From Escherichia phage vB_EcoM_G53, in sequence record MK327943.1: DNA of 64,000 nucleotides. One strand, 5' to 3'. The notes beneath the pieces were generated by a model. The model had not been told where the DNA came from. It was given only the letters and a program-made list of their open reading frames with translations, and ran no database searches. Below, piece after piece: positions 1-64,000 of this stretch. The position numbers and the translations under genes were made by a program. How positions within the stretch are numbered: the stretch's first letter is position 1; each line of letters begins with the position of its first letter.

Positions 1-2214
1 TTATTTGGCCGCTTCCACGGCCTTCATGAATTTAACGATTTGAGCGACCTGTTCTTTGGAAAGAGTACCACGTCGTCCCATGTAGTCTGACACAATATGA
101 TAATTGGTTTCGAATTCAATAACCATTTTATCATCATTATCGTAAGCATTATCTTTAAGCTTATCGAAAATTTTAGCACACAATTCTAACTTCTTATTCA
201 GGTCTGTATTAGTAGCACCTGCGAATCGATTCCATCCCCAACGATTATTTACTGTTGAGAGTTTTGCAAAGTCTTTACTGATTTCTTTGTTCTTAGAGCT
301 AAAATACTTACTAAGGAAGTTAAGCTCTTCATTACGAGTAATATGATTCAAATAAGGCTGTGCTCTACGACTTGGTGATACATACTCATCATAATCCACT
401 TTATCGATTAGCGTAATATAGTCATTAATTGATTTTTCGAACAAGCATTCTACTTCACCAAGTTTACGAGCTTTCTTAGCAATCTGTGGACGAACTACAG
501 TGAACTCTTTAATACCTGACAAATCAGCAATACGGGTCAAGAAATTGGAGTCATAGTTCAACCAACCTTTATCTGCGTCAAGACATTCAGCATTAGAACG
601 ATTACGAACTATAGCATAACCTTGGATTTCATCAGCTTCACTCGCTGGAATAAAGAGATCTTCTGATACCCAAACATCGTTTTCATTCTTAAAGAACCGA
701 TGAGCACTCGGGGATTTAGGACGAGGCCCATTAGAACGAGTCTTGACTTCAATCCATGGCTTAACGATTTGTAAAAGCTCTGAAGTCTTGTACATGTTAA
801 TGTTGTCGCCATCAAAGATAACTTTAAGACGTTCCAGAAGTTTCATTGCATCTTCGTCTGTAGGGTCAACGAATAGTACGCTTTTACCAAAACCGCGTGG
901 AACTTTACCGGTTAATTTAACCTCGTCTTTAGACATTTCAATTGAATTAAGAGCTCGCATTAATGGAACGCGTCCCTTAACGTCGTCAATAACAATTTCA
1001 ACGTTTTTAATGTTAATGCCAATCAGACTGTTAATTGAAATAGTTGTCGATGAGCTACCACTTTCACGAATACGACGAAGACGAGGGGATTCAACGATAT
1101 CGTATACGACACCAAGATTACACCACTCAGGCCCCATTTTAAAACGTTTGTACAACTCAGAATAAGTTAGTTGTTCTTTAGAGTATTTCAGTGATTCAAT
1201 ATTAGACCCAGCCTTTTCCATGTATTTACGAGCGGTATAACCAAGAGAATCAATTTCACGGAACACATGACGCGGGTATTTACAATCAATCCATTTCTTA
1301 GAATCTTCAGCGAACAATTTAGCATCGATTTCTGCAACGCGTTTATGGATATTTGCTACTGTACGTTTATCAAATGACAATGCTTCACGAGACGGGGCTA
1401 CATCTAGTTCGCCCATAGGGAATTTAATATAAGCTGTAGTGCATCGCGTCATCATCCATGTTTGTTCTTTAATAACACTTCCGATTGGATATACAATACC
1501 ACCATAAACAGCCATGATATTACCACGTTCACCCCATGGAGCTTCCTTGGCCAAATATACATCGTCAAATTCAGGAAAGTATTTAATATCTTTAACACCA
1601 CGAACTTCTGCAATATCACCTAGAGGACGCATAACATATGCAATTTCAGATGCGAACTTTTCAAAATCTTCTGGGTTAACAGGCACAACTACTTCAACGC
1701 CGGTCCGGTCATCAGGTCCCATCTTATCTACGAAGGTTGGCTTAATCTGTGGACCCGTGTCATCTTGGTAGATTACGTAACCACGAACTTCACCGTTGTG
1801 ATAAGACGTAAGGTTAAACGTATCAGTATATGCTAGTGGAGCTTTAGAGCCGAGTCCGAATCCACCAATGAAATCGTTACTCGATGTTTTAGTTGAAGCA
1901 AAATATGAGTTATAGATTCCTGGCTCTTCGTCATTACCTCGAATGGTGAAATCGCTCATACCAGGACCAAAGTCTCGAACTACAAAACGTGGGTCTAAAC
2001 GACCTGGAGCCTGAACAATAAACTTATCGGTGCAACCATTAAGAATTTGTCCATCGATACAGTTTGTGATTAATTCACGTACACAAGCCAATTCTTTGTT
2101 TGTATAAAGGTCATTAGATAAAATCTTATAAACTTTGCTATTGCCTTGAATAGTGAATGCTGTGCTCTTACCACCTGAACCAATAATCGTTTCTTTAGCC
2201 GTTTCAATAATCAT
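1..2214 (-). CDS. rIIA: rIIA protein (lysis inhibition / membrane integrity protector), GHKL ATPase-like N-terminus
   Basis: 737-aa ORF with stop at 1..3; GHKL-type motifs (ELITNCIDG, DFGPGM, GGFGLGSK); position next to gene 39 as in T4. Confidence 0.8.
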   Translation of the reverse strand: MIIETAKETIIGSGGKSTAFTIQGNSKVYKILSNDLYTNKELACVRELITNCIDGQILNGCTDKFIVQAPGRLDPRFVVRDFGPGMSDFTIRGNDEEPGIYNSYFASTKTSSNDFIGGFGLGSKAPLAYTDTFNLTSYHNGEVRGYVIYQDDTGPQIKPTFVDKMGPDDRTGVEVVVPVNPEDFEKFASEIAYVMRPLGDIAEVRGVKDIKYFPEFDDVYLAKEAPWGERGNIMAVYGGIVYPIGSVIKEQTWMMTRCTTAYIKFPMGELDVAPSREALSFDKRTVANIHKRVAEIDAKLFAEDSKKWIDCKYPRHVFREIDSLGYTARKYMEKAGSNIESLKYSKEQLTYSELYKRFKMGPEWCNLGVVYDIVESPRLRRIRESGSSSTTISINSLIGINIKNVEIVIDDVKGRVPLMRALNSIEMSKDEVKLTGKVPRGFGKSVLFVDPTDEDAMKLLERLKVIFDGDNINMYKTSELLQIVKPWIEVKTRSNGPRPKSPSAHRFFKNENDVWVSEDLFIPASEADEIQGYAIVRNRSNAECLDADKGWLNYDSNFLTRIADLSGIKEFTVVRPQIAKKARKLGEVECLFEKSINDYITLIDKVDYDEYVSPSRRAQPYLNHITRNEELNFLSKYFSSKNKEISKDFAKLSTVNNRWGWNRFAGATNTDLNKKLELCAKIFDKLKDNAYDNDDKMVIEFETNYHIVSDYMGRRGTLSKEQVAQIVKFMKAVEAAK

Positions 2215-2226
2215 ATTTTTCTCTCA

Positions 2227-2427
2227 TCACAAGTTACGTTTAAAAATTTCTGCTACTTCAAGAAGTTCTTCTTTAGTAGCTGTATCGGTTTGTATTTTAT
2301 ATCGAATTTCTTTAAAGCGTTCTTTAAAGGACTCTGCTGATTCGATATCAAAAAATCTTTGGATAAGCCGGAATTCCCGGAGCACTGCTTTATCAAAAAG
2401 TTCCAAGTCCACGTTATATGTTCTCAT
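2227..2427 (-). CDS. small hypothetical protein at the rIIA.1 position
   Basis: 66-aa ORF directly upstream of rIIA on the same strand. Confidence 0.4.
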   Translation of the reverse strand: MRTYNVDLELFDKAVLREFRLIQRFFDIESAESFKERFKEIRYKIQTDTATKEELLEVAEIFKRNL

Positions 2428-2519
2428 AATATTCTCTTCAGTAGATTCCTAGGGCACTATTACTAAAGACCATATAATCTATCATCTTATGTGTAATAGT
2501 GCCTCAGGCTATTCAGGAT

Positions 2520-3620
2520 TTACGCTGTGAAGATTTTATCCCACATCGCAACAACTGCATCTCGATTATACTTCTTCCATACTGCTTCAGCACGTTTAAC
2601 TCGAGCTTCGTATGTGTCAGTGAATTCTAATACAGCTTTTGTGTAAAGCGCAACTACTTCTTTCTTAGGAGTAGAGGAATCAATTTCTACACGCACAGTA
2701 TCCGGGTCGTATTCGAATGTCGCATGAGGATAATCCTTAAAAACTAACTGGATTACAGGGACACCTTTAGAGATGGCTTCAATAGAACTATTCTCTACCG
2801 TACCTGTGTCAGGACACGTATTAATAAGTGCTTTAGCCGTTTTAAGACGTTCCATGATTTCACTGTGTGGAGCATCAATAATAACAGGATATTTAGCTGG
2901 TGGTGCCCATTTGCTTGGACAGTATCCTGCACCATTTTCGCCTAGTGCTTTAATCGCTTCAAGAGCAACATCAGTACGACGCATTTTAGTGTCATAACGT
3001 TGTGCACTAATAATCAAATCCGTCGCCGGAAGAACTTCAGGTTTCTCATTCAAACAAATAACCGGATAATCTTCGGCTTCAAACAACGGATTTGCTCGCC
3101 AATAATCATAATCAATTTTGTCAGTCAGACCTGAAGTCATATAACAATATTTGCGTTCAAATTCACGGAAGGCTTTAGTAGGAGCATAACTCTTACCACC
3201 ATTCTTATGAATTTGAATAGTCTGGTCCCAAATTTGAACAATGCCACGAGATACCGGTTCAAATGGTGTTGCCATAAAATTCTTATGAACTTTAGAGAGA
3301 CCTGCGTCTTTAATTGCCTGAACGGTTAGTTTAGTCGGTTCCATAGTAACAACAAAATCGTATTCATGGATGCCGGCTAGTTCAACAATCTTACGAGCCA
3401 TAGTATAACTCATACCTAGACTGAATTTTGTCAGATGACCAACAGGATGATGATTAACCTTCCAATCACCAAACGTGTCATTGTCAAAACCGATATAATC
3501 AATATCAGCACCGATGGACACAAGATATTTCAACACATTTAAATGTACCGCTTCAAGACCACCTTGTACACGTTCTGGGTTAAATGGGACTGCACGAGAT
3601 GGGATAAACATAACTTTCAT
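2520..3620 (-). CDS. GT-B fold glycosyltransferase, candidate DNA 5-hmC glycosyl(arabinosyl)transferase
   Basis: 366-aa ORF; C-terminal GT4-like E-x7-EA-x3-G-x-PVI signature (TGTVENSSIEAISKGVPVI); sits where T4 carries gene 60/mobA. Confidence 0.55.
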   Translation of the reverse strand: MKVMFIPSRAVPFNPERVQGGLEAVHLNVLKYLVSIGADIDYIGFDNDTFGDWKVNHHPVGHLTKFSLGMSYTMARKIVELAGIHEYDFVVTMEPTKLTVQAIKDAGLSKVHKNFMATPFEPVSRGIVQIWDQTIQIHKNGGKSYAPTKAFREFERKYCYMTSGLTDKIDYDYWRANPLFEAEDYPVICLNEKPEVLPATDLIISAQRYDTKMRRTDVALEAIKALGENGAGYCPSKWAPPAKYPVIIDAPHSEIMERLKTAKALINTCPDTGTVENSSIEAISKGVPVIQLVFKDYPHATFEYDPDTVRVEIDSSTPKKEVVALYTKAVLEFTDTYEARVKRAEAVWKKYNRDAVVAMWDKIFTA

Positions 3621-3625
3621 AATTA

Positions 3626-3665
3626 AGCCTTATTAAAATTAAAATGAAGCTCCCGAAGGAGCTTA
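3626..3665 (-). terminator. intrinsic terminator-like hairpin (UUCG loop) plus U-rich tract after gene 39
   Basis: minus strand aagctcc-ttcg-ggagctt followed by cattttaattttaat; 5' arm overlaps the gene 39 stop. Confidence 0.45.
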
Positions 3666-5480
3666 GGACATCCATTCTTTACGAAGTTCTGAATCATCAC
3701 CCATCAACATTTCAAAGAGTTCTTTCCAATTTTCAGGAAGTTTAACTACGTCGTACACAGGGTTCTGAATCATTTCACGATATTCTGACTTTTCAAGGGA
3801 GCCTAATCCCTTGATGTATCTAATACTATGCTTAGGCAGTGTATCTTTAACTTCTTCATACTCAGCTACAGTATAAAACCATTTTTGAGTTTTGCCAATT
3901 TGTGCAATAATTACAGGCGTTTTAACAAAGCGAATACGTCCTTGTTCAAACAATTCAGGCCAATTACTAAAGAAAGCAAGCAAAGCCGGATAGATACTTC
4001 CAAGACCGTCGTGATCTGCATCGGTCATAATTGCAATATTATGATAGTTCGTATTCTCTGCCTTTTCACCAAGAATAAGACCTGTGATAGCACAGATATC
4101 AAAGAGCTCTTTGTTCTTCATCATATCAGCATATGACATACCCCAGCTATTCATCACCTTACCGCGTAATGGGAATCCACCGTGTAGTTCACGGTCACGA
4201 ACATCAATGAGATAACCAATTGCCGAATCACCTTCTGTTAAAAACAATGTCGTATCTGCATCTTTACCACATTGGTTAGCTTTAATATGCTTATGAACCT
4301 TAGCTTTAGTTGCCTTTTTAGCTGCTTTAGTTTCTGCAGCCTTTTCTGCTGCCAATTTACGAGCTAATGCTGCTTCAACAATAGGCATAATCAAGGCTTC
4401 GTTTTTAAGAAGCGCCTGAGCAATTTTCTTAGCATCTAATTGGATATGATTACGAATATCACCATACGTTGACGTTAAACGTTCTTTAGTCTGAGAATCA
4501 AAACGCATGTTGCTCATGTCTCTAATAAACATCAACATTGTGAGGCATTCTTTAACACGAGCTTTAGTGACTTCAATACCCTTATATTTCTTTTTAATAC
4601 CCGGTAAAAGATGTTCGCAGATATCGTCCATTACACATTCAACATGATGTCCACCATTTTTAGTATGGATGTTATTCACATAAGTTAAATGACGGAAGCC
4701 ATCTGGTGATGTTGTGAATGCTATAGAGACTTTATCATTTTCTTGAATGATGTTATCTTCACCAAATTGTTTAGCAAATCGTTTAAAATTACCATCAACC
4801 TTTTTACCATTAAATGTGAACTTGATATCAGGATAAACGACTGCCAATGTTTGAAGTCGGTCTAAAGTAATATCTAAATAAATTTGAGATAAATTATGCT
4901 CTTCAAATGAAGAGAAATCAGGAGTGAAGATTACTTTAGTGCCTTTACCTTTAGATTTCTTAGAAGACCATGATTTGTTTTCCATTCCGTTTGAACAGTT
5001 AACAGTGATTTCATTTTCGCCATCTGACGTGATGCCTGTAAACAACGTAGAGAAGATATTAGTTAAACTACTCCCGACGCCGTTCATACCACCAGTCTTG
5101 CGTTCAGAGTCATCACCAAAGTTACCACCGGCCTTTGGAATAGTCCAGGCTGCTACAGGCCCAGGAATTTGTTCACCCGTTTGGTCAGTAACTAAACCTT
5201 GAGGAATACCACGTCCGTTATCTTCCACCAAAACTTGATTATTTTTAATTTGCACATCAATTTTATTTGCAAACTTAAATGATGTACGAATAGCTTCATC
5301 AACCGAGTTGTCAATAATCTCATCGATTAATTTAACCAGACCAGGAACATATTCAACTTGTTGATATTTACCAAACAAAAAACGCTCATGTGCTTCTTTA
5401 GCAGAAGAACCAATATACATACCACTACGTTTCTTAATATGTTCTACATCTGACAATACCTTAATTTCATTTTTAATCAT
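3663..5480 (-). CDS. 39: DNA topoisomerase II large (ATPase, GyrB-like) subunit, unsplit gp39
   Basis: 605-aa ORF; GHKL ATPase and TOPRIM-like motifs (VEDNGRGIP, GGNFGDD); T4 synteny. Confidence 0.85.
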   Translation of the reverse strand: MIKNEIKVLSDVEHIKKRSGMYIGSSAKEAHERFLFGKYQQVEYVPGLVKLIDEIIDNSVDEAIRTSFKFANKIDVQIKNNQVLVEDNGRGIPQGLVTDQTGEQIPGPVAAWTIPKAGGNFGDDSERKTGGMNGVGSSLTNIFSTLFTGITSDGENEITVNCSNGMENKSWSSKKSKGKGTKVIFTPDFSSFEEHNLSQIYLDITLDRLQTLAVVYPDIKFTFNGKKVDGNFKRFAKQFGEDNIIQENDKVSIAFTTSPDGFRHLTYVNNIHTKNGGHHVECVMDDICEHLLPGIKKKYKGIEVTKARVKECLTMLMFIRDMSNMRFDSQTKERLTSTYGDIRNHIQLDAKKIAQALLKNEALIMPIVEAALARKLAAEKAAETKAAKKATKAKVHKHIKANQCGKDADTTLFLTEGDSAIGYLIDVRDRELHGGFPLRGKVMNSWGMSYADMMKNKELFDICAITGLILGEKAENTNYHNIAIMTDADHDGLGSIYPALLAFFSNWPELFEQGRIRFVKTPVIIAQIGKTQKWFYTVAEYEEVKDTLPKHSIRYIKGLGSLEKSEYREMIQNPVYDVVKLPENWKELFEMLMGDDSELRKEWMS

Positions 5481-5502
5481 GTTGTCTCCTCGTTATGAAG
5501 GT

Positions 5503-5527
5503 ATTCTATCATCCGAAATCTAAAGCA
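5503..5527 (-). promoter_or_regulatory. middle (MotA-dependent) promoter candidate for gene 39
   Basis: minus strand TGCTTTA box, 12-nt gap, TAGAAT -10; followed by GAGGAG SD and the ATG at 5480. Confidence 0.45.
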
Positions 5528-5545
5528 AAAAGGGCCGAAGCCCTT
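5522..5545 (-). terminator. intrinsic terminator (UUCG tetraloop hairpin + U-tract)
   Basis: minus strand aagggc-ttcg-gccctt followed by ttttgcttt, immediately after the stop of the 145-aa ORF. Confidence 0.55.
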
Positions 5546-5981
5546 ATTTAAATTTAATTTTCTGAAGTGTATCAATTGCAGCTAAACGCCCTTGTTCACT
5601 TTTAACTGTAATGACCACATCGCCTGATACGATCACCGAACCATCAACAAATTCTATAGAGCCTTTTTTGAAATCGACAGCTGTATCTGGTTCCGGAACT
5701 TCTTCAAAGAATTTAAATTCTGCACCATAAATCAGAATATCACCTTGCATACTATGAATAGTTCGGCCATAATCACCTACGGCTTCTACAGCAATCACTG
5801 AAACACCATAACCAATCATCTCTTCCACAATAAAATCTTTAGACAATAAAGTAGTATGCAGATTAGTATTAAGACGTTTACCAGTCGTATTAAGAATTCT
5901 CAAGAAATTATCTTCCTGTCCTTTGATAATACGATATTTCTTACCAACTTCAAAACCTTTAAAAGACGTATTAAAAGCCAT
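5544..5981 (-). CDS. hypothetical protein
   Basis: 145-aa ORF between gene 39 and the Zn-ribbon ORF. Confidence 0.5.
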   Translation of the reverse strand: MAFNTSFKGFEVGKKYRIIKGQEDNFLRILNTTGKRLNTNLHTTLLSKDFIVEEMIGYGVSVIAVEAVGDYGRTIHSMQGDILIYGAEFKFFEEVPEPDTAVDFKKGSIEFVDGSVIVSGDVVITVKSEQGRLAAIDTLQKIKFK

Positions 5982-5983
5982 AA

Positions 5984-6163
5984 TTAACCCTTCTTAAGTA
6001 AGTCGTAAAAACCGCCGTTCACATGTTTAGGAGCAGAAACCCGACGAGTAGACAGACGATGACATTCAGGGCAAACATCGTTTTCTCGTTCAGAAATCCT
6101 TTTAATTTTTTCATATTCATGACCACAATCTTCAGATTGACATTTATAGTCGTATAACGGCAT
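5984..6163 (-). CDS. FmdB-like zinc-ribbon protein (59 aa), not in ORF track
   Basis: [18 protein letters not shown]...CPECH: two CxxC pairs; start ATG overlaps upstream stop (TAATG); stop 2 nt before the next ATG. Confidence 0.5.
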   Translation of the reverse strand: MPLYDYKCQSEDCGHEYEKIKRISERENDVCPECHRLSTRRVSAPKHVNGGFYDLLKKG

Positions 6164-6576
6164 TATTGTTCCTTAAAGTGAGCTTTCAACATTTGATACA
6201 AAGACCATGCCTGGTCGTTATTTTTGATAGTAATCGTCATCGCAGGAAATTCAGACAATTCGTCAAGTTCGCCAGAATCTTGCTCTTCAGACTCTTGATA
6301 TGGATTTCCAACTTCGTCAAAGAACTCTGCTTCATTCGTGGAGAGCCAGATAAAGTTTTCATCAAGAATATCACCACCTGTTGCGTATCCAACCATGCCA
6401 GTAGATGTCACAATTTTAGTAGGACGTCCAAGATGGTCAACATCTAATACTTTAAATGGTTCCATGCCAAGACGTCGTGCATAAATCCCATTATCAGTGT
6501 GGTCTTTAATAAACTCTTCTTGGGCACGTTTATCTTTAAATTGGTACCATGAGTTAACGCGGAATTTATTAGCCAT
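6163..6576 (-). CDS. hypothetical protein (start placed at MANKF)
   Basis: ORF 6163..6594; ATG at 6576 overlaps upstream stop (TAATG) with GGAAGGA SD. Confidence 0.45.
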
Positions 6577-6803
6577 TAGTAAGTTTCCTTCCAATAAGTT
6601 GTACCATTTTCAGTGATTTCACGGAAGATACCATAGATAGGCATTTCATCACCGAGTTTTTCGTAAACGTAAACCACTTCGGTGTAGCATAAAAATTCAG
6701 TCCAGCTTTTCTGTACAACAACTAAATCAGGATTAAACAGAACATCTTCAAACTCATCGATGTTTGAATCAGTAGTTACGTTTTTAATGATTTGACGTTT
6801 CAT
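6576..6803 (-). CDS. hypothetical protein (start placed at MKRQ)
   Basis: ORF 6576..6848; internal ATG at 6803 has AAGAGGAG SD and lies downstream of the early promoter. Confidence 0.4.
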
Positions 6804-6831
6804 AATATTCTCCTCTTGTTTTGATAGGTCT

Positions 6832-6860
6832 ATAGTATCATAGACCATAGTTGTTGTACA
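6832..6860 (-). promoter_or_regulatory. early promoter (sigma70-type)
   Basis: minus strand TGTACA -35, 17-nt spacer, TACTAT -10, followed by conserved AGACCTATCAA box. Confidence 0.5.
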
Positions 6861-7385
6861 TCATTTTAGCAAAATAAAATCAACTTGTTCTGCCAATGAA
6901 CGTCTAAACATTAATTGACAACTTCCGAGGATGAAATCAGGTGCTTCATAGACCGCGATGTAGTATCCTTTAGCTTTCAAGAGTTCAACATCCACCTGGT
7001 CATCAAACCATGCATAAACCGCGTCAACACTTTCAAATCCAAAATAGAACCCTTGAGCCCAATCTTCACTCAATTCAAATGTGTGCTCAATTCTATAGTA
7101 TCTTAAGATATTTTGTTCAAGGAGTTTGTCTTCATTTACTGTAGGACGATTAGGGACATTATAGTTGTCGCCGTGATGGTAGAAGTTACCTGAGAGTATT
7201 CCATGTTTATCAAGGAACTCCCATGTTTCTTCAGAGTTGTCGGTGCCCGACCAACCGTATGGCGAGCGAGGTTCTTTATTCCAAGAGGTTTCCCAAATTC
7301 TGACGGCTTTACCGTCTTCGATAGCAATTCCTGGTAATGATTCACGTTGAGTACAAAAACTACGTTCTACACGGTAAACTAACAT
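6861..7385 (-). CDS. hypothetical protein
   Basis: 174-aa ORF; GAGGAG SD upstream of ATG at 7385. Confidence 0.45.
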   Translation of the reverse strand: MLVYRVERSFCTQRESLPGIAIEDGKAVRIWETSWNKEPRSPYGWSGTDNSEETWEFLDKHGILSGNFYHHGDNYNVPNRPTVNEDKLLEQNILRYYRIEHTFELSEDWAQGFYFGFESVDAVYAWFDDQVDVELLKAKGYYIAVYEAPDFILGSCQLMFRRSLAEQVDFILLK

Positions 7386-7411
7386 ATTATTCTCCTCTGG
7401 TTGATATGGTT

Positions 7412-7440
7412 ATAATATCAAAACCGGAGGAGAAGTAAAC
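7412..7440 (-). promoter_or_regulatory. early promoter with spacer/5'UTR inverted repeat
   Basis: minus strand GTTTAC, 17-nt spacer, TATTAT; arm ctcctccgg in the spacer is complementary to ccagaggag carrying the SD. Confidence 0.5.
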
Positions 7441-7444
7441 AACT

Positions 7445-7864
7445 TTATGCAAAAGATGCTGGACAATATTTTTTGATTTGGAACTCAGGAACTACCATGA
7501 ACTGTCCAGCGAAAACGATGTTATAAAGCTTAACACCATCTTCTACCCATTGGTCCGAAATAAAACCAGCAACTTGTTTCGTTGTCCATGGAGACCCGTC
7601 AGTTGCAGCAGCAATAGTAAATTCATGGTCTTTTACAACTAAAACAGACCTGCACAGTTTCCATTTGAACGCACGTTCTTCTGGCTCAATGAACTGGCTT
7701 TTAACGTAACCAATGTTACCATCGGCGTCACGAACTTTAACTTCGTTACGTCCAAAAACCGGATCACTCACAGAAAGAACTTCAACCAACTTCCCAGCAA
7801 CTTTAGAGCGAGAAGCATCCGATACGTGTACATAATCACCAATAGAGAGATTTGCAATATTCAT
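7445..7864 (-). CDS. MotB-like protein paralog (KOW-like N-terminus)
   Basis: 139-aa ORF; N-terminal IGDYVHVSDASRSKVAGKLVEV and shared C-terminal DQWVEDGVKLYNIVFAG with the next two ORFs; T4 motB neighbourhood. Confidence 0.45.
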   Translation of the reverse strand: MNIANLSIGDYVHVSDASRSKVAGKLVEVLSVSDPVFGRNEVKVRDADGNIGYVKSQFIEPEERAFKWKLCRSVLVVKDHEFTIAAATDGSPWTTKQVAGFISDQWVEDGVKLYNIVFAGQFMVVPEFQIKKYCPASFA

Positions 7865-7873
7865 AATAATTCC

Positions 7874-8371
7874 TTAAGCTTTACGAGGAGACACATAGCG
7901 AGTGATTTCAGATTCTTCAACAACTCGGAAGTCACCTAAGAATACAATATTGTATAGCTTTTTACCATCTTCAACCCATTGGTCGCTGATGAAGCCGCAC
8001 ATAGTATCAGTTTTGCTTGGATAACCGTATTCGTCGATGTAATCAAATTCTTTATCGGTTATAAATTCAACGCCTTTGCAAAGGGCCCATTTGAACTGTG
8101 TAGTAGGCTCAACGATATCGCTTGAAGCAAAGTGTGCAGGTACAACTTCTTCGCTTGAAGCAAATTGGACTCGTATATGTTTTTCCAGGAATTTAGGACT
8201 TACGTAAGCATACTGGGCATCTTGTCCGCCAAAACTGGGGATGATTCGAACTTTAACTTCTTTAACACGTCCCATGCCGTTAGTACGAAGCCCTGCTACT
8301 TCAACCAGACGACCTGCAGCTTTAGAACGAGAAGCAGGAGATACACGAAGGATTTCACCAATATTAATCAT
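7874..8371 (-). CDS. MotB-like protein paralog
   Basis: 165-aa ORF sharing N- and C-terminal motifs with 7445..7864 and 8436..8930. Confidence 0.45.
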   Translation of the reverse strand: MINIGEILRVSPASRSKAAGRLVEVAGLRTNGMGRVKEVKVRIIPSFGGQDAQYAYVSPKFLEKHIRVQFASSEEVVPAHFASSDIVEPTTQFKWALCKGVEFITDKEFDYIDEYGYPSKTDTMCGFISDQWVEDGKKLYNIVFLGDFRVVEESEITRYVSPRKA

Positions 8372-8403
8372 ATTTTTTTCTCTCTTTGTTTAAGTTGAAA
8401 TTC

Positions 8404-8433
8404 ATTATACTCCATCCATCCTTGGATGTAAAA
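8404..8433 (-). promoter_or_regulatory. early promoter, member of repeated promoter module
   Basis: minus strand TTTTAC, 18-nt spacer with palindromic core (atccaaggatggatggag), TATAAT. Confidence 0.45.
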
Positions 8434-8435
8434 CA

Positions 8436-8930
8436 TTAATTAAGAATATTAACTACTGCACTACGTGGAACAACACTAAAATCACCAGCATGAACAACGT
8501 TCAGAAGTTCAACACCGTCTTCAATCCACTGATCAGTTACCCATCCACTCACTGGACCTGCGAACGGACGTCGAATTGAAACAGCTTTACACAACAAATC
8601 AGTAGGCTCAATAGGCTTAATCAGAGTACCGTACATACAAGCGATATCCATATCAATACAGATGTCTTTAACGGGTTCTACTTCTTCAATCAACAGTTCA
8701 AAGTCGGTGCTTGGAAGGGCGGCAGTAGAAATTGTACCGTATGAATTTTTAATTTCTAAGAATAACCAAGGGCCTTCAGCTTGTTTGATGAAGTTAACAA
8801 TAGTGAAACTATTACCTTGAGTGGCGCCTAAAATTTCACAAAACTTTTCATAAGCTCGCACTGAAGCACCGTACCAGTTGATTTGTTTTTCGTCTTTCAG
8901 GATGTAAGTAGCCGTAGTATTGATGTTCAT
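8436..8930 (-). CDS. MotB-like protein paralog
   Basis: 164-aa ORF; C-terminal GWVTDQWIEDGVELLNVVHAGDF matches its two neighbours. Confidence 0.45.
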   Translation of the reverse strand: MNINTTATYILKDEKQINWYGASVRAYEKFCEILGATQGNSFTIVNFIKQAEGPWLFLEIKNSYGTISTAALPSTDFELLIEEVEPVKDICIDMDIACMYGTLIKPIEPTDLLCKAVSIRRPFAGPVSGWVTDQWIEDGVELLNVVHAGDFSVVPRSAVVNILN

Positions 8931-8962
8931 AATGTTTTTCCTGTTTGGTTAAGATAGATTCA

Positions 8963-8992
8963 TTATACTCCAACCGTCCTTGGTTGTAAACT
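8963..8992 (-). promoter_or_regulatory. early promoter, member of repeated promoter module
   Basis: minus strand GTTTAC, 18-nt spacer (aaccaaggacggttggag), TATAAT. Confidence 0.45.
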
Positions 8993-8996
8993 GGTT

Positions 8997-9674
8997 TTAT
9001 CGCTGTTTTACACTTAACGGGTCAGGATTCTCAGGGACATCTTCAAGGCCAAGCGCATAACGCTGAGCATATTTTAACATCAAAATATCTTTAGCACAAT
9101 CATGAATACTATCATGGGCAACGAATCCTTTTAGCGTACCCATCGGTAATGGACACATACTTAATCCTCGTGTCAACGAGTAAGCTTCGATTGCCGTACG
9201 AATATCGCGTTGAGCCCAGAATTTAACCGGTTCTAATTTATCAGTATCAATATCCGGTTCAAGAACACCTTCATCACGATAGAGGTCACGAATCAAATCG
9301 ACCAAGATCGGGAAGTCAAAGCTCATACCACGGCACCACATCTGTGATTTCCATTGGTCAACTTTATTAGCTCGGCAATAGTCTAAAAAGATTTTAATGC
9401 CTTCAAGCGTAGTGACATCGTCTTCAGACGGAGCCAAGTTTTTACGTGCTTCAGCCGATTGTTCTTTCCACCATTTCATAGTGGATTTAGCGAAAACTCG
9501 CTTCCCTTTCTGAGAAGCTAAATTAAATTTAATTCGCTTACCTCGTTGAACAAGTTCTTCAAATGATTCAACAACTTCAGGGTCGGAATTATATGCAATA
9601 ACCGCAAGGTCAATAACAGCCGCTTTTGATGTATTGCCGAATGTTTCAAAATCTATAATAACATCAGTGCTCAT
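8997..9674 (-). CDS. dexA: exonuclease A (DnaQ-like 3'-5' exonuclease)
   Basis: 225-aa ORF; N-terminal IIDFETFG Exo I motif; adjacent to dda as in T4. Confidence 0.75.
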   Translation of the reverse strand: MSTDVIIDFETFGNTSKAAVIDLAVIAYNSDPEVVESFEELVQRGKRIKFNLASQKGKRVFAKSTMKWWKEQSAEARKNLAPSEDDVTTLEGIKIFLDYCRANKVDQWKSQMWCRGMSFDFPILVDLIRDLYRDEGVLEPDIDTDKLEPVKFWAQRDIRTAIEAYSLTRGLSMCPLPMGTLKGFVAHDSIHDCAKDILMLKYAQRYALGLEDVPENPDPLSVKQR

Positions 9675-9683
9675 AATTTTCTC

Positions 9684-10997
9684 TCAAATAAAATGGACGT
9701 CAAAACGACCACGAGTTGTGCCGACATACAATAATTGTTTAGCTAATTCTGAATCGGCATAATGGATACACGGTGTATAAACAAAGGCAGTGTCAACAGA
9801 CATACCCTGGGCCTTATGGAAGGTTGACACCGGTAGTGCCTTCACCTTAGTGAACATACGTTTAGCATCCCAGAATTCGCTCCATGGAGCTTTACCACCT
9901 TTATTCCAGAATTTGTATGTTTCTGCGGTCTTAGCCAAAAACAAATTGAATTTATAAAGCTCTTCTTCAGAAGAAATAACCTTTATATCTTCGCGGATGT
10001 ATTCTTCATCATCCCCATATGTTTCTACTGTAAGATTCCAGTATCGTATCATATATTCACCTGAAACACCACGTGCTTTAACGAATGTAGACGTTTCTAC
10101 AGCATCTCGAATACGAACGAATTGCCCATTATTGAAAAGCATTTCAGTCATATTTTTACCGTCTAGTTTATAAGTCTTAGTTAACGGTTCCTGTAGAACA
10201 ATGACTTCGTCTTTAATAAATGGTTTTTCTGTTTCAAGAAGTTTTCGGCGAATAATTGAATTTAACTTGTCCACCGACTTATTTGTGAATGCCATCATTC
10301 GATTTTCGAAAAGGTCTTCAGGAGTTTTAACAACGTTAAAATAGTTCATCATATATGATTTAAGGTCTGTATATCCGTGAACACCATGCCCGTCAACTAC
10401 TTTATCGTAAATCCATTTGCCATTACGAATATCAGTTGCAACATCAATAATTGGTGCATTGCTACGTTTAACTTCTGTAAGGTTGCATTGCACAAAGTCT
10501 TTGTGAGTGAAGAAAGGACTTAGATACGCAGTTGATTCGCCTGGGTCTACCGGACGAATCTGGCATCGGTCGCCGATTCCAATTACTGTACACCATTTAG
10601 GGATACTAGCTAACATTATTTTAAACAGAGAACGGTCACACATTGACGCTTCATCAAATAACAGTACACGACACAAGGCTAAGTCGGGAACCTTTTTCTG
10701 TTCAAACAATACGTTTTCTTCGTATGTAGTTGGGTTGATTTTAAGAATGCTATGAATAGTCGATGCTTCTTGACCCGCAAGTTTTCTTAGAACCTTTTTA
10801 GCAGCATGTGTAGGGGCTGCTAAAATAATACCTGATTCTCCAGAAGAAATAAGGGCTTCAACGATGAATCTAGTAAGGGTTGTTTTACCTGTACCAGCGG
10901 GCCCGTTAATAGTTACGTGATGTTTCTTTTCTTTAATAGCGTTCATAACAACGTTGAAGGCGTTTTTCTGGCCTTCAGTCAAATCATCAAATGTCAT
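9684..10997 (-). CDS. dda: Dda DNA helicase (SF1B)
   Basis: 437-aa ORF; Walker A GPAGTGKTT; T4 Dda is of similar length. Confidence 0.85.
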   Translation of the reverse strand: MTFDDLTEGQKNAFNVVMNAIKEKKHHVTINGPAGTGKTTLTRFIVEALISSGESGIILAAPTHAAKKVLRKLAGQEASTIHSILKINPTTYEENVLFEQKKVPDLALCRVLLFDEASMCDRSLFKIMLASIPKWCTVIGIGDRCQIRPVDPGESTAYLSPFFTHKDFVQCNLTEVKRSNAPIIDVATDIRNGKWIYDKVVDGHGVHGYTDLKSYMMNYFNVVKTPEDLFENRMMAFTNKSVDKLNSIIRRKLLETEKPFIKDEVIVLQEPLTKTYKLDGKNMTEMLFNNGQFVRIRDAVETSTFVKARGVSGEYMIRYWNLTVETYGDDEEYIREDIKVISSEEELYKFNLFLAKTAETYKFWNKGGKAPWSEFWDAKRMFTKVKALPVSTFHKAQGMSVDTAFVYTPCIHYADSELAKQLLYVGTTRGRFDVHFI

Positions 10998-11305
10998 CGT
11001 AAAGTCCCTGCAATTGGAATACTAACAATACGGCCTGTGTCCAGGATTCGTTGATACAATCTTTGCGTCTCCGCATCTAGTTTAATGTGTTTCATTTCAA
11101 GCTTATTAAACCAGAACTTACGCGGAGTTTCGACCATTCTTAGAACTCCCATTTTTAAATCTGTTTTATACTGTGTTTTCAAAGTATCGAAAACTTTATC
11201 TGCAATATCCTTTCTAAAAAATACTGCAGGACGATGCTCATCAAGTGGAACCGGGACAGTAAATCCTTCCATATCTCGATAAACTATTGCATATACATAA
11301 ACCAT
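10994..11305 (-). CDS. hypothetical protein
   Basis: 103-aa ORF overlapping the dda start by 4 nt. Confidence 0.45.
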   Translation of the reverse strand: MVYVYAIVYRDMEGFTVPVPLDEHRPAVFFRKDIADKVFDTLKTQYKTDLKMGVLRMVETPRKFWFNKLEMKHIKLDAETQRLYQRILDTGRIVSIPIAGTLR

Positions 11306-11307
11306 AA

Positions 11308-12054
11308 TTAACCTTTAATCAGTTGGAATAATGATGCGCTAAGTGGTAAGCCACGTTTCAATTTTAATTTACCAATGAAACCAATCTTTTCAAAACGTTG
11401 CAGACCTTGGATAACTTTATCATATGTATCGAAAAGCGATTCAGCGTCAGTTAATTTAGTTTTAGTTTTCCAGTCAGAGCCTTTAAGAAGAACGTTGAGT
11501 TTAGTAAGTTCATGGCCTTCTGCTTGATGTGAGCCGTTAATGCGTGCTTTCAAAGCAACAATTCTAAGTTTAGATTCGTTAGATAAAGGTTGATTTTTCA
11601 TCATGTTCGCCATATGCTTAACACGATTTTCACGTTTTGCTCGGATTTTTAAAATAGTACCATAAACATTTTTAATTTGGGCCCATTTCTTCTCGTCGAG
11701 ATTAAGTTTCTCTACTTTACGGGCAGAAGGATTAGCGATACGTCTTGCAATGGCATCACGTTTCTCAATAAGTTCTTCTAATGTTAAATCAGAACGAGCC
11801 GTGTTATATTTTTTCTTAACCGGGATGACATTACCTTTAATGTAGCCTATATCATTATTAAAACGTTCTAAGGATAATTTCTCACCTTCAACAGAGTTAT
11901 TAAAAGATTCACCTGAGTAAGCGCAGACCTTTTGATCAAGAATGTTTTTAAGGTAATTAAAGTCTAAGTTAAAATCCTTAGAGCGTCTCTTCGCAGAAGC
12001 TCTGGTGTGGTCAAGACGACGATTGATTTTGTTAATTTTATTATTTGATAACAT
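11308..12054 (-). CDS. Srd-like protein (position-based call)
   Basis: 248-aa basic ORF between the dda-proximal ORF and the ART pair, matching the T4 srd position and size. Confidence 0.35.
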   Translation of the reverse strand: MLSNNKINKINRRLDHTRASAKRRSKDFNLDFNYLKNILDQKVCAYSGESFNNSVEGEKLSLERFNNDIGYIKGNVIPVKKKYNTARSDLTLEELIEKRDAIARRIANPSARKVEKLNLDEKKWAQIKNVYGTILKIRAKRENRVKHMANMMKNQPLSNESKLRIVALKARINGSHQAEGHELTKLNVLLKGSDWKTKTKLTDAESLFDTYDKVIQGLQRFEKIGFIGKLKLKRGLPLSASLFQLIKG

Positions 12055-12103
12055 AATATTTTCCTCTGTCTTACGGACGTTTGGTCATTTAGCTGATAAG
12101 CTT

Positions 12104-12132
12104 ATAATATCATGCCCTCAGGTAGTGTACAC
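12104..12132 (-). promoter_or_regulatory. early promoter
   Basis: minus strand GTGTAC, 17-nt spacer, TATTAT upstream of the ATG at 12054. Confidence 0.45.
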
Positions 12133-12206
12133 TCTTTTTTCGTAAAATGCTTTAATTTTTTATGTGTTATAATGGTTCTGAGTTCCATCCGGTTATTCCA
12201 ATTCAG

Positions 12207-12815
12207 TCAGTAACTGACAATAGACAGATTCCAGATTGTATAACGTCCATCTTGAATAATAGAATCTACACGCAGTGTAGTCCCTATAGGGAGCATAAAT
12301 TCACATTCGTCAGATATAAGTCTAGCATTAGACCGTCTTGTCGCTTCAGGGAAAGCTCCATTGAACTCACAAGATGGCGCAGCCAGAATCATGTTAAGCA
12401 TATGTTCACGGAAGTTGAAAGCAAATGGTGCATCTTTAATGCAGAACATATTAAATGTTCCGTAAAAATTATACGAAGCAAAGTTACGTGCTACACCGAA
12501 CACTGGGCTGAAGCTCATTACTCTGTCAAATTTAATAATACTACCAATGCCTTTATCATCAAGTGTGGCCATAGTTTTCTTAGAGATTCCACGATACATT
12601 GTCTCAGGAACAGAAGACGACCAATTTCTACGAACGATTGAACTTAACTCCTGTTGAATACAGTCTGGCTTGTTTTCCATACACTGCCACAGTACACTTT
12701 GTTCAATGTCGCTGAATTGACTATCAATTTCGTATTGCAATTCATCTTGATATTCAGGGTTTTGAGCACGACGAACCATTTCTTCAATTTCACACTCGTT
12801 ATACGGCATAAACAT
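12207..12815 (-). CDS. ADP-ribosyltransferase, ModA/ModB family
   Basis: 202-aa ORF; R-S-E type motifs (YRG, SFSP, ECEF); paralog of 12873..13454. Confidence 0.6.
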   Translation of the reverse strand: MFMPYNECEIEEMVRRAQNPEYQDELQYEIDSQFSDIEQSVLWQCMENKPDCIQQELSSIVRRNWSSSVPETMYRGISKKTMATLDDKGIGSIIKFDRVMSFSPVFGVARNFASYNFYGTFNMFCIKDAPFAFNFREHMLNMILAAPSCEFNGAFPEATRRSNARLISDECEFMLPIGTTLRVDSIIQDGRYTIWNLSIVSY

Positions 12816-12843
12816 TTAGGTTTCTCCTGTGGTTGATAAAGGT

Positions 12844-12872
12844 ATAGTATCATCATCGGAAGAGTTTGTACA
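12844..12872 (-). promoter_or_regulatory. early promoter
   Basis: minus strand TGTACA, 17-nt spacer, TACTAT, directly after the upstream stop. Confidence 0.45.
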
Positions 12873-13454
12873 CTAAAAATTCAACATTTTCAAATGAATG
12901 ATTTTGTATAATCGAGATAAAGGGTCGTATTCTAAGTCTTCAATTTCCACAATCTCAAATCTAGAGATACCTGAGACCATGTACTCTTGTTCAGATTCAA
13001 TCATATCTAGGACGTCAACACGCGTTTCTTCCATAACATGCTTAGGGTTCTTTCCGGCGAGTACAATGTTAACCATGTTTTGGTAGTAATCAAAAATGAA
13101 TGGAGCATTCCTGAGACTAAGAATAGTGTACGTCTGATATTCCCATCTCCCAGAGAATTGACGAGCTGTACTGAAATCAGTTGTGAACGATGTTACTCGT
13201 CCAGGAGACCAATGGCATCCAACAGAAAGAAGAGAAAGACGTTCTACTTCTTCTGGAGTTACACCGCGGTAGAGTTCTACTGGTACTGTAGAAGTCATAT
13301 GCTTACGAACAAGATGGTCTAATTCATAGTGGAAATCCGGGTCTTCCTTAGAATCGGTGCAAGCCCAGAGAATGTTTTGTTCTTGGCGGGTGAATTTGCT
13401 ATCAATAAGATTTGTTAGGTATTCACGTTCTTGAAGTTCAGATTGACATGTCAT
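12873..13454 (-). CDS. ADP-ribosyltransferase, ModA/ModB family
   Basis: 193-aa ORF; YRG...SFTTDFSTARQF...EQEYM motifs. Confidence 0.6.
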   Translation of the reverse strand: MTCQSELQEREYLTNLIDSKFTRQEQNILWACTDSKEDPDFHYELDHLVRKHMTSTVPVELYRGVTPEEVERLSLLSVGCHWSPGRVTSFTTDFSTARQFSGRWEYQTYTILSLRNAPFIFDYYQNMVNIVLAGKNPKHVMEETRVDVLDMIESEQEYMVSGISRFEIVEIEDLEYDPLSRLYKIIHLKMLNF

Positions 13455-13506
13455 GATAGACCTCCATTTAAAGATAAGCCTATCATAACATGAGAGGAGG
13501 GAATGT

Positions 13507-13674
13507 AAACTACTTTTTAAGCTTTCCTACTAAAGGTCCATCAGGGCCAGGTTGTTCTAACATGAATAACGATGCTTTAAAAAGCAATGTTAACCCTTTC
13601 ACCATTCGATACCATGTCTCAAAGTCTTTTTCCTTGATTTCTAGTAAGAATTTCTCTTTAAATTTCTCTTTCAT
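13507..13674 (-). CDS. small hypothetical protein (55 aa), not in ORF track
   Basis: ATG overlaps the upstream stop as ATGA (13671..13674); ORF MKEKFKEKFLLEIKEKDFETWYRMVKG... Confidence 0.35.
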
Positions 13675-13859
13675 TTCCAAGGACTCCATGGTGGAGGGTC
13701 ATCATAATAAGAGGCAAGGTCTTTCAGGGCTTCAACAGGTAAACTAAAGCCGTGTCGTTGTATAATACTATCTAGTTCATCGACAAGTTCACTACGATGC
13801 ACTTTAGGAGCCTTGACTTCAGGCTCGTCAAACATACTCATAAGGTCCATATTATTCAC
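13671..13859 (-). CDS. small hypothetical protein
   Basis: 62-aa acidic ORF. Confidence 0.4.
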   Translation of the reverse strand: MNNMDLMSMFDEPEVKAPKVHRSELVDELDSIIQRHGFSLPVEALKDLASYYDDPPPWSPWK

Positions 13860-14316
13860 CTAAATAAAAACTAGCAGGTTCAGAGAATGTTTCTAGTGCT
13901 ACACCTTTTGTCTTAAAAAATTTCCAAATAGCTCGTTGCAAATGGATTAAATCTGCTAATGATGTAATAAAGTATTTTTTGGCAAAATACTTATGGTCTC
14001 GCTTTTCAAACAAGTCTAAACGCTTTTCAGGATTCACATAAACGGCATTTTCCGTAGATTCATAACCTAAGTCCTTTATGCCTTCTTCAAGACTAAACGG
14101 AGAATTTTTAGAATGAGTAATAGCTCCAACTCGCTCTACACGAATTTTGTAACCTTTAGGAATCTGCAATTTGCAGAATTCTTCTACGATATATTGCGGA
14201 TTATTTAGACTTTTGTTAATGAGAATAGCTATTTCTAGTGGAGTCTTATCTTCTACTGGTATATGTTTAAACGACTTGGCTTCAAGCAAATACATTTTAA
14301 ATAACATAGCATCCAT
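13852..14316 (-). CDS. hypothetical protein
   Basis: 154-aa ORF. Confidence 0.5.
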   Translation of the reverse strand: MDAMLFKMYLLEAKSFKHIPVEDKTPLEIAILINKSLNNPQYIVEEFCKLQIPKGYKIRVERVGAITHSKNSPFSLEEGIKDLGYESTENAVYVNPEKRLDLFEKRDHKYFAKKYFITSLADLIHLQRAIWKFFKTKGVALETFSEPASFYLGE

Positions 14317-14495
14317 TATAATTTCCTCGATGGTTCACCCATATAAAGTTTTACAATACGTTCGCCTTCATCTTCGACGAGCTTTTCTTCATGTTTCTGG
14401 AATTCTTTAGCCATATTCTCTTCAAGAACATCCAGCCAATCTTCCGGACCTACACCATCGTCCCAGCTTTTAAACCATTTAACTATCTTGTTCAT
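14316..14495 (-). CDS. small hypothetical protein (start placed at MNKIVKW)
   Basis: ORF 14316..14522; ATG at 14495 overlaps upstream stop (ATGA). Confidence 0.35.
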   Translation of the reverse strand: MNKIVKWFKSWDDGVGPEDWLDVLEENMAKEFQKHEEKLVEDEGERIVKLYMGEPSRKL

Positions 14496-14692
14496 TCGCA
14501 GCTCCCTGAGCTTGAACCACAATCAGAATAACTTGACCCGGAATCACCAGGCCAAGACGATACGTATGAATGATTATAACTTGAAGAGCTTGAAGCGTTA
14601 ACCTGTTTTGTTTTTGGACGAATAACTTCTTCCATCATGCCGTCACCAATGTATTCCCAACTTTTTTCGTGTGTATCAGGAATAGGCATCAT
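14492..14692 (-). CDS. small Ser/Cys-rich hypothetical protein (start placed at MMPIPD)
   Basis: ORF 14492..14815 trimmed to the first ATG after the upstream stop. Confidence 0.3.
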   Translation of the reverse strand: MMPIPDTHEKSWEYIGDGMMEEVIRPKTKQVNASSSSSYNHSYVSSWPGDSGSSYSDCGSSSGSCE

Positions 14693-14705
14693 ACCTTCGC
14701 CTGGT

Positions 14706-14933
14706 TTAACAGCAAACAACTTCTTCAGCATCGTAAGCATTAATTGTTCCTCGAACAAAACGAACACCACCGTCATCCCAACGGATTTCGGCATTAAATT
14801 TGACGTCTTCACCATCCATCATGAATGAGTGTACAACTACATCATCATAATATCCAAGACCGTATTTCAACGAAACTTCTTGAGCAATCAAAGCACCTAA
14901 TGTGTTATTAGGTTTAATCCAACGATTTAACAT
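14706..14933 (-). CDS. small hypothetical protein (start placed at MLNRW)
   Basis: ORF 14706..15002; ATG at 14933 preceded by AAGAGGAG SD and a GTTTAC/TAAGAT promoter. Confidence 0.4.
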   Translation of the reverse strand: MLNRWIKPNNTLGALIAQEVSLKYGLGYYDDVVVHSFMMDGEDVKFNAEIRWDDGGVRFVRGTINAYDAEEVVCC

Positions 14934-15002
14934 ATTGTTCTCCTCTTGAGTAAGTAAAAATATCTTAACACAGTTTTTAGTGGTTGTAAACTGTAGAAAC
15001 AA

Positions 15003-15037
15003 AAAAAAAAGGAATCCCGAGGGATTCCTTAAATTAT
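15003..15037 (-). terminator. intrinsic terminator after soc
   Basis: minus strand ggaatcc-ctcg-ggattcc hairpin followed by T10. Confidence 0.7.
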
Positions 15038-15274
15038 TTAACCACTTACTGGTGTAGGGGTAAACATTGCAGCGTTCTTAGTTTTCCAGTCAGCTGCATC
15101 AGAAACTACAGTAGAATACGCCGCCTTTTCAGAAGGAAAGGTCTGATAATGAGAATCTGCAATCCGATGTTCGTTTGAATAAATCTCAAACGGTACAGAA
15201 ACTTCCATACCTTTAACTTCTTTACCTTCACCAGCAGGATGCGTAAAGGTTTTGATGTTTACATAACCACCCAT
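15038..15274 (-). CDS. soc: small outer capsid protein Soc
   Basis: 78-aa ORF; GYVNIKTF...HYQTFPSEKAAYSTV matches the T4 Soc sequence as I recall it. Confidence 0.8.
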   Translation of the reverse strand: MGGYVNIKTFTHPAGEGKEVKGMEVSVPFEIYSNEHRIADSHYQTFPSEKAAYSTVVSDAADWKTKNAAMFTPTPVSG

Positions 15275-15305
15275 AATTAACTCCTTTGTTGTTTAATTAC
15301 AGGTG

Positions 15306-15313
15306 TATTTATA
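15306..15313 (-). promoter_or_regulatory. late promoter TATAAATA upstream of soc
   Basis: exact TATAAATA on the minus strand about 32 nt upstream of the soc ATG. Confidence 0.6.
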
Positions 15314-15319
15314 ACTTAA

Positions 15320-15856
15320 TCAGTAACCATTATCCTGGCGTTCAAAGTTGTGTTGGTTTTTCAAGTAGTAAAGTTTAAAGATTTCTTCAGCAGAAAGACC
15401 CAGACCTTGGAACATATTCAGAACAAAGTGGAGGATATCAATCATCTCGAATTTAATTTCAAGCTGGTCTTCAGGAGACAGTTCATCGATACGACGATTT
15501 CGATATTCAGCGTGTTGTGCCTTCCATGGCTTCCATACAGAGCTAGCGGCTTTTTCACCGTTGCTCATACCGCCAAGTGAAGTCAGCAGTTCACGAAATT
15601 CATCATCAATATAATCTTTCTGATTACGCAGCCAATCAACAACATCACCAGCAGTGGCCAATTCATCAGGATGTTTGTTATGTTCAGGCTTGTCATTTGC
15701 CAGACGAACCTGTAAAGATTTCTGCATATCAAGCATTACCTGCAGTGGGTCTTTATCTTCGTGAATAAGAGCATTAAAATAAGCTTCTTCTGCTTTATCA
15801 ACACCAGAAATAAGTTGTGAACATTCGTTAAAGTGTGCCATTATTTTTCCTTTCAA
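15320..15856 (-). CDS. 56: dCTPase/dUTPase (MazG-like), gp56
   Basis: 178-aa ORF with MazG-like nucleotide pyrophosphohydrolase character; T4 position between soc and 61. Confidence 0.65.
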   Translation of the reverse strand: MKGKIMAHFNECSQLISGVDKAEEAYFNALIHEDKDPLQVMLDMQKSLQVRLANDKPEHNKHPDELATAGDVVDWLRNQKDYIDDEFRELLTSLGGMSNGEKAASSVWKPWKAQHAEYRNRRIDELSPEDQLEIKFEMIDILHFVLNMFQGLGLSAEEIFKLYYLKNQHNFERQDNGY

Positions 15857-15929
15857 TTCAGTATAAGAGAGTTAATTCTAACATTAATTTTATAAAGCGT
15901 AATAAATAATAGGTAACTAAGGAGATATT

Positions 15930-16127
15930 ATGTTTAAACTTCCATCGTTAATCAACGCTATTAAAGGCAATAAAAAGAAAACTGCTATCGCTGCAATAGT
16001 TGTAGGTGGCATTATTTCATGGAACTTCTGGATTGCACCATTGTTAGTTGCCCATGGTGTTATGGTTCCTTCTGTTCCATTGGATACTGTAGTTGATTTG
16101 GCCTTTGCTATTATAGGGCTTGTTTAA
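15930..16127 (+). CDS. small membrane protein (only plus-strand gene called)
   Basis: 65-aa hydrophobic ORF; strong SD AAGGAG 6 nt before the ATG; converges on the 3' end of gene 61. Confidence 0.5.
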   Translation: MFKLPSLINAIKGNKKKTAIAAIVVGGIISWNFWIAPLLVAHGVMVPSVPLDTVVDLAFAIIGLV

Positions 16128-17146
16128 ATCTTCGAATAACGAGATAATCTCATTTTAGCATGCAACCCACTTGAAATATTCTGTTTCATATATTCTAAAA
16201 TTTCTTGTGGTGTTGCATTTTCTTTCATTACCATATCATTCACATCCTTTGATCTCCATGGAGCTCGGTCCCAGAACATGACACGTTCGCCTGCATCAAC
16301 TAATCGCTTCATGCGAGCTATAGTATCTGGATGCCTAGGTTCATTATCCATTACCCATACCCGACGTTCTTTAAATGGTACCACATCTAAATCTATTGCG
16401 CCGCCTGTAATAGCGATTGCATTGGGTATGAATAAACTATCAATAGGGCCTTCCATTACCCAGACGTCCCCTTCCTTAACACGTTCAACACCATAAATTT
16501 TTGTTGCAGACTCAAACGCTTTAATAGTGATATATTTCTGAGGAGCATCTTTACGAAGTGCACGTCCTTGGAATGACTCGGCCTTCCCATCTTTATTAAA
16601 AATAGGAATCACTAAACGTGGTTCGGGGATCTCTTTCTTATACGTACCAGGTTGAATCTTGTTGACCAATTTGGGCCATTCTAATGTGAACCATAATCTG
16701 TTCCACGATTCTTTAGGAATACACCGAGACTTAACATATTTCACAATAGGATGCTCTTCAGGCAACTTGTCCAGACGAGAACAAGACGGCAAAGAATTTA
16801 TAGTCTTTTTCTCCGGTTCTGGTTTATGTTCAGGAACCTTTTCAATCTTTGGTTCCATTCTAGCTTTTTCTTTACGAACTTCCATTAGATATTCGCGATA
16901 AAGCTCTTCATCATACTCTTTTAAGTATCCGGAAATTGTATTGTGGTATTGACAGTTATAGCAATGTACATTACCAGGAGTACCACCGTAATACCATCCG
17001 CGAGCTTTCATTGCATCCGTCTGGGAGTCGCCACAAACTGGACAACGAAATGTTAATTTAAATGTGCTTGAATTATTAATTTGTCTAAAACGAGGTAGGT
17101 GAGAAAACGCACGATAAGCAAATTCATTATCTATCCATTCAGCCAT
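16124..17146 (-). CDS. 61: DNA primase gp61
   Basis: 340-aa ORF; N-terminal zinc ribbon CPVCGDS...CYNC; TOPRIM-like core; T4 gp61 is of similar size. Confidence 0.85.
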   Translation of the reverse strand: MAEWIDNEFAYRAFSHLPRFRQINNSSTFKLTFRCPVCGDSQTDAMKARGWYYGGTPGNVHCYNCQYHNTISGYLKEYDEELYREYLMEVRKEKARMEPKIEKVPEHKPEPEKKTINSLPSCSRLDKLPEEHPIVKYVKSRCIPKESWNRLWFTLEWPKLVNKIQPGTYKKEIPEPRLVIPIFNKDGKAESFQGRALRKDAPQKYITIKAFESATKIYGVERVKEGDVWVMEGPIDSLFIPNAIAITGGAIDLDVVPFKERRVWVMDNEPRHPDTIARMKRLVDAGERVMFWDRAPWRSKDVNDMVMKENATPQEILEYMKQNISSGLHAKMRLSRYSKI

Positions 17147-17185
17147 AGTATTCTCCAGAGGCCTTAAATTAATAAGGCCATCTTA

Positions 17186-17680
17186 TCACAACTTATTAAT
17201 ATTTACTTTAATTCGCTTTCTTTTCTTGGAAGGAATTTGTTCGGGACCTTTATTTACGACTGCACCTGTAGTTGTTCCTGATGCAATAACTTGAGGGCTG
17301 CCACCTGAATCGCCAGCAACCATATCCTCAAATAAAGGGAGCTCTTTAAATATTTCTTTCTGTTGTTCTTCCGTAATGTTATAGCGTGAAGCTACAGCAC
17401 TCCAGGCAGACATCATTGAGGCCATTCCATTAAGACCTGGAACAGTGCTCATCATTCGCTTCATTGAACGAACTGAAGCATGAAAAGGTGTATAAGCCGC
17501 TTTCTCTTCAGGAGTAGAAGGACGTTTAAGAACACTTCCACGTTCATCGATGATTTTGGCTTCGTATGCTTTCCATTCGGTAAAAGGTTTTTGCATTAGT
17601 CGAATAAACTTATATGCGTAAACAGAATCTATTGCAGTGTTAATAATACCCATAGGTACCTCCTGAGTATATTTAATCAA
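17186..17680 (-). CDS. hypothetical protein
   Basis: 164-aa ORF. Confidence 0.45.
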   Translation of the reverse strand: MIKYTQEVPMGIINTAIDSVYAYKFIRLMQKPFTEWKAYEAKIIDERGSVLKRPSTPEEKAAYTPFHASVRSMKRMMSTVPGLNGMASMMSAWSAVASRYNITEEQQKEIFKELPLFEDMVAGDSGGSPQVIASGTTTGAVVNKGPEQIPSKKRKRIKVNINKL

Positions 17681-17870
17681 TTACAAAGATTGCTTTGTCA
17701 CCATTTATATCTGTGACTTCATATGTAGTGCCTTCATACTGTGGAATATTCCAAATTACACCATCATTAGCTTTTACGCTAATATGGCATTGGTGTTTTG
17801 AAACAACTTCATAATCTTCAAAACTTGTAAAAACACTAATTTTAGAACCGGTGCAAATTGCAGTAGTCAT
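17673..17870 (-). CDS. small hypothetical protein
   Basis: 65-aa ORF. Confidence 0.4.
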   Translation of the reverse strand: MTTAICTGSKISVFTSFEDYEVVSKHQCHISVKANDGVIWNIPQYEGTTYEVTDINGDKAIFVID

Positions 17871-17871
17871 T

Positions 17872-18531
17872 TTAACCTCGATTCATAAATGCATTAAATA
17901 TTTGGTCATCAACAGAAATTTCTAATTCGACTTCAATTGCTTCAGCCTTTTCTTCAGGTGGTAATTCGTATCCACACACTACAATTTTTTCATCGATATC
18001 AAAATATATAGAAGCAATACGATTAATGTTATTTTCAGTTAAGTCCAAATCAACATCAACATCTTTTTGGCCTACACTTAGAGGATAACTAATACGGGTT
18101 ATTTTATTATCTTTAACAAAGAGTCCACCAACATACTCTGTACTACGTTTGAAGTTTACACGTTTCCGAATTGAAAGATATGATACATCTTTACCGTGAG
18201 CTCGGCTCATAGGACATAATGAATAGCTAGAATAAGAGATGTCAAATCCTACACCTTCAATATGAGCCAACGTGTCATGATTAAACCAATTATAATCATA
18301 TGCCAAATCCATTATATTGTAATATGTGAAAGGCACAGGATTAACATCATATGTTGTACCTTTAAAATCTGCCCAGGCAACGATTTCGTTATCTTTAACA
18401 ATTACAAAAATTACACCAATATGGTATCCGTTATTATTTTCATTCGGCGTTATATTATAACATTGTGCATTAGGAAATTTACCATATTTAAATGGCGCAT
18501 TTTTGTGCATATAATAAATCATATTATTCAC
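17872..18531 (-). CDS. hypothetical protein
   Basis: 219-aa ORF. Confidence 0.45.
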   Translation of the reverse strand: MNNMIYYMHKNAPFKYGKFPNAQCYNITPNENNNGYHIGVIFVIVKDNEIVAWADFKGTTYDVNPVPFTYYNIMDLAYDYNWFNHDTLAHIEGVGFDISYSSYSLCPMSRAHGKDVSYLSIRKRVNFKRSTEYVGGLFVKDNKITRISYPLSVGQKDVDVDLDLTENNINRIASIYFDIDEKIVVCGYELPPEEKAEAIEVELEISVDDQIFNAFMNRG

Positions 18532-18817
18532 CTGTGATTTCGGTTACGATATCTTTGTTATCGAAATTAGGGTCACAATACAAAACATAGTTGTACTGCA
18601 TGATACCGCCAGACTTAAGTTGTTCAACAACTTTATTAACCATATTAGGATGGTCTCGTTTAGTGATGTTCATGATATCAGAGAAGATTTGTTGTTCAAC
18701 ATCTTCTTGATTTGCAGTCATTGACCACTCACAGAGGTCTTTATCATAACCTGCCGTAACTGGAGCCGGTGCACATGATACTGCAAGTAAGATTGCTGCC
18801 AATGATAACTTTTTCAT
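18524..18817 (-). CDS. sp: Spackle periplasmic protein (superinfection exclusion, lysozyme gp5 inhibitor)
   Basis: 97-aa ORF with signal peptide; GYDKDLCEWSMTA...GGIMQYNYVLYCD matches T4 Sp as I recall it. Confidence 0.7.
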   Translation of the reverse strand: MKKLSLAAILLAVSCAPAPVTAGYDKDLCEWSMTANQEDVEQQIFSDIMNITKRDHPNMVNKVVEQLKSGGIMQYNYVLYCDPNFDNKDIVTEITGE

Positions 18818-18880
18818 TTTAACTCCTTAGTTGATTTGATAGGACTACTATACTATAGTCCATCTATAATGTAAACAAGT

Positions 18881-19129
18881 TTATTCTTTTTCGCGAATAA
18901 TAATTACTTGTTGAGGCTGCTGAGCTGATTTCTTTTCGGCAACGATAGACCAAATTAAAGTTCCAATCCAACCAACCATCGTCCAGTTAAAGAGTAAAGA
19001 TACAAAGAAGATTGCTGTTGTGCTTTTTGTGCCACGAATAAGTGCGATTACCCAAGGCAACATGTAAATGATGATTGAACCAATACCTGCGATTAAAACT
19101 GCTACTGAACTAGCTACGAATAATTCCAT
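18881..19129 (-). CDS. superinfection-immunity family membrane protein (Imm-like)
   Basis: 82-aa two-TM ORF with LPWVIALIRG and LLFNWTMVGWIGTLIW motifs typical of the Imm_superinfect family. Confidence 0.5.
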   Translation of the reverse strand: MELFVASSVAVLIAGIGSIIIYMLPWVIALIRGTKSTTAIFFVSLLFNWTMVGWIGTLIWSIVAEKKSAQQPQQVIIIREKE

Positions 19130-19190
19130 GTTAATTTCCTCTTGATTTGTTATGTTTATAGTATCTTGTTTTAACTTTGGTGTAAACCAA

Positions 19191-19559
19191 TTAATTAAAT
19201 TTGTTTAAACGTTCAATACACTGGACGTAGTTATTCGCGATTTGTTTCTGGGTAGGCTCTTTACCAGTTGTTTCAACATAGCGAATGAATGCGATTTCAG
19301 TAGCCTGTAGACAATGTTCTTTAACGCGTTGTTCTTTTGACAATGCTACGGTATCAGAGTCACGATAACGTTGAGCATGGGCATCAGCTTGAATCATTCG
19401 ATTACCTACAGTAACCGGGTCTTCCACTTCAACTTTAGGTTGGTCGTACTGTTTAACATTCGGATTGTAAATCAATTGGCCGACGTTATTAGGGATAAAG
19501 CCATGGGCACCACATCCGGTTAATCCAAATACCATTGCTAAAGCGATTAATTTTTTCAT
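19191..19559 (-). CDS. lipoprotein
   Basis: 122-aa ORF; signal peptide with lipobox LTGC. Confidence 0.5.
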   Translation of the reverse strand: MKKLIALAMVFGLTGCGAHGFIPNNVGQLIYNPNVKQYDQPKVEVEDPVTVGNRMIQADAHAQRYRDSDTVALSKEQRVKEHCLQATEIAFIRYVETTGKEPTQKQIANNYVQCIERLNKFN

Positions 19560-19619
19560 TTCAATTTCCTCTGTAGTTGATAGAAAGATAGTAACACAGT
19601 ATGTGGTGCTTGTAAACAG

Positions 19620-19832
19620 CTATTTTAAACTTTTTCGAAATTTGCGTTTTTCTTGACGAATCTGTCGTTTAGTCGGACGTACAACAAATTTAACGAAGTC
19701 CACTTTGCCGTGTGGAAACTTTTCAGATGCTTCGCAGTCCATCATTAGTTCCCATCCTTCCAGAATAAGAGCTTTCCATTGTGTAGTTGATGCAAATTCG
19801 TATGTTGATGGTTTAAACACAGTTGAATACAT
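19620..19832 (-). CDS. small basic protein, RPTKRQ-motif family (start placed at MYSTVF)
   Basis: C-terminal VRPTKRQIRQEKRKFRK shared with 45364..45543 and 45968..46138. Confidence 0.4.
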   Translation of the reverse strand: MYSTVFKPSTYEFASTTQWKALILEGWELMMDCEASEKFPHGKVDFVKFVVRPTKRQIRQEKRKFRKSLK

Positions 19833-19833
19833 A

Positions 19834-20046
19834 TTATCCTCTGAAATCAGCTTCAAAAACTTTCTCGTCATTAATAAATGCTTTAACTAATGCATTGTTC
19901 ACTTCAGCAAGTTGTACCGTAACCCACTCGATTTCTTCGCGATCACCTGATAACATGATATCTTTAGTGAACATCTCACCGCTTTTAAACCAACCGATAA
20001 AAGTAACTTTAGTTAATTTGCTCATATTTCCTCGCAAAATGCCCAT
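19834..20046 (-). CDS. small hypothetical protein
   Basis: 70-aa ORF. Confidence 0.4.
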   Translation of the reverse strand: MGILRGNMSKLTKVTFIGWFKSGEMFTKDIMLSGDREEIEWVTVQLAEVNNALVKAFINDEKVFEADFRG

Positions 20047-20339
20047 TCAGCGTGATAAACTGTAGCGCCTTTAGTATCATTCATTTGAACTACATCTACC
20101 GGAGAAATTACTCGATAGAGACGTGGTTCACCTCCATAAGAGCGTGCTGCTCGTCCTGCATAAATCTTTGCTAAACCGATATCTTCAGTAAAGAATACAC
20201 GATCCAAGTTTTTCTTACGTCCAGTTTCAGACAGAACTCCTGTTTCTTCAGGAGGACAAAGCATGTTTTCGATGTTAGCTGAACTACTTGAACCGTGATA
20301 AAAAATCTTAAATTCTGCTTTACAATCGATGGTTTTCAT
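20022..20339 (-). CDS. hypothetical protein
   Basis: 105-aa ORF downstream of an early promoter with a GGAG SD. Confidence 0.45.
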   Translation of the reverse strand: MKTIDCKAEFKIFYHGSSSSANIENMLCPPEETGVLSETGRKKNLDRVFFTEDIGLAKIYAGRAARSYGGEPRLYRVISPVDVVQMNDTKGATVYHAEWAFCEEI

Positions 20340-20365
20340 TTTGTTCTCCAGTAGTTGATAGGTCT

Positions 20366-20394
20366 ATAATAACACAACTACTGGAGAAGTAAAC
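20366..20394 (-). promoter_or_regulatory. early promoter with 12-bp perfect inverted repeat spanning spacer and SD
   Basis: minus strand GTTTAC, 17-nt spacer, TATTAT; ctccagtagttg (20376..20387 region) pairs with caactactggag containing the SD. Confidence 0.55.
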
Positions 20395-20769
20395 TTAAAA
20401 ATGTAATTTAGATATATCTGCGTTGATTTCGTTTTGGTTTGCGTCATATGCAATTAAACGAACCGCTTTAGATGGGTCATTCAATGCATAGAAATGATGG
20501 AACATTGCTCGAACGATATCACCATTTACGAGTTCTACCTGGATAGGAGAACCTTTTTCGAGTTGGAAATGTTCGTAAGCTTTGATGGTTCGTAGATAAT
20601 CAAGTTTTTGATTTCCAGCTCCAACTATTTGTACGATACGTTTGCCTGTGTTTTCCATACGAGATACAATAGTTTTAGGAGCAAGAATAACGTAGGTTGC
20701 CAGCGGAGAAACTACTTCAACAGTTGTGTTTTCGGTGATTGCAGTAAAAATTGCTTGAGACATATTCAT
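20395..20769 (-). CDS. hypothetical protein
   Basis: 124-aa ORF. Confidence 0.45.
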   Translation of the reverse strand: MNMSQAIFTAITENTTVEVVSPLATYVILAPKTIVSRMENTGKRIVQIVGAGNQKLDYLRTIKAYEHFQLEKGSPIQVELVNGDIVRAMFHHFYALNDPSKAVRLIAYDANQNEINADISKLHF

Positions 20770-20798
20770 AATGTTTTCCTCTTGGTTTGTGTAAGTAC

Positions 20799-20828
20799 AT
20801 CATATCATGCCTAGAGAAAGATGTAAAC
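20799..20828 (-). promoter_or_regulatory. early promoter
   Basis: minus strand GTTTAC, 18-nt spacer, TATGAT, then AAGAGGA SD. Confidence 0.45.
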
Positions 20829-20857
20829 CCCGAAAGGAGACCGAAGTCTCCTTTTTA
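20829..20857 (-). terminator. UUCG-tetraloop hairpin after gene 41 (terminator or RNA stability element)
   Basis: minus strand ggagac-ttcg-gtctcc followed by tttcgggg; the U-tract is weak. Confidence 0.35.
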
Positions 20858-22300
20858 TTAAAATTTTAACTCATTGGCTAAGCTATCTAGGTCAGCACGT
20901 GTTGCTTTGGCTTTACCTACGCGTTCCGTACGATTCACCTCTGCCTGACGCATCTGAGCACCTGCGTTTTCATTTACTGTGTTAGGTGTGTTCATGCCTT
21001 CTTGCTCAATCTCAACCCATTTCTGATTGCCTTTACGTACACCCATCAGGAATTTATTCCACTTATTCTTATCGCCGTATCGTGATTTGATTTGTTTGAT
21101 AAGTTGTTGTTCAGCTTGTGCAAGTTCTTCGGTTTCAATTACAGCCAACATGAAATCTGCCGTTGCTGGTAAACCTGCTGATTCTGCGATATCACTCATG
21201 TTCATGTCTGAAGCATCCCATGCTGCACGTCCTACTTGAGCTGCAGTCCATAGAACTGTTTCAGATTCTACTGCTAATGCACGAAGTTCTTCTGCGATAG
21301 CTTTAACTAATGTGTAGCTATTTTCAGTGTAAACTCTGATACGACAAGACCCACAAATACCTAAGTAATCAACCATGATTACAGATGGCACAAAGTTCTT
21401 CTTAAGTTTTAACTCATTAAGCAATGCACGGAATGTATTAGCATTAGCTCCGCCAGTAGGATACTGTTTAACTACTAAACGTCCTAATGTTGTTTTTGAA
21501 CGCCATTTTTCCATCTTGGCTTTATATTCAGCATAAGATACGTTACCATCATCGATATCATCGAGTGATACGTCAAGCATGTTTGCATCTATACGCTTAG
21601 CACAAACTTCTTCAGCCATTTCCATGGAAATATAAAGAACATTATGTCCTGTTTGAAGATAATCTGCAGCAAGTGAACAAAGGCCTAAAGATTTACCGAC
21701 GTTAACACCAGCCATTAAAACGTTTAGTGTACCTGTTTCAGCACCACCTTTAGTGATTTTATTCAAAATGTTTAATTTGAACGGGACCTTACGTGCTTTG
21801 TTCAGATAAGAAAGCCAGCGTGCTTCGTAGTCTTCCATCCAGTCATGTCCAACATAACTATCGAACGAAATTGAAAGTGCTTGACGCATAATATCAGGAA
21901 TAGCTCCTACGTCAGGCATTTTCTTGTTACGTTGTTCTGGAGGTAGTTCAGCATTAGACTGAATCTCAATGATTTTGGATGTAGCATTATACATCGCTTT
22001 TTGCTGGACATATTTCTCAGTTTCTTTAACCAACCATTCATGGTCTTCAGGAGTATCAGCCAATTTTTCAATTAGGTCTGAAGTTCCTTTATATTCGGCT
22101 TCAGTTAAAGAACTGTTATCTAAAGCCACCTTTAACGCATTGATAGATGGCATTGCATTATATTCGTTAACGTGGCTCTTTATAATTTTAAAGACATTTT
22201 TTGCCGGTCCACGCTCAAAATACTCAGAATCCATATAAGGCCAGACCTTAGAAAAATAAGCCTGGTCGTATACTAGATGAGACAAAATAATTTCTACCAC
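20858..22300 (-). CDS. 41: replicative DNA helicase gp41 (DnaB-like)
   Basis: 480-aa ORF; Walker A GVNVGKS; T4 gp41 is of similar size; synteny with 61 and uvsX. Confidence 0.9.
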   Translation of the reverse strand: MVEIILSHLVYDQAYFSKVWPYMDSEYFERGPAKNVFKIIKSHVNEYNAMPSINALKVALDNSSLTEAEYKGTSDLIEKLADTPEDHEWLVKETEKYVQQKAMYNATSKIIEIQSNAELPPEQRNKKMPDVGAIPDIMRQALSISFDSYVGHDWMEDYEARWLSYLNKARKVPFKLNILNKITKGGAETGTLNVLMAGVNVGKSLGLCSLAADYLQTGHNVLYISMEMAEEVCAKRIDANMLDVSLDDIDDGNVSYAEYKAKMEKWRSKTTLGRLVVKQYPTGGANANTFRALLNELKLKKNFVPSVIMVDYLGICGSCRIRVYTENSYTLVKAIAEELRALAVESETVLWTAAQVGRAAWDASDMNMSDIAESAGLPATADFMLAVIETEELAQAEQQLIKQIKSRYGDKNKWNKFLMGVRKGNQKWVEIEQEGMNTPNTVNENAGAQMRQAEVNRTERVGKAKATRADLDSLANELKF

Positions 22301-22309
22301 GATAACTCC

Positions 22310-22651
22310 TTAAAAGAATTTAAATTTTTTCTTGGTTCGTTCATTAAAAGCTTGTTGTACTTGCATTGTAACACATTTTTCAACGTGTGGTGCAAGTTCT
22401 GCTTTTCTGTCCTGGTCAAGAACTGCAAAGTCCATTACGATTTTACCATCAACCCAGTCTAGTTTTGTAATATAGACTATATGATGGGAACCGTCTTCAA
22501 GTGTAATCAGAATCTCTTGAATGACATTTTCCATTGCTGAACGGACAATTTTAAGAGATTCATTAAACACTCGTTCTTTGCGAATGTCCTCCCCTTCCGA
22601 AGAAGGGGATTCATCAACGATTTCTAGATTTAAATCATCGAGATTATTCAT
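22310..22651 (-). CDS. gp40-like protein (position-based)
   Basis: ORF between 41 and uvsX, as gene 40 in T4; start placed at the ATG after the uvsX stop. Confidence 0.4.
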   Translation of the reverse strand: MNNLDDLNLEIVDESPSSEGEDIRKERVFNESLKIVRSAMENVIQEILITLEDGSHHIVYITKLDWVDGKIVMDFAVLDQDRKAELAPHVEKCVTMQVQQAFNERTKKKFKFF

Positions 22652-23816
22652 CGAAATCTTCCATTTCGTCAAGGTCGTTTTCTATATCTGCTGCAGATGG
22701 AGCATCAGAAGTTTTAACCGGAACTTTAGTTGTTGCTTTGCAATTAATAAGGTCGTTAACAGCGTCATCAACTTCTTTAATAGAAGAGATAGCACCTAGT
22801 TTATATTTAGTTTCAATTGCATCTCGGAAAGGTTTGTGTTTAAACAAAGGTCCCCAGAATTCTACACAATCAGTAGCTTTAGCACGCCATGATTTTTCTT
22901 CACGAATCATTTCACCTGTTTCTTCGTCAAGGAATTCGCGAGCATACCAACCGGCTTTAGGCTTAACTACAAAACCAATTTCAGTTGCCATTTCTAACAA
23001 GCCACTGAATGGGTCAATACCGCCATCAAAATTAACCGTGATCGGGAAAGTAGATTTCTCTTTAACTGTGCGAGATTTTTCTGCTTTCAACGTGAAGTCA
23101 TAACCGGTCAATTCTGTACCTTCTTTAACCTGACGTTTAGAGATAAAAAACACTGTGTTGGCAGAATAAAGAATACCTGTACCACCGCCCATAATCTCTT
23201 TAGGATACAATCCACCGATTTCCATTGCTGTATGGTTGATTGCAACACATGGAATATCTTTAATAGTCAGATAAGGAGTCACAATGCGGAACAAAGATTT
23301 AAGTGCCTTAGCACGAGACATATCACCTACAACTTTCTCGTTCAACGCATCTTCGGTTTCTTTCTTAGATGCAGTATTACCAATCGAGTCAATAAAGATA
23401 ATAACTTTATCACCACGTTCAATCGCGTCAAGCTGATTAGTCATATCAACTTTAAGTTGTTCGACAGATTGAATCGGAGTATGAACTACACGGTCTAAAT
23501 CAACACCCATCGAACGGAAGTAAGATTCTGAAGCACCGAATTCTGAGTCATAAAACAAACAGATTGCATCTTTATATTTCTTCATATATGCTGCAACCAT
23601 GGTCAGCCCAAACAATGTTTTAAAGTGTTTAGAAGGAGCAGCAAAAATAGTTAAGCCTGATTGCAACCCGGCATTCAGTGCACCACCTAGTGCAATATTC
23701 AACATCGGAATACGAGTAGGGACTTCATCACGATTATTAAACAGCTTAGACTTAGTCAAGTCTGCAGTCATTTTAGAAGTAGAAGCTTTAATCAGACGAG
23801 ATTTTAAATCAGACAT
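22644..23816 (-). CDS. uvsX: UvsX recombinase (RecA-like)
   Basis: 390-aa ORF; N-terminus MSDLKSRLIKASTSK and RecA core match T4 UvsX as I recall it. Confidence 0.9.
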   Translation of the reverse strand: MSDLKSRLIKASTSKMTADLTKSKLFNNRDEVPTRIPMLNIALGGALNAGLQSGLTIFAAPSKHFKTLFGLTMVAAYMKKYKDAICLFYDSEFGASESYFRSMGVDLDRVVHTPIQSVEQLKVDMTNQLDAIERGDKVIIFIDSIGNTASKKETEDALNEKVVGDMSRAKALKSLFRIVTPYLTIKDIPCVAINHTAMEIGGLYPKEIMGGGTGILYSANTVFFISKRQVKEGTELTGYDFTLKAEKSRTVKEKSTFPITVNFDGGIDPFSGLLEMATEIGFVVKPKAGWYAREFLDEETGEMIREEKSWRAKATDCVEFWGPLFKHKPFRDAIETKYKLGAISSIKEVDDAVNDLINCKATTKVPVKTSDAPSAADIENDLDEMEDFDE

Positions 23817-23914
23817 TGTATTTTTCCATAGGCATCATTATATTTTACTCATGTTTAAAAGATAAGATGATTATATACTAAGGGTTATACAGCATTTAAA
23901 ACTTTAAATGGCTC

Positions 23915-24463
23915 TTAACGAGCCCATTTGATAATTTCTGTAATCAAATAATTACGTTCGCTTGCATTAAATCCTATAACTTTGTTAGCACCATCATGAT
24001 TAAGTAATTGATACGTTTGGATTTTGTTATGAATTGCAAACTCTTCAAAATGTGAAATGACTGTATTAAAACCGAATGAAGACAAAGTAATAAGGTCGTC
24101 TTCAAAACTTTCAGTCATTTCGTTACGTGTTAAAATAATTGTGAACACATCATGGTTTTGGCAAAGACGAACATAATCCTGTTCATAAACGTCAAGAACC
24201 GAGTCCGCATCTTGTCGAATACGTCCATAAACCCAGTTACTAATATATCCACGGTCTAACAGATAAATCTTAGTAGGGTCTAAATAATTCAACATCGTTT
24301 CGAAACAACCAACTTCATTTCGAGACTTAACATCGAATCGTCCATCAACTGTTCGTTTAGGGAAATCAATTTTTACATATCTTTCACTAATTTCCATTAT
24401 GTCATTAATGAAAGTTGTTTTACCAGCATTATCCGGGCCATCTACTAAAATAATTTTAGCCAT
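23915..24463 (-). CDS. P-loop nucleotide/nucleoside kinase-like protein
   Basis: 182-aa ORF; Walker A GPDNAGKTT near the N-terminus; sits where T4 carries beta-gt. Confidence 0.45.
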   Translation of the reverse strand: MAKIILVDGPDNAGKTTFINDIMEISERYVKIDFPKRTVDGRFDVKSRNEVGCFETMLNYLDPTKIYLLDRGYISNWVYGRIRQDADSVLDVYEQDYVRLCQNHDVFTIILTRNEMTESFEDDLITLSSFGFNTVISHFEEFAIHNKIQTYQLLNHDGANKVIGFNASERNYLITEIIKWAR

Positions 24464-24464
24464 T

Positions 24465-25364
24465 TTATTCCTCGATTACGACATCTTCATATTTAGGTAT
24501 ATTATACGGTGAAGAAATTAAAGCATTAAAGTAGATGAACTCACCAAGACCTGGATGAAATACTTCTTCAGGATTTTCGAAATATTGAATCTTCGGACGT
24601 CCTTTAAGAATTTGATAGTACTCAGTTTTAGTTGGTTTAAAAATTCGAATCAACGCTTCTTCAGGATACTTATTTCTGTCGAAGCTATTATTTGGATCGG
24701 TTATATAAAGCGGTTGACCTAATTGAATTGCACATTCAACCACTTGTTCAAAACGATAGCATGGGTCACTAATTCGAAATGGATGAAAAATACCATCTAG
24801 ATAAATAGGAGCCAAATCACCTACAAGACGCTGCATGATGGAAGGACGTATAACTTTCTGCGTTACGATAATCTTATTACCATCTGCACCTGCGTTAACC
24901 AGCACTTCTTTTTGACGTTCATTCAACACAGTAGTTTGAAGTGAACGATTAACCGACAACATGTCGGTTTTTAAGAATTCGTCAATATAAAAACGTGGTT
25001 TATTAGGGTCTGCAGTGATATTGAAATTGAATTCCACATCAAAAGCGCCGTCATATCCAGTGATATCTGTGATTAGAAAATCACAATCATAATAAGCAAT
25101 TAATGAATCAACCACAAATTCATTTTCAGACCAGAAATATTTACGAGTGTTATACGCGTTATCTTTATACCATAATGGAACAAACTTAAATTCTGGAAAA
25201 AGACGTTCGCATTCTTTAATATCAGATGCATTACGTGGATATGTAATCACATCACCCGGATTAGCACGGTGCAAATGAAGTTGGAAGTTGCCATCCTTAA
25301 GGATAGCATACTGTCCAGTTTCATAAGACCGCATACTCAAGATAGGTACGCGGAAAATAGCCAT
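24465..25364 (-). CDS. hypothetical protein (in the T4 beta-gt locus)
   Basis: 299-aa ORF tightly packed between the P-loop kinase and the gp42-like gene. Confidence 0.45.
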   Translation of the reverse strand: MAIFRVPILSMRSYETGQYAILKDGNFQLHLHRANPGDVITYPRNASDIKECERLFPEFKFVPLWYKDNAYNTRKYFWSENEFVVDSLIAYYDCDFLITDITGYDGAFDVEFNFNITADPNKPRFYIDEFLKTDMLSVNRSLQTTVLNERQKEVLVNAGADGNKIIVTQKVIRPSIMQRLVGDLAPIYLDGIFHPFRISDPCYRFEQVVECAIQLGQPLYITDPNNSFDRNKYPEEALIRIFKPTKTEYYQILKGRPKIQYFENPEEVFHPGLGEFIYFNALISSPYNIPKYEDVVIEE

Positions 25365-26080
25365 TAGTCAAGGAATCCTTTAACATAATCAAAATCACGT
25401 TCAAACACATGGGCACTTACCATGGTATGAGTATAATCACCAACTTCTACACCACATTCGTTAGCGATATAATGGAGTAATTTTCCTTGGAGATAAAAAT
25501 CCAACTGCATAACAACAGCACAGTTCTGAGAACGCATATGACAGTGGGTATAAAGTTTACCATCACGAATATAATAAGTCACTGAGTCAGTACATGGATA
25601 TTCAAGCGTTTCGTCTGAATCAAGCAAAGCCTGATCAGAACTTTCTAGAATTTGGAACACAACTCTTCGGGAGTTAGGCTTCTCTTTAAGTTCTTTTAGA
25701 AGAGCTGGTAATTGGGCCGCAATGCGAGGACCATAGAAAGTGTTGAAGTTCGCAGGCAAAACATCTGATTTTGGTTTAGAAATAAATTTAGCGACATTAG
25801 GATATGCCTTAAACGCTTCTTCCGCATCAGTACCACCAGAAATCATAAACTTCCAGAAGTCTTCGGCATATTCATAAGAGATGCGGTTAATACGTGGGTC
25901 GGTCATTTTGAATGATGATGGGGTGTCAACAACTACTGTCATAGACCCAATTTCATTACAACGTCCAATACGAGAATCAGTTACGAATTCCGGGTTTTCT
26001 AAAATTTCACGATTGACTGCTTTAAATGCGGCTTGAAAATCTGCGGCTTTGATATATTTCATTGTGTTATGTTTTCCCAT
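25364..26080 (-). CDS. 42: dCMP hydroxymethylase-like (thymidylate synthase superfamily), gp42
   Basis: 238-aa ORF; active-site region PCTDSVTYYIRDGKLYTHCHMRSQN aligns with the T4 gp42 MCTNTVQYLIRD...NMRSND region as I recall it. Confidence 0.65.
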   Translation of the reverse strand: MGKHNTMKYIKAADFQAAFKAVNREILENPEFVTDSRIGRCNEIGSMTVVVDTPSSFKMTDPRINRISYEYAEDFWKFMISGGTDAEEAFKAYPNVAKFISKPKSDVLPANFNTFYGPRIAAQLPALLKELKEKPNSRRVVFQILESSDQALLDSDETLEYPCTDSVTYYIRDGKLYTHCHMRSQNCAVVMQLDFYLQGKLLHYIANECGVEVGDYTHTMVSAHVFERDFDYVKGFLD

Positions 26081-26122
26081 GTTTACCTCAATACAATTTA
26101 TTATATACTCAATTCGTAAAGC

Positions 26123-26362
26123 TTATTTGAATTTCTTGGCAATGTTGATATAACGTAAAGCTTCACCATCAATACTTCCAAGAACACTATGAAGAAATGT
26201 ATCAGCGTAGTATTCCAATTGAACAGGTTCTTTAATCACTTTAGCCGCTTTGGTTTCAAAAAGGCCCATCAGGGCCTTTTTAAGAATTTGTTCGTTAGTG
26301 TTCAGTTTCGTAGTCAAAATCTCTTCATTAAGTTGGTGGTTAAAAGTTTTTCTAGAAATCAT
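26123..26362 (-). CDS. small hypothetical protein
   Basis: 79-aa ORF. Confidence 0.4.
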   Translation of the reverse strand: MISRKTFNHQLNEEILTTKLNTNEQILKKALMGLFETKAAKVIKEPVQLEYYADTFLHSVLGSIDGEALRYINIAKKFK

Positions 26363-27531
26363 TCCGGGTACCTCAAAGCGTCATCAGAGTTAGTTATATC
26401 AATAATAGATATAGAGTTTTCTGCTAACCCGTTTTTAGATAATTGACGTTTATAATATCTTTCACAATATGTACACGTCGTCCCGCAGATTTCATTAGCA
26501 CAATCGAAATCTGGATGTCTGAACCACCTTTTTTCTAAAAAGCCATCTAACAAAGAGGTTTCAATATTTACTGTATGTGAAAACTCGGTCTCATTTTCAA
26601 GAGTGAAAATAGTCTCTAAAGGCTTCCACAGTTCTAACAAATTACCTTCAAACTTTTCAGAAGCGTATGCTTCAAGAACTTTCAAAATGTAGTCTGTGCT
26701 ACCTGTACGTCCTGAAACTTTGAATTGAGTGATACCAATATCATTATAAAGTTTCAAATCTTGAGGACGAACAAAACGAGTTCTCAACCAGTTAAATGGG
26801 TCTGTATCACGAGCTTTAATACAGTGCTGCATTGGATAACCGTTTAAGGATTTAGCATCATCAGCTGTAACATCAGTACTATGGAAAATATAGCAAGAGT
26901 CACGATAGCTACAATGTGTTGTATACCCTTTACCAGCATTAGAACAGAACTCATTTACAAGAACTTCAAATATTATATTGTTCTTATTGCAAAACTCTGC
27001 TGCACGCTTCAGGAAAGAAACTGAACGGTTCTTATGAATTCCACAACAGACCTTTTTGATATTATATTGGTCGTGCAAGTATTTGATTTGAGTTACAGCA
27101 TCGACATGTAGAATTGTTGAAACTTCAATCTCAATGTCTTTATTGACTTCACGAACAATTTCCATAACAACAGGGTTAGCGATAGTAATACGCCATACGC
27201 CTATTGACCAAAGATACTGAACATAATCCTGAATAGCTTTCTTCTTCCACTCAACTAGTTCTCTTTTTGAACCAGGATTTATCGTGTTGAGTGTATAGTT
27301 AAAGCAAATACCTAATTCGTTACAACGTTTAACGTAATCTTCTAACATCTTTTTGTCAACGTCAGGAAGCCTAAAATCAGGTCTGGCTGCTACAAAAGCC
27401 ATTTCTCTTGTAGAGCCGTATACTTCATTTATCAAGCTATTAGGATAAGTTTTATTGAGCTCTACGATTTTATCAAGAAGAGCTAAATCAAAATTCGTTC
27501 CGATTTTAAAAGTATTCATTTTTTTTTGCAT
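26359..27531 (-). CDS. Cys-rich enzyme-like protein, possible Fe-S / U32-like fold (tentative)
   Basis: 390-aa ORF with clustered cysteines (CSNAGKGYTTHCSYRDSC; CANEICGTTCTYC); no radical-SAM CxxxCxxC. Confidence 0.3.
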   Translation of the reverse strand: MQKKMNTFKIGTNFDLALLDKIVELNKTYPNSLINEVYGSTREMAFVAARPDFRLPDVDKKMLEDYVKRCNELGICFNYTLNTINPGSKRELVEWKKKAIQDYVQYLWSIGVWRITIANPVVMEIVREVNKDIEIEVSTILHVDAVTQIKYLHDQYNIKKVCCGIHKNRSVSFLKRAAEFCNKNNIIFEVLVNEFCSNAGKGYTTHCSYRDSCYIFHSTDVTADDAKSLNGYPMQHCIKARDTDPFNWLRTRFVRPQDLKLYNDIGITQFKVSGRTGSTDYILKVLEAYASEKFEGNLLELWKPLETIFTLENETEFSHTVNIETSLLDGFLEKRWFRHPDFDCANEICGTTCTYCERYYKRQLSKNGLAENSISIIDITNSDDALRYPE

Positions 27532-27578
27532 CTCACGTTAATTGACGCGATGGTTTTTTGCAGGTCTTACTTAAATTA

Positions 27579-27980
27579 TTATAGATTCGGTTTATATGAT
27601 TTAAATGTTTCGAATTCGCCTTTATTCATAAGAGCTTTGAATTCGTCAGGACGCATAGCTTTGTCGTCGATAATCCAATCATATACTGGTTTATGTGTTA
27701 GCAAATTATGGTACTTCAAACCAATGTTTGCCAAGTTCTGAATCAGACTTGGGAGAATGTCAATTGCTATACGACCAGGACCTACTGACTTCATACCGCG
27801 AGCAGTGTAAAGCGTTATTGTATGCCCTGCATCATACAGGGCATTAATGGCAGACACCATTTCGACGTCTGGTTTGAAGTTCACGTAATCACGATTGTTA
27901 TTCCACTCTGTTATACAATCATCGACATCAAAACAAAGATTAAGCATGTTTTCTACACAGTGCATTAGATTCGTTCCCAT
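27579..27980 (-). CDS. HAD-superfamily phosphatase (small, sugar-phosphate phosphatase-like)
   Basis: 133-aa ORF; HAD motif I FDVDDCI, motif II LYTARG, motif III/IV K...IIDDK. Confidence 0.6.
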   Translation of the reverse strand: MGTNLMHCVENMLNLCFDVDDCITEWNNNRDYVNFKPDVEMVSAINALYDAGHTITLYTARGMKSVGPGRIAIDILPSLIQNLANIGLKYHNLLTHKPVYDWIIDDKAMRPDEFKALMNKGEFETFKSYKPNL

Positions 27981-29650
27981 TGATGAGTGATATCGCCACC
28001 GATTGGACGATAGGAAACACCAGTTTCTTTATCAGTTAGTACCCATTTACCAGGATTTTTTGTAATCAGAGTAGCCGTTACAGGTTCTGCCACGTCATAA
28101 CTAATAGAGCCGTCTTGAAGTACACGGCCCATGTTACGTAATTGCTTAGTCAGAAGTTCCATACCTTTATAATATGCGGCTACCGCTTTAAGTGGATTAT
28201 TCTTGAAATAACCACCTAATGCAATCCAGATAATTGCCACTGCCAAATGATGATACTCGTTAAACGAACTCATCTTTCCATATTTGTAAACTAATGGATT
28301 GATGTTAATAGTCACATTACAAGTTGTTTCATCAATAGTAAACTGCCCCCAGGTCGGATTAGCGTTGAATTCATCATAACCTGAAACAGCATAAAGCACT
28401 TTAGCTTCATCATACAATTTTGGCCCGTAAATCTTGGTTTCGCCAAAATATCCACGAGGGTCGATAAACTTGACTTCGCCGTTATCAGTAATCATAGTAT
28501 TACTGAAGTTCGGGTCACCGTGAATAACAGAGTACTGTCCCTGAGAACGGTTATGATACCGAATAAGGTGTTCTAAAGCTTGTTTCAGCATTGGCTTCAG
28601 ACGTCCAATCTTAGTGTAGTTCACATGTGTGATTTTACCAAATGAATCAATCAATGGTTGAATGCTTTCACAACGATCAATAACTTTCGTATAGAATTCT
28701 TTAGTGAAATCACGACGAACAGTTTCAGGACTTACAAAATAAGTGTCTGTGCTGAATTTCAGTGCATCTAAAATTGCATCAACAATTTGTGGACGAGCAA
28801 GACTTGATTTGGATTTAATATATTCAAATGCCGGCTTACCTTTAATGCGTTCCATTTCAAAGTTATTTTCATTAACAGAAACTAACTGAGGGACTGAATC
28901 TGATTTCACTTTCAAATACCACGAAATCTCATCTTTCTGAAGAGCTCGGCCCTGTTCGGTTAATGCGAATTTAGTTACAGTTTCTTCACCAATTTCAACT
29001 GCATTAAAACTACGATTAAGTTCACGAACTTCATGAGCTTTTTCAAGTTTAGGCATATCACCTAAATCAATTAGATTCATAAGCTCTGATTTATTGAATG
29101 CGCTGCCGTAAAGGAATTCTACGAAATCACGTCCTTTGCAGTATTCATGAATTTCCTCATCAGTAGAACCCATATAGAATTCCCAGTCTTTGAACTGATA
29201 AATTCCTACAACATTACCACCTGTTGAACCTACGTTAGTGATATTTTCACCGTCGAAATTATATCGACATTCGTCACCCTTAACATAGATTGCGTTAACA
29301 TTCCAAGACCATGAACCAAAATCGGGAATAATATCACACCAGTTAACAATTACGTTATGGCCGTCTAAATCTTTGTGTAATTTAGCAAGAGCATAAGCAG
29401 ATCCATACGCTTCATCAACTGTACGAATAGTCACATTGAACCCTTCTTGCTCACAATAAGCTCGAACAGTTTCAGCAAATTTTGAATGAACTACTACAAT
29501 AATTTCATCTGCGCCAAGGTCAGAATAAATTGTATACAAATTGCTCAGAATAGTGTCTTGTTTATAGTTAACAAGCACCTTAGGAATATGATGCGTTATT
29601 GGATACAAACGAGTTGCCAGTCCAGCACCAAGAATAACAGCTTTTTTCAT
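27965..29650 (-). CDS. bifunctional sugar-1-phosphate nucleotidyltransferase (N-term) / sugar kinase (C-term, APH/ChoK-like)
   Basis: 561-aa ORF; N-terminal ILGAGLATRL nucleotidyltransferase motif (LicC/RmlA-like); C-terminal HGDPNFSN...DNGEVKFIDPRGY kinase motifs (LicA/APH-like). Confidence 0.65.
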   Translation of the reverse strand: MKKAVILGAGLATRLYPITHHIPKVLVNYKQDTILSNLYTIYSDLGADEIIVVVHSKFAETVRAYCEQEGFNVTIRTVDEAYGSAYALAKLHKDLDGHNVIVNWCDIIPDFGSWSWNVNAIYVKGDECRYNFDGENITNVGSTGGNVVGIYQFKDWEFYMGSTDEEIHEYCKGRDFVEFLYGSAFNKSELMNLIDLGDMPKLEKAHEVRELNRSFNAVEIGEETVTKFALTEQGRALQKDEISWYLKVKSDSVPQLVSVNENNFEMERIKGKPAFEYIKSKSSLARPQIVDAILDALKFSTDTYFVSPETVRRDFTKEFYTKVIDRCESIQPLIDSFGKITHVNYTKIGRLKPMLKQALEHLIRYHNRSQGQYSVIHGDPNFSNTMITDNGEVKFIDPRGYFGETKIYGPKLYDEAKVLYAVSGYDEFNANPTWGQFTIDETTCNVTININPLVYKYGKMSSFNEYHHLAVAIIWIALGGYFKNNPLKAVAAYYKGMELLTKQLRNMGRVLQDGSISYDVAEPVTATLITKNPGKWVLTDKETGVSYRPIGGDITHQWERI

Positions 29651-29678
29651 GTTGAAGTCCTCATTGGTAAGTAGGAGT

Positions 29679-29704
29679 ATTGTACACTATTCTAGTTAAA
29701 GCAT
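29679..29704 (-). promoter_or_regulatory. middle (MotA-box) promoter candidate for the kinase/nucleotidyltransferase gene
   Basis: minus strand ATGCTTTAA box, 11-nt gap, TACAAT; GAGGA SD before the ATG at 29650. Confidence 0.4.
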
Positions 29705-29836
29705 TCATACTTTGCCTGTAGACCAATCATAATCCATCCAATTACAAGTGTTGGAACCATTACTGGAGCCGTTAAGCTCCAGTAGATAGTCCATGACAAG
29801 CATCAATAGTAAAAGTCCTATTGTTATTGCTTTCAT
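29705..29836 (-). CDS. small hydrophobic peptide (43 aa), not in ORF track
   Basis: ATG overlaps the SIS gene stop as ATGA; MKAITIGLLLLMLVMDYLLEL... Confidence 0.3.
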   Translation of the reverse strand: MKAITIGLLLLMLVMDYLLELNGSSNGSNTCNWMDYDWSTGKV

Positions 29837-30468
29837 TGTTCGCCTCGTAACATGGCACCTAGTGCACCGCCTGGATGGAACTTAAGGAAATCATTAGAGG
29901 TAAATCCACGTTCAGACGAAAGGTTGATAGCAAACGTATCGATAAGCGCTAACAACAATGTAGTGGACATAGTCGGAGCCAGAGAATTCTCATCAACCTC
30001 TACTGCGATGCCTGTACAGAAAGAGTAATCAAAAAGGGCTTCATTTTCTTGTGGAATGTCTGGGTTACAATGCAACAGAATCTGTTTGACGTTCGGTCGA
30101 ATCATTTTAAGATGCTTAGCCACGCCTATCATTTCTTCAGTTTTACCAGAACGACTAATATGAATCAACACATCATTAGGCGCAATGAATCCTGCATCAC
30201 CGTGAGAATAATGCCCAGTGTTCAAGTACATACTCGGGATACCGAGTGAAGCAAATGTCTCAGAAGCTTTAGTTGCAATATTAGCATTCTTACCAACACC
30301 TGTAATAATTACTCGGCTTTCATAATTACTAAGACCCGGGCGTCGAAGAGTTTCTAGAATAGCATTATAACGAGCAGGGTTTTGACTAATTACTTTGGCC
30401 ATAGCGGCCAAAGAAGAAGCTTGTTTTATGATTGCGTCAATAGCGATAGTAATAGGAGTAGTTTTCAT
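29833..30468 (-). CDS. SIS-domain sugar-phosphate isomerase (KdsD/GutQ-type arabinose-5-phosphate isomerase-like, no CBS domains)
   Basis: 211-aa ORF; GVGKNANIATK...HYSHGD...ISRSGKTEE matches KpsF/GutQ SIS motifs. Confidence 0.7.
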   Translation of the reverse strand: MKTTPITIAIDAIIKQASSLAAMAKVISQNPARYNAILETLRRPGLSNYESRVIITGVGKNANIATKASETFASLGIPSMYLNTGHYSHGDAGFIAPNDVLIHISRSGKTEEMIGVAKHLKMIRPNVKQILLHCNPDIPQENEALFDYSFCTGIAVEVDENSLAPTMSTTLLLALIDTFAINLSSERGFTSNDFLKFHPGGALGAMLRGEQ

Positions 30469-30508
30469 ATTTCTCTCATTTAATTAGTTTACCGTCCATG
30501 GCATTATA

Positions 30509-33220
30509 TCAAAAATCGAACATATCGAACAGAGATGCTTTCTTCTCGTAATCGAGTTTCGCTGCTGATGTGAATCCTTCAAGTGGTTTAATAAATGTCT
30601 TCTCAAGGAGAACAGTGTAGTCCATCCAATGAAGTACGTCGTCTTTAATTAAATCTGTGATTTCAGTGCCAGAAGGCCATGCGATACATTTATCACCGAA
30701 TGGGTTTCCTTCACGTAAAGGCAGAACATATACTTTTTCACCTTCTACAACTTGTGGTGCATCAATATTACCTTTGATAGCTCGGTTATATGTCAGAATT
30801 CCACGAATATGGAACGGACATTTAGGACCCGGGAATCCACCTACGTCGTATTTAGCAATGTTATTCGCAGAAGATACCGACGCGATGCTAATATAATTCA
30901 ATTGACGGAATTCTTTTTCAAACTCTTTAAAATATTCTTGTAATGATTCTTCACCTTCTTGAAGCATACGACGAATACATTCTTTAAGAGCTTTCTGTAC
31001 TGCTTTAGGAGTCGAAGATTTCTGAGTCTCTAGACCCATGATTTTGAGTTTAGGCTCAGCGTAACGAGTACCTTCCATATCCCACACGTTTAATGCATAA
31101 CGTTTCTTACCAGTCCAAAATCCGCCAATACCTTTAGAACCAAGCGGAGGCCCAGCGATAGCTTCTCGGTCCATGAACATTAAGTGTTGTTTATTGTTCA
31201 TGTATTCACACATTTCACGGAAACCTCTATCAATAGCAGGTTCCATACGTTCACGAGCAAACTTATCTAAGAAGTCTACCCAATGGTTGGTATCACGGAA
31301 TTTAGATTCACCAACCTTATCGATAATTTTATCAGCAGATACGTAAATAGAGTCTGTATCACCATAAAGAACGAAAGCTTCACCTTCTGTACCACAAACT
31401 TCATTCAGATATTCATTAACTTTACGTTCAATCCACTGTAAAGCCATTTGCCCGAATGTTGTGATTGCAGTAGCATTACGCAAATCATAATAACGGAACC
31501 AAACGTTGCCAAGTGCACCATAAAGTGAGTTGATAAGCAATTTACGGTTAATTTGTGCAGTCATACCTGCAACTTCAGTACGTTGAGCTCTAAACAACAT
31601 TTCATTAAGAGATTTAGCAGACAACTTTTTAATCTTTTCTTTAATCTCGTCAGTGAAGTCAAAACGATAATCAACATCTAATGGTTCGTCAACAGAAAGA
31701 TTAGGATTATGCAATGCCTCTTTAATTATTTCACCATTACGTTGAGCTGCAAGCATATAACCTTTATGTTCTTTACGTTGATTAAAGACCTTAGTGATTT
31801 CAGTTGGAACTACACCATCACGGTCTTTATAATACATCATGCCGTTAGGAGAACAACTGTACACATCTGAAGGACGTTCAGCGATTGCGTTAATATAATC
31901 ATGCAATGGAGCTACTTTAAACGTTCCTGCTATTGTTTCCGGGCTAATATTCACTTGGCGAATAATACTTGGATACAGAGATGTAAGGTCGAAACTCATT
32001 ACATATTTGTATCGATTTGGAATAGGTTCCTTAACAAAAGCGCCGGGATAAGGTTGAACCGGGTGAGAACGACCTTGTGGAATCACCTTGTTCTGCTCTT
32101 TAAGGCTATTAAAAATAATAGCATCCCATGTTTTAATTGGGCTAAACACAGATTGAATCTGTATCTTAGCATAATAACCCATGTCCAAGCTCAAGTTGAT
32201 GAACTGACGCTTAGCATCAATTTGCAATACACGATACACGTCGATAATGTTATAAGAAATATATCGTTGGTGATTGCTTTCACGAAGTTTAGAAATAGGG
32301 CCGTCATATTTCAGTTTACCAACGTTCAATTCAAATTCTGAAATGTAATCCAGAGAATACGACGGTTGATTGGTAAAAGAGAATTTTTTGTAAAGGTCAA
32401 TGTAATCAAGAACAGAGATACCGAACAATGTAATGATTTCACGAGAACCATACATGTTTTCGATAACTTTAACACGAGTTTTACGATGTGGTGATAAACG
32501 TTTCGCAGTAGATTCGCCAAAAATATTCTTGATTCGGTTATACACATATGGAATATCAAATGACTCAACGTTCCATCCAGTCAAAATGACAGGAGTTTTC
32601 TGTTGCCAGAAGTTGAGATATTCCATCAACAATTCTTTTTCGTTATCGAACGGCATATAAATGATTTTATCGATAATTTCAGATGGAACTTCATCACCGC
32701 CTTGTTCTTGAAGCTTAGCAGCGATTTCAATAGACCATTCTTCTACATTACCATATGGAGAATTCAATAGATCAAATACGTAGAACCTGTCGTCAATTGA
32801 GTCATAATGGGTGATAGCATCAATCGGATGTTTTGCTTGTGACGGCTCAGGGAACCCATCCGGAGATGTTACTTCGATGTCGAAGTTAGCCACACGAATT
32901 TTTGTATGGTCGTATTTGATTTCATAGTTATAAGTGTCAGACAAATACGCCAATTTGAAATCGTCCATGCCAAGTGCTTCAAGTCCGATATCTTCCATGC
33001 GTTTAATCCATTGGGAGGCATCACGCATATTAGCGAACAACTTACGAGTACACGGCTTACCGTAGATATCGAAATATTTCGTAGCCTGACTTTCTGGACA
33101 ATGAGCAAACAGTGATGGTTTATATTCTACTTCACGAGTACGTTCACGGCCATTAGAATCGATGTAACGTTCAAAAATTGAATCACCAATCTGTTCAACC
33201 GTTAAGTAAAATTCTTTCAT
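30509..33220 (-). CDS. 43: DNA polymerase gp43 (family B, with 3'-5' exonuclease)
   Basis: 903-aa ORF; Exo I FDIEV, pol motifs DxxSLYPS, KxxxNSxYG, YGDTDS; N-terminus MKEFYLTVEQIGDSIFERYIDSNGRERTREVEYKPSLFAH matches the RB69 polymerase sequence from memory. Confidence 0.95.
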   Translation of the reverse strand: MKEFYLTVEQIGDSIFERYIDSNGRERTREVEYKPSLFAHCPESQATKYFDIYGKPCTRKLFANMRDASQWIKRMEDIGLEALGMDDFKLAYLSDTYNYEIKYDHTKIRVANFDIEVTSPDGFPEPSQAKHPIDAITHYDSIDDRFYVFDLLNSPYGNVEEWSIEIAAKLQEQGGDEVPSEIIDKIIYMPFDNEKELLMEYLNFWQQKTPVILTGWNVESFDIPYVYNRIKNIFGESTAKRLSPHRKTRVKVIENMYGSREIITLFGISVLDYIDLYKKFSFTNQPSYSLDYISEFELNVGKLKYDGPISKLRESNHQRYISYNIIDVYRVLQIDAKRQFINLSLDMGYYAKIQIQSVFSPIKTWDAIIFNSLKEQNKVIPQGRSHPVQPYPGAFVKEPIPNRYKYVMSFDLTSLYPSIIRQVNISPETIAGTFKVAPLHDYINAIAERPSDVYSCSPNGMMYYKDRDGVVPTEITKVFNQRKEHKGYMLAAQRNGEIIKEALHNPNLSVDEPLDVDYRFDFTDEIKEKIKKLSAKSLNEMLFRAQRTEVAGMTAQINRKLLINSLYGALGNVWFRYYDLRNATAITTFGQMALQWIERKVNEYLNEVCGTEGEAFVLYGDTDSIYVSADKIIDKVGESKFRDTNHWVDFLDKFARERMEPAIDRGFREMCEYMNNKQHLMFMDREAIAGPPLGSKGIGGFWTGKKRYALNVWDMEGTRYAEPKLKIMGLETQKSSTPKAVQKALKECIRRMLQEGEESLQEYFKEFEKEFRQLNYISIASVSSANNIAKYDVGGFPGPKCPFHIRGILTYNRAIKGNIDAPQVVEGEKVYVLPLREGNPFGDKCIAWPSGTEITDLIKDDVLHWMDYTVLLEKTFIKPLEGFTSAAKLDYEKKASLFDMFDF

Positions 33221-33250
33221 TTAATTTCCTTTAGACGAGTTATTGTCTTT
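33221..33250 (-). promoter_or_regulatory. gene 43 translational operator-like hairpin adjacent to the SD
   Basis: mRNA agac-aataactc-gtct (4-bp stem, 8-nt loop) immediately 5' of the AAGGA SD and ATG. Confidence 0.5.
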
Positions 33251-33280
33251 TGTTTGTTGATGAACTTATTATACTCCAAA

Positions 33281-33296
33281 TGGGACCGAAGTCCCA
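33281..33296 (-). terminator. UUCG-tetraloop hairpin after regA (weak terminator or stability element)
   Basis: minus strand tgggac-ttcg-gtccca followed by tttgg and then a TATAAT element. Confidence 0.35.
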
Positions 33297-33301
33297 TTGC
33301 T

Positions 33302-33679
33302 TTAATTACCAATTGTATATTTTGCTTTCAAAGTCCAGTCATCTTTCTGTTTAAAAGAGATAACACGGAAGTTATTAGTCAGGCCAAACAGATCTTCACG
33401 AGCAGAGTCTTCAATAACAATCAATCCCCAGTCTTCAAGCAACTGAGCAATCGAATCACGTCGCTGATAGTCTTCACCGTCAATATCAACCTGACGTCCA
33501 TCCATACGCAGCATTTCTTTAAAGTGGACGATGTAGTATTTACCTTGCTTTTGGAGGATATGACAGGACTGATAAAGGACTTTATCCTTGTTATTAGCGA
33601 TGCCCATACGGGTCAAAGTCTCTTTGACTTTCAGAAAATCTTCAGGGTTCTTCAATTTAATTTCAATCATTTTTACCAT
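33302..33679 (-). CDS. regA: translational repressor RegA
   Basis: 125-aa ORF; near-identical over much of its length to T4 RegA as I recall it ([32 protein letters not shown]). Confidence 0.9.
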
Positions 33680-34236
33680 TCCAATGCTAATTTTTTAAAT
33701 TGTTTTTGTTCTTTCACATTTTTTGTAACTTCTTTGAGAAACTCATCAGTGACCACGGCCTTCAGTTCTTTAAGGACTATTGGCAACTTGTTATTTTTTT
33801 CAAGGAGCCGCTTATACTCGGTAGCATCATTCATGTTGATTGTGTAATGTTTCATCAACAGTTTGATAACTAGTAACTCTGAAGTGTCTTCGACTAGTTT
33901 AGCCCATTTAGAGAATCGTCGGCCACGTGGAATTGCCGCCATCATATAGTTGAAGTGCGCTTCATCACTTAATTCAGAACCAACTAAGTTCATCATGTAA
34001 ACGGCTGGCATACATTCTGGGAACTGGGATAATGAGTTCTCAACCATAAATTTTGAGTAGTCGACCTGAGCAATTGACATAGATTTCTTTTCATTAATAG
34101 CATTAATGATTTTAAAGAATTCATTCTCAGGTTTTTCTTTAAACATGTCAGCACATTTTTGAATCGCATCAGCGTCGTTAGACTTCCATGCAATTTGGTG
34201 CTCGTTAAGTTGGACGTCATCATCAAATAAGTTCAT
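33673..34236 (-). CDS. 62: clamp loader small subunit gp62
   Basis: 187-aa ORF between regA and 44; T4 gp62 is of similar size. Confidence 0.75.
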
Positions 34237-34237
34237 A

Positions 34238-35200
34238 TTATTTCCAAGTCAGTTCGCAGGTCAGTTGAAGAAGCATATACATAACATGTAATTCAATATT
34301 ACTTGCTAATCCATGAAACTTATTATTTTCGCCTGCAATTTCATAAAGCGAAATAATACTTTTACCTGGTGCAACTTTGTCATAACACTCAGAAACTAAT
34401 TTATCGATGAACCATGAATAATCAGCGGCATATTTTGGAGCTAACGCACGAAGCTGTTTGATATCTTTATTTTTCATTGCTTCTATGACATCATCTACCG
34501 TGCCACGATCATTGGTTACAATCGACAAAATACCTGCATCAAGAACACCTTTAGACGAGTACTGGTCTAATTGACCAATTGTACGTCGAAAGTCCGGGAA
34601 GTTCTTTTTAACCAGAGCTGCAACAACTTTCATATCAGCGATTTCGATATTTTCGTTCTTACAGATTTCAACCATGCGATGAATCATTTTCTTCATCATT
34701 GAGATTTTATCTTCTTCGGTTGGACGTCCGAATTCGATAACTCGACAACGACTACGTAACGGTTCGATAATTCCATCGATGTTGTTGGCAGTAATAATAA
34801 TAGAACAGTTACTAGAGAATTCTTCCATGAATGTACGAAGGTGACGTTGTGATTCAGCGAGGCCACTACGGTCAAATTCATCAATAACAATAACTTTAGG
34901 CTTGCCTTCCATTGAGACTGAACGAGCGAATGCAGTTAACGGACCGCGCACAAAATCAATCTTACAATCAGAACCGTTGACGAACATCATTTCGGCATTG
35001 ATATCATTACATAATGCTTTTGCTACGGTTGTTTTACCGGTACCAGGAGATGGAGAGTGTAAAATAATATGAGGAAGTTTTCCTTTAGATACTAAAGACT
35101 TGAATGTTTCATGGTCATACGCAGGCAGAATACATTCGTCAATGGAAGAAGGACGATATTTCTGTTCTAGAATGTGTTCTTTGGAATTGATAGTAATCAT
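34238..35200 (-). CDS. 44: clamp loader ATPase subunit gp44 (RFC-like AAA+)
   Basis: 320-aa ORF; Walker [11 protein letters not shown], Walker [12 protein letters not shown]-like RSRC motif. Confidence 0.9.
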
Positions 35201-35225
35201 GTAATTTTCCTCATTATCATTAAAC

Positions 35226-35246
35226 TGGAGGATTTCTCCTCCATAA
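35226..35246 (-). promoter_or_regulatory. GAAA-tetraloop hairpin in the 45-44 intergenic region
   Basis: minus strand tggagga-gaaa-tcctcca between the gene 45 stop and gene 44 SD; no U-tract. Confidence 0.3.
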
Positions 35247-35275
35247 TCGTATCACAATAAACGTAAAGCTTTGAC

Positions 35276-35962
35276 TTAGAAGTCGTGAGTAGAATCGGCT
35301 TCCATCGCAATAACATAACTTACTTGAGAGCTTTCAAACTTAGCTGCAACTTTATCACCAGCTCCCCACAACATTACTTTATAGTTACCTGGCTGGATTT
35401 TCATATTAGCCATATTGATTACGAAGTTAAAGTTATTAGAACCGTCATAATCAGTAAGAGTCAAAGAATACTTAGGACGAGTTAGTCCGGAATCTTCAAC
35501 TTTATTATAGCCATTGATAACAATTTTACCATCTTTATTTGTAATAGCAATTGTATCAATCTGAAGACCACGTGAAACTCGAAGCAATTGTTGAAGGTCT
35601 TCGGCTTTAATTTCAGTAATCACAGAAGCCACTGGGAATTGAATTGGCTTATTAGGAAAAACAATGGTGCTCTTGTCGGCAGCAGGCCAATAAACTGTGG
35701 AACGTGTATCTGCAATTTTAATATTGCCATCAGTATGCATTGAAATTTCGGCATCATCAGACACTAGACTCAAAATGCTTAAGAAGCTATTCAAATCATA
35801 AAGTGCTACGTCAAAATCAATTTCATCAGAGATATTTGCTTCCGCATAAGTGGTGCCATTAACTGCACGAGTCATAATAAATTTACCTTGACTCAGCAGA
35901 ATGCCAGAGTTAATAGAGGCAAAGTTTTTCAGAATAGCGATAGTATCTTTAGACAGTTTCAT
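35276..35962 (-). CDS. 45: sliding clamp gp45
   Basis: 228 aa from the ATG at 35962 (MKLSKDT...); the ORF-track start at 35977 is a TTG; highly similar to T4 gp45 as I recall it. Confidence 0.9.
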   Translation of the reverse strand: MKLSKDTIAILKNFASINSGILLSQGKFIMTRAVNGTTYAEANISDEIDFDVALYDLNSFLSILSLVSDDAEISMHTDGNIKIADTRSTVYWPAADKSTIVFPNKPIQFPVASVITEIKAEDLQQLLRVSRGLQIDTIAITNKDGKIVINGYNKVEDSGLTRPKYSLTLTDYDGSNNFNFVINMANMKIQPGNYKVMLWGAGDKVAAKFESSQVSYVIAMEADSTHDF

Positions 35963-36004
35963 TTTATTTCCTTTCAAGACAATTCAAAGTTTATAACAAA
36001 TTTA

Positions 36005-36421
36005 TTATGCAGCAACCATCTGCTTTTTAATAGCTTCAGGCAGTGATTCAATATATTCTGGAATTTTAGAAGCAACAATTTCGCCAGCTGCAATTAGTTG
36101 TTCGTCGGCATCAACACAGTAAAAATCTTCAAGGCGTTCAGAACCGTCTTTATCAAGAACGATTTTAGCACCTGCTTCGATAGAATCTTTATAGTGCTTA
36201 CGCATCAAATGAATCCACATATCAGACACATCGTTATCAATAAAACCATAAATCATAAAACGAGTTTCTTGTGGCAAAGATTGGAGTTTTTTAGCACTTG
36301 CGTCATCACAATGCAGGACCCATGCTTTACGAACACGATTATGGTTATGCGGGTTAGCGTCAGTACGGATAGAAGTAACTTTCAGATCAGCAGCGGTAAA
36401 ACCTTTAGCAGTAGTAAACAT
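36005..36421 (-). CDS. RNA polymerase-binding protein RpbA-like (position-based)
   Basis: 138-aa ORF immediately upstream of gene 45, as rpbA in T4. Confidence 0.4.
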   Translation of the reverse strand: MFTTAKGFTAADLKVTSIRTDANPHNHNRVRKAWVLHCDDASAKKLQSLPQETRFMIYGFIDNDVSDMWIHLMRKHYKDSIEAGAKIVLDKDGSERLEDFYCVDADEQLIAAGEIVASKIPEYIESLPEAIKKQMVAA

Positions 36422-36433
36422 ATTATTTCTCTC

Positions 36434-36634
36434 TTATTCGTAGAAGTCGGTAACTGTCCATGCGGAATTGCGATTAGACATTATTTTATTATACTCATCT
36501 TTAAAAGCAGATTTGAGCATTTGTTCAGTGACAATATGTTCTTCACCTGAAAACGTATTGGTCAAAACATATTTTTTAATTTCAGGGACAACGAGAAGAT
36601 GTTGTCCAGTTGAATACTCCATGTTGTTCTCCAT
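36434..36634 (-). CDS. small hypothetical protein
   Basis: 66-aa ORF. Confidence 0.4.
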   Translation of the reverse strand: MENNMEYSTGQHLLVVPEIKKYVLTNTFSGEEHIVTEQMLKSAFKDEYNKIMSNRNSAWTVTDFYE

Positions 36635-36676
36635 TTAATTTGATGTGGTCATTATAACCACATCGTGTTAAAGCGT

Positions 36677-38365
36677 TTATGAAACAGTCATTACAGTAAA
36701 TCGTCCAACTTTGCTCATTTGCAAATGTTGTCCATAACGTTGAGGGTCATGGTCCCTATGAGAAATAATGAACACGTTAGTATTTTGTAAACTTCCAAGA
36801 ATGGTATCTATAGCCTTAACAGCTTCAGAATCAACTGCCCCATCAAAAACCTCATCAAGAATCAGAGTGTTGATTTTAACACCAGAGACCTTTTCAGCAA
36901 TATCTCGCCATGTAAACAACAACGCGATATCAATGCGTGCTTTTTCACCTTGACTAAATGAAGCATAACTAAAATCTTCACGACCACGTGATTTTATAGA
37001 TTCATTGAATTCTTCATCAATAGAAAACACGTAATCAGCTTCCATGATTTTAAGATAATGGTTAATCTGCTTGTTGAACAGAGGCACATATTTTTTAATG
37101 ATAGCACCTTTAATACCAGAATCTTTTAACATATCTGTGATAATACCACGATGGTATTTTTCAAGAACGATATCTGATTTTGTTTTAATGATTTTATCAA
37201 GTTCTTTTTGAAGCAAAGCTATCTCATCGGCATGGTCGATAAATTCTGCTGAGGCTTGCTCTATTGCAGCTTTAACTTTCTTAGCTTTATCAATAGTGGC
37301 AATCATTGCTTGTTTCTTGGTACGAATATCAGATGCAAGGTCCTGTTTAGTCTTAACATTAGCTCTATATTCATCAACTAGGACACTCAGATTATCTCTG
37401 TGACAGGTAAGTTGCTCGAATGAGTGATTACATTCATGAAGCTTATCGGTAATCTTAGAGACAATAGGGTCACCCTGGTGCAATTGTGATGCACAAGTAG
37501 GACATGTGCCACCGTCATGATACATCTTAATAACTTTGTTATATGAGTCGATTTTAGATTTAATCAAGAATGCTTCTTGTCCTATCTTGTTGAATGCCTC
37601 AGTAGGGTCTTCATCAAGAACGATATTAAGTAGTCGCTCATTAGCTTCTTCGATTTCTGCTTTTAATGAACGAGCTTCTTTGGCTAGGTCGTCATACATA
37701 TTCTGTAGACGCGCTACATTATCACCAGATAATTTCTTTTGACGTTCGATATTCTCGTTATAAATCTTAATTTGTTGGATAATACCATCTTTCTTGGCAT
37801 CAAGAACTTGTCCCTGAGAATTAAGTTCGCGAACTTGAGACTTATTGATTTTATCCATTTCAGCGAGTGTGCCGACTTCTAAAAGGTCTTCGACAAGTTT
37901 TCTACGAGCAGGGGTGCTAAGAGCCATGAAAGGGGTATACCCTGCCGTCCCAAGCACAACGATTTGTTTAAAAGACGCGTATGACATTCCGATGCTACGT
38001 TCAAATTCTTCTTGGAAGTCACGACTGCTGGCAGATTCATCGAGACGAACACCGTCAACGGAGATTTCGAAAATATTGGGCTTTTGGCCGCGTCTAATGA
38101 AGTATTTTTTATCATCGAATTCCATCCAAAGCTCAACTAAGAGCTCTTTCTTGTTCGTGCTATTAATGATTTGTCCTTTCTTAACATCACGAAATGGTTT
38201 ACCGAAAAGTCCGAAAGTAATGGCTTCTAACATCGTAGATTTACCACCGCCATTTTTACCGGTGATTAATGTCTTTTGGACTTTATCTAATTGGATATCG
38301 ATAGGATTCCCACCTACCGACATGATGTTTTGATAACGAACACGATTTAATTTAAATGATTTCAT
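36677..38365 (-). CDS. 46: recombination endonuclease subunit gp46 (SbcC/Rad50-like ATPase)
   Basis: 562-aa ORF; Walker A GKNGGGKST, long coiled-coil with CPTC zinc hook, C-terminal Walker B LILDEVFD. Confidence 0.9.
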   Translation of the reverse strand: MKSFKLNRVRYQNIMSVGGNPIDIQLDKVQKTLITGKNGGGKSTMLEAITFGLFGKPFRDVKKGQIINSTNKKELLVELWMEFDDKKYFIRRGQKPNIFEISVDGVRLDESASSRDFQEEFERSIGMSYASFKQIVVLGTAGYTPFMALSTPARRKLVEDLLEVGTLAEMDKINKSQVRELNSQGQVLDAKKDGIIQQIKIYNENIERQKKLSGDNVARLQNMYDDLAKEARSLKAEIEEANERLLNIVLDEDPTEAFNKIGQEAFLIKSKIDSYNKVIKMYHDGGTCPTCASQLHQGDPIVSKITDKLHECNHSFEQLTCHRDNLSVLVDEYRANVKTKQDLASDIRTKKQAMIATIDKAKKVKAAIEQASAEFIDHADEIALLQKELDKIIKTKSDIVLEKYHRGIITDMLKDSGIKGAIIKKYVPLFNKQINHYLKIMEADYVFSIDEEFNESIKSRGREDFSYASFSQGEKARIDIALLFTWRDIAEKVSGVKINTLILDEVFDGAVDSEAVKAIDTILGSLQNTNVFIISHRDHDPQRYGQHLQMSKVGRFTVMTVS

Positions 38366-38616
38366 ATGTATTCTCTTCGAATGAAGTCCTCTACATATTT
38401 TAACATGTCATCTCTATCAGCAAAATATTCATCTAGTTCTGCATACATAACAACACCTGGTGCATACTCACAGGTAACATACATTGTTCCAAAGAAACGA
38501 GGAGTTGATTCCTCGTAATTCTCAGTCCATTCAACGATACCAATATAACCGTCACCAATACTAAATTCATGACGATGGATTTCATAATCAGTCTTCGTCA
38601 TTATACGCATCCTCAA
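38362..38616 (-). CDS. small hypothetical protein
   Basis: 84-aa ORF overlapping the gene 46 start by 4 nt. Confidence 0.4.
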   Translation of the reverse strand: MRMRIMTKTDYEIHRHEFSIGDGYIGIVEWTENYEESTPRFFGTMYVTCEYAPGVVMYAELDEYFADRDDMLKYVEDFIRREYI

Positions 38617-38845
38617 TACACGCTTCAGCCATTTTAAGAATAGAGCCGGGAGTATCGTTGTCCATTATATTAAAGCTAAATTCAATGGCCCAGTCGGTGC
38701 AGACATGAACTGCTTTAACTTCATTGCCTTCAACGCGTAATGGCTCAATCCAATACTTGATAGTGTTCTCGAATCCATCATCGTCTTTAACGTCCATTTC
38801 AACTTCAAGTCCAAGCCCAGCATTATTAAATTCATCTAAAGTCAT
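38588..38845 (-). CDS. small hypothetical protein
   Basis: 85-aa acidic ORF. Confidence 0.4.
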   Translation of the reverse strand: MTLDEFNNAGLGLEVEMDVKDDDGFENTIKYWIEPLRVEGNEVKAVHVCTDWAIEFSFNIMDNDTPGSILKMAEACIEDAYNDED

Positions 38846-39861
38846 TGTGTTGCCTCAATATAAAGTTCGTTGGAATATTTGACCAGCGCTTCTCTGTCTT
38901 CGTCTGAGATATCTGGAATCGCGTCAATATATTCTTTAATGATATCTTGAAGTGATTTAATCTCGATTTCCTGGTCGTCATCAGATTCAACACTGTTATC
39001 AACTTTAGAAACCATGCGAAGAGAGTGAACTACTTTTTCAAGTTCAGATTCAAACTTAGTCAACTCTGAATCAATTTCTGATACTATAACACGTAAGGCT
39101 AGATTAGTATAATCAGAATAATTGATTTTGCCTTTAAACGGATAAGTGATTCGTCGATGCCATGTTGTTTCATTAGGAATAAATTCCATACGTTCAACAT
39201 CAGTGTCAAATACCCAGAATCCGCGCGGGTCATTCTCATCACCTGCAGTAAGGGTCCATGGTGTCCCAATATATTTGACGTTAGCAGCTTCAGAGATTGT
39301 GTGGAAGTGGCCGGACCAGACTTGTTTATAGGTCTTTAAGAAATCAGGTTCAAGCCCATGAGACTTCATTCCTTTATAGAAATAAAAGCCATTCAGTTCC
39401 CAGTGCCCAACACAATACGCTGCGGAAGAAGTCTTGATGTGCTCTAAGATTTCACCTGTATTTTCTTCACACATCCATGGAACGATATCAATCAGACATC
39501 CGTCAAAATCTACAGTAGTCGGATGCTCGTAAATAGTAAAGTTTTCAAATTGAGTTAACAATTCAGAAACAGTGTTAGGTGTTATTGTATTCTTAAACGC
39601 CATGTCATGGTTTCCTATCGTGACATGAACGTGAATGCCTGCTTTAGAAATCATATCAACGATTTCACGATTGAATTCCATTGTACGATGTGTTATTGCT
39701 TTACGGACGTCAAACCAATCACCGTACTGAATCCAAGTTTTAATCCCGTGTTTCTTAGAGTATTCAATTGCTTGTTGAATACCATCACGTTGAATATCTT
39801 GAACCCATGGGTCGTCTTGTTTGACTCCGATATGGAAGTCGCCTAAGTGCAAAATTTTCAT
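38842..39861 (-). CDS. 47: recombination nuclease subunit gp47 (SbcD/Mre11-like)
   Basis: 339-aa ORF; phosphoesterase motifs LHLGDFH, GNHD, GHWH. Confidence 0.9.
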   Translation of the reverse strand: MKILHLGDFHIGVKQDDPWVQDIQRDGIQQAIEYSKKHGIKTWIQYGDWFDVRKAITHRTMEFNREIVDMISKAGIHVHVTIGNHDMAFKNTITPNTVSELLTQFENFTIYEHPTTVDFDGCLIDIVPWMCEENTGEILEHIKTSSAAYCVGHWELNGFYFYKGMKSHGLEPDFLKTYKQVWSGHFHTISEAANVKYIGTPWTLTAGDENDPRGFWVFDTDVERMEFIPNETTWHRRITYPFKGKINYSDYTNLALRVIVSEIDSELTKFESELEKVVHSLRMVSKVDNSVESDDDQEIEIKSLQDIIKEYIDAIPDISDEDREALVKYSNELYIEATQ

Positions 39862-39884
39862 ATTATTTCCTCATTAGTTAATTC

Positions 39885-39910
39885 ATTCTATCATCCGTTT
39901 ATAAAGCAAA
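39885..39910 (-). promoter_or_regulatory. middle (MotA-box) promoter candidate for gene 47
   Basis: minus strand TTTGCTTTA box, 11-nt gap, TAGAAT; box abuts the terminator U-tract. Confidence 0.45.
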
Positions 39911-39931
39911 AAAGGAACTCCGAAGAGTTCC
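39903..39931 (-). terminator. intrinsic terminator (UUCG tetraloop + U-tract)
   Basis: minus strand ggaactc-ttcg-gagttcc followed by ttttttgcttt. Confidence 0.6.
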
Positions 39932-40104
39932 TATCCACATAGTACACCGTACAGAGGCTCATTTGAACTTTTAAATCGAATGGGCTTGTACGTAATAGTT
40001 CCTTCGGCTTTAGCTTTATCATAAGACTCTTTAAAACGTCTCATTCTTTCTGCTTTGCCTTTACGGATTTTATCGAAATTTTCAGAAGTCGGGATGTTCG
40101 TCAT
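39931..40104 (-). CDS. small hypothetical protein (57 aa), not in ORF track
   Basis: MTNIPTSENFDKIRKGKAERMRRFKESYDKAKAEG...; GAGGTG SD; stop overlaps the terminator stem. Confidence 0.35.
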   Translation of the reverse strand: MTNIPTSENFDKIRKGKAERMRRFKESYDKAKAEGTITYKPIRFKSSNEPLYGVLCG

Positions 40105-40143
40105 GCATAAGCACCTCTCAGAAAATACCTAAATCGATTTCTC

Positions 40144-40365
40144 TCATCGTTTCCACCATTTCTTAACTTGAAATGAATCGACCCACACGAGTTGTTTTGG
40201 GTCTGCCTTTACAATAGGCGGACAAATTTCTGTAATAGAACCGTCGTGATATTCCTTTTCAGAAATTTTAACACAAAGAGGACCTCCCAATTTAAGGGTG
40301 AACCCTGCGTTCAGCTTCAGACGTTTAAACTTTGTTTGAACTAGCGCCATTAATGATGTCCTCAA
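40144..40365 (-). CDS. small hypothetical protein
   Basis: 73-aa ORF. Confidence 0.35.
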   Translation of the reverse strand: MRTSLMALVQTKFKRLKLNAGFTLKLGGPLCVKISEKEYHDGSITEICPPIVKADPKQLVWVDSFQVKKWWKR

Positions 40366-40648
40366 TAGCCTGACGAGTAGTAACCCACTGGATTTTAATT
40401 AACTTGTCATTGTATGGTTGTCGTAGAATATCCCGAGATTTCTTAATAGCATATTCGTAAGCTTCGAAGTTGTTTTGAATTGCTGCTTCTTGAGCATGAG
40501 CATAAAGACGGTTTAGTTCAAAACGATTCTTTTTAAGAATCTTTTCGGATTTTTTACGTGCTTCAGCTTCATTTTTCTTTTGGATTTCTTGTAGCATTTT
40601 AGCTACTGCATCTTCTGCTTCTTTATTTTCAATAATCTCGGTAGTCAT
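40325..40648 (-). CDS. hypothetical protein
   Basis: 107-aa ORF. Confidence 0.4.
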   Translation of the reverse strand: MTTEIIENKEAEDAVAKMLQEIQKKNEAEARKKSEKILKKNRFELNRLYAHAQEAAIQNNFEAYEYAIKKSRDILRQPYNDKLIKIQWVTTRQAIEDIINGASSNKV

Positions 40649-40649
40649 A

Positions 40650-40865
40650 TTATCTCATTAAATTAAAATAAAAACGTCCATCCTCTTCAATACAGAACTC
40701 ATATTCAACTGGAGTCCCGTTTATCGAAAATGACACGTCATGTGGGTTCAAAGGGTCGATGTCAAAATTAATTTTAAATTCACGACCCAACAGTTTTACC
40801 AAATAAGGGATTGCTTCGTCAAAAGGTTCTTCTAAGTAGTTAGAGATGTCAATTGTCATCCTCAT
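40650..40865 (-). CDS. small hypothetical protein (start placed at MRMTID)
   Basis: ORF 40650..40943 trimmed to the ATG near the gene 55 stop. Confidence 0.35.
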
Positions 40866-41406
40866 ATAAAAAATCCAAACTAGGCGAATCGCTAACAACT
40901 TCCTTCTTTTCAGCCCCAGGAGCTTTATAAGCGGATTCTTCATAATGCGTCATTTTATCGTAGATGTCTTGAATAAATGTTTCATCTACCAACGCTACCA
41001 TATCATCGTCATGACTGTCGTAGACATTATGAACGAAGTAACTATATTTCTTTGCAACTTCCTTACGTTCTTTTTTGATACGTTGGACAAAAGCATTAAA
41101 ACAAGCTCGAGTTATGTATGCATGTGGGTTATTGTACTTAGTTTCGTCGAAATTATGAAGTCCCTTAATAGAGGCTTCAATCCCATCTGCAATCATCTCC
41201 TGCTTCCAAGACTGGGTATATCCTGAAAAGTTGAAACGTTTGGACAGGCCTTCGGCGATAAGCATAATTGCTAAACCGATGGTATCATTCTGACGAATAA
41301 TTTTGTTTGGGTCTTTATTATTTAAGAGCTCCTTTTTCCACTCGATTATAGCGGCGAGAAGCTCTTTATTATTCACATAGTTATTTTTAGGTTTTTGTTC
41401 AGTCAT
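40849..41406 (-). CDS. 55: late transcription sigma factor gp55
   Basis: 185 aa from the ATG at 41406 (MTEQKPK...); near-identical to T4 gp55 as I recall it over [39 protein letters not shown]. Confidence 0.9.
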
Positions 41407-41478
41407 AAGTACCTCTTGGCTCAATTCATAGGTCTATTATATCATAATATTTAGAGACCTATCTTAAAGCACGAGATA

Positions 41479-41748
41479 CTATCGGAGCAAACAATAAGCC
41501 TGAAACACTTTTTCCATTAAACGTTTGAACTCATGGATATCGATATAAAGCTCAGTAAGACCGGCATTATAAAGAAAATCTAAAAAGTTCTCATGTGTTT
41601 CGTTATAGTCGCCTTCGTTTAATTGAGATACATGAGTTTCCCAAAAACCAACACCTTTAACGAATGGAAAATACGTGACTTTCATGTATTCGTCAACATA
41701 AAATTCGCCCAGCTTTTCTTCAGTTATACTGATTCGAGTTAATTTCAT
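41479..41748 (-). CDS. small hypothetical protein
   Basis: 89-aa ORF. Confidence 0.4.
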   Translation of the reverse strand: MKLTRISITEEKLGEFYVDEYMKVTYFPFVKGVGFWETHVSQLNEGDYNETHENFLDFLYNAGLTELYIDIHEFKRLMEKVFQAYCLLR

Positions 41749-41972
41749 TCTAGTTCCTTTGCTGCTTCAAGAGCAGCATCCAGCGAATCAAATTGGTCAA
41801 CGAAATCAATATTCAACGCATCGTCAACCGTAGCATATAACCACCATTGTTTGAATTCGTATTCTAGAATAAATCCAGGACCTTCAATCTGAGGAAGACC
41901 TAGACTATTTGTACCAACTTCGTAACCAGCTAGACGCAGGTCATTAATCAAAGTTTCTGTTAATACGCTCAT
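41745..41972 (-). CDS. small hypothetical protein
   Basis: 75-aa acidic ORF. Confidence 0.4.
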   Translation of the reverse strand: MSVLTETLINDLRLAGYEVGTNSLGLPQIEGPGFILEYEFKQWWLYATVDDALNIDFVDQFDSLDAALEAAKELE

Positions 41973-42349
41973 TTTACCGCCTTAACAATTTTAAGGTCAA
42001 CGAATTTTTTCTTACGTTGATTTTTCATACGACGGATAGTCTTTTCAGAGATTTCATGTTTCTGATAAGCTTTAGATTCAACACCAAATGCAGCAACGTC
42101 AAATTCAGAAAGAATATATTGTACTAGAATTTCACGAATAGAATTACGTCCAATTTTCTGGTCGTGTTTTTGCATGATTTCATAAAGACGGAATTCCCAC
42201 GCATCAAGAACTTGAGGAGTAACAATATTGCCAGATTCCAGAAGAGCAACAACTTTATCGAAAGCGAAAGAATTAACTACGTTTTTGATTTTAGTAGACA
42301 TATTATTTTCCTCGGTTATTTTATTATCCAACGAGAGAATTATACTCAT
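41969..42349 (-). CDS. hypothetical protein
   Basis: 126-aa ORF; start may be at the internal MSTKIKN. Confidence 0.4.
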   Translation of the reverse strand: MSIILSLDNKITEENNMSTKIKNVVNSFAFDKVVALLESGNIVTPQVLDAWEFRLYEIMQKHDQKIGRNSIREILVQYILSEFDVAAFGVESKAYQKHEISEKTIRRMKNQRKKKFVDLKIVKAVK

Positions 42350-42367
42350 CTCTCAAGAGTTTGTATA

Positions 42368-42607
42368 CTATTTTTTAAGCATGAAAAGTAAGTAATTTGT
42401 ATCACGTGGAGTAATATCAACACCCATATCAAAGATGCCTTTATAGATTGGGTATTTGTTTTCGGTTGTATCGAAGCTGAAACTATTTCCATCACAACTA
42501 ACAGTAATAGCATCTGTTAAAATGTCATACTCAATCCTAACAATTGAATCCCCAATTTTAACGTCGAGGTGTTTTTTGAATTTGATAAAATCTAATTCTT
42601 GGGCCAT
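42368..42607 (-). CDS. small hypothetical protein
   Basis: 79-aa ORF. Confidence 0.4.
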   Translation of the reverse strand: MAQELDFIKFKKHLDVKIGDSIVRIEYDILTDAITVSCDGNSFSFDTTENKYPIYKGIFDMGVDITPRDTNYLLFMLKK

Positions 42608-42670
42608 GATATTTTCCTCATTTTAAGACGATAGGAAGATAATAACATGTCTTCCTATCGTTGTACATTA

Positions 42671-42871
42671 TTAACCGAACTTTTTAGCGCCTTTCCAGCC
42701 TTCGTACATAACTGCACAAGTCAGTAGTACAGCGTGCTGGCATTCTTTGTATTTGTAAATCCAGAACCAGCGTAAGAAGTCTTCGTCCTCAACACCGTTG
42801 AGTTTCATATTGGCAAAGAATTCGGCACGTTCTTCACGAAGCTTTTGCGATAACATAGATTCAGGATTCAT
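42671..42871 (-). CDS. small hypothetical protein
   Basis: 66-aa ORF. Confidence 0.4.
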   Translation of the reverse strand: MNPESMLSQKLREERAEFFANMKLNGVEDEDFLRWFWIYKYKECQHAVLLTCAVMYEGWKGAKKFG

Positions 42872-43002
42872 TTTGTGTTCCAGGCCCCATTTTCATCGAT
42901 GAACTTAATCCAGTCATTTACAGACCATTTAGTTGTATCACCCTTTGGATTAACATTTAAAGTATATAATCCCTGCTTAAAAAGCATTCGTTTGATATTC
43001 AT
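42868..43002 (-). CDS. small hypothetical protein (44 aa; start placed at MNIKRM)
   Basis: ORF 42868..43095 trimmed to the ATG with GAGGAA SD just after the upstream stop. Confidence 0.3.
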   Translation of the reverse strand: MNIKRMLFKQGLYTLNVNPKGDTTKWSVNDWIKFIDENGAWNTK

Positions 43003-43009
43003 AATTTCC

Positions 43010-43303
43010 TCAACTGTAACGATAACATTCGTTAGCTTTACGTTTGGCTTCAGTATGAGAAGTATTATAATCATACTCTTCTTTACTGTAAACATCTTTT
43101 TTCAACTTACGAACTTCTTTGCGGAGTTGTCGATTCATTTCGTTCTTGACTTCAGAATCAACGCCTTTCATACGTTTCCATTTATCTGAGCGGAAGATGT
43201 TTTCAACCATGTCTTTGTGGCTAACACCGTCAGGAGCTTTACGCTTACCAAAATAGTCGTAATCGCGAACTTTCAAATCTTTACGACGATATGTTTTACC
43301 CAT
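43010..43303 (-). CDS. basic hypothetical protein (start placed at MGKTYRRK)
   Basis: ORF 43010..43330; ATG at 43303 with GAGGT SD. Confidence 0.4.
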   Translation of the reverse strand: MGKTYRRKDLKVRDYDYFGKRKAPDGVSHKDMVENIFRSDKWKRMKGVDSEVKNEMNRQLRKEVRKLKKDVYSKEEYDYNTSHTEAKRKANECYRYS

Positions 43304-43310
43304 AAGTACC

Positions 43311-43559
43311 TCAGAGGTTGATTGATACAACGCGTTTGATAAAATTCACTTCACTTACTGAAAGGTCTTTAAGACCGATTGATTCTAAACGCTGAGTAAG
43401 CGTCAACATCGGGATATAATCCCAATGAGTTTTATTTGCTTGATAAGTACGAACGCCATTAGCAATTTCAACGTTCAAATCAGAAATGGTAATGAATATC
43501 GGACGTTCGTTATTTACATTAAGAGATAGAACAACTTTCTTTGAATCTAAACTAATCAT
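43311..43559 (-). CDS. small hypothetical protein
   Basis: 82-aa ORF. Confidence 0.4.
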   Translation of the reverse strand: MISLDSKKVVLSLNVNNERPIFITISDLNVEIANGVRTYQANKTHWDYIPMLTLTQRLESIGLKDLSVSEVNFIKRVVSINL

Positions 43560-43738
43560 GGCTTAATTTCCTTCGCAATTGAACAGAAGATACCGCGGTC
43601 ACAAAGCATTTCACCAATTTCTGGATATTTGATTGAACGGTACCAAACATCCAGGTTTGAAACTTTGGTTATCTGTACTGCATTACCGTTGACAGAATAG
43701 TACTGGTCAACCTTAATTTCTTTATCTTCAATTGTCAT
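43556..43738 (-). CDS. small hypothetical protein (start placed at MTIEDKE)
   Basis: ORF 43556..43900 trimmed to the ATG with GAGGAA SD downstream of a GTTTAC/TAAGAT promoter. Confidence 0.35.
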   Translation of the reverse strand: MTIEDKEIKVDQYYSVNGNAVQITKVSNLDVWYRSIKYPEIGEMLCDRGIFCSIAKEIKP

Positions 43739-43871
43739 TTTATTTTCCTCTATAGTAGATGGTTTAATCTTAACACATTTATTGAGGATGTAAACTGTTT
43801 TATGAAAATATTTTTTGATTTGAGAGGGGCACAAGGAGATAGTGAAGTGAAGATTCCAATGGATTATATTA

Positions 43872-43906
43872 GAAATGAGATAAAGAAGACCAGGCGGCAC
43901 CTGGTC
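43872..43906 (-). terminator. intrinsic terminator after the thioredoxin-fold gene
   Basis: minus strand gaccagg-tgccg-cctggtc followed by a U-rich tract; overlaps the upstream stop. Confidence 0.45.
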
Positions 43907-44228
43907 AATCTTCTATGATATCAGAGTCATATCCTAATGAAATCAAGGACTTTTTAAACTCTGCAATATTCTTTTGTTTCTTATCATTTAAAAATATGAC
44001 AGGATAACGAATATTAAGTGAAGTGAATCCTGCACGTTTAGCAAGAGATATGATTAAAGGACGGTCATATTCAATCTTACCATTATTAGTGAGGACTTTA
44101 TAAAATGTATAAGGAGCATTGAGATCCTTTAAAAGTTTTGTAACAGCATAACATCCTGGACAACGTCCTACTTCTTCAGGGATGCCATAAACTTCAATTT
44201 TATTCTTTGGGTTCGAGTTTTGTTCCAC
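43905..44228 (-). CDS. thioredoxin-fold protein with CPGC motif (glutaredoxin/NrdH-like); start uncertain
   Basis: KIEVYGIPEEVGRCPGCYAVTKLL; GTG at 44228 with AAGGAA SD proposed because the upstream in-frame extension overlaps ORF 44200..44511. Confidence 0.45.
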   Translation of the reverse strand: MEQNSNPKNKIEVYGIPEEVGRCPGCYAVTKLLKDLNAPYTFYKVLTNNGKIEYDRPLIISLAKRAGFTSLNIRYPVIFLNDKKQKNIAEFKKSLISLGYDSDIIED

Positions 44229-44511
44229 GAGAAATAATTCCTTGATAAGCCCAGTACGGCGGGTTAACAGAATCATCACCAGAATTTTCTTCAGGGAAAT
44301 AAACCTGAATAACGAATCCGGATTCGTCAAAGGTAAAATACACTGTAGGCAGTTCACCAAGCAATTCGGAACGAGCGTTAATTTCTTCGAGGTCTTGCTC
44401 ACGTCCAGCCCAGAAACTATGGTTCAGTGTACACTCATAGAAATAATAGTCATTGCCAAACATGTCAAAGCCGTTCCAGCTCTCGGCGACATAACGTTCA
44501 AAACTAAGCAT
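44200..44511 (-). CDS. hypothetical protein
   Basis: 103-aa acidic ORF. Confidence 0.45.
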   Translation of the reverse strand: MLSFERYVAESWNGFDMFGNDYYFYECTLNHSFWAGREQDLEEINARSELLGELPTVYFTFDESGFVIQVYFPEENSGDDSVNPPYWAYQGIISRGTKLEPKE

Positions 44512-44513
44512 AA

Positions 44514-44768
44514 TTAGGCCTTTTTATCAAGAATACGTTCGATGCGACGAGTAATTGATTCACAACGTGCTTTAAACTCGGCAGGCGGAAGTCCCTTTTC
44601 AGGAGAAATCGTTCCAATGATGTAGAACATTACTAATGCCGGAATTGTAACCACAGCACCGATGGCCAACAAAATAACCATCACAATAAATCCGAGTGTT
44701 TGTGCTACTGCTAATCGAAATTTATACATTAGAAAAAGTTCCCGTACATTGATGCAACAAAAAGCCAT
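44514..44768 (-). CDS. small membrane protein
   Basis: 84-aa ORF with two hydrophobic segments. Confidence 0.4.
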   Translation of the reverse strand: MAFCCINVRELFLMYKFRLAVAQTLGFIVMVILLAIGAVVTIPALVMFYIIGTISPEKGLPPAEFKARCESITRRIERILDKKA

Positions 44769-44850
44769 TGAGAAGGATACTCAAGGCCCATTAGACGAAC
44801 CGCATCGTTTACTGCTTCTTGTAATGCGTAGAACACATATCCGTAAAAAT

Positions 44851-45324
44851 TCATTTAAGCGATTTCCTCAGTTGTTTTTTAAATGACGTTACCATTTTAG
44901 CTTTGGTATCGTCTTCATTATAACTAAAACCGTTTGAAAGCATTTCTGCAATCATTTCTTCTTTAGCTAATCTTGAGAACTCTTTAGTTTTGTCCGGAAC
45001 AAAATTAGGATGGATGTTATTAGCAGAATAATCTTGTTTCAAATAAGCAAGAAGAGCTTCAAGCCATTCGAGGTAGTCGACATCACGACCTTTAAGACCA
45101 GAACGGTTGAACTTATGCTTCATTTGACCTTCTGCTGCGTTGCACAGATTACAGAGTAACCCACGAACTCTACCTGCTTTTGGCCCGTTTAATTCGTGGT
45201 CGTGGTCAAGATGGTTACCTTGAACATCAGGGTCTAATTCACGGTGGCAAATAGGACACTTACCGTTCTGTGCATCATAAAATTTTTGTTTTTCTTCTTT
45301 GTATAATTTGCCAGATAATAACAT
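44851..45324 (-). CDS. 49: endonuclease VII (Holliday junction resolvase) gp49
   Basis: 157-aa ORF; zinc/HNH-like motifs CPICHRELD...NHLDHDHELNG...CNLCN; same length as T4 EndoVII. Confidence 0.85.
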   Translation of the reverse strand: MLLSGKLYKEEKQKFYDAQNGKCPICHRELDPDVQGNHLDHDHELNGPKAGRVRGLLCNLCNAAEGQMKHKFNRSGLKGRDVDYLEWLEALLAYLKQDYSANNIHPNFVPDKTKEFSRLAKEEMIAEMLSNGFSYNEDDTKAKMVTSFKKQLRKSLK

Positions 45325-45330
45325 AATAAA

Positions 45331-45361
45331 CCCTTACCATATATAGATAAGGGTATTTATA
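45331..45361 (-). promoter_or_regulatory. gene 49 control region: late promoter TATAAATA plus SD-sequestering hairpin
   Basis: TATAAATA at 45354..45361 (minus); mRNA hairpin ccctta-N11-taaggg whose 3' arm carries the SD-like AAGGG 7 nt before the ATG. Confidence 0.55.
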
Positions 45362-45363
45362 AT

Positions 45364-45543
45364 TTAGTAAACGTTATAAAAGTCTCGATGAAAACGTTTA
45401 TACTGTCGAATCATTCTTTTAGTAGGACGTGTTACCGAAATGATTGAAGTCCTCATGTTTGGATTGTTTGGAGCCCCAATCATAATAAATTTCCAGGATT
45501 TTTGGCCGTTTGTTCTTTCGCCATAAAATAGTTCAGTTTTCAT
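45364..45543 (-). CDS. small basic protein, RPTKRQ-motif family (59 aa), not in ORF track
   Basis: MKTELFYGERTNGQKSWKF...VTRPTKRMIRQYKRFHRDFYNVY; AAAGG SD. Confidence 0.4.
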   Translation of the reverse strand: MKTELFYGERTNGQKSWKFIMIGAPNNPNMRTSIISVTRPTKRMIRQYKRFHRDFYNVY

Positions 45544-45552
45544 AATAAACCT

Positions 45553-45966
45553 TTAACTTAAACGTCTTTCTAAATATTCAACGTATTCCGCTGCGGCTTG
45601 CATCAGATTACCTTCATAACCGTCATTATTTTCTTGGGCGGCTAATTTAGCTAAAGCATAAGAAATACGTTCACCTTCGAATTCGCCAAGTCCACCATCA
45701 CAAACTACTTGGTCAATTTCTTCGAGTTCATCTATTGAATGGGATTCCCAGAAGCACCAAAGAGAAGTATCACGGTCATAGATGCAAAGTTTCTCACCTG
45801 TGTTCAACATCACTTCAATAATGCCATGGTCGCCATAACCATCTTCGGTAGTAGTACCAATTACCTTGATGATCGTATCTTTCTTTAATTCAGGAAACTT
45901 GACTTGTAGTTCTTCATCTTCTTTAACAATCTTGAACCATTTACCGCGAGTTTCAGAAATATTCAT
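45553..45966 (-). CDS. hypothetical acidic protein (start placed at MNISETRGKW)
   Basis: ORF 45553..46104 trimmed to the ATG just after the stop of the upstream small ORF. Confidence 0.4.
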   Translation of the reverse strand: MNISETRGKWFKIVKEDEELQVKFPELKKDTIIKVIGTTTEDGYGDHGIIEVMLNTGEKLCIYDRDTSLWCFWESHSIDELEEIDQVVCDGGLGEFEGERISYALAKLAAQENNDGYEGNLMQAAAEYVEYLERRLS

Positions 45967-45967
45967 A

Positions 45968-46138
45968 TCAATATTCTCTATAAAAGTTACGATGAGAACG
46001 TTTAGCTTTGCGAAGCTGACGTTTAGTAGGACGAACTGTAAACGGTTGTCCAGAGAAAAAATTCGGATCGGTTTTAATAAGCAAATACCAATCATGCTTG
46101 CCATTTTTTAATAAACGGTACAATAATTTAACTTGCAT
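45968..46138 (-). CDS. small basic protein, RPTKRQ-motif family (56 aa)
   Basis: ORF-track start at 46165 is a TTG; ATG at 46138; C-terminal VRPTKRQLRKAKRSHRNFYREY. Confidence 0.4.
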   Translation of the reverse strand: MQVKLLYRLLKNGKHDWYLLIKTDPNFFSGQPFTVRPTKRQLRKAKRSHRNFYREY

Positions 46139-46266
46139 AATAATCTCTTCCCATCTCCATATCAATTAATTCATTTATTGAAGGTTCATCATAACACGTT
46201 TCTTCGTCGTTGTAAACTGTTTCGACGTCCGGCTCGACTGTCTCCCATCGAGCCGAATACCATGGC

Positions 46267-46623
46267 TTAACCCCGGAGTTTATTGAGCTCTTCATAATCA
46301 ATCCAGGATTCTAGCCCTGACGGCAGGTCACATTCAATGTTCCACAGAAGCTCTTCAATGGCTTGCAGGCGATTATATTCTTCAACGGTAATGGTAACCA
46401 TTGGTGCAACCGGTTCTGCCTTTTTAACCATCATGTCGTTCATCAGGACGTAAAGGTCATCACGAACGACAGTGTCGTTCCATCCCCATGATTTGGCTTC
46501 GTAAGCTAATGATGAAGGGAGCACATTTAAAACTTCAATAATAGTTGGAGCATCAGGACCAAGTTCATTGGCACAAACTTCGTATACATCTTGGAAATCT
46601 TTAAGATTTAATGAATATGTCAT
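46267..46623 (-). CDS. hypothetical protein
   Basis: 118-aa acidic ORF. Confidence 0.45.
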   Translation of the reverse strand: MTYSLNLKDFQDVYEVCANELGPDAPTIIEVLNVLPSSLAYEAKSWGWNDTVVRDDLYVLMNDMMVKKAEPVAPMVTITVEEYNRLQAIEELLWNIECDLPSGLESWIDYEELNKLRG

Positions 46624-46641
46624 TTAAAATTTTCTCGCAGG

Positions 46642-46938
46642 TTATTGTTCTACCCATGAACAAGAGACTTCAAAATCAGGACCACCGTATTCCCAGTGAT
46701 ATTCACCAACAGGAATCCAGTCACCGTGCTCGTTTTCTTCATAGTCCTCAGGCTCAAGGCCAACGAATCGCCATTGGACACCGATGATTCGATTACCCAT
46801 CATTACTCGAAATTCGCCCCATGGATTATCGATAGCATACTGAATATCGTTCTTGGCACGAGAGCACATTTCTTGATATAATAAAGCTTCTAATTCACCC
46901 TTGTCATAAGGACCAGGGAAAGTTAAATCAATACTCAT
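46642..46938 (-). CDS. hypothetical protein
   Basis: 98-aa Trp-rich acidic ORF. Confidence 0.45.
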   Translation of the reverse strand: MSIDLTFPGPYDKGELEALLYQEMCSRAKNDIQYAIDNPWGEFRVMMGNRIIGVQWRFVGLEPEDYEENEHGDWIPVGEYHWEYGGPDFEVSCSWVEQ

Positions 46939-47198
46939 TTAAAATATTCTCGTAGTTGGTCAAATCCACCAATGTGACTTCCGTCAGGAGCAAACACCTG
47001 AGGCATAGTCAATCCAACTTGTGATTCACGTCCAAGCTTAACCAGAAGCTCAGTAATTTTCTCATCATCGAACACACCTTTTTCCGGCATAACATTAATG
47101 AATTCGAATGGTTGTTTCTTAACAGTCAGCAATCGTTTCGCATTATCACAATAAATGCATTTATGAATAGTAGAGTCATACCCGTACACTTTAAACAT
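46935..47198 (-). CDS. nrdC: thioredoxin NrdC
   Basis: 87 aa from MFKVYGYDS; CIYCDNAKRL active site; near-identical to T4 NrdC as I recall it. Confidence 0.85.
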   Translation of the reverse strand: MFKVYGYDSTIHKCIYCDNAKRLLTVKKQPFEFINVMPEKGVFDDEKITELLVKLGRESQVGLTMPQVFAPDGSHIGGFDQLREYFK

Positions 47199-47604
47199 TA
47201 TTTTTCCTTTCATCGATTAAATATGCAATGCCAAATACAATACATGTAATAAAACCTGTGATACAGATAGAAACCAACAATACTGTACCAAAGAACCAAA
47301 TCAAGTTATCTTTGGTAGTTTGTTTGATATCCATCTCACGAATTTCTATAGCTATCGTATCACCTTTATTCAGAAGCGTATAAAACGATGGCGATACACG
47401 CCTGTCAAAAACTCGTCCTTGCTCATCTTTATAGACTGCAATAAATTCTAATTTAGAATATTTTCCTGTAGATTGGCCTGAGATTAATTCCACTACCTCC
47501 ACAGGAATTACTTTAGTTTCCATGTAAGTATTCTGGCTGTTCCAAATGAATGGAATAATAGCAAAAACTAAAGCTGCGATAAAACAACGAAGGCTATATC
47601 TCAT
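47191..47604 (-). CDS. membrane protein
   Basis: 137-aa ORF with N- and C-terminal hydrophobic helices. Confidence 0.45.
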   Translation of the reverse strand: MRYSLRCFIAALVFAIIPFIWNSQNTYMETKVIPVEVVELISGQSTGKYSKLEFIAVYKDEQGRVFDRRVSPSFYTLLNKGDTIAIEIREMDIKQTTKDNLIWFFGTVLLVSICITGFITCIVFGIAYLIDERKNNV

Positions 47605-47909
47605 TATAATGTTCTCTCAAATTTGTGGAAGCATTTACGGCATTTCAATTTCAAGTTATCAGTGGTCCAGTTAACCAATTGGACTTGGATAGTTCCACAT
47701 TCCGGACACGGGTGTTTTGCTGCCGATTTGGCAGCATTTTCACGTCGTTCAACCATTTTCATTATTTCGTTCCATGCCGGAGGAACAAACTCTTCTTCAC
47801 CGTGGATTTTATCTCGCTGAACAAATTCAATCTTTGAACTATCGTCAATAAACTTAACCAAGCCATGATTAGTGCTCATATCAATATCCTCTAAAAGACG
47901 TAGTTTCAT
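47604..47909 (-). CDS. zinc-ribbon protein
   Basis: 101-aa ORF with CPECG...CRKC. Confidence 0.45.
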   Translation of the reverse strand: MKLRLLEDIDMSTNHGLVKFIDDSSKIEFVQRDKIHGEEEFVPPAWNEIMKMVERRENAAKSAAKHPCPECGTIQVQLVNWTTDNLKLKCRKCFHKFERTL

Positions 47910-48856
47910 TATAACACCTCAATGGCATTTCGTAAACCATCCGCTTTCGCATTCAGAGCTTTTAACGATTTAGTTTGTTCTGCAATCTGGGCTTCGACTT
48001 CTTTCAGACGAGATTTGAGATATTCGCGTTCTTCTCTTAAGTTATCAACTTTTTCTGCTTTAGGCTCTTTAATAGGCTTAGGCTTATACTCGTTAGGGTT
48101 CTTCAACTTAATTTGAATGCGAGAACTGTATAACATTGAACCATTATCTTCGGTTTCATCATACATTTCTACCACGTCCATGATTCTTAACATCATGCGA
48201 AGTTTATAAGACAGCGAACGAATGGTTTTATTGTGCTTCTTAATTTCTTCAGCTTTCATGGTGCCGAGATTACGCGAGTAATAATAAGGAACCTGAATAT
48301 CAATTGATAATGATGCGGTACCATTACCGGTTGGTTTGAACACTGCAGTAACCCAATCTTTAGCATGAACTGTATTTGTACGATCATCGCCGCCTGTGAA
48401 TAATTTACGAGAATGTTTAAAAAGCATATTCACTTGGTTATTGAATTCACAAGCAAATTTATCAGCAAATTTAGTTTCAGGAATGGTAGTTAACCAATCA
48501 GCCAAATGAGTCTTTTTAACATCATTAACAATAGTGAATTCAACCAAATCGGTTTTAGATGTCACAGATTTAATAAAGCTCGGCTTCATAAAGTTTTTAA
48601 TGTTATCGCGAGCTACAGTAGAAGATAATAAACGAGAACGTTTGAACCATTGAAGCAGCGTCCCTAATGAATGAGAATATGCATTTTGAGTATCTTTACA
48701 GATATGATTTTCTTGGCCTGTGTATGTAAGAAAATCACGAAGAATACTATAAACCACACCTTTATGTGGAACATCAGTCCAAGCACCAGTAGCACGTTGA
48801 GCGTGAGCGTTAGCGATAAGACCGGCAAAGTATTCAATGTAATGTGAACGTGTCAT
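47909..48856 (-). CDS. hypothetical protein with C-terminal coiled coil (tandem trio member)
   Basis: 315-aa ORF; C-terminal heptad-rich region; own promoter copy upstream. Confidence 0.45.
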   Translation of the reverse strand: MTRSHYIEYFAGLIANAHAQRATGAWTDVPHKGVVYSILRDFLTYTGQENHICKDTQNAYSHSLGTLLQWFKRSRLLSSTVARDNIKNFMKPSFIKSVTSKTDLVEFTIVNDVKKTHLADWLTTIPETKFADKFACEFNNQVNMLFKHSRKLFTGGDDRTNTVHAKDWVTAVFKPTGNGTASLSIDIQVPYYYSRNLGTMKAEEIKKHNKTIRSLSYKLRMMLRIMDVVEMYDETEDNGSMLYSSRIQIKLKNPNEYKPKPIKEPKAEKVDNLREEREYLKSRLKEVEAQIAEQTKSLKALNAKADGLRNAIEVL

Positions 48857-48884
48857 AATATTTTCCTCTCGTTAAGATAAATTC

Positions 48885-48914
48885 ATTATACTCCAACCAT
48901 CCTTGGTTGTAAAC
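48885..48914 (-). promoter_or_regulatory. early promoter, repeated module with palindromic spacer
   Basis: minus strand GTTTAC, 18-nt spacer aaccaaggatggttggag, TATAAT. Confidence 0.5.
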
Positions 48915-48918
48915 TGAT

Positions 48919-49878
48919 TTATGATTTTAACGCATTCATTGCGTTAAAAAGTTTAGAATACTGCAACTGGAGATTCGTTACAACACTTTGAGCATCACGA
49001 AGCTTAGCTTGTGCTTTGTCAAGTTCAACAGACAGTTGGTCCATAGTGGCCTTGATTTGATTGTAATGGTAATCTTCGACCGGAAGAAGGTCATTAGAAA
49101 CATTTAGTTTTACTGCAGACAGTTTGCACACATTTGGCGAACCTTTAAACATTGATTTACCCGAAGTAGAATAAGCACTTAGGACTTCGGCCTGTTCAAT
49201 TGGGGTCCCAGTAAGCGATGCTTCAAACAATGCATTTTCCTTTTTAAGATTTTGATAATATTCGGAGTCTTTGTGCCACCATGGCGCCGGAACCTTTTTA
49301 CCAATAGATACACGAGCCTGGATAGCGATATGGCCCTTATTCTTGATAGGGTTGATAATATTAAGCTCACGAGAATAAATTGCTTTAATCTGGTGAATAT
49401 TATCACCTAAAACTTCCAATGCTTGGTGGAATACACGAGCAACATTATCATTCTTAGGTTTATACGTAAGAGTGAACTCATTCTCACTGATAACCATGAT
49501 TTCCAACTTATCGTAAGTATATTTCAAATGTTTCATGTTAATTGCTTGAGAACGAATACGAGAAGCAATGGCCATCAGATTGTTAAGGTTATTCCGGAAC
49601 TGCTTAGCGAAATATTGTCCTTCACCGCCAATACAAAAATTACGAAGTTTCTGTTTGGCCAATAAACGGCTGAACTCGCCATTTTTAATGAACTCTTTAA
49701 CGGGTGTGTTAGTAACGCATTCAAATTGAGTAAACTTACGAGAATTAATCCCATAATATGAACAGATTTCCTCAATCTCTTCAGGAGTCTTTACAGGCAT
49801 ACGGATAGGATTAGGTCCTGGAGTATATGCGTTCGAGGTAAATTCTTTGATAAGTTCTCTACGTGTAATAAAAGCCAT
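48919..49878 (-). CDS. hypothetical protein with C-terminal coiled coil (tandem trio member)
   Basis: 319-aa ORF; C-terminal coiled coil; own promoter copy. Confidence 0.45.
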   Translation of the reverse strand: MAFITRRELIKEFTSNAYTPGPNPIRMPVKTPEEIEEICSYYGINSRKFTQFECVTNTPVKEFIKNGEFSRLLAKQKLRNFCIGGEGQYFAKQFRNNLNNLMAIASRIRSQAINMKHLKYTYDKLEIMVISENEFTLTYKPKNDNVARVFHQALEVLGDNIHQIKAIYSRELNIINPIKNKGHIAIQARVSIGKKVPAPWWHKDSEYYQNLKKENALFEASLTGTPIEQAEVLSAYSTSGKSMFKGSPNVCKLSAVKLNVSNDLLPVEDYHYNQIKATMDQLSVELDKAQAKLRDAQSVVTNLQLQYSKLFNAMNALKS

Positions 49879-49904
49879 TTTATATTCCTCATGTTGAAAA
49901 ATTT

Positions 49905-49934
49905 ATTATACTCCAACCATCCTTGGTTGTACAT
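49905..49934 (-). promoter_or_regulatory. early promoter, repeated module
   Basis: minus strand ATGTAC, 18-nt spacer aaccaaggatggttggag, TATAAT. Confidence 0.45.
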
Positions 49935-50929
49935 CATTCCTTAAGAAGTTTTACTACTTGAATAAGATTAGCTCGTTCTGTTTTATTTTTACCGTTTAAG
50001 CCTGCTAATCGTGAGATTTCATCGTCAGTCTGTTGAATAGTTACATTAAGTTCGTTAATCAAAGCTTCAAAGTATTTGATTTGCTCAGCATGTTTTGATT
50101 CAAATTTCTGAACCGGAATAACGTCTTGGTTCAGTTCATCAATAAGGTCTTTAAGAGCATCTTCTTGGTTGATATCATATTCAACTTCTTTTATTTCTTC
50201 AACGAGCTCGTCTTTATATCTAACGTCTTTTAGTCCTGGAGCTGGTCCTGAAATCTCTTCTTTAAGAGTACAAACATACCCAATACGGTATCCAATGCCG
50301 TCTCGCTTGATATCAACTTCGTCGATAAATCCACAATGTTTAAGCCCGGAGCCGATTATGTCAAAATATCCTTGACGTCGTCCTTCAAACGTTACACGAA
50401 CTACTAAGACAGTTTTACCTGCAACCTTTTGAAGCTCACATTTATAAAAGTCAGTTGAACCTGAATAACGTGGATGAGTTTTAAAGTTCATCTGACGATC
50501 TAGGCCCATTTGTAAGCGTGCTGTTACGGCCATAAAACGTGTTTGGTTCTCGTTAAGATGAGCAACAATCCATTTCAAAGGCATTTTACACTGTTCACGG
50601 CCGAACAAATCAGTACGTCCTAGATTACGCAGGATGTTGTTAGAGTTAATCATCGACAGAACGTTAAGTTTATTCAGCGCGCTGAAGATTCCATCAGCCA
50701 TTGATTTTCCATAACCTTTACACGCTTTAATAAGTGCTCGCGGCAGATTAGTATAGATTTCAGACGGCATATGAAAATCAAATTTACTAGTCAGTAATTG
50801 ATGAACTTGGATAGCAATTTGCTCATAATTAAGTGCTCTGCGATCGTTATGGTCTTTAAACCATACTTTAATCTGTGAAGCACATAAACCGTTAATTTCA
50901 TGTTTTACCGCATCAGATGTAATGCTCAT
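49934..50929 (-). CDS. hypothetical protein with C-terminal coiled coil (tandem trio member)
   Basis: 331-aa ORF; C-terminal coiled coil. Confidence 0.45.
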   Translation of the reverse strand: MSITSDAVKHEINGLCASQIKVWFKDHNDRRALNYEQIAIQVHQLLTSKFDFHMPSEIYTNLPRALIKACKGYGKSMADGIFSALNKLNVLSMINSNNILRNLGRTDLFGREQCKMPLKWIVAHLNENQTRFMAVTARLQMGLDRQMNFKTHPRYSGSTDFYKCELQKVAGKTVLVVRVTFEGRRQGYFDIIGSGLKHCGFIDEVDIKRDGIGYRIGYVCTLKEEISGPAPGLKDVRYKDELVEEIKEVEYDINQEDALKDLIDELNQDVIPVQKFESKHAEQIKYFEALINELNVTIQQTDDEISRLAGLNGKNKTERANLIQVVKLLKE

Positions 50930-50964
50930 AACTATTTCCTCAGATTGAATTGGAACTCAAAACC

Positions 50965-50988
50965 ATTATAACCCGTCCTTGGGTAAAG
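50965..50988 (-). promoter_or_regulatory. degenerate copy of the repeated promoter module
   Basis: TATAAT retained but the spacer is shortened to about 12 nt (CTTTAC-ccaaggacgggt-TATAAT). Confidence 0.3.
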
Positions 50989-50991
50989 CGT

Positions 50992-51519
50992 TTATGCGTG
51001 AACCGTCTTTAAACGTTCTTCAAATTTCCGAAGAGTACTAATACGTTCTGCTTTCTGTTTTGTATAGTTTGCAATACGTTCTGAAGTGAGAGCGTATCGT
51101 TCGTTTACTGTTTCTTTCATGAAGTCAGGGATTTCACGAGAAGCTTTAATTTCATCAAACTTATCGAGTACTGCCTGGTCTTCAGCAATTAAATTTTCGT
51201 ACATCTCGATATCTTTCTTGATGAAGTCGATATCTTCCTGGGTTACTTTGGATAAACGAGATGCTTTATCCTTTTTGTACTGCTCGTTAGTTTCACGAGA
51301 CCAGAATAATGTACGTTTTTTGTTAGTGTTTTTGTAGACTTCCACAATTCCAACTGAATCGATGATAACAATCCAATTCCAGCGAGATTTGAAAATCTGA
51401 CCTCCGTCCACGGTAATCTCGTTACCATAAGCAACGTCATTAAAGAACTTACTTTGTGCTTCAGATTTAAATTTACCGTCGTTATAATTTACCAGGTTGA
51501 AAATATCTTTAGCGTTCAT
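50992..51519 (-). CDS. hypothetical protein
   Basis: 175-aa ORF downstream of a GTTTAC/TATTAT promoter. Confidence 0.45.
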   Translation of the reverse strand: MNAKDIFNLVNYNDGKFKSEAQSKFFNDVAYGNEITVDGGQIFKSRWNWIVIIDSVGIVEVYKNTNKKRTLFWSRETNEQYKKDKASRLSKVTQEDIDFIKKDIEMYENLIAEDQAVLDKFDEIKASREIPDFMKETVNERYALTSERIANYTKQKAERISTLRKFEERLKTVHA

Positions 51520-51577
51520 GTTTTACCTCCAGTAGTTGATAGGTCTATAATAACATAACCATAGACCTTGTAAACAA

Positions 51578-51865
51578 CTAAAAGAAACTTTTTTCGGTAT
51601 TTTTTCCACTGAACCAAACAGACTTCGGGATTTTTTGTAATTTTTCAGATTTAAGTTTCTCTTCCTGTTCTTTCTTATATACACCCTTGTCGTACTGGAG
51701 CATCTCTATGGCATTCTTTTGCAAACGATCTAAGGTAATTAAGGCTTTAGTTTTTCCTTTCAAGGAAGAGTCCTGGCGAACCTCCTCGCTATATTGCATT
51801 GTAGAACTAACCATACGATGAGCATAGAGTTCGACTGCGGCTTTAATTTTTTGCATAAAATCCAT
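51578..51865 (-). CDS. hypothetical protein
   Basis: 95-aa ORF; AAGAGGA SD. Confidence 0.45.
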   Translation of the reverse strand: MDFMQKIKAAVELYAHRMVSSTMQYSEEVRQDSSLKGKTKALITLDRLQKNAIEMLQYDKGVYKKEQEEKLKSEKLQKIPKSVWFSGKNTEKSFF

Positions 51866-52003
51866 AACATATCCTCTTTGATTTGTACATCATTATTTTT
51901 AAATATTTCTATGCCCTCAGTAGGTTCCTGGTGTCCTTCTTTGAGGTAAGCCATATGATTATTCATCTTTATGGCTTTTGTTACCTCAGAACTTCCTATA
52001 AGC

Positions 52004-53005
52004 TTATTTCAGTAAAGTTACTTCAGAGATTTCCTCCCAACCATCTTTATCAGTTGAAATAAAATCTGCTACATAAAGAGCGGTACGTAATGATACATTG
52101 CGAAGACGAGATACATTAGCCTTCATCCAGGACAATGCTTTGTACGTTTCTGCATCCGTCAGGCCACGTTTCTGCATCATGTCAGTAGATAATATTACAT
52201 CTTCAACTCGAACCATAATCTCTTCATTAGAGTGTACTCCAAGGTCGAGATACACTGAACGAGATACTAAAGCTTGAAGGTGTGGAGCAAGTTTCGAACC
52301 CCGTTCTAACTCTTTATCGATATCAACGTTTGTAATGAAAACGATAGTACCTTCAAACTCAAATTCTTTATCAATACCCTTATCCTCGAGATAAGATGAC
52401 GCAGTGCTCCAACAAACTTTGCGTTTATCTCCGGTATCTAATGCTGCTTTAAGAAGGTTCAGGATGTCCATATCTGAGAATACGTCAACGTCATCGATTA
52501 AGAGAACGCTGTCTGCATCACGGTTGAGCCAAAGTTGTTCGTAAAGGCCAATACCAGAGATTTTACCATTAATGCTTTTGTATTTGATGAAACCATTATC
52601 ATTAGCATTATTAAGTGCTTTATCCAGAGAATACGTCTTACCAATACCAGCTGCACCTGAAATAATGAGTGAACGAATTTTGCCATCGATAATACCATTC
52701 GTCATCATGTTCATTACTTTAAAGCGTTTGTTGATACGGGTTTTCATATCTTCAGTGCTTTCAACAACTGCAACTGGTGATGTCTCAACTCCTTCCATTA
52801 CGATGTCTGATTTGAAGACCCATACTCCACGTTCAGAACCATCAATAATAACGAAAATTTTACCATCACCTAAGTGGGAACATTCAGGATTAAGCTTTGC
52901 CGGGAACCAGGTCTTTGTGGCAACATAAGAACCAGAGATTTCGTTATTACGATAGATACCTTTTTTGATTTGAACGTTGAACATTTTATTCTCCAATTTA
53001 CTCAT
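52004..53005 (-). CDS. P-loop ATPase (AAA-like)
   Basis: 333-aa ORF; Walker A GAAGIGKT, Walker B LLIDDVD. Confidence 0.5.
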   Translation of the reverse strand: MSKLENKMFNVQIKKGIYRNNEISGSYVATKTWFPAKLNPECSHLGDGKIFVIIDGSERGVWVFKSDIVMEGVETSPVAVVESTEDMKTRINKRFKVMNMMTNGIIDGKIRSLIISGAAGIGKTYSLDKALNNANDNGFIKYKSINGKISGIGLYEQLWLNRDADSVLLIDDVDVFSDMDILNLLKAALDTGDKRKVCWSTASSYLEDKGIDKEFEFEGTIVFITNVDIDKELERGSKLAPHLQALVSRSVYLDLGVHSNEEIMVRVEDVILSTDMMQKRGLTDAETYKALSWMKANVSRLRNVSLRTALYVADFISTDKDGWEEISEVTLLK

Positions 53006-53022
53006 TTCGTTTCGATAGGTCT

Positions 53023-53051
53023 ATAGTATCATATCCTAAAAGCATGTACAC
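53023..53051 (-). promoter_or_regulatory. early promoter
   Basis: minus strand GTGTAC, 17-nt spacer, TACTAT, then the AGACCTATC box. Confidence 0.45.
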
Positions 53052-53069
53052 TACTTTTTAAAAATATTT

Positions 53070-53100
53070 TAACCCCCTAAAGGGACCCGAAGGTCCCCAA
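53070..53100 (-). terminator. UUCG-tetraloop hairpin after the secreted-protein gene
   Basis: minus strand gggacc-ttcg-ggtccc followed by tttagggggtt. Confidence 0.4.
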
Positions 53101-53102
53101 AT

Positions 53103-53369
53103 TTACTTATCGCACTTAGCAACATAATTAGGCATATCACAGAATACAGAGCGAGTAACTACTCGGCCCTTTGACCATGCTTCAGTTGCTTGTCCGGCCG
53201 TGCTATTAATATAGCTTGATTTGATATTCTCAATACCCTGAGAATGTGATGCATTTACCGAACCGTTGGAAGGCCCAGAAGACTGGTTACCACCAGCTCC
53301 TGTACCTGTGGTAGCACCAACAGAGAATGCCATCATTACTGCGAATAAACCAATTACTAATTTTTTCAT
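53103..53369 (-). CDS. secreted Gly/Ser-rich protein
   Basis: 88-aa ORF with signal peptide MKKLVIGLFAVMMAFSVGA. Confidence 0.5.
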   Translation of the reverse strand: MKKLVIGLFAVMMAFSVGATTGTGAGGNQSSGPSNGSVNASHSQGIENIKSSYINSTAGQATEAWSKGRVVTRSVFCDMPNYVAKCDK

Positions 53370-53400
53370 ATTTACCTCAAGTTAAGGGTTATTTATCTAT

Positions 53401-54390
53401 TTATTTATAGTAAGAATTATGATTTTCGAGATAGACTTGCTCAAGGAAATCATCCCAGAAACTCATATCTACTTTTTGTTGCATACCGTTCTTAGCGGCT
53501 TGTTCTGATGCTTGTTCTACCTGGTCAACAATGTCTTCCAGGAATTCTTGTACAGTTTTAAACGTATGTTTACCAAGCTTAACATCGAGAATAAATGGAG
53601 CATCCTGAAGTGGGTAAACCAAGTCACCGGTTTTGTAAATTTCCAATAATTGAAGTCCACCACGACATGCATGGCTCAATGCTTTCCAGTCAATACCTTC
53701 GTTGGCTTCTGCCTTACGAGCACGTTCGCCATAGTTCTCTTCCAGTTTAACCAGGATGGCATTGAACTCTTTATTGGTTAACGTATCTTGGAATTTACGG
53801 TCTAACAGATTATAGAATGTTTGCTTACCTGTTTTCTCGTTTTCGGTTTCAACCCACGAAGCAAATTCACCTACAGGCAGAACATTCTTCATATGTGATA
53901 AACGAATTACTGCACCATTATCAAAGTATCGTCCCCATTCATTAGAACGTTTAAGGGCTTGACGAAGAACAGCCAGTCGAGAACCCTTGACACCGTATTT
54001 AGAAGCTTGCTTACGGACATACCCTAAATAAGATTTCATGTTAGTGGTATAGAAACGAGACCTGTTATCTTGAATATACTTCCATACATCAGGCAAATCA
54101 GATTTAACTACTAGACTTTGTGGAGTGTGAAGCATATCTAATGCGACGGTTTCACCATCCGCAGCTAGTTTAAAGAAATATTTGAGACTATACAACTCAT
54201 GGTCCACGTCGTCTTTTGTGTTCTTAGAAGCCGTGTTGTTAGTGTTCTTGCTCATGTGTTCTTTAACGTTACCGGTCAAGATATCGCGAGCATGAGGGAC
54301 ATAAATTTCTTTAAAATCGACGTCAGAATCAGGAGTAGACGTTCCATAAAGGTGGCTACCAAAGTAAGCCTTAACAATCGTTTTCATCAT
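53401..54390 (-). CDS. pol-beta-superfamily nucleotidyltransferase
   Basis: 329-aa ORF; N-terminal GSHLYGTSTPDSDVDF (GS-x9-DxD) nucleotidyltransferase signature. Confidence 0.5.
   Translation of the reverse strand: MMKTIVKAYFGSHLYGTSTPDSDVDFKEIYVPHARDILTGNVKEHMSKNTNNTASKNTKDDVDHELYSLKYFFKLAADGETVALDMLHTPQSLVVKSDLPDVWKYIQDNRSRFYTTNMKSYLGYVRKQASKYGVKGSRLAVLRQALKRSNEWGRYFDNGAVIRLSHMKNVLPVGEFASWVETENEKTGKQTFYNLLDRKFQDTLTNKEFNAILVKLEENYGERARKAEANEGIDWKALSHACRGGLQLLEIYKTGDLVYPLQDAPFILDVKLGKHTFKTVQEFLEDIVDQVEQASEQAAKNGMQQKVDMSFWDDFLEQVYLENHNSYYK
53402..53409 (-). promoter_or_regulatory. late promoter TATAAATA
   Basis: exact TATAAATA on the minus strand about 33 nt upstream of the ATG at 53369. Confidence 0.45.
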
Positions 54391-54860
54391 TTAGCCTTAT
54401 ATTCAAGAGTAGGACAGACTTTTTCTTTACGAGCTTTAAGGTATTCACCTATTAATGATTTCTTACGTTCAATAGGCTCAAGTCCATTTTTAATTCGTTC
54501 TTGGTTTTGTGCAATGAGCTCAATTTCTTTATAATATTTTCTGTCGTTATACTTGTCTAACAACCAAGACGGACCAATTACCGCCCCGACAGCAATAAGA
54601 ACCATTACTGATATTGTTAAAATGCCTATACCAATTGAAGCAGGAACTAATGTCCATAAACTACTAAAGACAAAGAATTTAGTTAAAATTTCTTGGCCAA
54701 TGATCGCGGCACCTGCTAAAGTTGCAAATCCAACAATTGAAACAGCTAATACCGGGATAAACGTTTTCCAAAAATAAGCACATAGCGTTTTTGGACGATT
54801 CCACGTACTATTGAACGCGGCATAAATTTTAAAGTGCCAAGAGTTTTCATTGATAATCAT
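54387..54860 (-). CDS. membrane protein
   Basis: 157-aa ORF with multiple hydrophobic helices. Confidence 0.45.
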   Translation of the reverse strand: MIINENSWHFKIYAAFNSTWNRPKTLCAYFWKTFIPVLAVSIVGFATLAGAAIIGQEILTKFFVFSSLWTLVPASIGIGILTISVMVLIAVGAVIGPSWLLDKYNDRKYYKEIELIAQNQERIKNGLEPIERKKSLIGEYLKARKEKVCPTLEYKAK

Positions 54861-54869
54861 AATAATTCC

Positions 54870-55400
54870 TTATTTCAAAGTCGGGATAATAGAATCAAGA
54901 TAAGCTTTAAGAGCAACTGCTTCATCTTTGTCTAATGTAATGATATGTTGACGAAGGTCGTCAATTTGATGAATAACTACGACATCACCATCTTCATAAG
55001 AAGGATTAACGCTCAGGACTGTTGTATAGTCAGGGTTGTCCTGATTTGTAATAAAAGCATTACGACATTTAGCCCATTGAAGTTTGGCCTTTTTGACTGT
55101 TTCAGATTCCATGAATTCTTTCACTTTAGTGACGAATGTTTTCCAATTATTAATAGAAAAACATTCGTCTTCAGTTTCGATATTAACCCCACTATAAAGT
55201 CCGTGATAAAAACGAACTTGAAGGTCTTCATCAATGTTAATTACAGATGCATGGCCTGGCGGATTGAGTTTCAAAATCTTGTCTAGTTCCATAGGAAGAA
55301 TAGTAACAGCATCATCTTCTTGCGTCAGAACGTAAGCATAACCGCGTTTTTCAATACATAAATCACCGAACAACTCTGTTGTTTCAATTACAGTTTTCAT
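54870..55400 (-). CDS. hypothetical protein (start placed at MKTVIETT)
   Basis: ORF-track start at 55412 is a TTG; ATG at 55400. Confidence 0.45.
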   Translation of the reverse strand: MKTVIETTELFGDLCIEKRGYAYVLTQEDDAVTILPMELDKILKLNPPGHASVINIDEDLQVRFYHGLYSGVNIETEDECFSINNWKTFVTKVKEFMESETVKKAKLQWAKCRNAFITNQDNPDYTTVLSVNPSYEDGDVVVIHQIDDLRQHIITLDKDEAVALKAYLDSIIPTLK

Positions 55401-55401
55401 A

Positions 55402-55581
55402 TTATTCACCAATTAAAGTTTCAACAAAATTCACCAAAGCATTCTGGCAAGCGTCAACCTGATTTTCATAAAAATCTCCATTATCATTTACCGCATGATA
55501 AGCTACGTCATTCAAATCTGAATCAGCTTCACGTAAGTCACGGATAAGGTCCATCAATTTATTAGCTTGTTCACGGGTCAT
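55402..55581 (-). CDS. small acidic protein (59 aa), not in ORF track
   Basis: MTREQANKLMDLIRDLREADSDLNDVAYHAVNDNGDFYEN...; ATG overlaps the upstream stop (ATGA). Confidence 0.35.
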   Translation of the reverse strand: MTREQANKLMDLIRDLREADSDLNDVAYHAVNDNGDFYENQVDACQNALVNFVETLIGE

Positions 55582-55688
55582 TTTACCATACTCGTTTCAA
55601 TAAGATTCACTATGCCGTTTACCATGTTATAGGTAAACATCGGATAATTGTATTGTACTACAACATAAGCGATAAGCAAAAGTTTCAT
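55578..55688 (-). CDS. small hydrophobic peptide (36 aa), not in ORF track
   Basis: MKLLLIAYVVVQYNYPMF...; GGAG SD 6 nt upstream; follows an early promoter. Confidence 0.3.
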   Translation of the reverse strand: MKLLLIAYVVVQYNYPMFTYNMVNGIVNLIETSMVK

Positions 55689-55711
55689 TTTGTTCTCCGT
55701 TTGTTTTGATA

Positions 55712-55741
55712 GGACTACTATAACATAGTCCTACCAAGATG
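55712..55741 (-). promoter_or_regulatory. early promoter
   Basis: minus strand GTTTAC, 18-nt spacer, TATAGT, then AGTCCTATCAAA box. Confidence 0.45.
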
Positions 55742-55745
55742 TAAA

Positions 55746-56003
55746 CTACCGATTGTGTTTTAAATGTTGATAAAGTTCTTCAACTTGTTTTGGGTCCAAA
55801 ACAATTAGGTCATTTTCTTGGCGAAGATAAATCCATCCATTATCCCCAGGACCATTTTTACAAAACATCACCACCATATCATCATCTTCAGCGCTTTCAG
55901 GTAAAAGTTCAAGTACACCGTCTTCAGATTTTCCAGTATAATCGTAAAGCATAATATCCTCACATAATCTCGTTAACATACATTTGCAATTCGGTGTGGG
56001 CAT
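55746..56003 (-). CDS. small hypothetical protein
   Basis: 85-aa ORF. Confidence 0.4.
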   Translation of the reverse strand: MPTPNCKCMLTRLCEDIMLYDYTGKSEDGVLELLPESAEDDDMVVMFCKNGPGDNGWIYLRQENDLIVLDPKQVEELYQHLKHNR

Positions 56004-56139
56004 CGGCCATCTTTTTCATAGCTCTGTTAATGTCGATGTCTCCATCTTCGCAACCATGAGCATTTTCCCAATCAGATACCGCATTAGCGTACTCTTCAAT
56101 CAAAAACATTAACTTAGAAATTTTTTCTTTACGTGACAT
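55960..56139 (-). CDS. small hypothetical protein (start placed at MSRKEK)
   Basis: ATG at 56139 with GAGGAG SD downstream of a GTTTAC/TATAGT promoter. Confidence 0.4.
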   Translation of the reverse strand: MSRKEKISKLMFLIEEYANAVSDWENAHGCEDGDIDINRAMKKMADAHTELQMYVNEIM

Positions 56140-56240
56140 AACGTTCTCCTCTAGTAAGTAAGGTTTACTATAACACAACCTGAGGAGAAGTAAACTGATA
56201 GATGCCAAAAAGCCCCAACCATAAGGAAGGGGCTAGTAAA

Positions 56241-56543
56241 TTAGATAGATGTAGGCTCTAATTTTATTTTCATGAACTCGGCAAATTGTCTGGCAGTTTT
56301 TATGCCTTGTTCATGACATTCAAATGCATCATCACAGGGACTATTTTTGTAATGCTTTGCCATATACTTATAGAATTTTTCAGAATTCTCGACATTTTGA
56401 ATTTCAAACAAAGTATATACGTTTTTAATCCCTGATTCCATAAAGTTATCAAAATATGGGTCGATATGTGCAGTACCAACGATAGGAGTTGTTGCTGCAA
56501 AAAACCCCAGCATCGCTATGACAGCTATCGCTCTTAAGGCCAT
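56241..56543 (-). CDS. secreted/periplasmic protein
   Basis: 100-aa ORF with N-terminal signal-like hydrophobic segment. Confidence 0.45.
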   Translation of the reverse strand: MALRAIAVIAMLGFFAATTPIVGTAHIDPYFDNFMESGIKNVYTLFEIQNVENSEKFYKYMAKHYKNSPCDDAFECHEQGIKTARQFAEFMKIKLEPTSI

Positions 56544-56555
56544 ATAGGCCTCCTG

Positions 56556-56768
56556 TTAATTTTGGCCAGTATTTATTTTTCGCCTTTGGACGGCCTTAAC
56601 ATCTGTGAGGTATTTTTCCAGCTTGCGCTTGCGTGTATAATCAGCTTTAGAACCGGTTTGACGGATATCCTCGTTTAAATGAGAAATAGAATGTCCTAAT
56701 TCTCTTCGGATTTCATCTAATTGGGTTACAGTAAGATTACGAAGTTGTCTTTCGTTTAATTGCTGCAT
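56556..56768 (-). CDS. small basic protein
   Basis: 70-aa ORF. Confidence 0.4.
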
Positions 56769-56795
56769 ATATACCTCTTGGTTAGATATTAGTAT

Positions 56796-57377
56796 TTATA
56801 ACAACCCTGTCAAATCATTCCAATGCTTCCGGCATAATGACACATATCTATCGGTATCACCAATTTCAATTTGACTGCCATCTGTAATTGGAAGTCCGTC
56901 TTCCGTGACTCTAGCTACCATTGTGGCCTTTTTACCACAATGACAGACACCTTTAAGTTCAACAAGCTTATCGGCAATAGCCATTAATGCTTGAGAACCT
57001 TCAAATAGATTACCTTTAAAATCTGTTCGTAGTCCATATGCCATTACCGGCACATTGTACACGTCAACAATACGACTAAGTTGATACACCTTTTCAGTAG
57101 TTAAGAACTGAGCTTCGTCAACAAATACACAATGAATATCCTTTTGTGCTGCAGCCCATTTATAAAATTCAAAGATATCCATGTCTTTTGTAATTATATT
57201 GGCATCCTGACGAATACCAATACGAGAGACTATTTCACCTTTTGAATCGCGAGTATCAATAGCCGGTTTAAGAACTAATACACCCATGCCACGTTCTTTA
57301 TAGTTATGTGCGGCAGTAAGTAATGAAGCAGACTTACCAGCGTTCATAGCGGCATAGGTAAAAATTAAACTAGCCAT
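56796..57377 (-). CDS. tk: thymidine kinase
   Basis: 193-aa ORF; P-loop AMNAGKS; C-terminal zinc ribbon CHCGKKA...CRKH; same length as T4 Tk. Confidence 0.85.
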   Translation of the reverse strand: MASLIFTYAAMNAGKSASLLTAAHNYKERGMGVLVLKPAIDTRDSKGEIVSRIGIRQDANIITKDMDIFEFYKWAAAQKDIHCVFVDEAQFLTTEKVYQLSRIVDVYNVPVMAYGLRTDFKGNLFEGSQALMAIADKLVELKGVCHCGKKATMVARVTEDGLPITDGSQIEIGDTDRYVSLCRKHWNDLTGLL

Positions 57378-57386
57378 AAGAGTCCC

Positions 57387-57569
57387 TTATAGTGAATTCA
57401 CGTAGTCAATGAGTTCTTGTTCTTTCCTGTCAAATGATTCCAACAATGCTTGATATTCTTCGTCTGTTAAAGGAGCATATTCATCGTACGCATTGGTGGC
57501 TGCTTGCTCATCCAATAGGTCATGGATAAGTTCGAACAGTTTAGTTTTCTCTTCTTTAGTCAATTTCAT
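57387..57569 (-). CDS. small acidic protein
   Basis: 60-aa ORF. Confidence 0.35.
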   Translation of the reverse strand: MKLTKEEKTKLFELIHDLLDEQAATNAYDEYAPLTDEEYQALLESFDRKEQELIDYVNSL

Positions 57570-57793
57570 TTAGGTTCACCTTCTTTAACGAAATCTGGGT
57601 AAGGGTAAAATCCTGAGTAAAACCCTTCACCTTTATGATTGCTACAACCTTTGTTCGAACAGTAACACCAATAATCAAAATCACAAGCCATTTCGTCATT
57701 GCATAAAGCAAAAACTACAGGCCATTCGCATTTTTCGCATTTAGCACCTGTAAGAATTTTTGTTTGACTCATAGCCATGTCACCTTTAAGCAA
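57566..57793 (-). CDS. small Cys-rich (zinc-binding-like) protein
   Basis: 75-aa ORF with 9 Cys (CEKCEW...CNDEMACDFDYWCYCSNKGC). Confidence 0.4.
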   Translation of the reverse strand: MLKGDMAMSQTKILTGAKCEKCEWPVVFALCNDEMACDFDYWCYCSNKGCSNHKGEGFYSGFYPYPDFVKEGEPK

Positions 57794-57996
57794 TATTCTT
57801 CTACATGTTGTTTACGGCCTTTCTTATCAATAAAGGTATATTCAACGAATGTTCCGATGTAGTCTTTATCTACATCATGTGGACTATTAATTGGACATTT
57901 GGTACGACAAATGCGTTCCCATTGACGAATAATTACTGCCTTATTCTTTGGGTCATATGGATGTGGATAATGTATATTCATAATAACGGTTCCCAA
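57769..57996 (-). CDS. small hypothetical protein
   Basis: 75-aa ORF. Confidence 0.4.
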   Translation of the reverse strand: MGTVIMNIHYPHPYDPKNKAVIIRQWERICRTKCPINSPHDVDKDYIGTFVEYTFIDKKGRKQHVEEYCLKVTWL

Positions 57997-58475
57997 TCAA
58001 CAATCACAATTTCTAGTTTAGTAGAATACGTATCTAAAATCTCTTCGATGACATCCCAGTTTCCACCACCAATACCTGCACCAATTCTTGGCATATAAAT
58101 TACAGGCTTTATTATCTTATTCTTTCCGAATTCATTTAATTCTATTATACAATTCATTAAAGCAGAGTACTCAAAATTAGGTCCCGGCTCAAACTGTGTA
58201 TAAAGATTAAAGCAATAAGCTTTATGGGTCTTAAAATATTTTTCATAAACCGAATAAGTCCCGAGTTTAGACTCGTCTCCGAATTCGGTTTGAAGTTTAT
58301 CGGCTTCCAGAATTTTTGGATAAGCCTTTGCTAATTGTCCTGCCACACCCGCGCCCATTGTATGAAAACAATTACACCCATGAGCAATATTATTACCTTT
58401 AGAAAACAGGGCGACAATATCGCCCTTGATATAGTTTTTAATCACTTGCTGCAAGTCCTCTATTATAAGAGTCAA
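57978..58475 (-). CDS. macro-domain protein (ADP-ribose binding/processing)
   Basis: 165-aa ORF; NIAHGCNCFHTMGAGVAGQLAK and PRIGAGIGGGNW match macrodomain motifs. Confidence 0.6.
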   Translation of the reverse strand: MTLIIEDLQQVIKNYIKGDIVALFSKGNNIAHGCNCFHTMGAGVAGQLAKAYPKILEADKLQTEFGDESKLGTYSVYEKYFKTHKAYCFNLYTQFEPGPNFEYSALMNCIIELNEFGKNKIIKPVIYMPRIGAGIGGGNWDVIEEILDTYSTKLEIVIVDWEPLL

Positions 58476-58785
58476 CTAGACGGTCCACCATAGAATTGCA
58501 TGCTGCCTTATCTTTAGGTTCCGCCACCGAGCATTCTAATATTTGCCATTTTTTATAGTATCTTTTAATTAAGGTAGACGCCTTGAACCTACTAGACGCC
58601 CCGTCTTTTTCTCCGTCTTTATACGCATATAACAATTTTTGTGAAAAATCTACTTTACACTCTTGACTTTTACCACAGTAATCAGACGCCGTTCTGTTTG
58701 TATACTCCGTTACATCAGTATATGTAGTATTAGCAAGAGCGTTAAATGAAACCAAGCCAACTATTAAAGCCAACATTTTGGTCAT
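58438..58785 (-). CDS. secreted Cys-containing protein
   Basis: 115-aa ORF with signal peptide. Confidence 0.45.
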   Translation of the reverse strand: MTKMLALIVGLVSFNALANTTYTDVTEYTNRTASDYCGKSQECKVDFSQKLLYAYKDGEKDGASSRFKASTLIKRYYKKWQILECSVAEPKDKAACNSMVDRLVDSYNRGLAASD

Positions 58786-59324
58786 TCTTTTATTTCCAGT
58801 AGTTTATTTGATTTAAGGTAATTAGCCTTTTCTAGGACTTCAGAAGCATATTTACTTCCGGCACTTGTCTTCCATCCCGCATTATATGAGGATATAGCTT
58901 TTCTTATATCCCCGTTATGTATATTTAACCAATAAGAAAATTCGATATAAGCCCATCTGGCTGAATTAGACCGCTTAGATAGCATTTTCTTAATTTGGGC
59001 ATCAGTCATATTATAACCAAGTTGGTTAATTCTTGCCCTCATTGTTGGTAGATAATTTTGGAACATTCCATACGCATGGTGACCTTTCTTATCTTTAAGA
59101 TTAATACCGGCAGATGATTCCTGCCATAGTATTGCGGCCATTATGTATCCAAGTCCTTTCTTATGCATATTTTCATGCGTTTTAAATTTTCCATCCTTAG
59201 AAAACTGTTCCCCAAACTGATAAGCATAATTCAAGTTATCGAGTTGGACATTACTAAAAGTATGCTCGGAGCTATGTGCTGATAACGAAAGAGCAAATAG
59301 ACCAGCGAGTAGTGCTTTTCTCAT
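58782..59324 (-). CDS. periplasmic lytic transglycosylase-like protein (SLT domain)
   Basis: 180-aa ORF; signal peptide; WQESS catalytic-Glu context and AYGMFQ motif. Confidence 0.5.
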   Translation of the reverse strand: MRKALLAGLFALSLSAHSSEHTFSNVQLDNLNYAYQFGEQFSKDGKFKTHENMHKKGLGYIMAAILWQESSAGINLKDKKGHHAYGMFQNYLPTMRARINQLGYNMTDAQIKKMLSKRSNSARWAYIEFSYWLNIHNGDIRKAISSYNAGWKTSAGSKYASEVLEKANYLKSNKLLEIKE

Positions 59325-59332
59325 GTTTACCT

Positions 59333-59791
59333 CTAGATTTTAATCACTGCTTTAGAAGCTTTTCCTGGTAGTCGTTTACTGTTAATAATAGCCATTCTAC
59401 ATCGAAGAGTCTTCATTTTGAATGCCGGATTTTCGCGACAAACTGTAAGTCCTAACCAAAGATTTCCGTCAGTTATTTCTAAACGGCCTGGACGATACTC
59501 GACACCTTCGACAAAATCTTCATCAACATCTGGACGTGCCGGCATTGATAAAAATTCTGCAACTTCTTTAACGTGATTTTTTACTTTATGAAATAATTCA
59601 AAAACGTAATTCTCATCTATTTCTCTCTGGATGGCACGATCTAAGAGATGTTGAGAATACTTGATATGAAAGCCTGGTAGTCCAAGAGACTTTGCAGCAT
59701 CTTTTATACCGGCATTTATTTTGCGGAACTCCGTTTCAAAGATTCGACGGAGTTTATTACGGCGGATAAAAACTTCCGAATTGATAGTCAT
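59333..59791 (-). CDS. regB: RegB endoribonuclease
   Basis: 152 aa from the ATG at 59791 (MTINSEVFIRRNKLRR...); highly similar to T4 RegB as I recall it. Confidence 0.85.
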   Translation of the reverse strand: MTINSEVFIRRNKLRRIFETEFRKINAGIKDAAKSLGLPGFHIKYSQHLLDRAIQREIDENYVFELFHKVKNHVKEVAEFLSMPARPDVDEDFVEGVEYRPGRLEITDGNLWLGLTVCRENPAFKMKTLRCRMAIINSKRLPGKASKAVIKI

Positions 59792-59819
59792 TTTGATTTC
59801 TCCTCTAGTTGACAAGTCT

Positions 59820-59849
59820 ATAGTAACACAACTAGAGGAGAAGTAAACT
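59820..59849 (-). promoter_or_regulatory. early promoter with 12-bp perfect inverted repeat spanning spacer and regB SD
   Basis: minus strand GTTTAC, 18-nt spacer, TACTAT; ctcctctagttg in the spacer pairs with caactagaggag carrying the SD. Confidence 0.55.
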
Positions 59850-60147
59850 ACTCTTTGAAAGGAATTAACTTTTTAACTGCTTTAGATACTTCGTCACGAA
59901 CCTGATGGAAGTTCTTGAGCTGTTCAAGGCGTTGTTCGTAATACGCAATCTCATCTTCTTCAAGACAATCGTCAGCGTCTTCTTTCAGATATGCCTTGTA
60001 CTCATTAAAGAGGGCCCATAGGCGGTTCTCAAAGTCATCAAGGCTTTGAATTTTCTTGTGCTTCGGAACAAGGCCAAAAGGATTGCTTTCAGTTATGCGT
60101 CTAGATGCTTCATAATGAGTTCCAAAGCCTGATAGGATTTGAGCCAT
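59848..60147 (-). CDS. hypothetical protein
   Basis: 99-aa ORF. Confidence 0.45.
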
Positions 60148-60413
60148 TAGTATTTTTCCTCAGGTCGAAATACCGCACGACATGCCCACATGCTGGCTTC
60201 TTTTAGATGTTGCTTAGCATACTTAAGAGCCTGCACTGCATCCATATCTTCTTTGGTTTGTTGCTCTGTTTCATTTTCTTTCAAGATATATGCTTCTTCA
60301 ATCAGAGCATCAAACAACAATCCAAGACGGACTTCTGCATCTTTAATAGCGTTCACTTTACCGATTTTATCATCGGTATGCGGCTTGTAGCCTTTGATGT
60401 CTTCAATCGACAT
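60147..60413 (-). CDS. hypothetical protein (start placed at MSIEDIKG)
   Basis: ORF 60147..60581 trimmed to the ATG near the upstream stop. Confidence 0.4.
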
Positions 60414-60627
60414 AAGGAATTTCCTCATCTGTGGCAAGGTCATATTCGACCAATTGGATAGGCTCATTAATACCATATCCACGTACAGTGATATCAGTTG
60501 TCGGATAGTTTCCAGTAATATCACCCATTCTAAATGATTCAGTGAATGATTGCTCGCCTGAGCAACTAAACCAGGCGGCAAAACATTTTAAAACATCTTC
60601 AGACCCTTCTATAATCAATTTAGCCAT
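60403..60627 (-). CDS. small hypothetical protein
   Basis: 74-aa ORF. Confidence 0.4.
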   Translation of the reverse strand: MAKLIIEGSEDVLKCFAAWFSCSGEQSFTESFRMGDITGNYPTTDITVRGYGINEPIQLVEYDLATDEEIPYVD

Positions 60628-60989
60628 TATAGACTCTCAGTAAAGGTGCGAGCGATAACGTCACGCTGCTGTTCCGGAGTCAGAGAGTTAAAGCGAACTG
60701 CATAACCGGATACACGGATGGTCAGCTGCGGATATTTTTCCGGATGCTTAACTGCATCTTCCAGAGTTTCACGACGCAGAACGTTAACGTTCAGGTGTTG
60801 ACCACCTTCAATTTTAACTTTAGGTTGATGTTCAATTTCAATTTCACGGGCATTCAAACCGTAGAAAATTTCCGGGTCTACAATAGCGTCTTCTTTAAAA
60901 GTCTTAGAGACAATAATCCGGGCTTGAGTACCGTCTTCAAAATAAATAGTGCCTTTATGTGCACCTTCAAGAATTTGATATGCTTTCAT
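60627..60989 (-). CDS. autonomous glycyl-radical cofactor protein (GrcA/YfiD-like)
   Basis: 120-aa ORF; C-terminal [27 protein letters not shown] glycyl-radical (PFL-type RVSGY) motif. Confidence 0.65.
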
Positions 60990-60995
60990 ATAACC

Positions 60996-61304
60996 TCAAT
61001 TAGAAAATAAATTTATCCAAGTTTTTTCTTTAATCAAAAATGGGTCGGAATTAAACGCCATTAAACTTTGAGTGATTAATCCCTTAAATGGCCCATCAAT
61101 AAATTCCATTTTGAAATGTGGAATACTAGTCATCAACCGTGCATTAGGAGCAGTACAAAGAACCTGCTGCCCTGCGAACGGACCTTTAGTCAAACGATAT
61201 CGTTTAGGTTTAAAATGGTAAATCTCGTAATTTTCTACAAGGGCCCTTTTATTGCATACTGGGCTGTTATAACAATATTCAAAAACTTCAATAGTGGTCA
61301 TCAT
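60996..61304 (-). CDS. hypothetical protein
   Basis: 102-aa ORF. Confidence 0.45.
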   Translation of the reverse strand: MMTTIEVFEYCYNSPVCNKRALVENYEIYHFKPKRYRLTKGPFAGQQVLCTAPNARLMTSIPHFKMEFIDGPFKGLITQSLMAFNSDPFLIKEKTWINLFSN

Positions 61305-61840
61305 TGCATTCCAATCACAAAAAATTGAGGACGAGCATTACCGCCGATGCAATATTTGCTTTTGCAACAGTGTTGGACTGTTTTAATATGTACATTGTAA
61401 ATCTTATCCATATCAGGAGCTTTAATAGGCTCGTCAATTATATACAGAATACGAGAAAGCGTTAATCCACGGAATTTAGAACCTTCATTGCCAATAAAAC
61501 TACGAACAGAATCAGTAAATAAACGGAATCGAATATCGTCGCTAGAATAACGAGAAAATTCTTTTTCAATGTTGCCAGCAGAAATTTTAGCATAAGCTGA
61601 AGTATTAGAAAGAACAATAACTGTTCCGCCATCATACAGCCAATTAGCAGCAAAGTTAGTCACAGCAATTGATTTACCTGATTGTCGGCCGCCGTCTAAA
61701 CGAAGTGTACAGTACTGCTTGAGTACGTCTTCAAATGGTGGGACATAACCGTTCTTACAAATTTCTTCTACTCTAGCATCAGAATGGTGTGTAAAAGCAT
61801 TCATCAGGGATAGATAAGGTCCAGTTAAAAATGTTCTCAT
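61301..61840 (-). CDS. P-loop protein (start placed at MRTFLTGP)
   Basis: ORF-track start at 61876 is a GTG; ATG at 61840; GGRQSGKS Walker A-like. Confidence 0.4.
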   Translation of the reverse strand: MRTFLTGPYLSLMNAFTHHSDARVEEICKNGYVPPFEDVLKQYCTLRLDGGRQSGKSIAVTNFAANWLYDGGTVIVLSNTSAYAKISAGNIEKEFSRYSSDDIRFRLFTDSVRSFIGNEGSKFRGLTLSRILYIIDEPIKAPDMDKIYNVHIKTVQHCCKSKYCIGGNARPQFFVIGMQ

Positions 61841-62012
61841 ATTATTTCTCTTAAGGTTGGGGCCATTCCGTGGCACATGTTAGGTCCTTCGACTCGCTAT
61901 GTAAACCCATTACCGCATTGCGCTCGACCTTATTACAGGTTGGAAAAGGTACATCACTCAGAGGACTCGACGTTCATGAGGAGAGGTTGCGTTTCCCTTT
62001 ATTAGGCAAGAA

Positions 62013-62342
62013 TTATACTCTAGGCTTTTGAGCTTGTTTGGTATTGGATTCCCATGCGGCTTTGGTAATTTTGTTAGCGGCATAACCAAAGGCATTAGAT
62101 AGAACACCTTTAGAGTTGAATACATCCAATCCAATAAGTACACCGGCTGTGTTAAATTTAGGAGCAAAGTACGCATTAGTTTTAGAAAGAACTTTTTTCA
62201 ATTCAGGGTCTTGAACCAAGCCATCAAAAACGCCTTTACTATTTACTTTGTATGTTACTTTGGGATTTTTACCTTCTTCGATAGCAGCTTTCTGTTCCGC
62301 AGATAATGTAACTTCAGTGATAAACTCCTGATATGTTTTCAT
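62013..62342 (-). CDS. internal protein (IP) with capsid-targeting leader
   Basis: 109-aa ORF beginning MKTYQEFITE, the T4 IP leader consensus; AAGGA SD. Confidence 0.6.
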   Translation of the reverse strand: MKTYQEFITEVTLSAEQKAAIEEGKNPKVTYKVNSKGVFDGLVQDPELKKVLSKTNAYFAPKFNTAGVLIGLDVFNSKGVLSNAFGYAANKITKAAWESNTKQAQKPRV

Positions 62343-62367
62343 TTTGTTCCTATTGTTTTAATTTATG

Positions 62368-62682
62368 TTATTCTTTAGGGAAGTTTTTAGAGTATGCATC
62401 ATAAAGTTTATTACCAATACGACGGAAGACTTTAGCTGCAAAACGGTTTTCAGGGTTTTTAATCATGATTTGCATCATGTAAGTTCCTGCATCCGAAAGA
62501 GCTTCTTCATAGTACCCATTAATTTCTTTAAGAGTCCTACGTTTACCGCCAGGACCATCAACAGTAATTTTCCATTTACCTGTAGAAGTGCGGCTCGGTG
62601 GCTCAACTTGTTCAATCCAAATATAACCACCTTCAACGCGTTGGTTGGCGGATTCTGCAATAAATTCTTTATACGTTTTCAT
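62368..62682 (-). CDS. internal protein (IP) with capsid-targeting leader
   Basis: 104-aa ORF beginning MKTYKEFIAE. Confidence 0.6.
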   Translation of the reverse strand: MKTYKEFIAESANQRVEGGYIWIEQVEPPSRTSTGKWKITVDGPGGKRRTLKEINGYYEEALSDAGTYMMQIMIKNPENRFAAKVFRRIGNKLYDAYSKNFPKE

Positions 62683-62746
62683 TTTTTGTTTCCTTGTTTG
62701 TTTTGATAGAGTAATTATACCATATTAATACTTAAGCGTAAACAAT

Positions 62747-63007
62747 TTAAGCTTTACCGCCAGAAATAATTCCGAAGTTGTTAAAATCGTATCCAATATC
62801 GTCAACATCTACTTTAGGGCTTGCTACAACATAAGCAATTTCACTACGTTTTGCATAGGTGTTGATTTCTTTACCATCGCCACCTAAGAAAGAATACCCA
62901 TTACGTTTTAATGAGCCAAAGTCTTCCGCATCACCAATGAAAGCTTTAACTTTAAATTTGGGGTCTTTGGCATCTGCTTCAATGATAAATTCTTGATACA
63001 TTTTCAT
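62747..63007 (-). CDS. internal protein-like product from the internal start inside the denV frame
   Basis: ATG at 63007 preceded by TAAGGAAAAA; [14 protein letters not shown] leader. Confidence 0.45.
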
Positions 63008-63427
63008 TTTTTCCTTAGTAAATTGATTACCATAGTATTTGTACCAAGTCGGACGTTGAGCAATTTTTTCATCTAAGCGTGCTTGACTTATCGCAATGGA
63101 CGCTTCGGACGGGACGTAATTATTACGAAATTCGGCAGGAATGTCGGAAATATCCTGGACAGTCGTGTCCTTGATTTTGAAACCGCGTTTCAAGCATTCA
63201 GCGATTAGCTCGATTTGTCGTAAACGTAAAAATTCGAGTTTGTCGTAAAAGAATGTTACGTGACCTGTGCCTAAGATAAATGTTGGAGAGATTTTAAAAT
63301 CCTTTACACGTTTACCGTTTTGAACATGTTTACGGACTGCACCAAATACGCGTGGTAATTCACGATACTCAGCCATAAGATGTTGGTCGGACAGTTCAGA
63401 AACAAGTGTTAAATTGATACGAGTCAT
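62747..63427 (-). CDS. denV: DenV endonuclease V (pyrimidine-dimer glycosylase) reading in-frame into an IP-like C-terminal module
   Basis: from the ATG at 63427: [34 protein letters not shown] matches T4 DenV as I recall it; no stop before [10 protein letters not shown] at 63007. Confidence 0.75.
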
Positions 63428-63455
63428 AATTTCCTCCAAGTAGTTGATGAATGTA

Positions 63456-63485
63456 TAGTATCAAAACCCTTGGAGGAAGTAAACA
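63456..63485 (-). promoter_or_regulatory. early promoter with inverted repeat spanning spacer and denV SD
   Basis: minus strand GTTTAC, 18-nt spacer, TACTAT; cctccaag pairs with cttggagg carrying the SD; coordinates approximate. Confidence 0.45.
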
Positions 63486-63767
63486 CTATTTTTCTGAAGC
63501 GCCTGAAATATATTTTTCAAGACGTTGTTTCATTAGCGAGCCGTTCTTAGCGATTTCTTCCGGTTTATCGCACATACGTAACAAGGCTTCAAGCTTAGCG
63601 ATATCGCTGGTACGTTCAAATTTGCGAGTATCTATTTTACTAGCAAGTTCAGAAATACGTGCTAATAGACTTTCAGCTTCAACCAAAGCTGCACCTAGCT
63701 TAGTTGCAAATGTGTCGGTAGCTTCGTTAAGAATAGATTCTGATAAAAATTCACTATATGTTTTCAT
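63486..63767 (-). CDS. internal protein (IP) with capsid-targeting leader
   Basis: 93 aa from [10 protein letters not shown]; ATG overlaps the e stop codon (ATGA). Confidence 0.55.
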
Positions 63768-64000
63768 ATATACGCTTTCCAAGTTCCTGTTTTAAATGTT
63801 GAGATTACGCGTTTCGCGCGATTAGGTGTCTGACGATACCATTTAGATTGGGCTAGATTTACTGCCGCTTCATCCCAACGTTTCTGTTGAAGCATACGAA
63901 GAGAATTAGTAAAACCGGCGACGCCTGCTACACCCATTTGGAAGACCATATTGACCAATGCACAACGACGAACTGCATCTAAAGAATCATACACCGGTTT
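63764..64000 (-). CDS. e: lysozyme e (endolysin), 3' portion only; 5' end lies beyond the window
   Basis: C-terminal 76 aa [62 protein letters not shown] matches T4 lysozyme as I recall it. Confidence 0.85.

What the first reader, a model, noticed from the sequence alone, without database searches (positions are those of the whole stretch)
62013..63767. Four genes carrying the MKTYQEF-type capsid-targeting leader
ORFs at 62013..62342, 62368..62682, 62747..63007 and 63486..63767 all begin with variants of MKTYQEFIAE, the leader that directs T4 internal proteins into the prohead before protease cleavage. The mature parts are dissimilar, so they are likely a diversified set of proteins injected with the DNA, which in T4 includes anti-restriction factors.
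Basis: partly seen in the sequence, partly recalled or inferred. Interest (0 to 1): 0.5.

Follow-up and report, generated by a model that had tools for sequence, protein, structure and literature searches.

The report
Four capsid-targeted internal protein genes
Four small genes around the UV-repair gene denV of this RB69-like T4-type phage carry the short leader that loads proteins into the phage head for injection with the DNA; the class has been known since 1994, and its characterised members block host enzymes that cut modified phage DNA.

Summary
Four minus-strand ORFs (62013-62342, 62368-62682, 62747-63007, 63486-63767) start with [30 protein letters not shown] and [10 protein letters not shown]. 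They are the only such starts in the 64 kb window; shuffled sequence gave none. All four keep the residues shown in T4 to drive capsid targeting (Y4, F7) and prohead-protease cleavage (I/L8, E10). Their mature parts are unrelated to each other and to T4 IPI, IPII and IPIII, and are under purifying selection.

The window is an RB69-like Mosigvirus. The genes flank denV in the known polymorphic ip locus (e-denV-vs.8).
- ORF2 is Ip10.
- ORF4 is an Ip5 relative; this is already noted in the RB32 GenBank record.
- ORF3 is called 'internal head protein' in RefSeq.
- ORF1 is 'hypothetical' in every record listed.

Cassette-swap breakpoints between related phages fall inside the leader-coding DNA.

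Ip1-3 each inhibit a distinct GmrSD type IV nuclease, and another leader-bearing protein inhibits McrBC. Packaging and targets of these four remain untested.

New here: a one-base deletion fuses denV in frame to ORF3. It is found in this genome only and may be a sequencing error. Low novelty, modest interest.

The parts
63486..63767 (-). ORF4: 93-aa internal-protein precursor, an Ip5 relative and the orthologue of RB69ORF127c. Leader [10 protein letters not shown]. The mature part has pI 6.3.
   Evidence: phrog_3499 'internal head protein', E 2e-46; about 48% identity to Ip5 of T2 and RB32; RB32 note naming RB69ORF127c; dN/dS 0.02-0.09.
62747..63007 (-). ORF3: 86-aa internal-protein precursor, the orthologue of RB69ORF125c. 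Leader [10 protein letters not shown]. The mature part has pI 5.2. In this genome it is also read through from denV.
   Evidence: RefSeq 'internal head protein'; phrog_2667, E 2.6e-21; dN/dS 0.09-0.21.
62368..62682 (-). ORF2: 104-aa Ip10 precursor. Its RB69 orthologue, ORF124c, has a different, shorter C-terminus. Leader MKTYKEFIAE. The mature part has pI 9.6.
   Evidence: JK36 note 'Ip10'; same 90% cluster as Ip10 of phage Pol, CAA84455; 72% identity to Ip10 of SP18; AF2 pLDDT 70, strand-strand-helix-strand-helix; no fold neighbour; dN/dS 0.2-0.38.
62013..62342 (-). ORF1: 109-aa internal-protein precursor, the orthologue of RB69ORF123c. Leader MKTYQEFITE. The mature part has pI 9.7. It is annotated 'hypothetical' in every record listed for it.
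   Evidence: 90 phage records; relatives at 35-37% identity directly downstream of denV in Dhakavirus; dN/dS about 0.3.
63738..63767 (-). Leader (capsid targeting sequence) codons 1-10 of ORF4. The ATG overlaps the stop codon of the lysozyme gene e (ATGA, 63764-63767).
62978..63007 (-). Leader codons 1-10 of ORF3. There is a second in-frame ATG at codon 3.
62653..62682 (-). Leader codons 1-10 of ORF2. Homology to phages carrying a different cassette here stops exactly after codon 10.
62313..62342 (-). Leader codons 1-10 of ORF1. The 3' junction of the same cassette swap lies inside this leader.
63015..63427 (-). denV (endonuclease V, pyrimidine-dimer glycosylase), which separates ORF4 from ORF3. 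Its ancestral TAA (63015-63017) is out of frame here, so denV runs on into ORF3.
   Evidence: (PF03013).
63027..63028 (-). Site of the one-base deletion (AAA to AA) that shifts denV past its stop codon.
   Evidence: It is unique among the six sequences aligned. No phage record matches the junction exactly (best 98.9%, 176 records). The exact fusion protein is known only from phage vB_EcoM_G53.
63007..63012 (-). A6 tract between the ORF3 ribosome-binding site (AAGGA) and its ATG. Its length varies from 5 to 7 among related phages.
62714..62742 (-). Sigma-70-type promoter-like site (TTTACG, 17 nt spacer, TG-n-TATAAT) upstream of ORF2.
   Evidence: 10 of 12 matches. The site is identical in phages with a different downstream cassette. 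It is a consensus match only.
63764..64000 (-). 3' part of the lysozyme gene e, which marks the upstream border of the ip locus. It is cut by the end of the window.

Best explanation
The four ORFs are precursors of T4-type internal head proteins (Ips).

Proposed pathway:
1. The 10-residue N-terminal leader (consensus M-K-T-Y-x-E-F-I/L-x-E) binds the scaffolding core while the prohead is built.
2. The prohead protease gp21 cuts after Glu10.
3. The 76-99-residue mature proteins stay in the head with the DNA.
4. They are injected with the DNA at the next infection.
5. In the new host each most likely acts as a stoichiometric inhibitor of one particular modification-dependent (type IV) nuclease that would otherwise cut the phage's arabinosylated cytosine DNA.

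The leader-coding DNA, together with the ribosome-binding site in front of it, also serves as the homology patch through which different mature-protein cassettes are swapped between phages and between the two ip loci.

Shown here: the leaders, their conserved key residues, the locus, orthology to Ip10 and Ip5, purifying selection, and the recombination junctions.

Inferred: packaging, cleavage, injection and anti-restriction activity.
For: Leaders:
- They are exact in the window and absent from shuffles.
- Y4, F7, I/L8 and E10 are the residues mapped as targeting and processing determinants in T4 IPIII.
- Across 64 distinct leader-bearing ORFs next to denV in 34 T4-like contigs, positions 1-10 are nearly invariant and conservation collapses from position 11.

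Locus:
- The window order is e-ORF4-denV-ORF3-ORF2-ORF1-vs.8. T4 has e-ipIII-ipII-denV-vs.8.
- The 68 leader ORFs in those contigs form about 15 mature-part families, all on the denV strand and on both sides of denV.

Named relatives: Ip10 and Ip5. RefSeq uses 'internal head protein' for two of them.

Real genes: dN/dS of the mature parts is 0.02-0.38.

Processing machinery: the protease gp21 and the core proteins gp22, gp67 and gp68 are present in RB69, whose ip locus is 98% identical to the window's.

Cassette exchange:
- Against G2285 and PHB12, identity is near 100% through the intergenic region, the ribosome-binding site and the leader. It ends after codon 10 of ORF2.
- Against L010, identity resumes inside the ORF1 leader. 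The swapped-in ipIII-like cassette brings a T4-type ipII upstream sequence with it.

Function, from the literature:
- Ip1, Ip2 and Ip3 each block a different GmrSD enzyme.
- IPIII is needed for T4 to infect ECOR17.
- Bas37_0260 blocks McrBC.
- Mosigvirus DNA carries 5-arabinosyl cytosine and is cut by the GmrSD-family enzyme BrxU.
- The window encodes a 99.5% identical copy of RB69 ORF003c, proposed as the arabinosyltransferase.

Expression:
- The ORF4 ATG overlaps the e stop codon.
- In T4 the exact late promoters lie just upstream of e, and none lies in front of ipIII or ipII.
- T4 IPs are made both early and late (PMC6071114). This fits the sigma-70-like site before ORF2.
Against: - There are no virion proteomics for these four proteins in any paper I could reach.
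- Ip4-Ip10 were tested against a panel of GmrSD variants without a reproducible interaction, so Ip10's target is unknown and may not be a GmrSD enzyme.
- The Mosigvirus phage NP remains sensitive to BrxU.
- Mature ORF3 and ORF4 are acidic to neutral (pI 5.2 and 6.3), unlike the basic T4 IPs (pI 9.0-9.65).
- ORF4 evolves very slowly (dN/dS 0.02-0.09), which is not the pattern expected of an arms-race protein.
- There is no exact TATAAATA late promoter on the minus strand between 61800 and 64000.
- Structure gave no functional clue. The Ip10 model is of moderate confidence and has no neighbours. The ORF3 model is unusable.
Confidence: 0.72

Rival explanations
1. The proteins are packaged and injected, but their main role is not anti-restriction. 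They could instead balance DNA charge or organise DNA in the head, or act in early host takeover.
For: - T4 IPs are described as highly basic, are present in large numbers, and have been assigned a charge-balancing role. Their heavy early synthesis led to a proposed early regulatory role (PMC6071114).
- Mature ORF1 and ORF2 are basic (pI 9.6-9.7).
- Ip4-Ip10 showed no reproducible GmrSD inhibition.
Against: - Every leader-bearing protein with an assigned function so far is a type IV nuclease inhibitor: Ip1, Ip2, Ip3 and Bas37_0260.
- About 15 unrelated mature families in one hotspot fit specific protein targets better than a generic polycation role.
- ORF3 and ORF4 are not basic.
Confidence: 0.17
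2. ORF4 (the Ip5-like protein) is a prohead-core or assembly component in the manner of gp67 and gp68. It would be cut into small peptides by gp21 rather than act as an injected effector.
For: - It has strong purifying selection (dN/dS 0.02-0.09 at dS up to 0.64).
- It carries four (L/I)xE motifs in its first 40 residues.
- Its start overlaps the e stop codon.
- It is the only one of the four that is constant in position, always between e and denV.
Against: - Four (L/I)xE motifs are close to what the composition alone would give; my rough estimate is about 2.6 expected.
- Ip5 occupies the dispensable ipI slot in RB32 and 'replaces ipI'.
- The leader of the RB69 reference copy is scrambled by a -1/+1 indel pair, which an essential core protein would not tolerate if that sequence is correct.
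Confidence: 0.08
3. The leader is an inherited relic. The proteins are ordinary cytoplasmic early proteins and are not packaged.
For: - There is a sigma-70-like promoter before ORF2 and no exact late promoter inside the cluster.
- IPIII without its leader still works when the host expresses it.
Against: - Leader positions 1-10 are almost invariant across 64 sequences whose mature parts are unrelated.
- Synonymous sites in the leader differ between the four genes. The conservation is therefore at the protein level, not just recent gene conversion.
- T4 IPs are also made early.
Confidence: 0.03

Closest known systems
T4 internal proteins IPI, IPII and IPIII (Ip1-3)
   Same: - The N-terminal capsid targeting leader is the same; for IPII and IPIII, MKTYQEFIAE is near-identical to the window's leaders.
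- The gp21 cleavage motif (I/L)xE at residues 8-10 is the same.
- ORF4 occupies the ipIII/ipII slot between e and denV.
- They are small, and the T4 genes are described as non-essential.
   Different: - The mature parts share no detectable similarity.
- Three of the four genes lie downstream of denV, where T4 has none.
- Two mature proteins are acidic to neutral, whereas the T4 IPs have pI 9.0-9.65.
- The phage DNA is arabinosylated rather than glucosylated.
Ip10 (phage Pol, CAA84455; Shigella phage SP18)
   Same: ORF2 is in the same 90%-identity cluster as Ip10 of phage Pol and is 72% identical to Ip10 of SP18 over its full length.
   Different: Nothing substantive; ORF2 is an orthologue. Its function is unknown. 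Ip4-10 gave no reproducible GmrSD inhibition.
Ip5 (T2, T6, RB15, RB32)
   Same: ORF4 is about 48% identical over 84 residues (E 2e-15). The RB32 record itself lists RB69ORF127c, the orthologue of ORF4, as an Ip5 relative.
   Different: Ip5 sits in the other ip locus (57B-tRNA.4, where it replaces ipI) in RB32. ORF4 sits between e and denV and overlaps the e stop codon.
Bas37_0260, a leader-bearing McrBC inhibitor (HIDEN-SEQ preprint, 10.1101/2025.11.20.689424)
   Same: It has the same N-terminal packaging leader and sits in an ip locus. It shows that leader-bearing proteins can target type IV enzymes other than GmrSD.
   Different: That preprint reports no homology between Bas37_0260 and IPI-III beyond the leader. 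I did not compare its sequence with ORF1-4.
Other packaged anti-restriction proteins, such as phage P1 DarA/DarB (from my own knowledge, not tested here)
   Same: They follow the same logic: the inhibitor travels in the capsid and arrives with the DNA, before any phage gene is expressed.
   Different: The proteins are unrelated and much larger, use a different packaging route, and target type I restriction.

Membership tests
T4-type internal head proteins (leader-bearing Ips) | An N-terminal leader resembling MKTYQEFIAE, with the targeting residues Y4 and F7 | tested here: met
   All four ORFs have it.
T4-type internal head proteins (leader-bearing Ips) | A gp21 cleavage motif (I/L)-x-E ending at residue 10 | tested here: met
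   ITE, IAE, IIE and LSE at residues 8-10.
T4-type internal head proteins (leader-bearing Ips) | Location in one of the two polymorphic ip loci (e-denV-vs.8, or 57B-tRNA.4) | tested here: met
   The gene order is e-ORF4-denV-ORF3-ORF2-ORF1-vs.8. Thirty-four related contigs carry 1-5 leader ORFs at this locus.
T4-type internal head proteins (leader-bearing Ips) | A conserved leader joined to unrelated, interchangeable mature domains | tested here: met
   The cassette junctions lie in the leader.
T4-type internal head proteins (leader-bearing Ips) | The phage encodes the prohead protease gp21 and the scaffolding core (gp22, gp67, gp68) | tested here: inconclusive
   These genes lie outside the 64 kb window. 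They are present in RB69, whose ip locus is 98% identical to the window's.
T4-type internal head proteins (leader-bearing Ips) | The protein is found in purified virions in processed form and is injected with the DNA | not testable with these tools
   This needs virion mass spectrometry. No such data were found.
T4-type internal head proteins (leader-bearing Ips) | Expression at the time of head assembly | tested here: inconclusive
   - There is no exact TATAAATA in 61800-64000.
- The ORF4 start overlaps the e stop codon.
- T4 places its exact late promoters upstream of e.
- JK36 has AATAAATA at that position.
- T4 IPs are made both early and late.
Ip10 family | Full-length sequence similarity of the mature part to a protein named Ip10 | tested here: met
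   ORF2.
Ip5 family | Sequence similarity of the mature part to Ip5 | tested here: met
   ORF4: about 48% identity, E 2e-15, plus the annotator's note in RB32.
IPI* family (GmrSD-CT596 inhibitor fold) | Sequence or fold similarity of the mature part to IPI* | tested here: not met
   - There is no similarity beyond the leader.
- No PDB sequence hit is significant (best E 0.04).
- The Ip10 model has no PDB neighbour.
- ORF1, ORF3 and ORF4 were not tested by fold.
Type IV restriction (GmrSD or McrBC) inhibitors | Relief of restriction by a defined nuclease | not testable with these tools
   Published tests of Ip4-10 against GmrSD variants were negative or not reproducible.

The most novel reading that the evidence does not exclude
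In this genome a one-base deletion removes the denV stop codon and produces a DenV-linker-leader-Ip polyprotein (ORF 62747-63427). Suppose the change is real and the leader still works in an internal position. The UV-repair glycosylase DenV would then be carried into the prohead, cut free by gp21 after IIE, and injected with the DNA. That would be a natural case of an enzyme captured as capsid cargo by fusion to an Ip leader. The evidence leans towards a sequencing error or a neutral strain mutation: it occurs in a single genome, at a short A run, and the paper describing phage G53, the only source of the exact fusion protein, says its genomes were sequenced by either Illumina or PacBio.
Probability: 0.03. 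Interest if true: 0.6.

Novelty: already known. Interest (0 to 1): 0.27.

Why it matters
Leader-bearing internal proteins are currently the main known route by which T4-type phages deliver ready-made inhibitors of modification-dependent nucleases. Only four of them have assigned targets. These four belong to a phage whose DNA carries arabinosylated rather than glucosylated cytosine. They are therefore reasonable candidates for inhibitors of nucleases that recognise that modification, and ORF1 has never been labelled as an internal protein in the records listed. The leader-embedded recombination junctions show concretely how such cargo is exchanged. None of this changes the existing picture; it adds members and a clean illustration.

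Tried and rejected
- Pfam and NCBIfam: no significant family for any of the four ORFs.
- PHROGs: ORF1 and ORF2 both fall in phrog_3966, which suggested they might be paralogues. Profile-profile comparison of the mature parts rejects that (0.2% probability).
- Similarity to T4 IPI, IPII and IPIII: confined to the leader.
- PDB sequence search: nothing significant (best E 0.04).
- Word-indexed homologue searches: the families are very narrow, with 2, 3 and 12 clusters.
- Exhaustive HMMER search with mature ORF1: only the Dhakavirus relative, plus compositional hits to large repeat proteins (cadherin-like and MBG domains), which I regard as spurious.
- AlphaFold:
  - The Ip10 model has pLDDT 70 and no neighbours in PDB or BFVD.
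  - The ORF3 model has pLDDT 45 and was discarded.
- Late promoters: no exact TATAAATA in the cluster.
- Rfam search and folding of the 136-nt ORF1-vs.8 spacer: nothing.
- Repoila et al. 1994 (PMC395341) could not be read. Statements about it rest on other papers' citations of it and on my memory.
- No virion proteome of a Mosigvirus was found.
- The contingency-locus preprint uses ipIV only as a zero-variation example.
Full report
**What is there**

The region 62013-63767 holds four minus-strand ORFs. They begin as follows:
- ORF1, 62342->62013, 109 aa: MKTYQEFITE
- ORF2, 62682->62368, 104 aa: MKTYKEFIAE
- ORF3, 63007->62747, 86 aa: [10 protein letters not shown]
- ORF4, 63767->63486, 93 aa: [10 protein letters not shown]

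A six-frame scan of all 64 kb finds this motif only at these four ORF starts. None appeared in 200 shuffles, and a looser pattern adds nothing real.

**Origin and context**

The ip locus (61800-64000) is 98-99% identical to Mosigvirus phages such as JK36, mar005P1 and RB69. On the minus strand the gene order is e (lysozyme), ORF4, denV, ORF3, ORF2, ORF1, vs.8. This matches RB69 ORF127c, denV, ORF125c, ORF124c and ORF123c. T4 has e, ipIII, ipII, denV, vs.8. ORF4 therefore sits where T4 keeps ipIII and ipII, and the other three occupy a slot that is empty in T4.

The window also carries a 99.5% identical copy of RB69 ORF003c at 2523-3620. That gene is the proposed DNA arabinosyltransferase. Mosigvirus DNA contains arabinosylated cytosine and is cut by the GmrSD-family enzyme BrxU.

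**Are they internal proteins?**

In T4 IPIII the first 10 residues suffice for capsid targeting. Residues 4 and 7 matter for targeting, and residues 8 and 10 for cleavage by the prohead protease gp21 (review PMC9026906). All four leaders keep Y4, F7, I/L8 and E10.

I fetched 80 loci around denV homologues from viral contigs. Thirty-four T4-like contigs carry 68 leader-bearing ORFs next to denV. All lie on the denV strand, on either side of it. They fall into about 15 families by their mature parts. Among 64 distinct sequences the leader is almost invariant: K2, T3 in 60 of 64, Y4, E6, F7, I/L8, and E10 in 62 of 64. Conservation collapses from residue 11. Part of that invariance is built into my search pattern; T3 and E10 were unconstrained.

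Each of the window's four families recurs in other phages. The mature parts are under purifying selection, with dN/dS 0.02-0.38, so these are real genes.

RB69 encodes gp21, gp22, gp67 and gp68. These lie outside the window.

**Names already attached**

- ORF2 is in the same 90%-identity cluster as Ip10 of phage Pol. It is 72% identical to Ip10 of SP18, and JK36 annotates it 'Ip10'.
- ORF4 is about 48% identical to Ip5 of T2 and RB32. The RB32 record itself says Ip5 is 'similar to ... RB69ORF127c, replaces ipI'.
- RefSeq names RB69p125 (ORF3) and RB69p127 (ORF4) 'internal head protein'.
- ORF1 is 'hypothetical' in every listed record among its 90 matching phage records. Its distant relatives (35-37% identity) sit directly downstream of denV in Dhakavirus phages.

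**Are the mature parts unrelated?**

Yes. Pairwise BLASTP is not significant. Similarity to T4 IPI, IPII and IPIII is confined to the leader. The shared hit of ORF1 and ORF2 to phrog_3966 does not survive profile-profile comparison of the mature parts (0.2% probability).

Mature ORF1 and ORF2 are basic (pI 9.7 and 9.6), like the T4 IPs (9.0-9.65). ORF3 and ORF4 are not (5.2 and 6.3).

**How the set diversifies**

- Compared with phages G2285 and PHB12, which carry an ipIII-like gene where the window has Ip10, the DNA is essentially identical through the end of ORF3, the intergenic promoter-like region, the ribosome-binding site and the leader. Similarity then breaks immediately after codon 10.
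- Compared with contig L010 (ORF3, ipIII-like gene, ORF1), identity resumes inside the ORF1 leader. Just upstream, L010 carries the T4-type ipII upstream sequence (tttacatttaaaggaaacatATG).
- The unit exchanged therefore runs from one leader to the next, and the leader-coding DNA is where the crossovers happened.
- ipIII-like genes occur on both sides of denV, and Ip5 sits in the other ip locus in RB32. Cassettes therefore also move between slots and between loci.
- As far as I recall, Repoila et al. (1994) proposed this kind of shuffling. I could not open that paper.

**Expression**

- There is no exact T4 late promoter (TATAAATA) on the minus strand between 61800 and 64000.
- In T4 the two exact late promoters of this region lie just upstream of e, and none precedes ipIII or ipII. 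On that basis I infer that the ip genes are probably served by transcripts starting before e.
- JK36, 99% identical across this locus, has AATAAATA at the corresponding place.
- The ORF4 ATG overlaps the e stop codon (ATGA).
- A sigma-70-type site (TTTACG, 17 nt, TG-n-TATAAT) lies upstream of ORF2.
- T4 IPs are made in quantity both early and late (PMC6071114), so an early promoter here is not evidence against the assignment.

**Function**

- IPI inhibits GmrSD of strain CT596.
- IPIII is required for T4 to infect ECOR17, and it acts in the cytoplasm even without its leader.
- Ip2 and Ip3 inhibit two further, very different GmrSD systems, with strict one-to-one specificity.
- A leader-bearing protein of phage Bas37 inhibits McrBC.
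- Ip4-Ip10 were tested against other GmrSD variants without a reproducible effect.

The most likely role of the four proteins is therefore specific inhibition of individual modification-dependent nucleases. Their targets are unknown and need not be GmrSD enzymes.

Structure did not help. The Ip10 model (pLDDT 70; strand-strand-helix-strand-helix) has no neighbour in the PDB or among viral models. The ORF3 model was too poor to use.

**Peculiarity of this genome**

Relative to all aligned relatives, one A is missing from GGTAAATC at 63027-63028. This puts the denV stop codon (63015-63017) out of frame. With the A6 spacer before the ORF3 ATG, denV now reads straight into ORF3.

The exact 226-residue fusion protein exists in the databases only as QBO65262.1 of phage vB_EcoM_G53. 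No phage record matches the junction exactly; the best of 176 is 98.9% identical. The paper describing that phage says its genomes were sequenced by either Illumina or PacBio, so an error cannot be excluded. ORF3 keeps its own ribosome-binding site and ATG either way.

**Verdict**

Two of the four are named families and two are already labelled in RefSeq. What remains open is experimental: packaging, processing, and the identity of the targets.

Noticed in passing
window 63015-63031 (ORF 62747-63439): A one-base deletion (AAA to AA) puts the denV stop codon out of frame and fuses denV to ORF3. The exact fusion protein is known only from phage vB_EcoM_G53. It may be a sequencing error.
   Followed up: yes
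window 63007-63012: The A tract between the ORF3 ribosome-binding site and its ATG is 5, 6 or 7 bases long in different Mosigvirus genomes. ORF3 also has a second in-frame ATG at codon 3, and some annotators start the gene there. The tract length could shift which start codon is used.
   Followed up: partly
window 63431-63478, minus strand: A 10-bp inverted repeat (TTCCTCCAAG ... CTTGGAGGAA) folds into a hairpin that buries the denV Shine-Dalgarno sequence. The free energy is -19.8 kcal/mol and z is -3.3 against shuffles. From memory, this recalls the hairpin that blocks translation of early T4 e transcripts.
   Followed up: partly
window 62714-62742, minus strand: A sigma-70-like promoter with an extended -10 element lies upstream of ORF2. 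By eye, the sequence ACGCTTAA around -30 resembles a MotA box. The site is identical in phages that carry a different cassette downstream.
   Followed up: partly
L001 (RB69 NC_004928), locus 1714-3468: Three of the four RB69 reference copies look damaged. ORF127c has its leader scrambled by a -1/+1 indel pair. ORF124c ends in a different, shorter C-terminus than ORF2. ORF123c has Ala instead of Glu at position 10. These are either laboratory-stock mutations or old sequencing errors.
   Followed up: partly
L021 and L022, 3660-3941: The ORF4 relatives in these contigs have Val at leader position 10 (MKTYNEFLTV) but keep LNE at residues 13-15. Cleavage in this family may therefore occur after residue 15.
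   Followed up: no
L028, 4429-4878: This Ip10 relative is 149 aa long, with an extra stretch of about 55 residues between the leader and the Ip10-like domain.
   Followed up: no
P0075 (Logan contig, 54 aa): This short protein joins the first 30 residues of DenV directly to the last 24 residues of ORF3. It is either a deletion variant or an assembly artefact.
   Followed up: no
window 2523-3620, minus strand: A 99.5% identical copy of RB69 ORF003c, the proposed DNA arabinosyltransferase. This implies that the phage DNA is arabinosylated.
   Followed up: partly
window 60627-60989, minus strand: The vs.6 homologue ends in the glycyl-radical motif RVSGYAV and is annotated in RB69 as the autonomous glycyl radical cofactor GrcA.
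   Followed up: no
L094 (RB32), locus 2129-2771: The annotators note that the Ip9 and Ip7 cassettes in the ipI locus are flanked by a 43-bp direct repeat. This is another possible recombination substrate for cassette exchange.
   Followed up: no

What the first reader, a model, noticed from the sequence alone, without database searches (positions are those of the whole stretch)
62747..63427. denV reads without a stop codon into an internal-protein module
The DenV-like sequence runs through WYKYYG and continues in frame into [14 protein letters not shown], a capsid-targeting leader, while a strong RBS (TAAGGAAAAA) precedes the internal ATG at 63007. This predicts both a DenV-IP fusion and a separately initiated IP from the same frame. 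In T4, as I recall, denV and the IP genes are separate.
Basis: seen in the sequence. Interest (0 to 1): 0.55.

Follow-up and report, generated by a model that had tools for sequence, protein, structure and literature searches.

The report
One-base deletion fuses denV to IP gene
In this RB69-like phage, loss of a single A four codons before the end of the UV-repair gene denV makes it read into the next gene, an internal head protein; relatives keep two separate genes, so this is a private, probably neutral mutation (or possibly a base-calling error), not a designed fusion protein.

Summary
On the minus strand, ATG 63427 to TAA 62749-62747 is one 226-codon ORF. It consists of DenV residues 1-133 (about 90% identical to T4 endonuclease V), a linker NQFTKEK, and an 86-aa internal head protein (IP) that keeps its own Shine-Dalgarno sequence and ATG at 63007. 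The cause is simple. RB69, APCEc01 and five other relatives read GGTAAATCAATTTACTAAGG (…YYGKSIY*), whereas the window reads GGTAAT. One A is missing from an A3 run (window 63027-63028). This puts the ancestral TAA (63017-63015) out of frame and moves DenV into the IP frame, which is already open upstream of the IP start. No other sequence has this junction: 0 of 176 GenBank phage records, 0 in IMG/VR, 0 in JGI metagenomes, and no fused homolog among 5.8 billion proteins. Two records (vB_EQ1, MRostami-2023e) reach the same fusion independently by TAA→CAA. Other relatives carry deletions or frameshifts in denV or the IP gene, so the locus is dispensable and lesion-prone. denV is the only one of 122 syntenic genes in the window with a frame-changing indel, so the assembly is clean and the deletion is probably real. 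Verdict: known genes carrying a sporadic frameshift allele, of low interest.

The parts
62747..63427 (-). Fused denV::IP86 ORF, 226 codons plus TAA stop; predicted product 25.9 kDa
63029..63427 (-). DenV (endonuclease V / pyrimidine-dimer glycosylase) part, codons 1-133, with T2, R3, R22, E23, R26 and W128-Y132 intact
   Evidence: Pfam PF03013 1.5e-13; phrog_1183 2e-61; PDB 2END 4e-79 over residues 1-134; residue check
63027..63028 (-). A2 run where seven relatives have A3; site of the private 1-nt deletion that causes the frameshift
   Evidence: alignment A1; indel lists; the only private indel in 2.1 kb against 7 relatives; junction strings
63008..63028 (-). Seven new codons, NQFTKEK, that replace the ancestral tail KSIY* and link DenV to the IP
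63015..63017 (-). Ancestral denV TAA stop, still present but now out of frame
63011..63016 (-). Shine-Dalgarno-like AAGGAA of the IP gene, identical to APCEc01 where it serves a separate gene
62747..63007 (-). IP86 internal head protein gene (86 codons plus stop), homolog of RB69p125
   Evidence: phrog_2667 2.6e-21; RefSeq annotation of RB69 and APCEc01; homologs of 84-87 aa
62978..63007 (-). Capsid-targeting sequence [10 protein letters not shown] (residues 141-150 of the fusion), ending in the gp21 cleavage motif I-I-E
   Evidence: alignment with T4 IPII/IPIII; motif scan; CTS definition from PMC9026906
63433..63437 (-). GGAGG Shine-Dalgarno sequence of denV
   Evidence: read directly from the sequence
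63455..63484 (-). T4-early-promoter-like GTTTAC-N18-TACTAT upstream of denV (inferred); no terminator or promoter lies between denV and IP86
   Evidence: sequence; pattern as annotated in SA79RD; consensus scan

Best explanation
This is a genuine but sporadic frameshift allele. An APCEc01-like ancestor (GGTAAATCAATTTACTAAGGAAAAAATG) lost one A from the A3 run, four codons before the denV stop. The ribosome then reads GGT AAT CAA TTT ACT AAG GAA AAA ATG, passes the old TAA out of frame, and enters the reading frame of the downstream internal-head-protein gene. In this lineage that frame is already open for about 22 codons upstream of its ATG. Expected products (inferred, not shown): (i) from the denV start, DenV(1-133)-NQFTKEK-IP86, 25.9 kDa, expressed with denV; (ii) from the unchanged AAGGAA/ATG at 63007, the normal 9.5-kDa IP precursor, which is targeted to the prohead by its N-terminal leader and trimmed by the gp21 protease after IIE. 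The DenV catalytic dyad (N-terminal Thr2 amino group and Glu23) and the WYKYY segment lie upstream of the shift, so the fusion may keep glycosylase activity, but the conserved K-x-I-Y tail is lost. The allele has no selected function. It is one of many lesions tolerated in a dispensable, fast-changing locus.
For: Mechanism of the fusion, shown directly: junction alignment and strings. Private status: 0 of 176 GenBank phage records are identical at the junction; 0 matches in IMG/VR and in JGI metagenomes; the exact protein is not on record; the top 120 of 1578 homologs are all unfused, about 137 aa, covering 59% of the query; no IP86 homolog is longer than 91 aa. The assembly is clean: 116 of 122 APCEc01 genes are intact in the window and denV is the only gene with a frame-changing indel. 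The lineage has real private divergence, 5 substitutions and 1 indel in 2.1 kb. The locus is dispensable and lesion-prone: F27 has lost about 320 nt of denV; P0132 joins DenV residues 1-30 to the IP86 C-terminus; P0131, P0130, P0128 and P0127 are deleted, frameshifted or truncated IP86 alleles. The fusion is tolerated: an independent TAA→CAA fusion occurs in vB_EQ1 and MRostami-2023e. The IP frame being open upstream is shown by P0131. Catalytic residues are intact, and the N-terminal amine plus Glu dyad is described in PMC5422863.
Against: No reads are available, so a consensus error at this one base cannot be excluded. No expression or protein data exist. Whether ribosomes translating through the IP start site reduce independent IP initiation is unknown. 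Whether DenV tolerates a 93-residue C-terminal extension is unknown; both structure predictions were uninformative.
Confidence: 0.72

Rival explanations
1. Base-calling or assembly error: the real phage has AAA and two separate genes, and the fusion exists only in the deposited sequence.
For: The difference is a homopolymer-length change of one base. It is a singleton among more than 176 relatives and all metagenome collections searched. The window has one other private single-base indel, an extra G at 29792 that is absent from all 153 relatives.
Against: An A3 run is short for a homopolymer error. No other gene out of 122 is frame-broken. The 29792 indel lies upstream of the 36-aa ORF that RB69 annotates, so it is effectively non-coding. 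All other indels against APCEc01 are intergenic or sum to multiples of three, which is the pattern expected from selection-filtered real variation. The lineage has genuine private substitutions.
Confidence: 0.22
2. Selected functional fusion: the internal capsid-targeting sequence carries DenV into the prohead. gp21 then cuts after IIE150, and a 17.6-kDa DenV is packaged and injected with the DNA to repair UV damage immediately on infection.
For: The fusion places a complete CTS and gp21 motif directly after DenV. The same architecture arose twice independently. The T4 CTS can carry foreign cargo into heads (PMC9026906 and PMC3012670).
Against: Every documented working CTS is at the N-terminus with the cargo downstream, whereas here the cargo is upstream. 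DenV itself contains two further gp21-type motifs (IAE75-77, LDE118-120), so it would probably be cut if packaged. The allele is a singleton and the TAA→CAA allele is in only 2 of 194 records. The frame relation between denV and the IP gene is not conserved across relatives, with junction spans of 83, 84 and 85 nt.
Confidence: 0.05
3. Programmed recoding: Mosigviruses normally make some DenV-IP by stop-codon readthrough or frameshifting, and the window merely hard-wires it.
For: In RB69-type genomes denV and the IP gene are in the same frame, separated by a single TAA.
Against: APCEc01-type genomes have them in different frames, and about 9 of the 60 best GenBank rows have junction spans of 84-85 nt instead of 83, so the frame relation is not conserved. 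No slippery heptamer is present. From general knowledge of E. coli termination, TAA followed by G is an efficient terminator. Other T-even genera have several stops or long spacers between denV and the next IP gene.
Confidence: 0.01

Closest known systems
RB69 denV (RB69p126) and the adjacent internal head protein RB69p125; likewise APCEc01_178 and APCEc01_179
   Same: The same two genes in the same order and context (e, IP, denV, IP, IP, IP, vs.8), 97.8-98.8% DNA identity over 781 nt.
   Different: The relatives have a TAA after ...YYGKSIY and a 6-7 nt spacer before the IP ATG. The window lacks one A, so there is no in-frame stop.
The 681-nt 'endonuclease V' CDS of Escherichia phage vB_EQ1 (PQ516281), with an identical junction in MRostami-2023e (OQ031495)
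   Same: The same 226-codon DenV-IP86 fused ORF, annotated as one CDS.
   Different: It arose by a TAA→CAA substitution on the RB69-type in-frame background (linker KSIYQGK), not by a frameshift (linker NQFTKEK). The two are independent events.
T4 denV, ipII and ipIII
   Same: DenV is about 90% identical over residues 1-134. The IP leader matches T4 MKTYQEFIAE at M1, K2, Y4, E6, F7 and E10.
   Different: In T4 the IP genes lie upstream of denV, and denV is followed by vs.8. The mature IP86 sequence is unrelated to T4 IPII/IPIII beyond the leader.
Engineered T4 CTS fusions (CTS or IPIII fused to GFP, beta-galactosidase, staphylococcal nuclease and others)
   Same: A capsid-targeting leader covalently linked to a non-structural enzyme (PMC9026906).
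   Different: In the engineered fusions the CTS is N-terminal with the cargo on its C-terminal side, so the cargo stays with the mature protein. Here the enzyme is N-terminal to the CTS and would be on the propeptide side of the cut.

Membership tests
T4 endonuclease V / pyrimidine-dimer DNA glycosylase (Pfam PF03013, phrog_1183) | Significant sequence match to the family profile and to solved T4 endonuclease V | tested here: met
   PF03013 1.5e-13; phrog_1183 2.2e-61; 2END 4.1e-79 over residues 1-134
T4 endonuclease V / pyrimidine-dimer DNA glycosylase (Pfam PF03013, phrog_1183) | Catalytic dyad of the N-terminal Thr2 alpha-amino group and Glu23, plus Arg3, Arg22, Arg26 and the WYKYY segment | tested here: met
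   T2, R3, R22, E23, R26 and W128-Y132 are present; the dyad is described in PMC5422863
T4 endonuclease V / pyrimidine-dimer DNA glycosylase (Pfam PF03013, phrog_1183) | Single-domain protein of about 134-147 aa ending in a short G-K-x-I-Y tail followed by a stop | tested here: not met
   The window ORF has 226 codons and the tail is replaced by NQFTKEK plus IP86. All 80 IMG/VR loci stop at residues 134-171
T4 endonuclease V / pyrimidine-dimer DNA glycosylase (Pfam PF03013, phrog_1183) | Glycosylase/AP-lyase activity on cyclobutane pyrimidine dimers | not testable with these tools
   Needs an enzyme assay or UV-survival tests
T-even internal head proteins (CTS-bearing IPs; phrog_2667) | Ten-residue capsid-targeting leader with Y4 and F7 (targeting) and I8 and E10 (processing) | tested here: met
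   [10 protein letters not shown] aligns with T4 IPII/IPIII, with M1, K2, Y4, E6, F7 and E10 invariant; definition from PMC9026906
T-even internal head proteins (CTS-bearing IPs; phrog_2667) | The leader sits at the N-terminus of the translated protein | tested here: inconclusive
   Met for the product initiated at 63007. Not met for the 226-aa fusion, where the leader is residues 141-150. Which product predominates is unknown
T-even internal head proteins (CTS-bearing IPs; phrog_2667) | gp21 cleavage motif L/I-X-E at the end of the leader | tested here: met
   I148-I149-E150
T-even internal head proteins (CTS-bearing IPs; phrog_2667) | Profile match to an IP family | tested here: met
   phrog_2667 'internal head protein', 2.6e-21
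T-even internal head proteins (CTS-bearing IPs; phrog_2667) | Physical presence in the capsid and ejection with the DNA | not testable with these tools
   Needs virion proteomics
Programmed translational recoding (readthrough or frameshift fusion products) | Frame relationship of the two ORFs and the recoding signal are conserved among relatives | tested here: not met
   Junction spans of 83, 84 and 85 nt occur among relatives, and the A5 and A6 spacers put the IP gene in different frames relative to denV. No slippery site was seen in the sequence

The most novel reading that the evidence does not exclude
The fusion is real and expressed, and the internal capsid-targeting leader still directs it into proheads. 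This phage, and independently vB_EQ1, would then package a UV-repair glycosylase and deliver it with the genome. That would be a natural example of cargo capture by the IP leader working from an internal position.
Probability: 0.04. Interest if true: 0.6.

Novelty: already known. Interest (0 to 1): 0.15.

Why it matters
It matters little for biology at large. denV and the internal head protein are known genes of RB69-like phages, and the fusion is a one-base private allele. It has three modest uses. First, annotation pipelines will call a 226-aa 'endonuclease V' here, as already happened for vB_EQ1, and will lose the IP gene, so curators should annotate the internal start. Second, together with the F27 deletion and several broken IP86 alleles, it documents that the denV/IP cluster is a dispensable, fast-decaying region. 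This fits the view that IPs are diverse, exchangeable anti-restriction cargo that share only the targeting leader (PMC3012670). Third, the two independent natural fusions give a ready-made test of whether a T4-type targeting leader can work from an internal position.

Tried and rejected
(1) Structure prediction gave nothing usable. IP86 with a 6-sequence alignment gave mean pLDDT 47, and the fusion as a single sequence gave 34.5, so no fold search was run. (2) Two attempts to build a fusion-wide alignment (A3 and A4) failed because MAFFT placed the short IP homologs under the DenV half, and both were discarded. (3) I recalled that the T4 WYKYY codons contain the late-promoter box TATAAATA, which would drive the downstream gene. 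This is wrong: T4 reads TGGTACAAATACTAC, and its TATAAATA boxes lie upstream of gene e. The window has no TATAAATA within 5 kb of the locus. (4) RB69 was a poor comparator for error estimation, because it differs from the window by many compensated 1-nt indel clusters, so APCEc01 was used instead. (5) The second private frameshift at window 29792 first suggested an error-prone assembly. It lies upstream of the 36-aa ORF that RB69 annotates and breaks no conserved gene. (6) tblastn matches covering residues 1-226 (L004, L005) or 1-153 (L006-L009) looked like further fusions, but all contain stops that tblastn read through. (7) vB_Eco_F27, with a single feature under the match, looked like another fusion but is a denV deletion. 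(8) Literature searches found no description of a denV-IP fusion.

Full report
**Observation**

The window is the early-gene region of an RB69-like T-even phage (genus Mosigvirus). A 781-nt query around the finding matches 238 phage records, with APCEc01 best at 98.8% and RB69 at 97.8%. On the minus strand there is one uninterrupted ORF from ATG 63427 to TAA 62749-62747, 226 codons long.

- Residues 1-134 are endonuclease V / pyrimidine-dimer glycosylase: Pfam PF03013 at 1.5e-13, phrog_1183 at 2e-61, and T4 endonuclease V structure 2END at 4e-79.
- Residues 141-226 match phrog_2667, 'internal head protein'.
- That part begins [10 protein letters not shown]. This aligns with the T4 IPII/IPIII leader MKTYQEFIAE, with M1, K2, Y4, E6, F7 and E10 invariant.
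- The internal ATG at 63007 is preceded by TAAGGAAAAA.

**What causes the fusion**

In RefSeq, RB69 and APCEc01 have two genes here: denV (137 codons, ending ...WYKYYGKSIY-TAA) and, 6-13 nt downstream, an 84-86-codon internal head protein. The junction strings are:

| Genome | Junction |
|---|---|
| RB69, F27, SA79RD, two IMG/VR contigs | GGTAAATCAATTTAC**TAA**GGAAAAATG |
| APCEc01 | GGTAAATCAATTTAC**TAA**GGAAAAAATG |
| Window | GGTAATCAATTTACTAAGGAAAAAATG |

The window differs from its closest relative, APCEc01, by loss of one A from the A3 run (window 63027-63028). The ancestral TAA (63017-63015) is still there but is now out of frame. DenV continues as N-Q-F-T-K-E-K and then reads the IP gene in its own frame. 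In APCEc01-type genomes that frame is already open for about 22 codons upstream of the IP start. A database protein called from such a genome, P0131, begins [29 protein letters not shown]. So a single base is enough to join the two genes.

**How common it is**

| Collection searched | Result |
|---|---|
| GenBank phage records (83-nt junction query) | 0 of 176 identical; best 98.8%, one gap |
| IMG/VR (exact 37-mer) | 0 matches |
| JGI metagenome contigs (exact 37-mer) | 0 matches |
| 153 billion called genes (exact 226-aa product) | not on record |
| 5.8 billion proteins, fusion as query | best 120 of 1578 hits are unfused DenV, 124-242 aa, each covering only 50-77% of the query |
| Same database, IP86 as query | 12 clusters, none longer than 91 aa |
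| 80 IMG/VR denV loci | all stop at residues 134-171 |

Apparent full-length tblastn matches were read through stop codons. A leader-bearing IP gene often follows denV in other T-even genera (L006-L009, L013, L016, L017, L025, L029), but always after one or more stops.

One other fusion exists. vB_EQ1 (PQ516281, annotated as a 681-nt denV CDS) and MRostami-2023e share a TAA→CAA substitution on the RB69-type background, where denV and the IP gene are in the same frame. That is 2 of 194 records. The same architecture has therefore arisen at least twice by different mutations, and it is rare both times.

**Real mutation or sequencing error**

I compared the window with APCEc01 gene by gene. Of 122 annotated APCEc01 proteins syntenic with the window, 116 have an intact counterpart ending at the same stop. 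The exceptions are:

- denV itself;
- nrdD and nrdG, which are absent because of a deletion;
- two genes with differences of 1-2 residues at the C-terminus;
- a 47-aa hypothetical ORF whose indel (window 29792, also private) lies upstream of the 36-aa version that RB69 annotates.

All other indels against APCEc01 are intergenic or sum to multiples of three. In the local 2.1 kb the window has five private substitutions and this one private indel relative to seven relatives.

The assembly is therefore clean and the lineage is genuinely distinct. The single frame-changing indel sits four codons from the end of a non-essential gene, which is the pattern expected from real variation filtered by selection. 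An A3→A2 miscall in a consensus is possible but unlikely. I put a real allele at about 0.75 and an error at about 0.2. Only the reads can settle it.

**The locus is dispensable**

- vB_Eco_F27 has lost about 320 nt of denV, leaving MTRPKRPLR*.
- P0132 is a deletion joining DenV residues 1-30 to the last 24 residues of IP86.
- P0131 has a 48-residue deletion in IP86.
- P0130 and P0128 are frameshifted IP86 alleles, and P0127 (from UFV13) is truncated.

This fits the published view that T-even internal proteins are a diverse, exchangeable set of injected anti-restriction proteins that share only the targeting leader (PMC3012670).

**How it most likely works**

*Shown:* the ORF structure, the intact DenV catalytic residues (T2, R3, R22, E23, R26, W128-Y132), and the intact IP ribosome-binding site, ATG and leader.

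*Inferred:*

- denV has a GGAGG Shine-Dalgarno sequence and a T4-early-like GTTTAC-N18-TACTAT box upstream (pattern as annotated in SA79RD).
- No promoter or terminator separates denV from IP86. The next promoter-like site (62742-62714) lies after the fused ORF. The two genes are therefore probably co-transcribed.
- Ribosomes starting at 63427 should make a 25.9-kDa DenV-NQFTKEK-IP86 protein. Ribosomes starting at 63007 should make the normal 9.5-kDa IP precursor.
[quoted passage not shown] However, the moderately conserved K-x-I-Y tail is lost, so activity may be reduced.
- The IP leader is defined as the first 10 residues, with positions 4 and 7 needed for targeting and positions 8 and 10 for processing. 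gp21 cuts after L/I-X-E (PMC9026906).
- In the fusion the leader is internal (residues 141-150), an arrangement never tested. DenV also carries two further gp21-type motifs (IAE75-77, LDE118-120). Packaging of active DenV is therefore unlikely.

**Rivals**

- Sequencing error: about 0.2.
- A selected fusion that packages DenV: about 0.05. The evidence against it is the rarity of the allele, the leader being on the wrong side of the cargo, and the internal cleavage motifs.
- Programmed readthrough or frameshifting as a normal feature of Mosigviruses: about 0.01. The frame relation between the two genes is not conserved. Of the 60 best junction hits, 51 span 83 nt, 7 span 84 nt and 2 span 85 nt. 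The A5 and A6 spacers put the genes in the same or different frames.

**Comparison with known systems and verdict**

These are the known denV and internal-head-protein genes of RB69-type phages. T4 keeps its IP genes upstream of denV and separate from it. The fused ORF fails one defining feature of the endonuclease V family, the single domain of about 138 aa. For its long product it also fails the N-terminal position of the IP leader. Both failures trace to one missing base.

Nothing here is a new kind of system, and no paper describing such a fusion was found. The practical lesson concerns annotation: the IP gene should still be called from 63007. The only forward-looking value is as a natural test of whether a T4 capsid-targeting leader can work from an internal position. 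Interest is low (0.15).

Noticed in passing
window 44609-44850 (context 44200-45400): The window lacks the anaerobic ribonucleotide reductase genes nrdD and nrdG that lie between gene 49 and gp55.8 in RB69 (44977-47261) and APCEc01. About 240 nt, including an 84-aa membrane-like ORF (44514-44768, minus strand), occupy the site. No phage record spans this junction: 0 of 288 matching records cover at least 80% of an 851-nt query. The adjacent endonuclease VII gene (44851-45324) is a divergent allele, about 89% identical to APCEc01.
   Followed up: partly
window 62013-63767, minus strand: Four genes with the T4-type capsid-targeting leader surround denV: 63486-63767 (93 aa, phrog_3499), 62747-63007 (86 aa, phrog_2667), 62368-62682 (104 aa) and 62013-62342 (109 aa). 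The last two are paralogs in phrog_3966. T4 has only ipIII and ipII here, both upstream of denV. The mature IP86 is acidic (pI about 5.2).
   Followed up: partly
L084 (vB_Eco_F27, OP870146) 1140-1260; proteins P0127, P0128, P0130, P0131, P0132: There is a range of independent lesions at the same locus in other isolates and assemblies. These are a deletion of about 320 nt inside denV, a deletion joining DenV residues 1-30 to the last 24 residues of IP86, a 48-residue deletion in IP86, two IP86 frameshifts and one truncation.
   Followed up: partly
L003 (vB_EQ1, PQ516281) 1554-2234; OQ031495 106176-106258: There is an independent DenV-IP86 fusion by a TAA→CAA substitution, annotated in GenBank as a single 681-nt 'endonuclease V' CDS, so the IP gene is lost from the annotation. 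vB_EQ1 also has a 579-nt 'internal virion protein' CDS where relatives have two IP genes, possibly a second fusion.
   Followed up: partly
window 29792: An extra G (CATGGAC against CATGAC on the minus strand) is absent from all 153 matching phage records. It lies in the N-terminal part of APCEc01_252 (47 aa) but upstream of the 36-aa RB69ORF054c, so it is probably non-coding.
   Followed up: yes
window 22403-22479 and 42163-42192 against RB69 (L088, L089): The RB69 reference differs from the window by clusters of three single-base indels within less than 80 nt that together restore the frame. These are local frame-shifted stretches inside genes, either real or legacy errors in the 2003 RB69 record.
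   Followed up: no
window 62682 and 63007-63012: The A-runs immediately upstream of the ATG of two successive IP genes vary in length among relatives (A4-ATG against A5-ATG). This changes the spacing between the Shine-Dalgarno sequence and the start codon and, at the denV junction, the frame relation between denV and IP86.
   Followed up: partly
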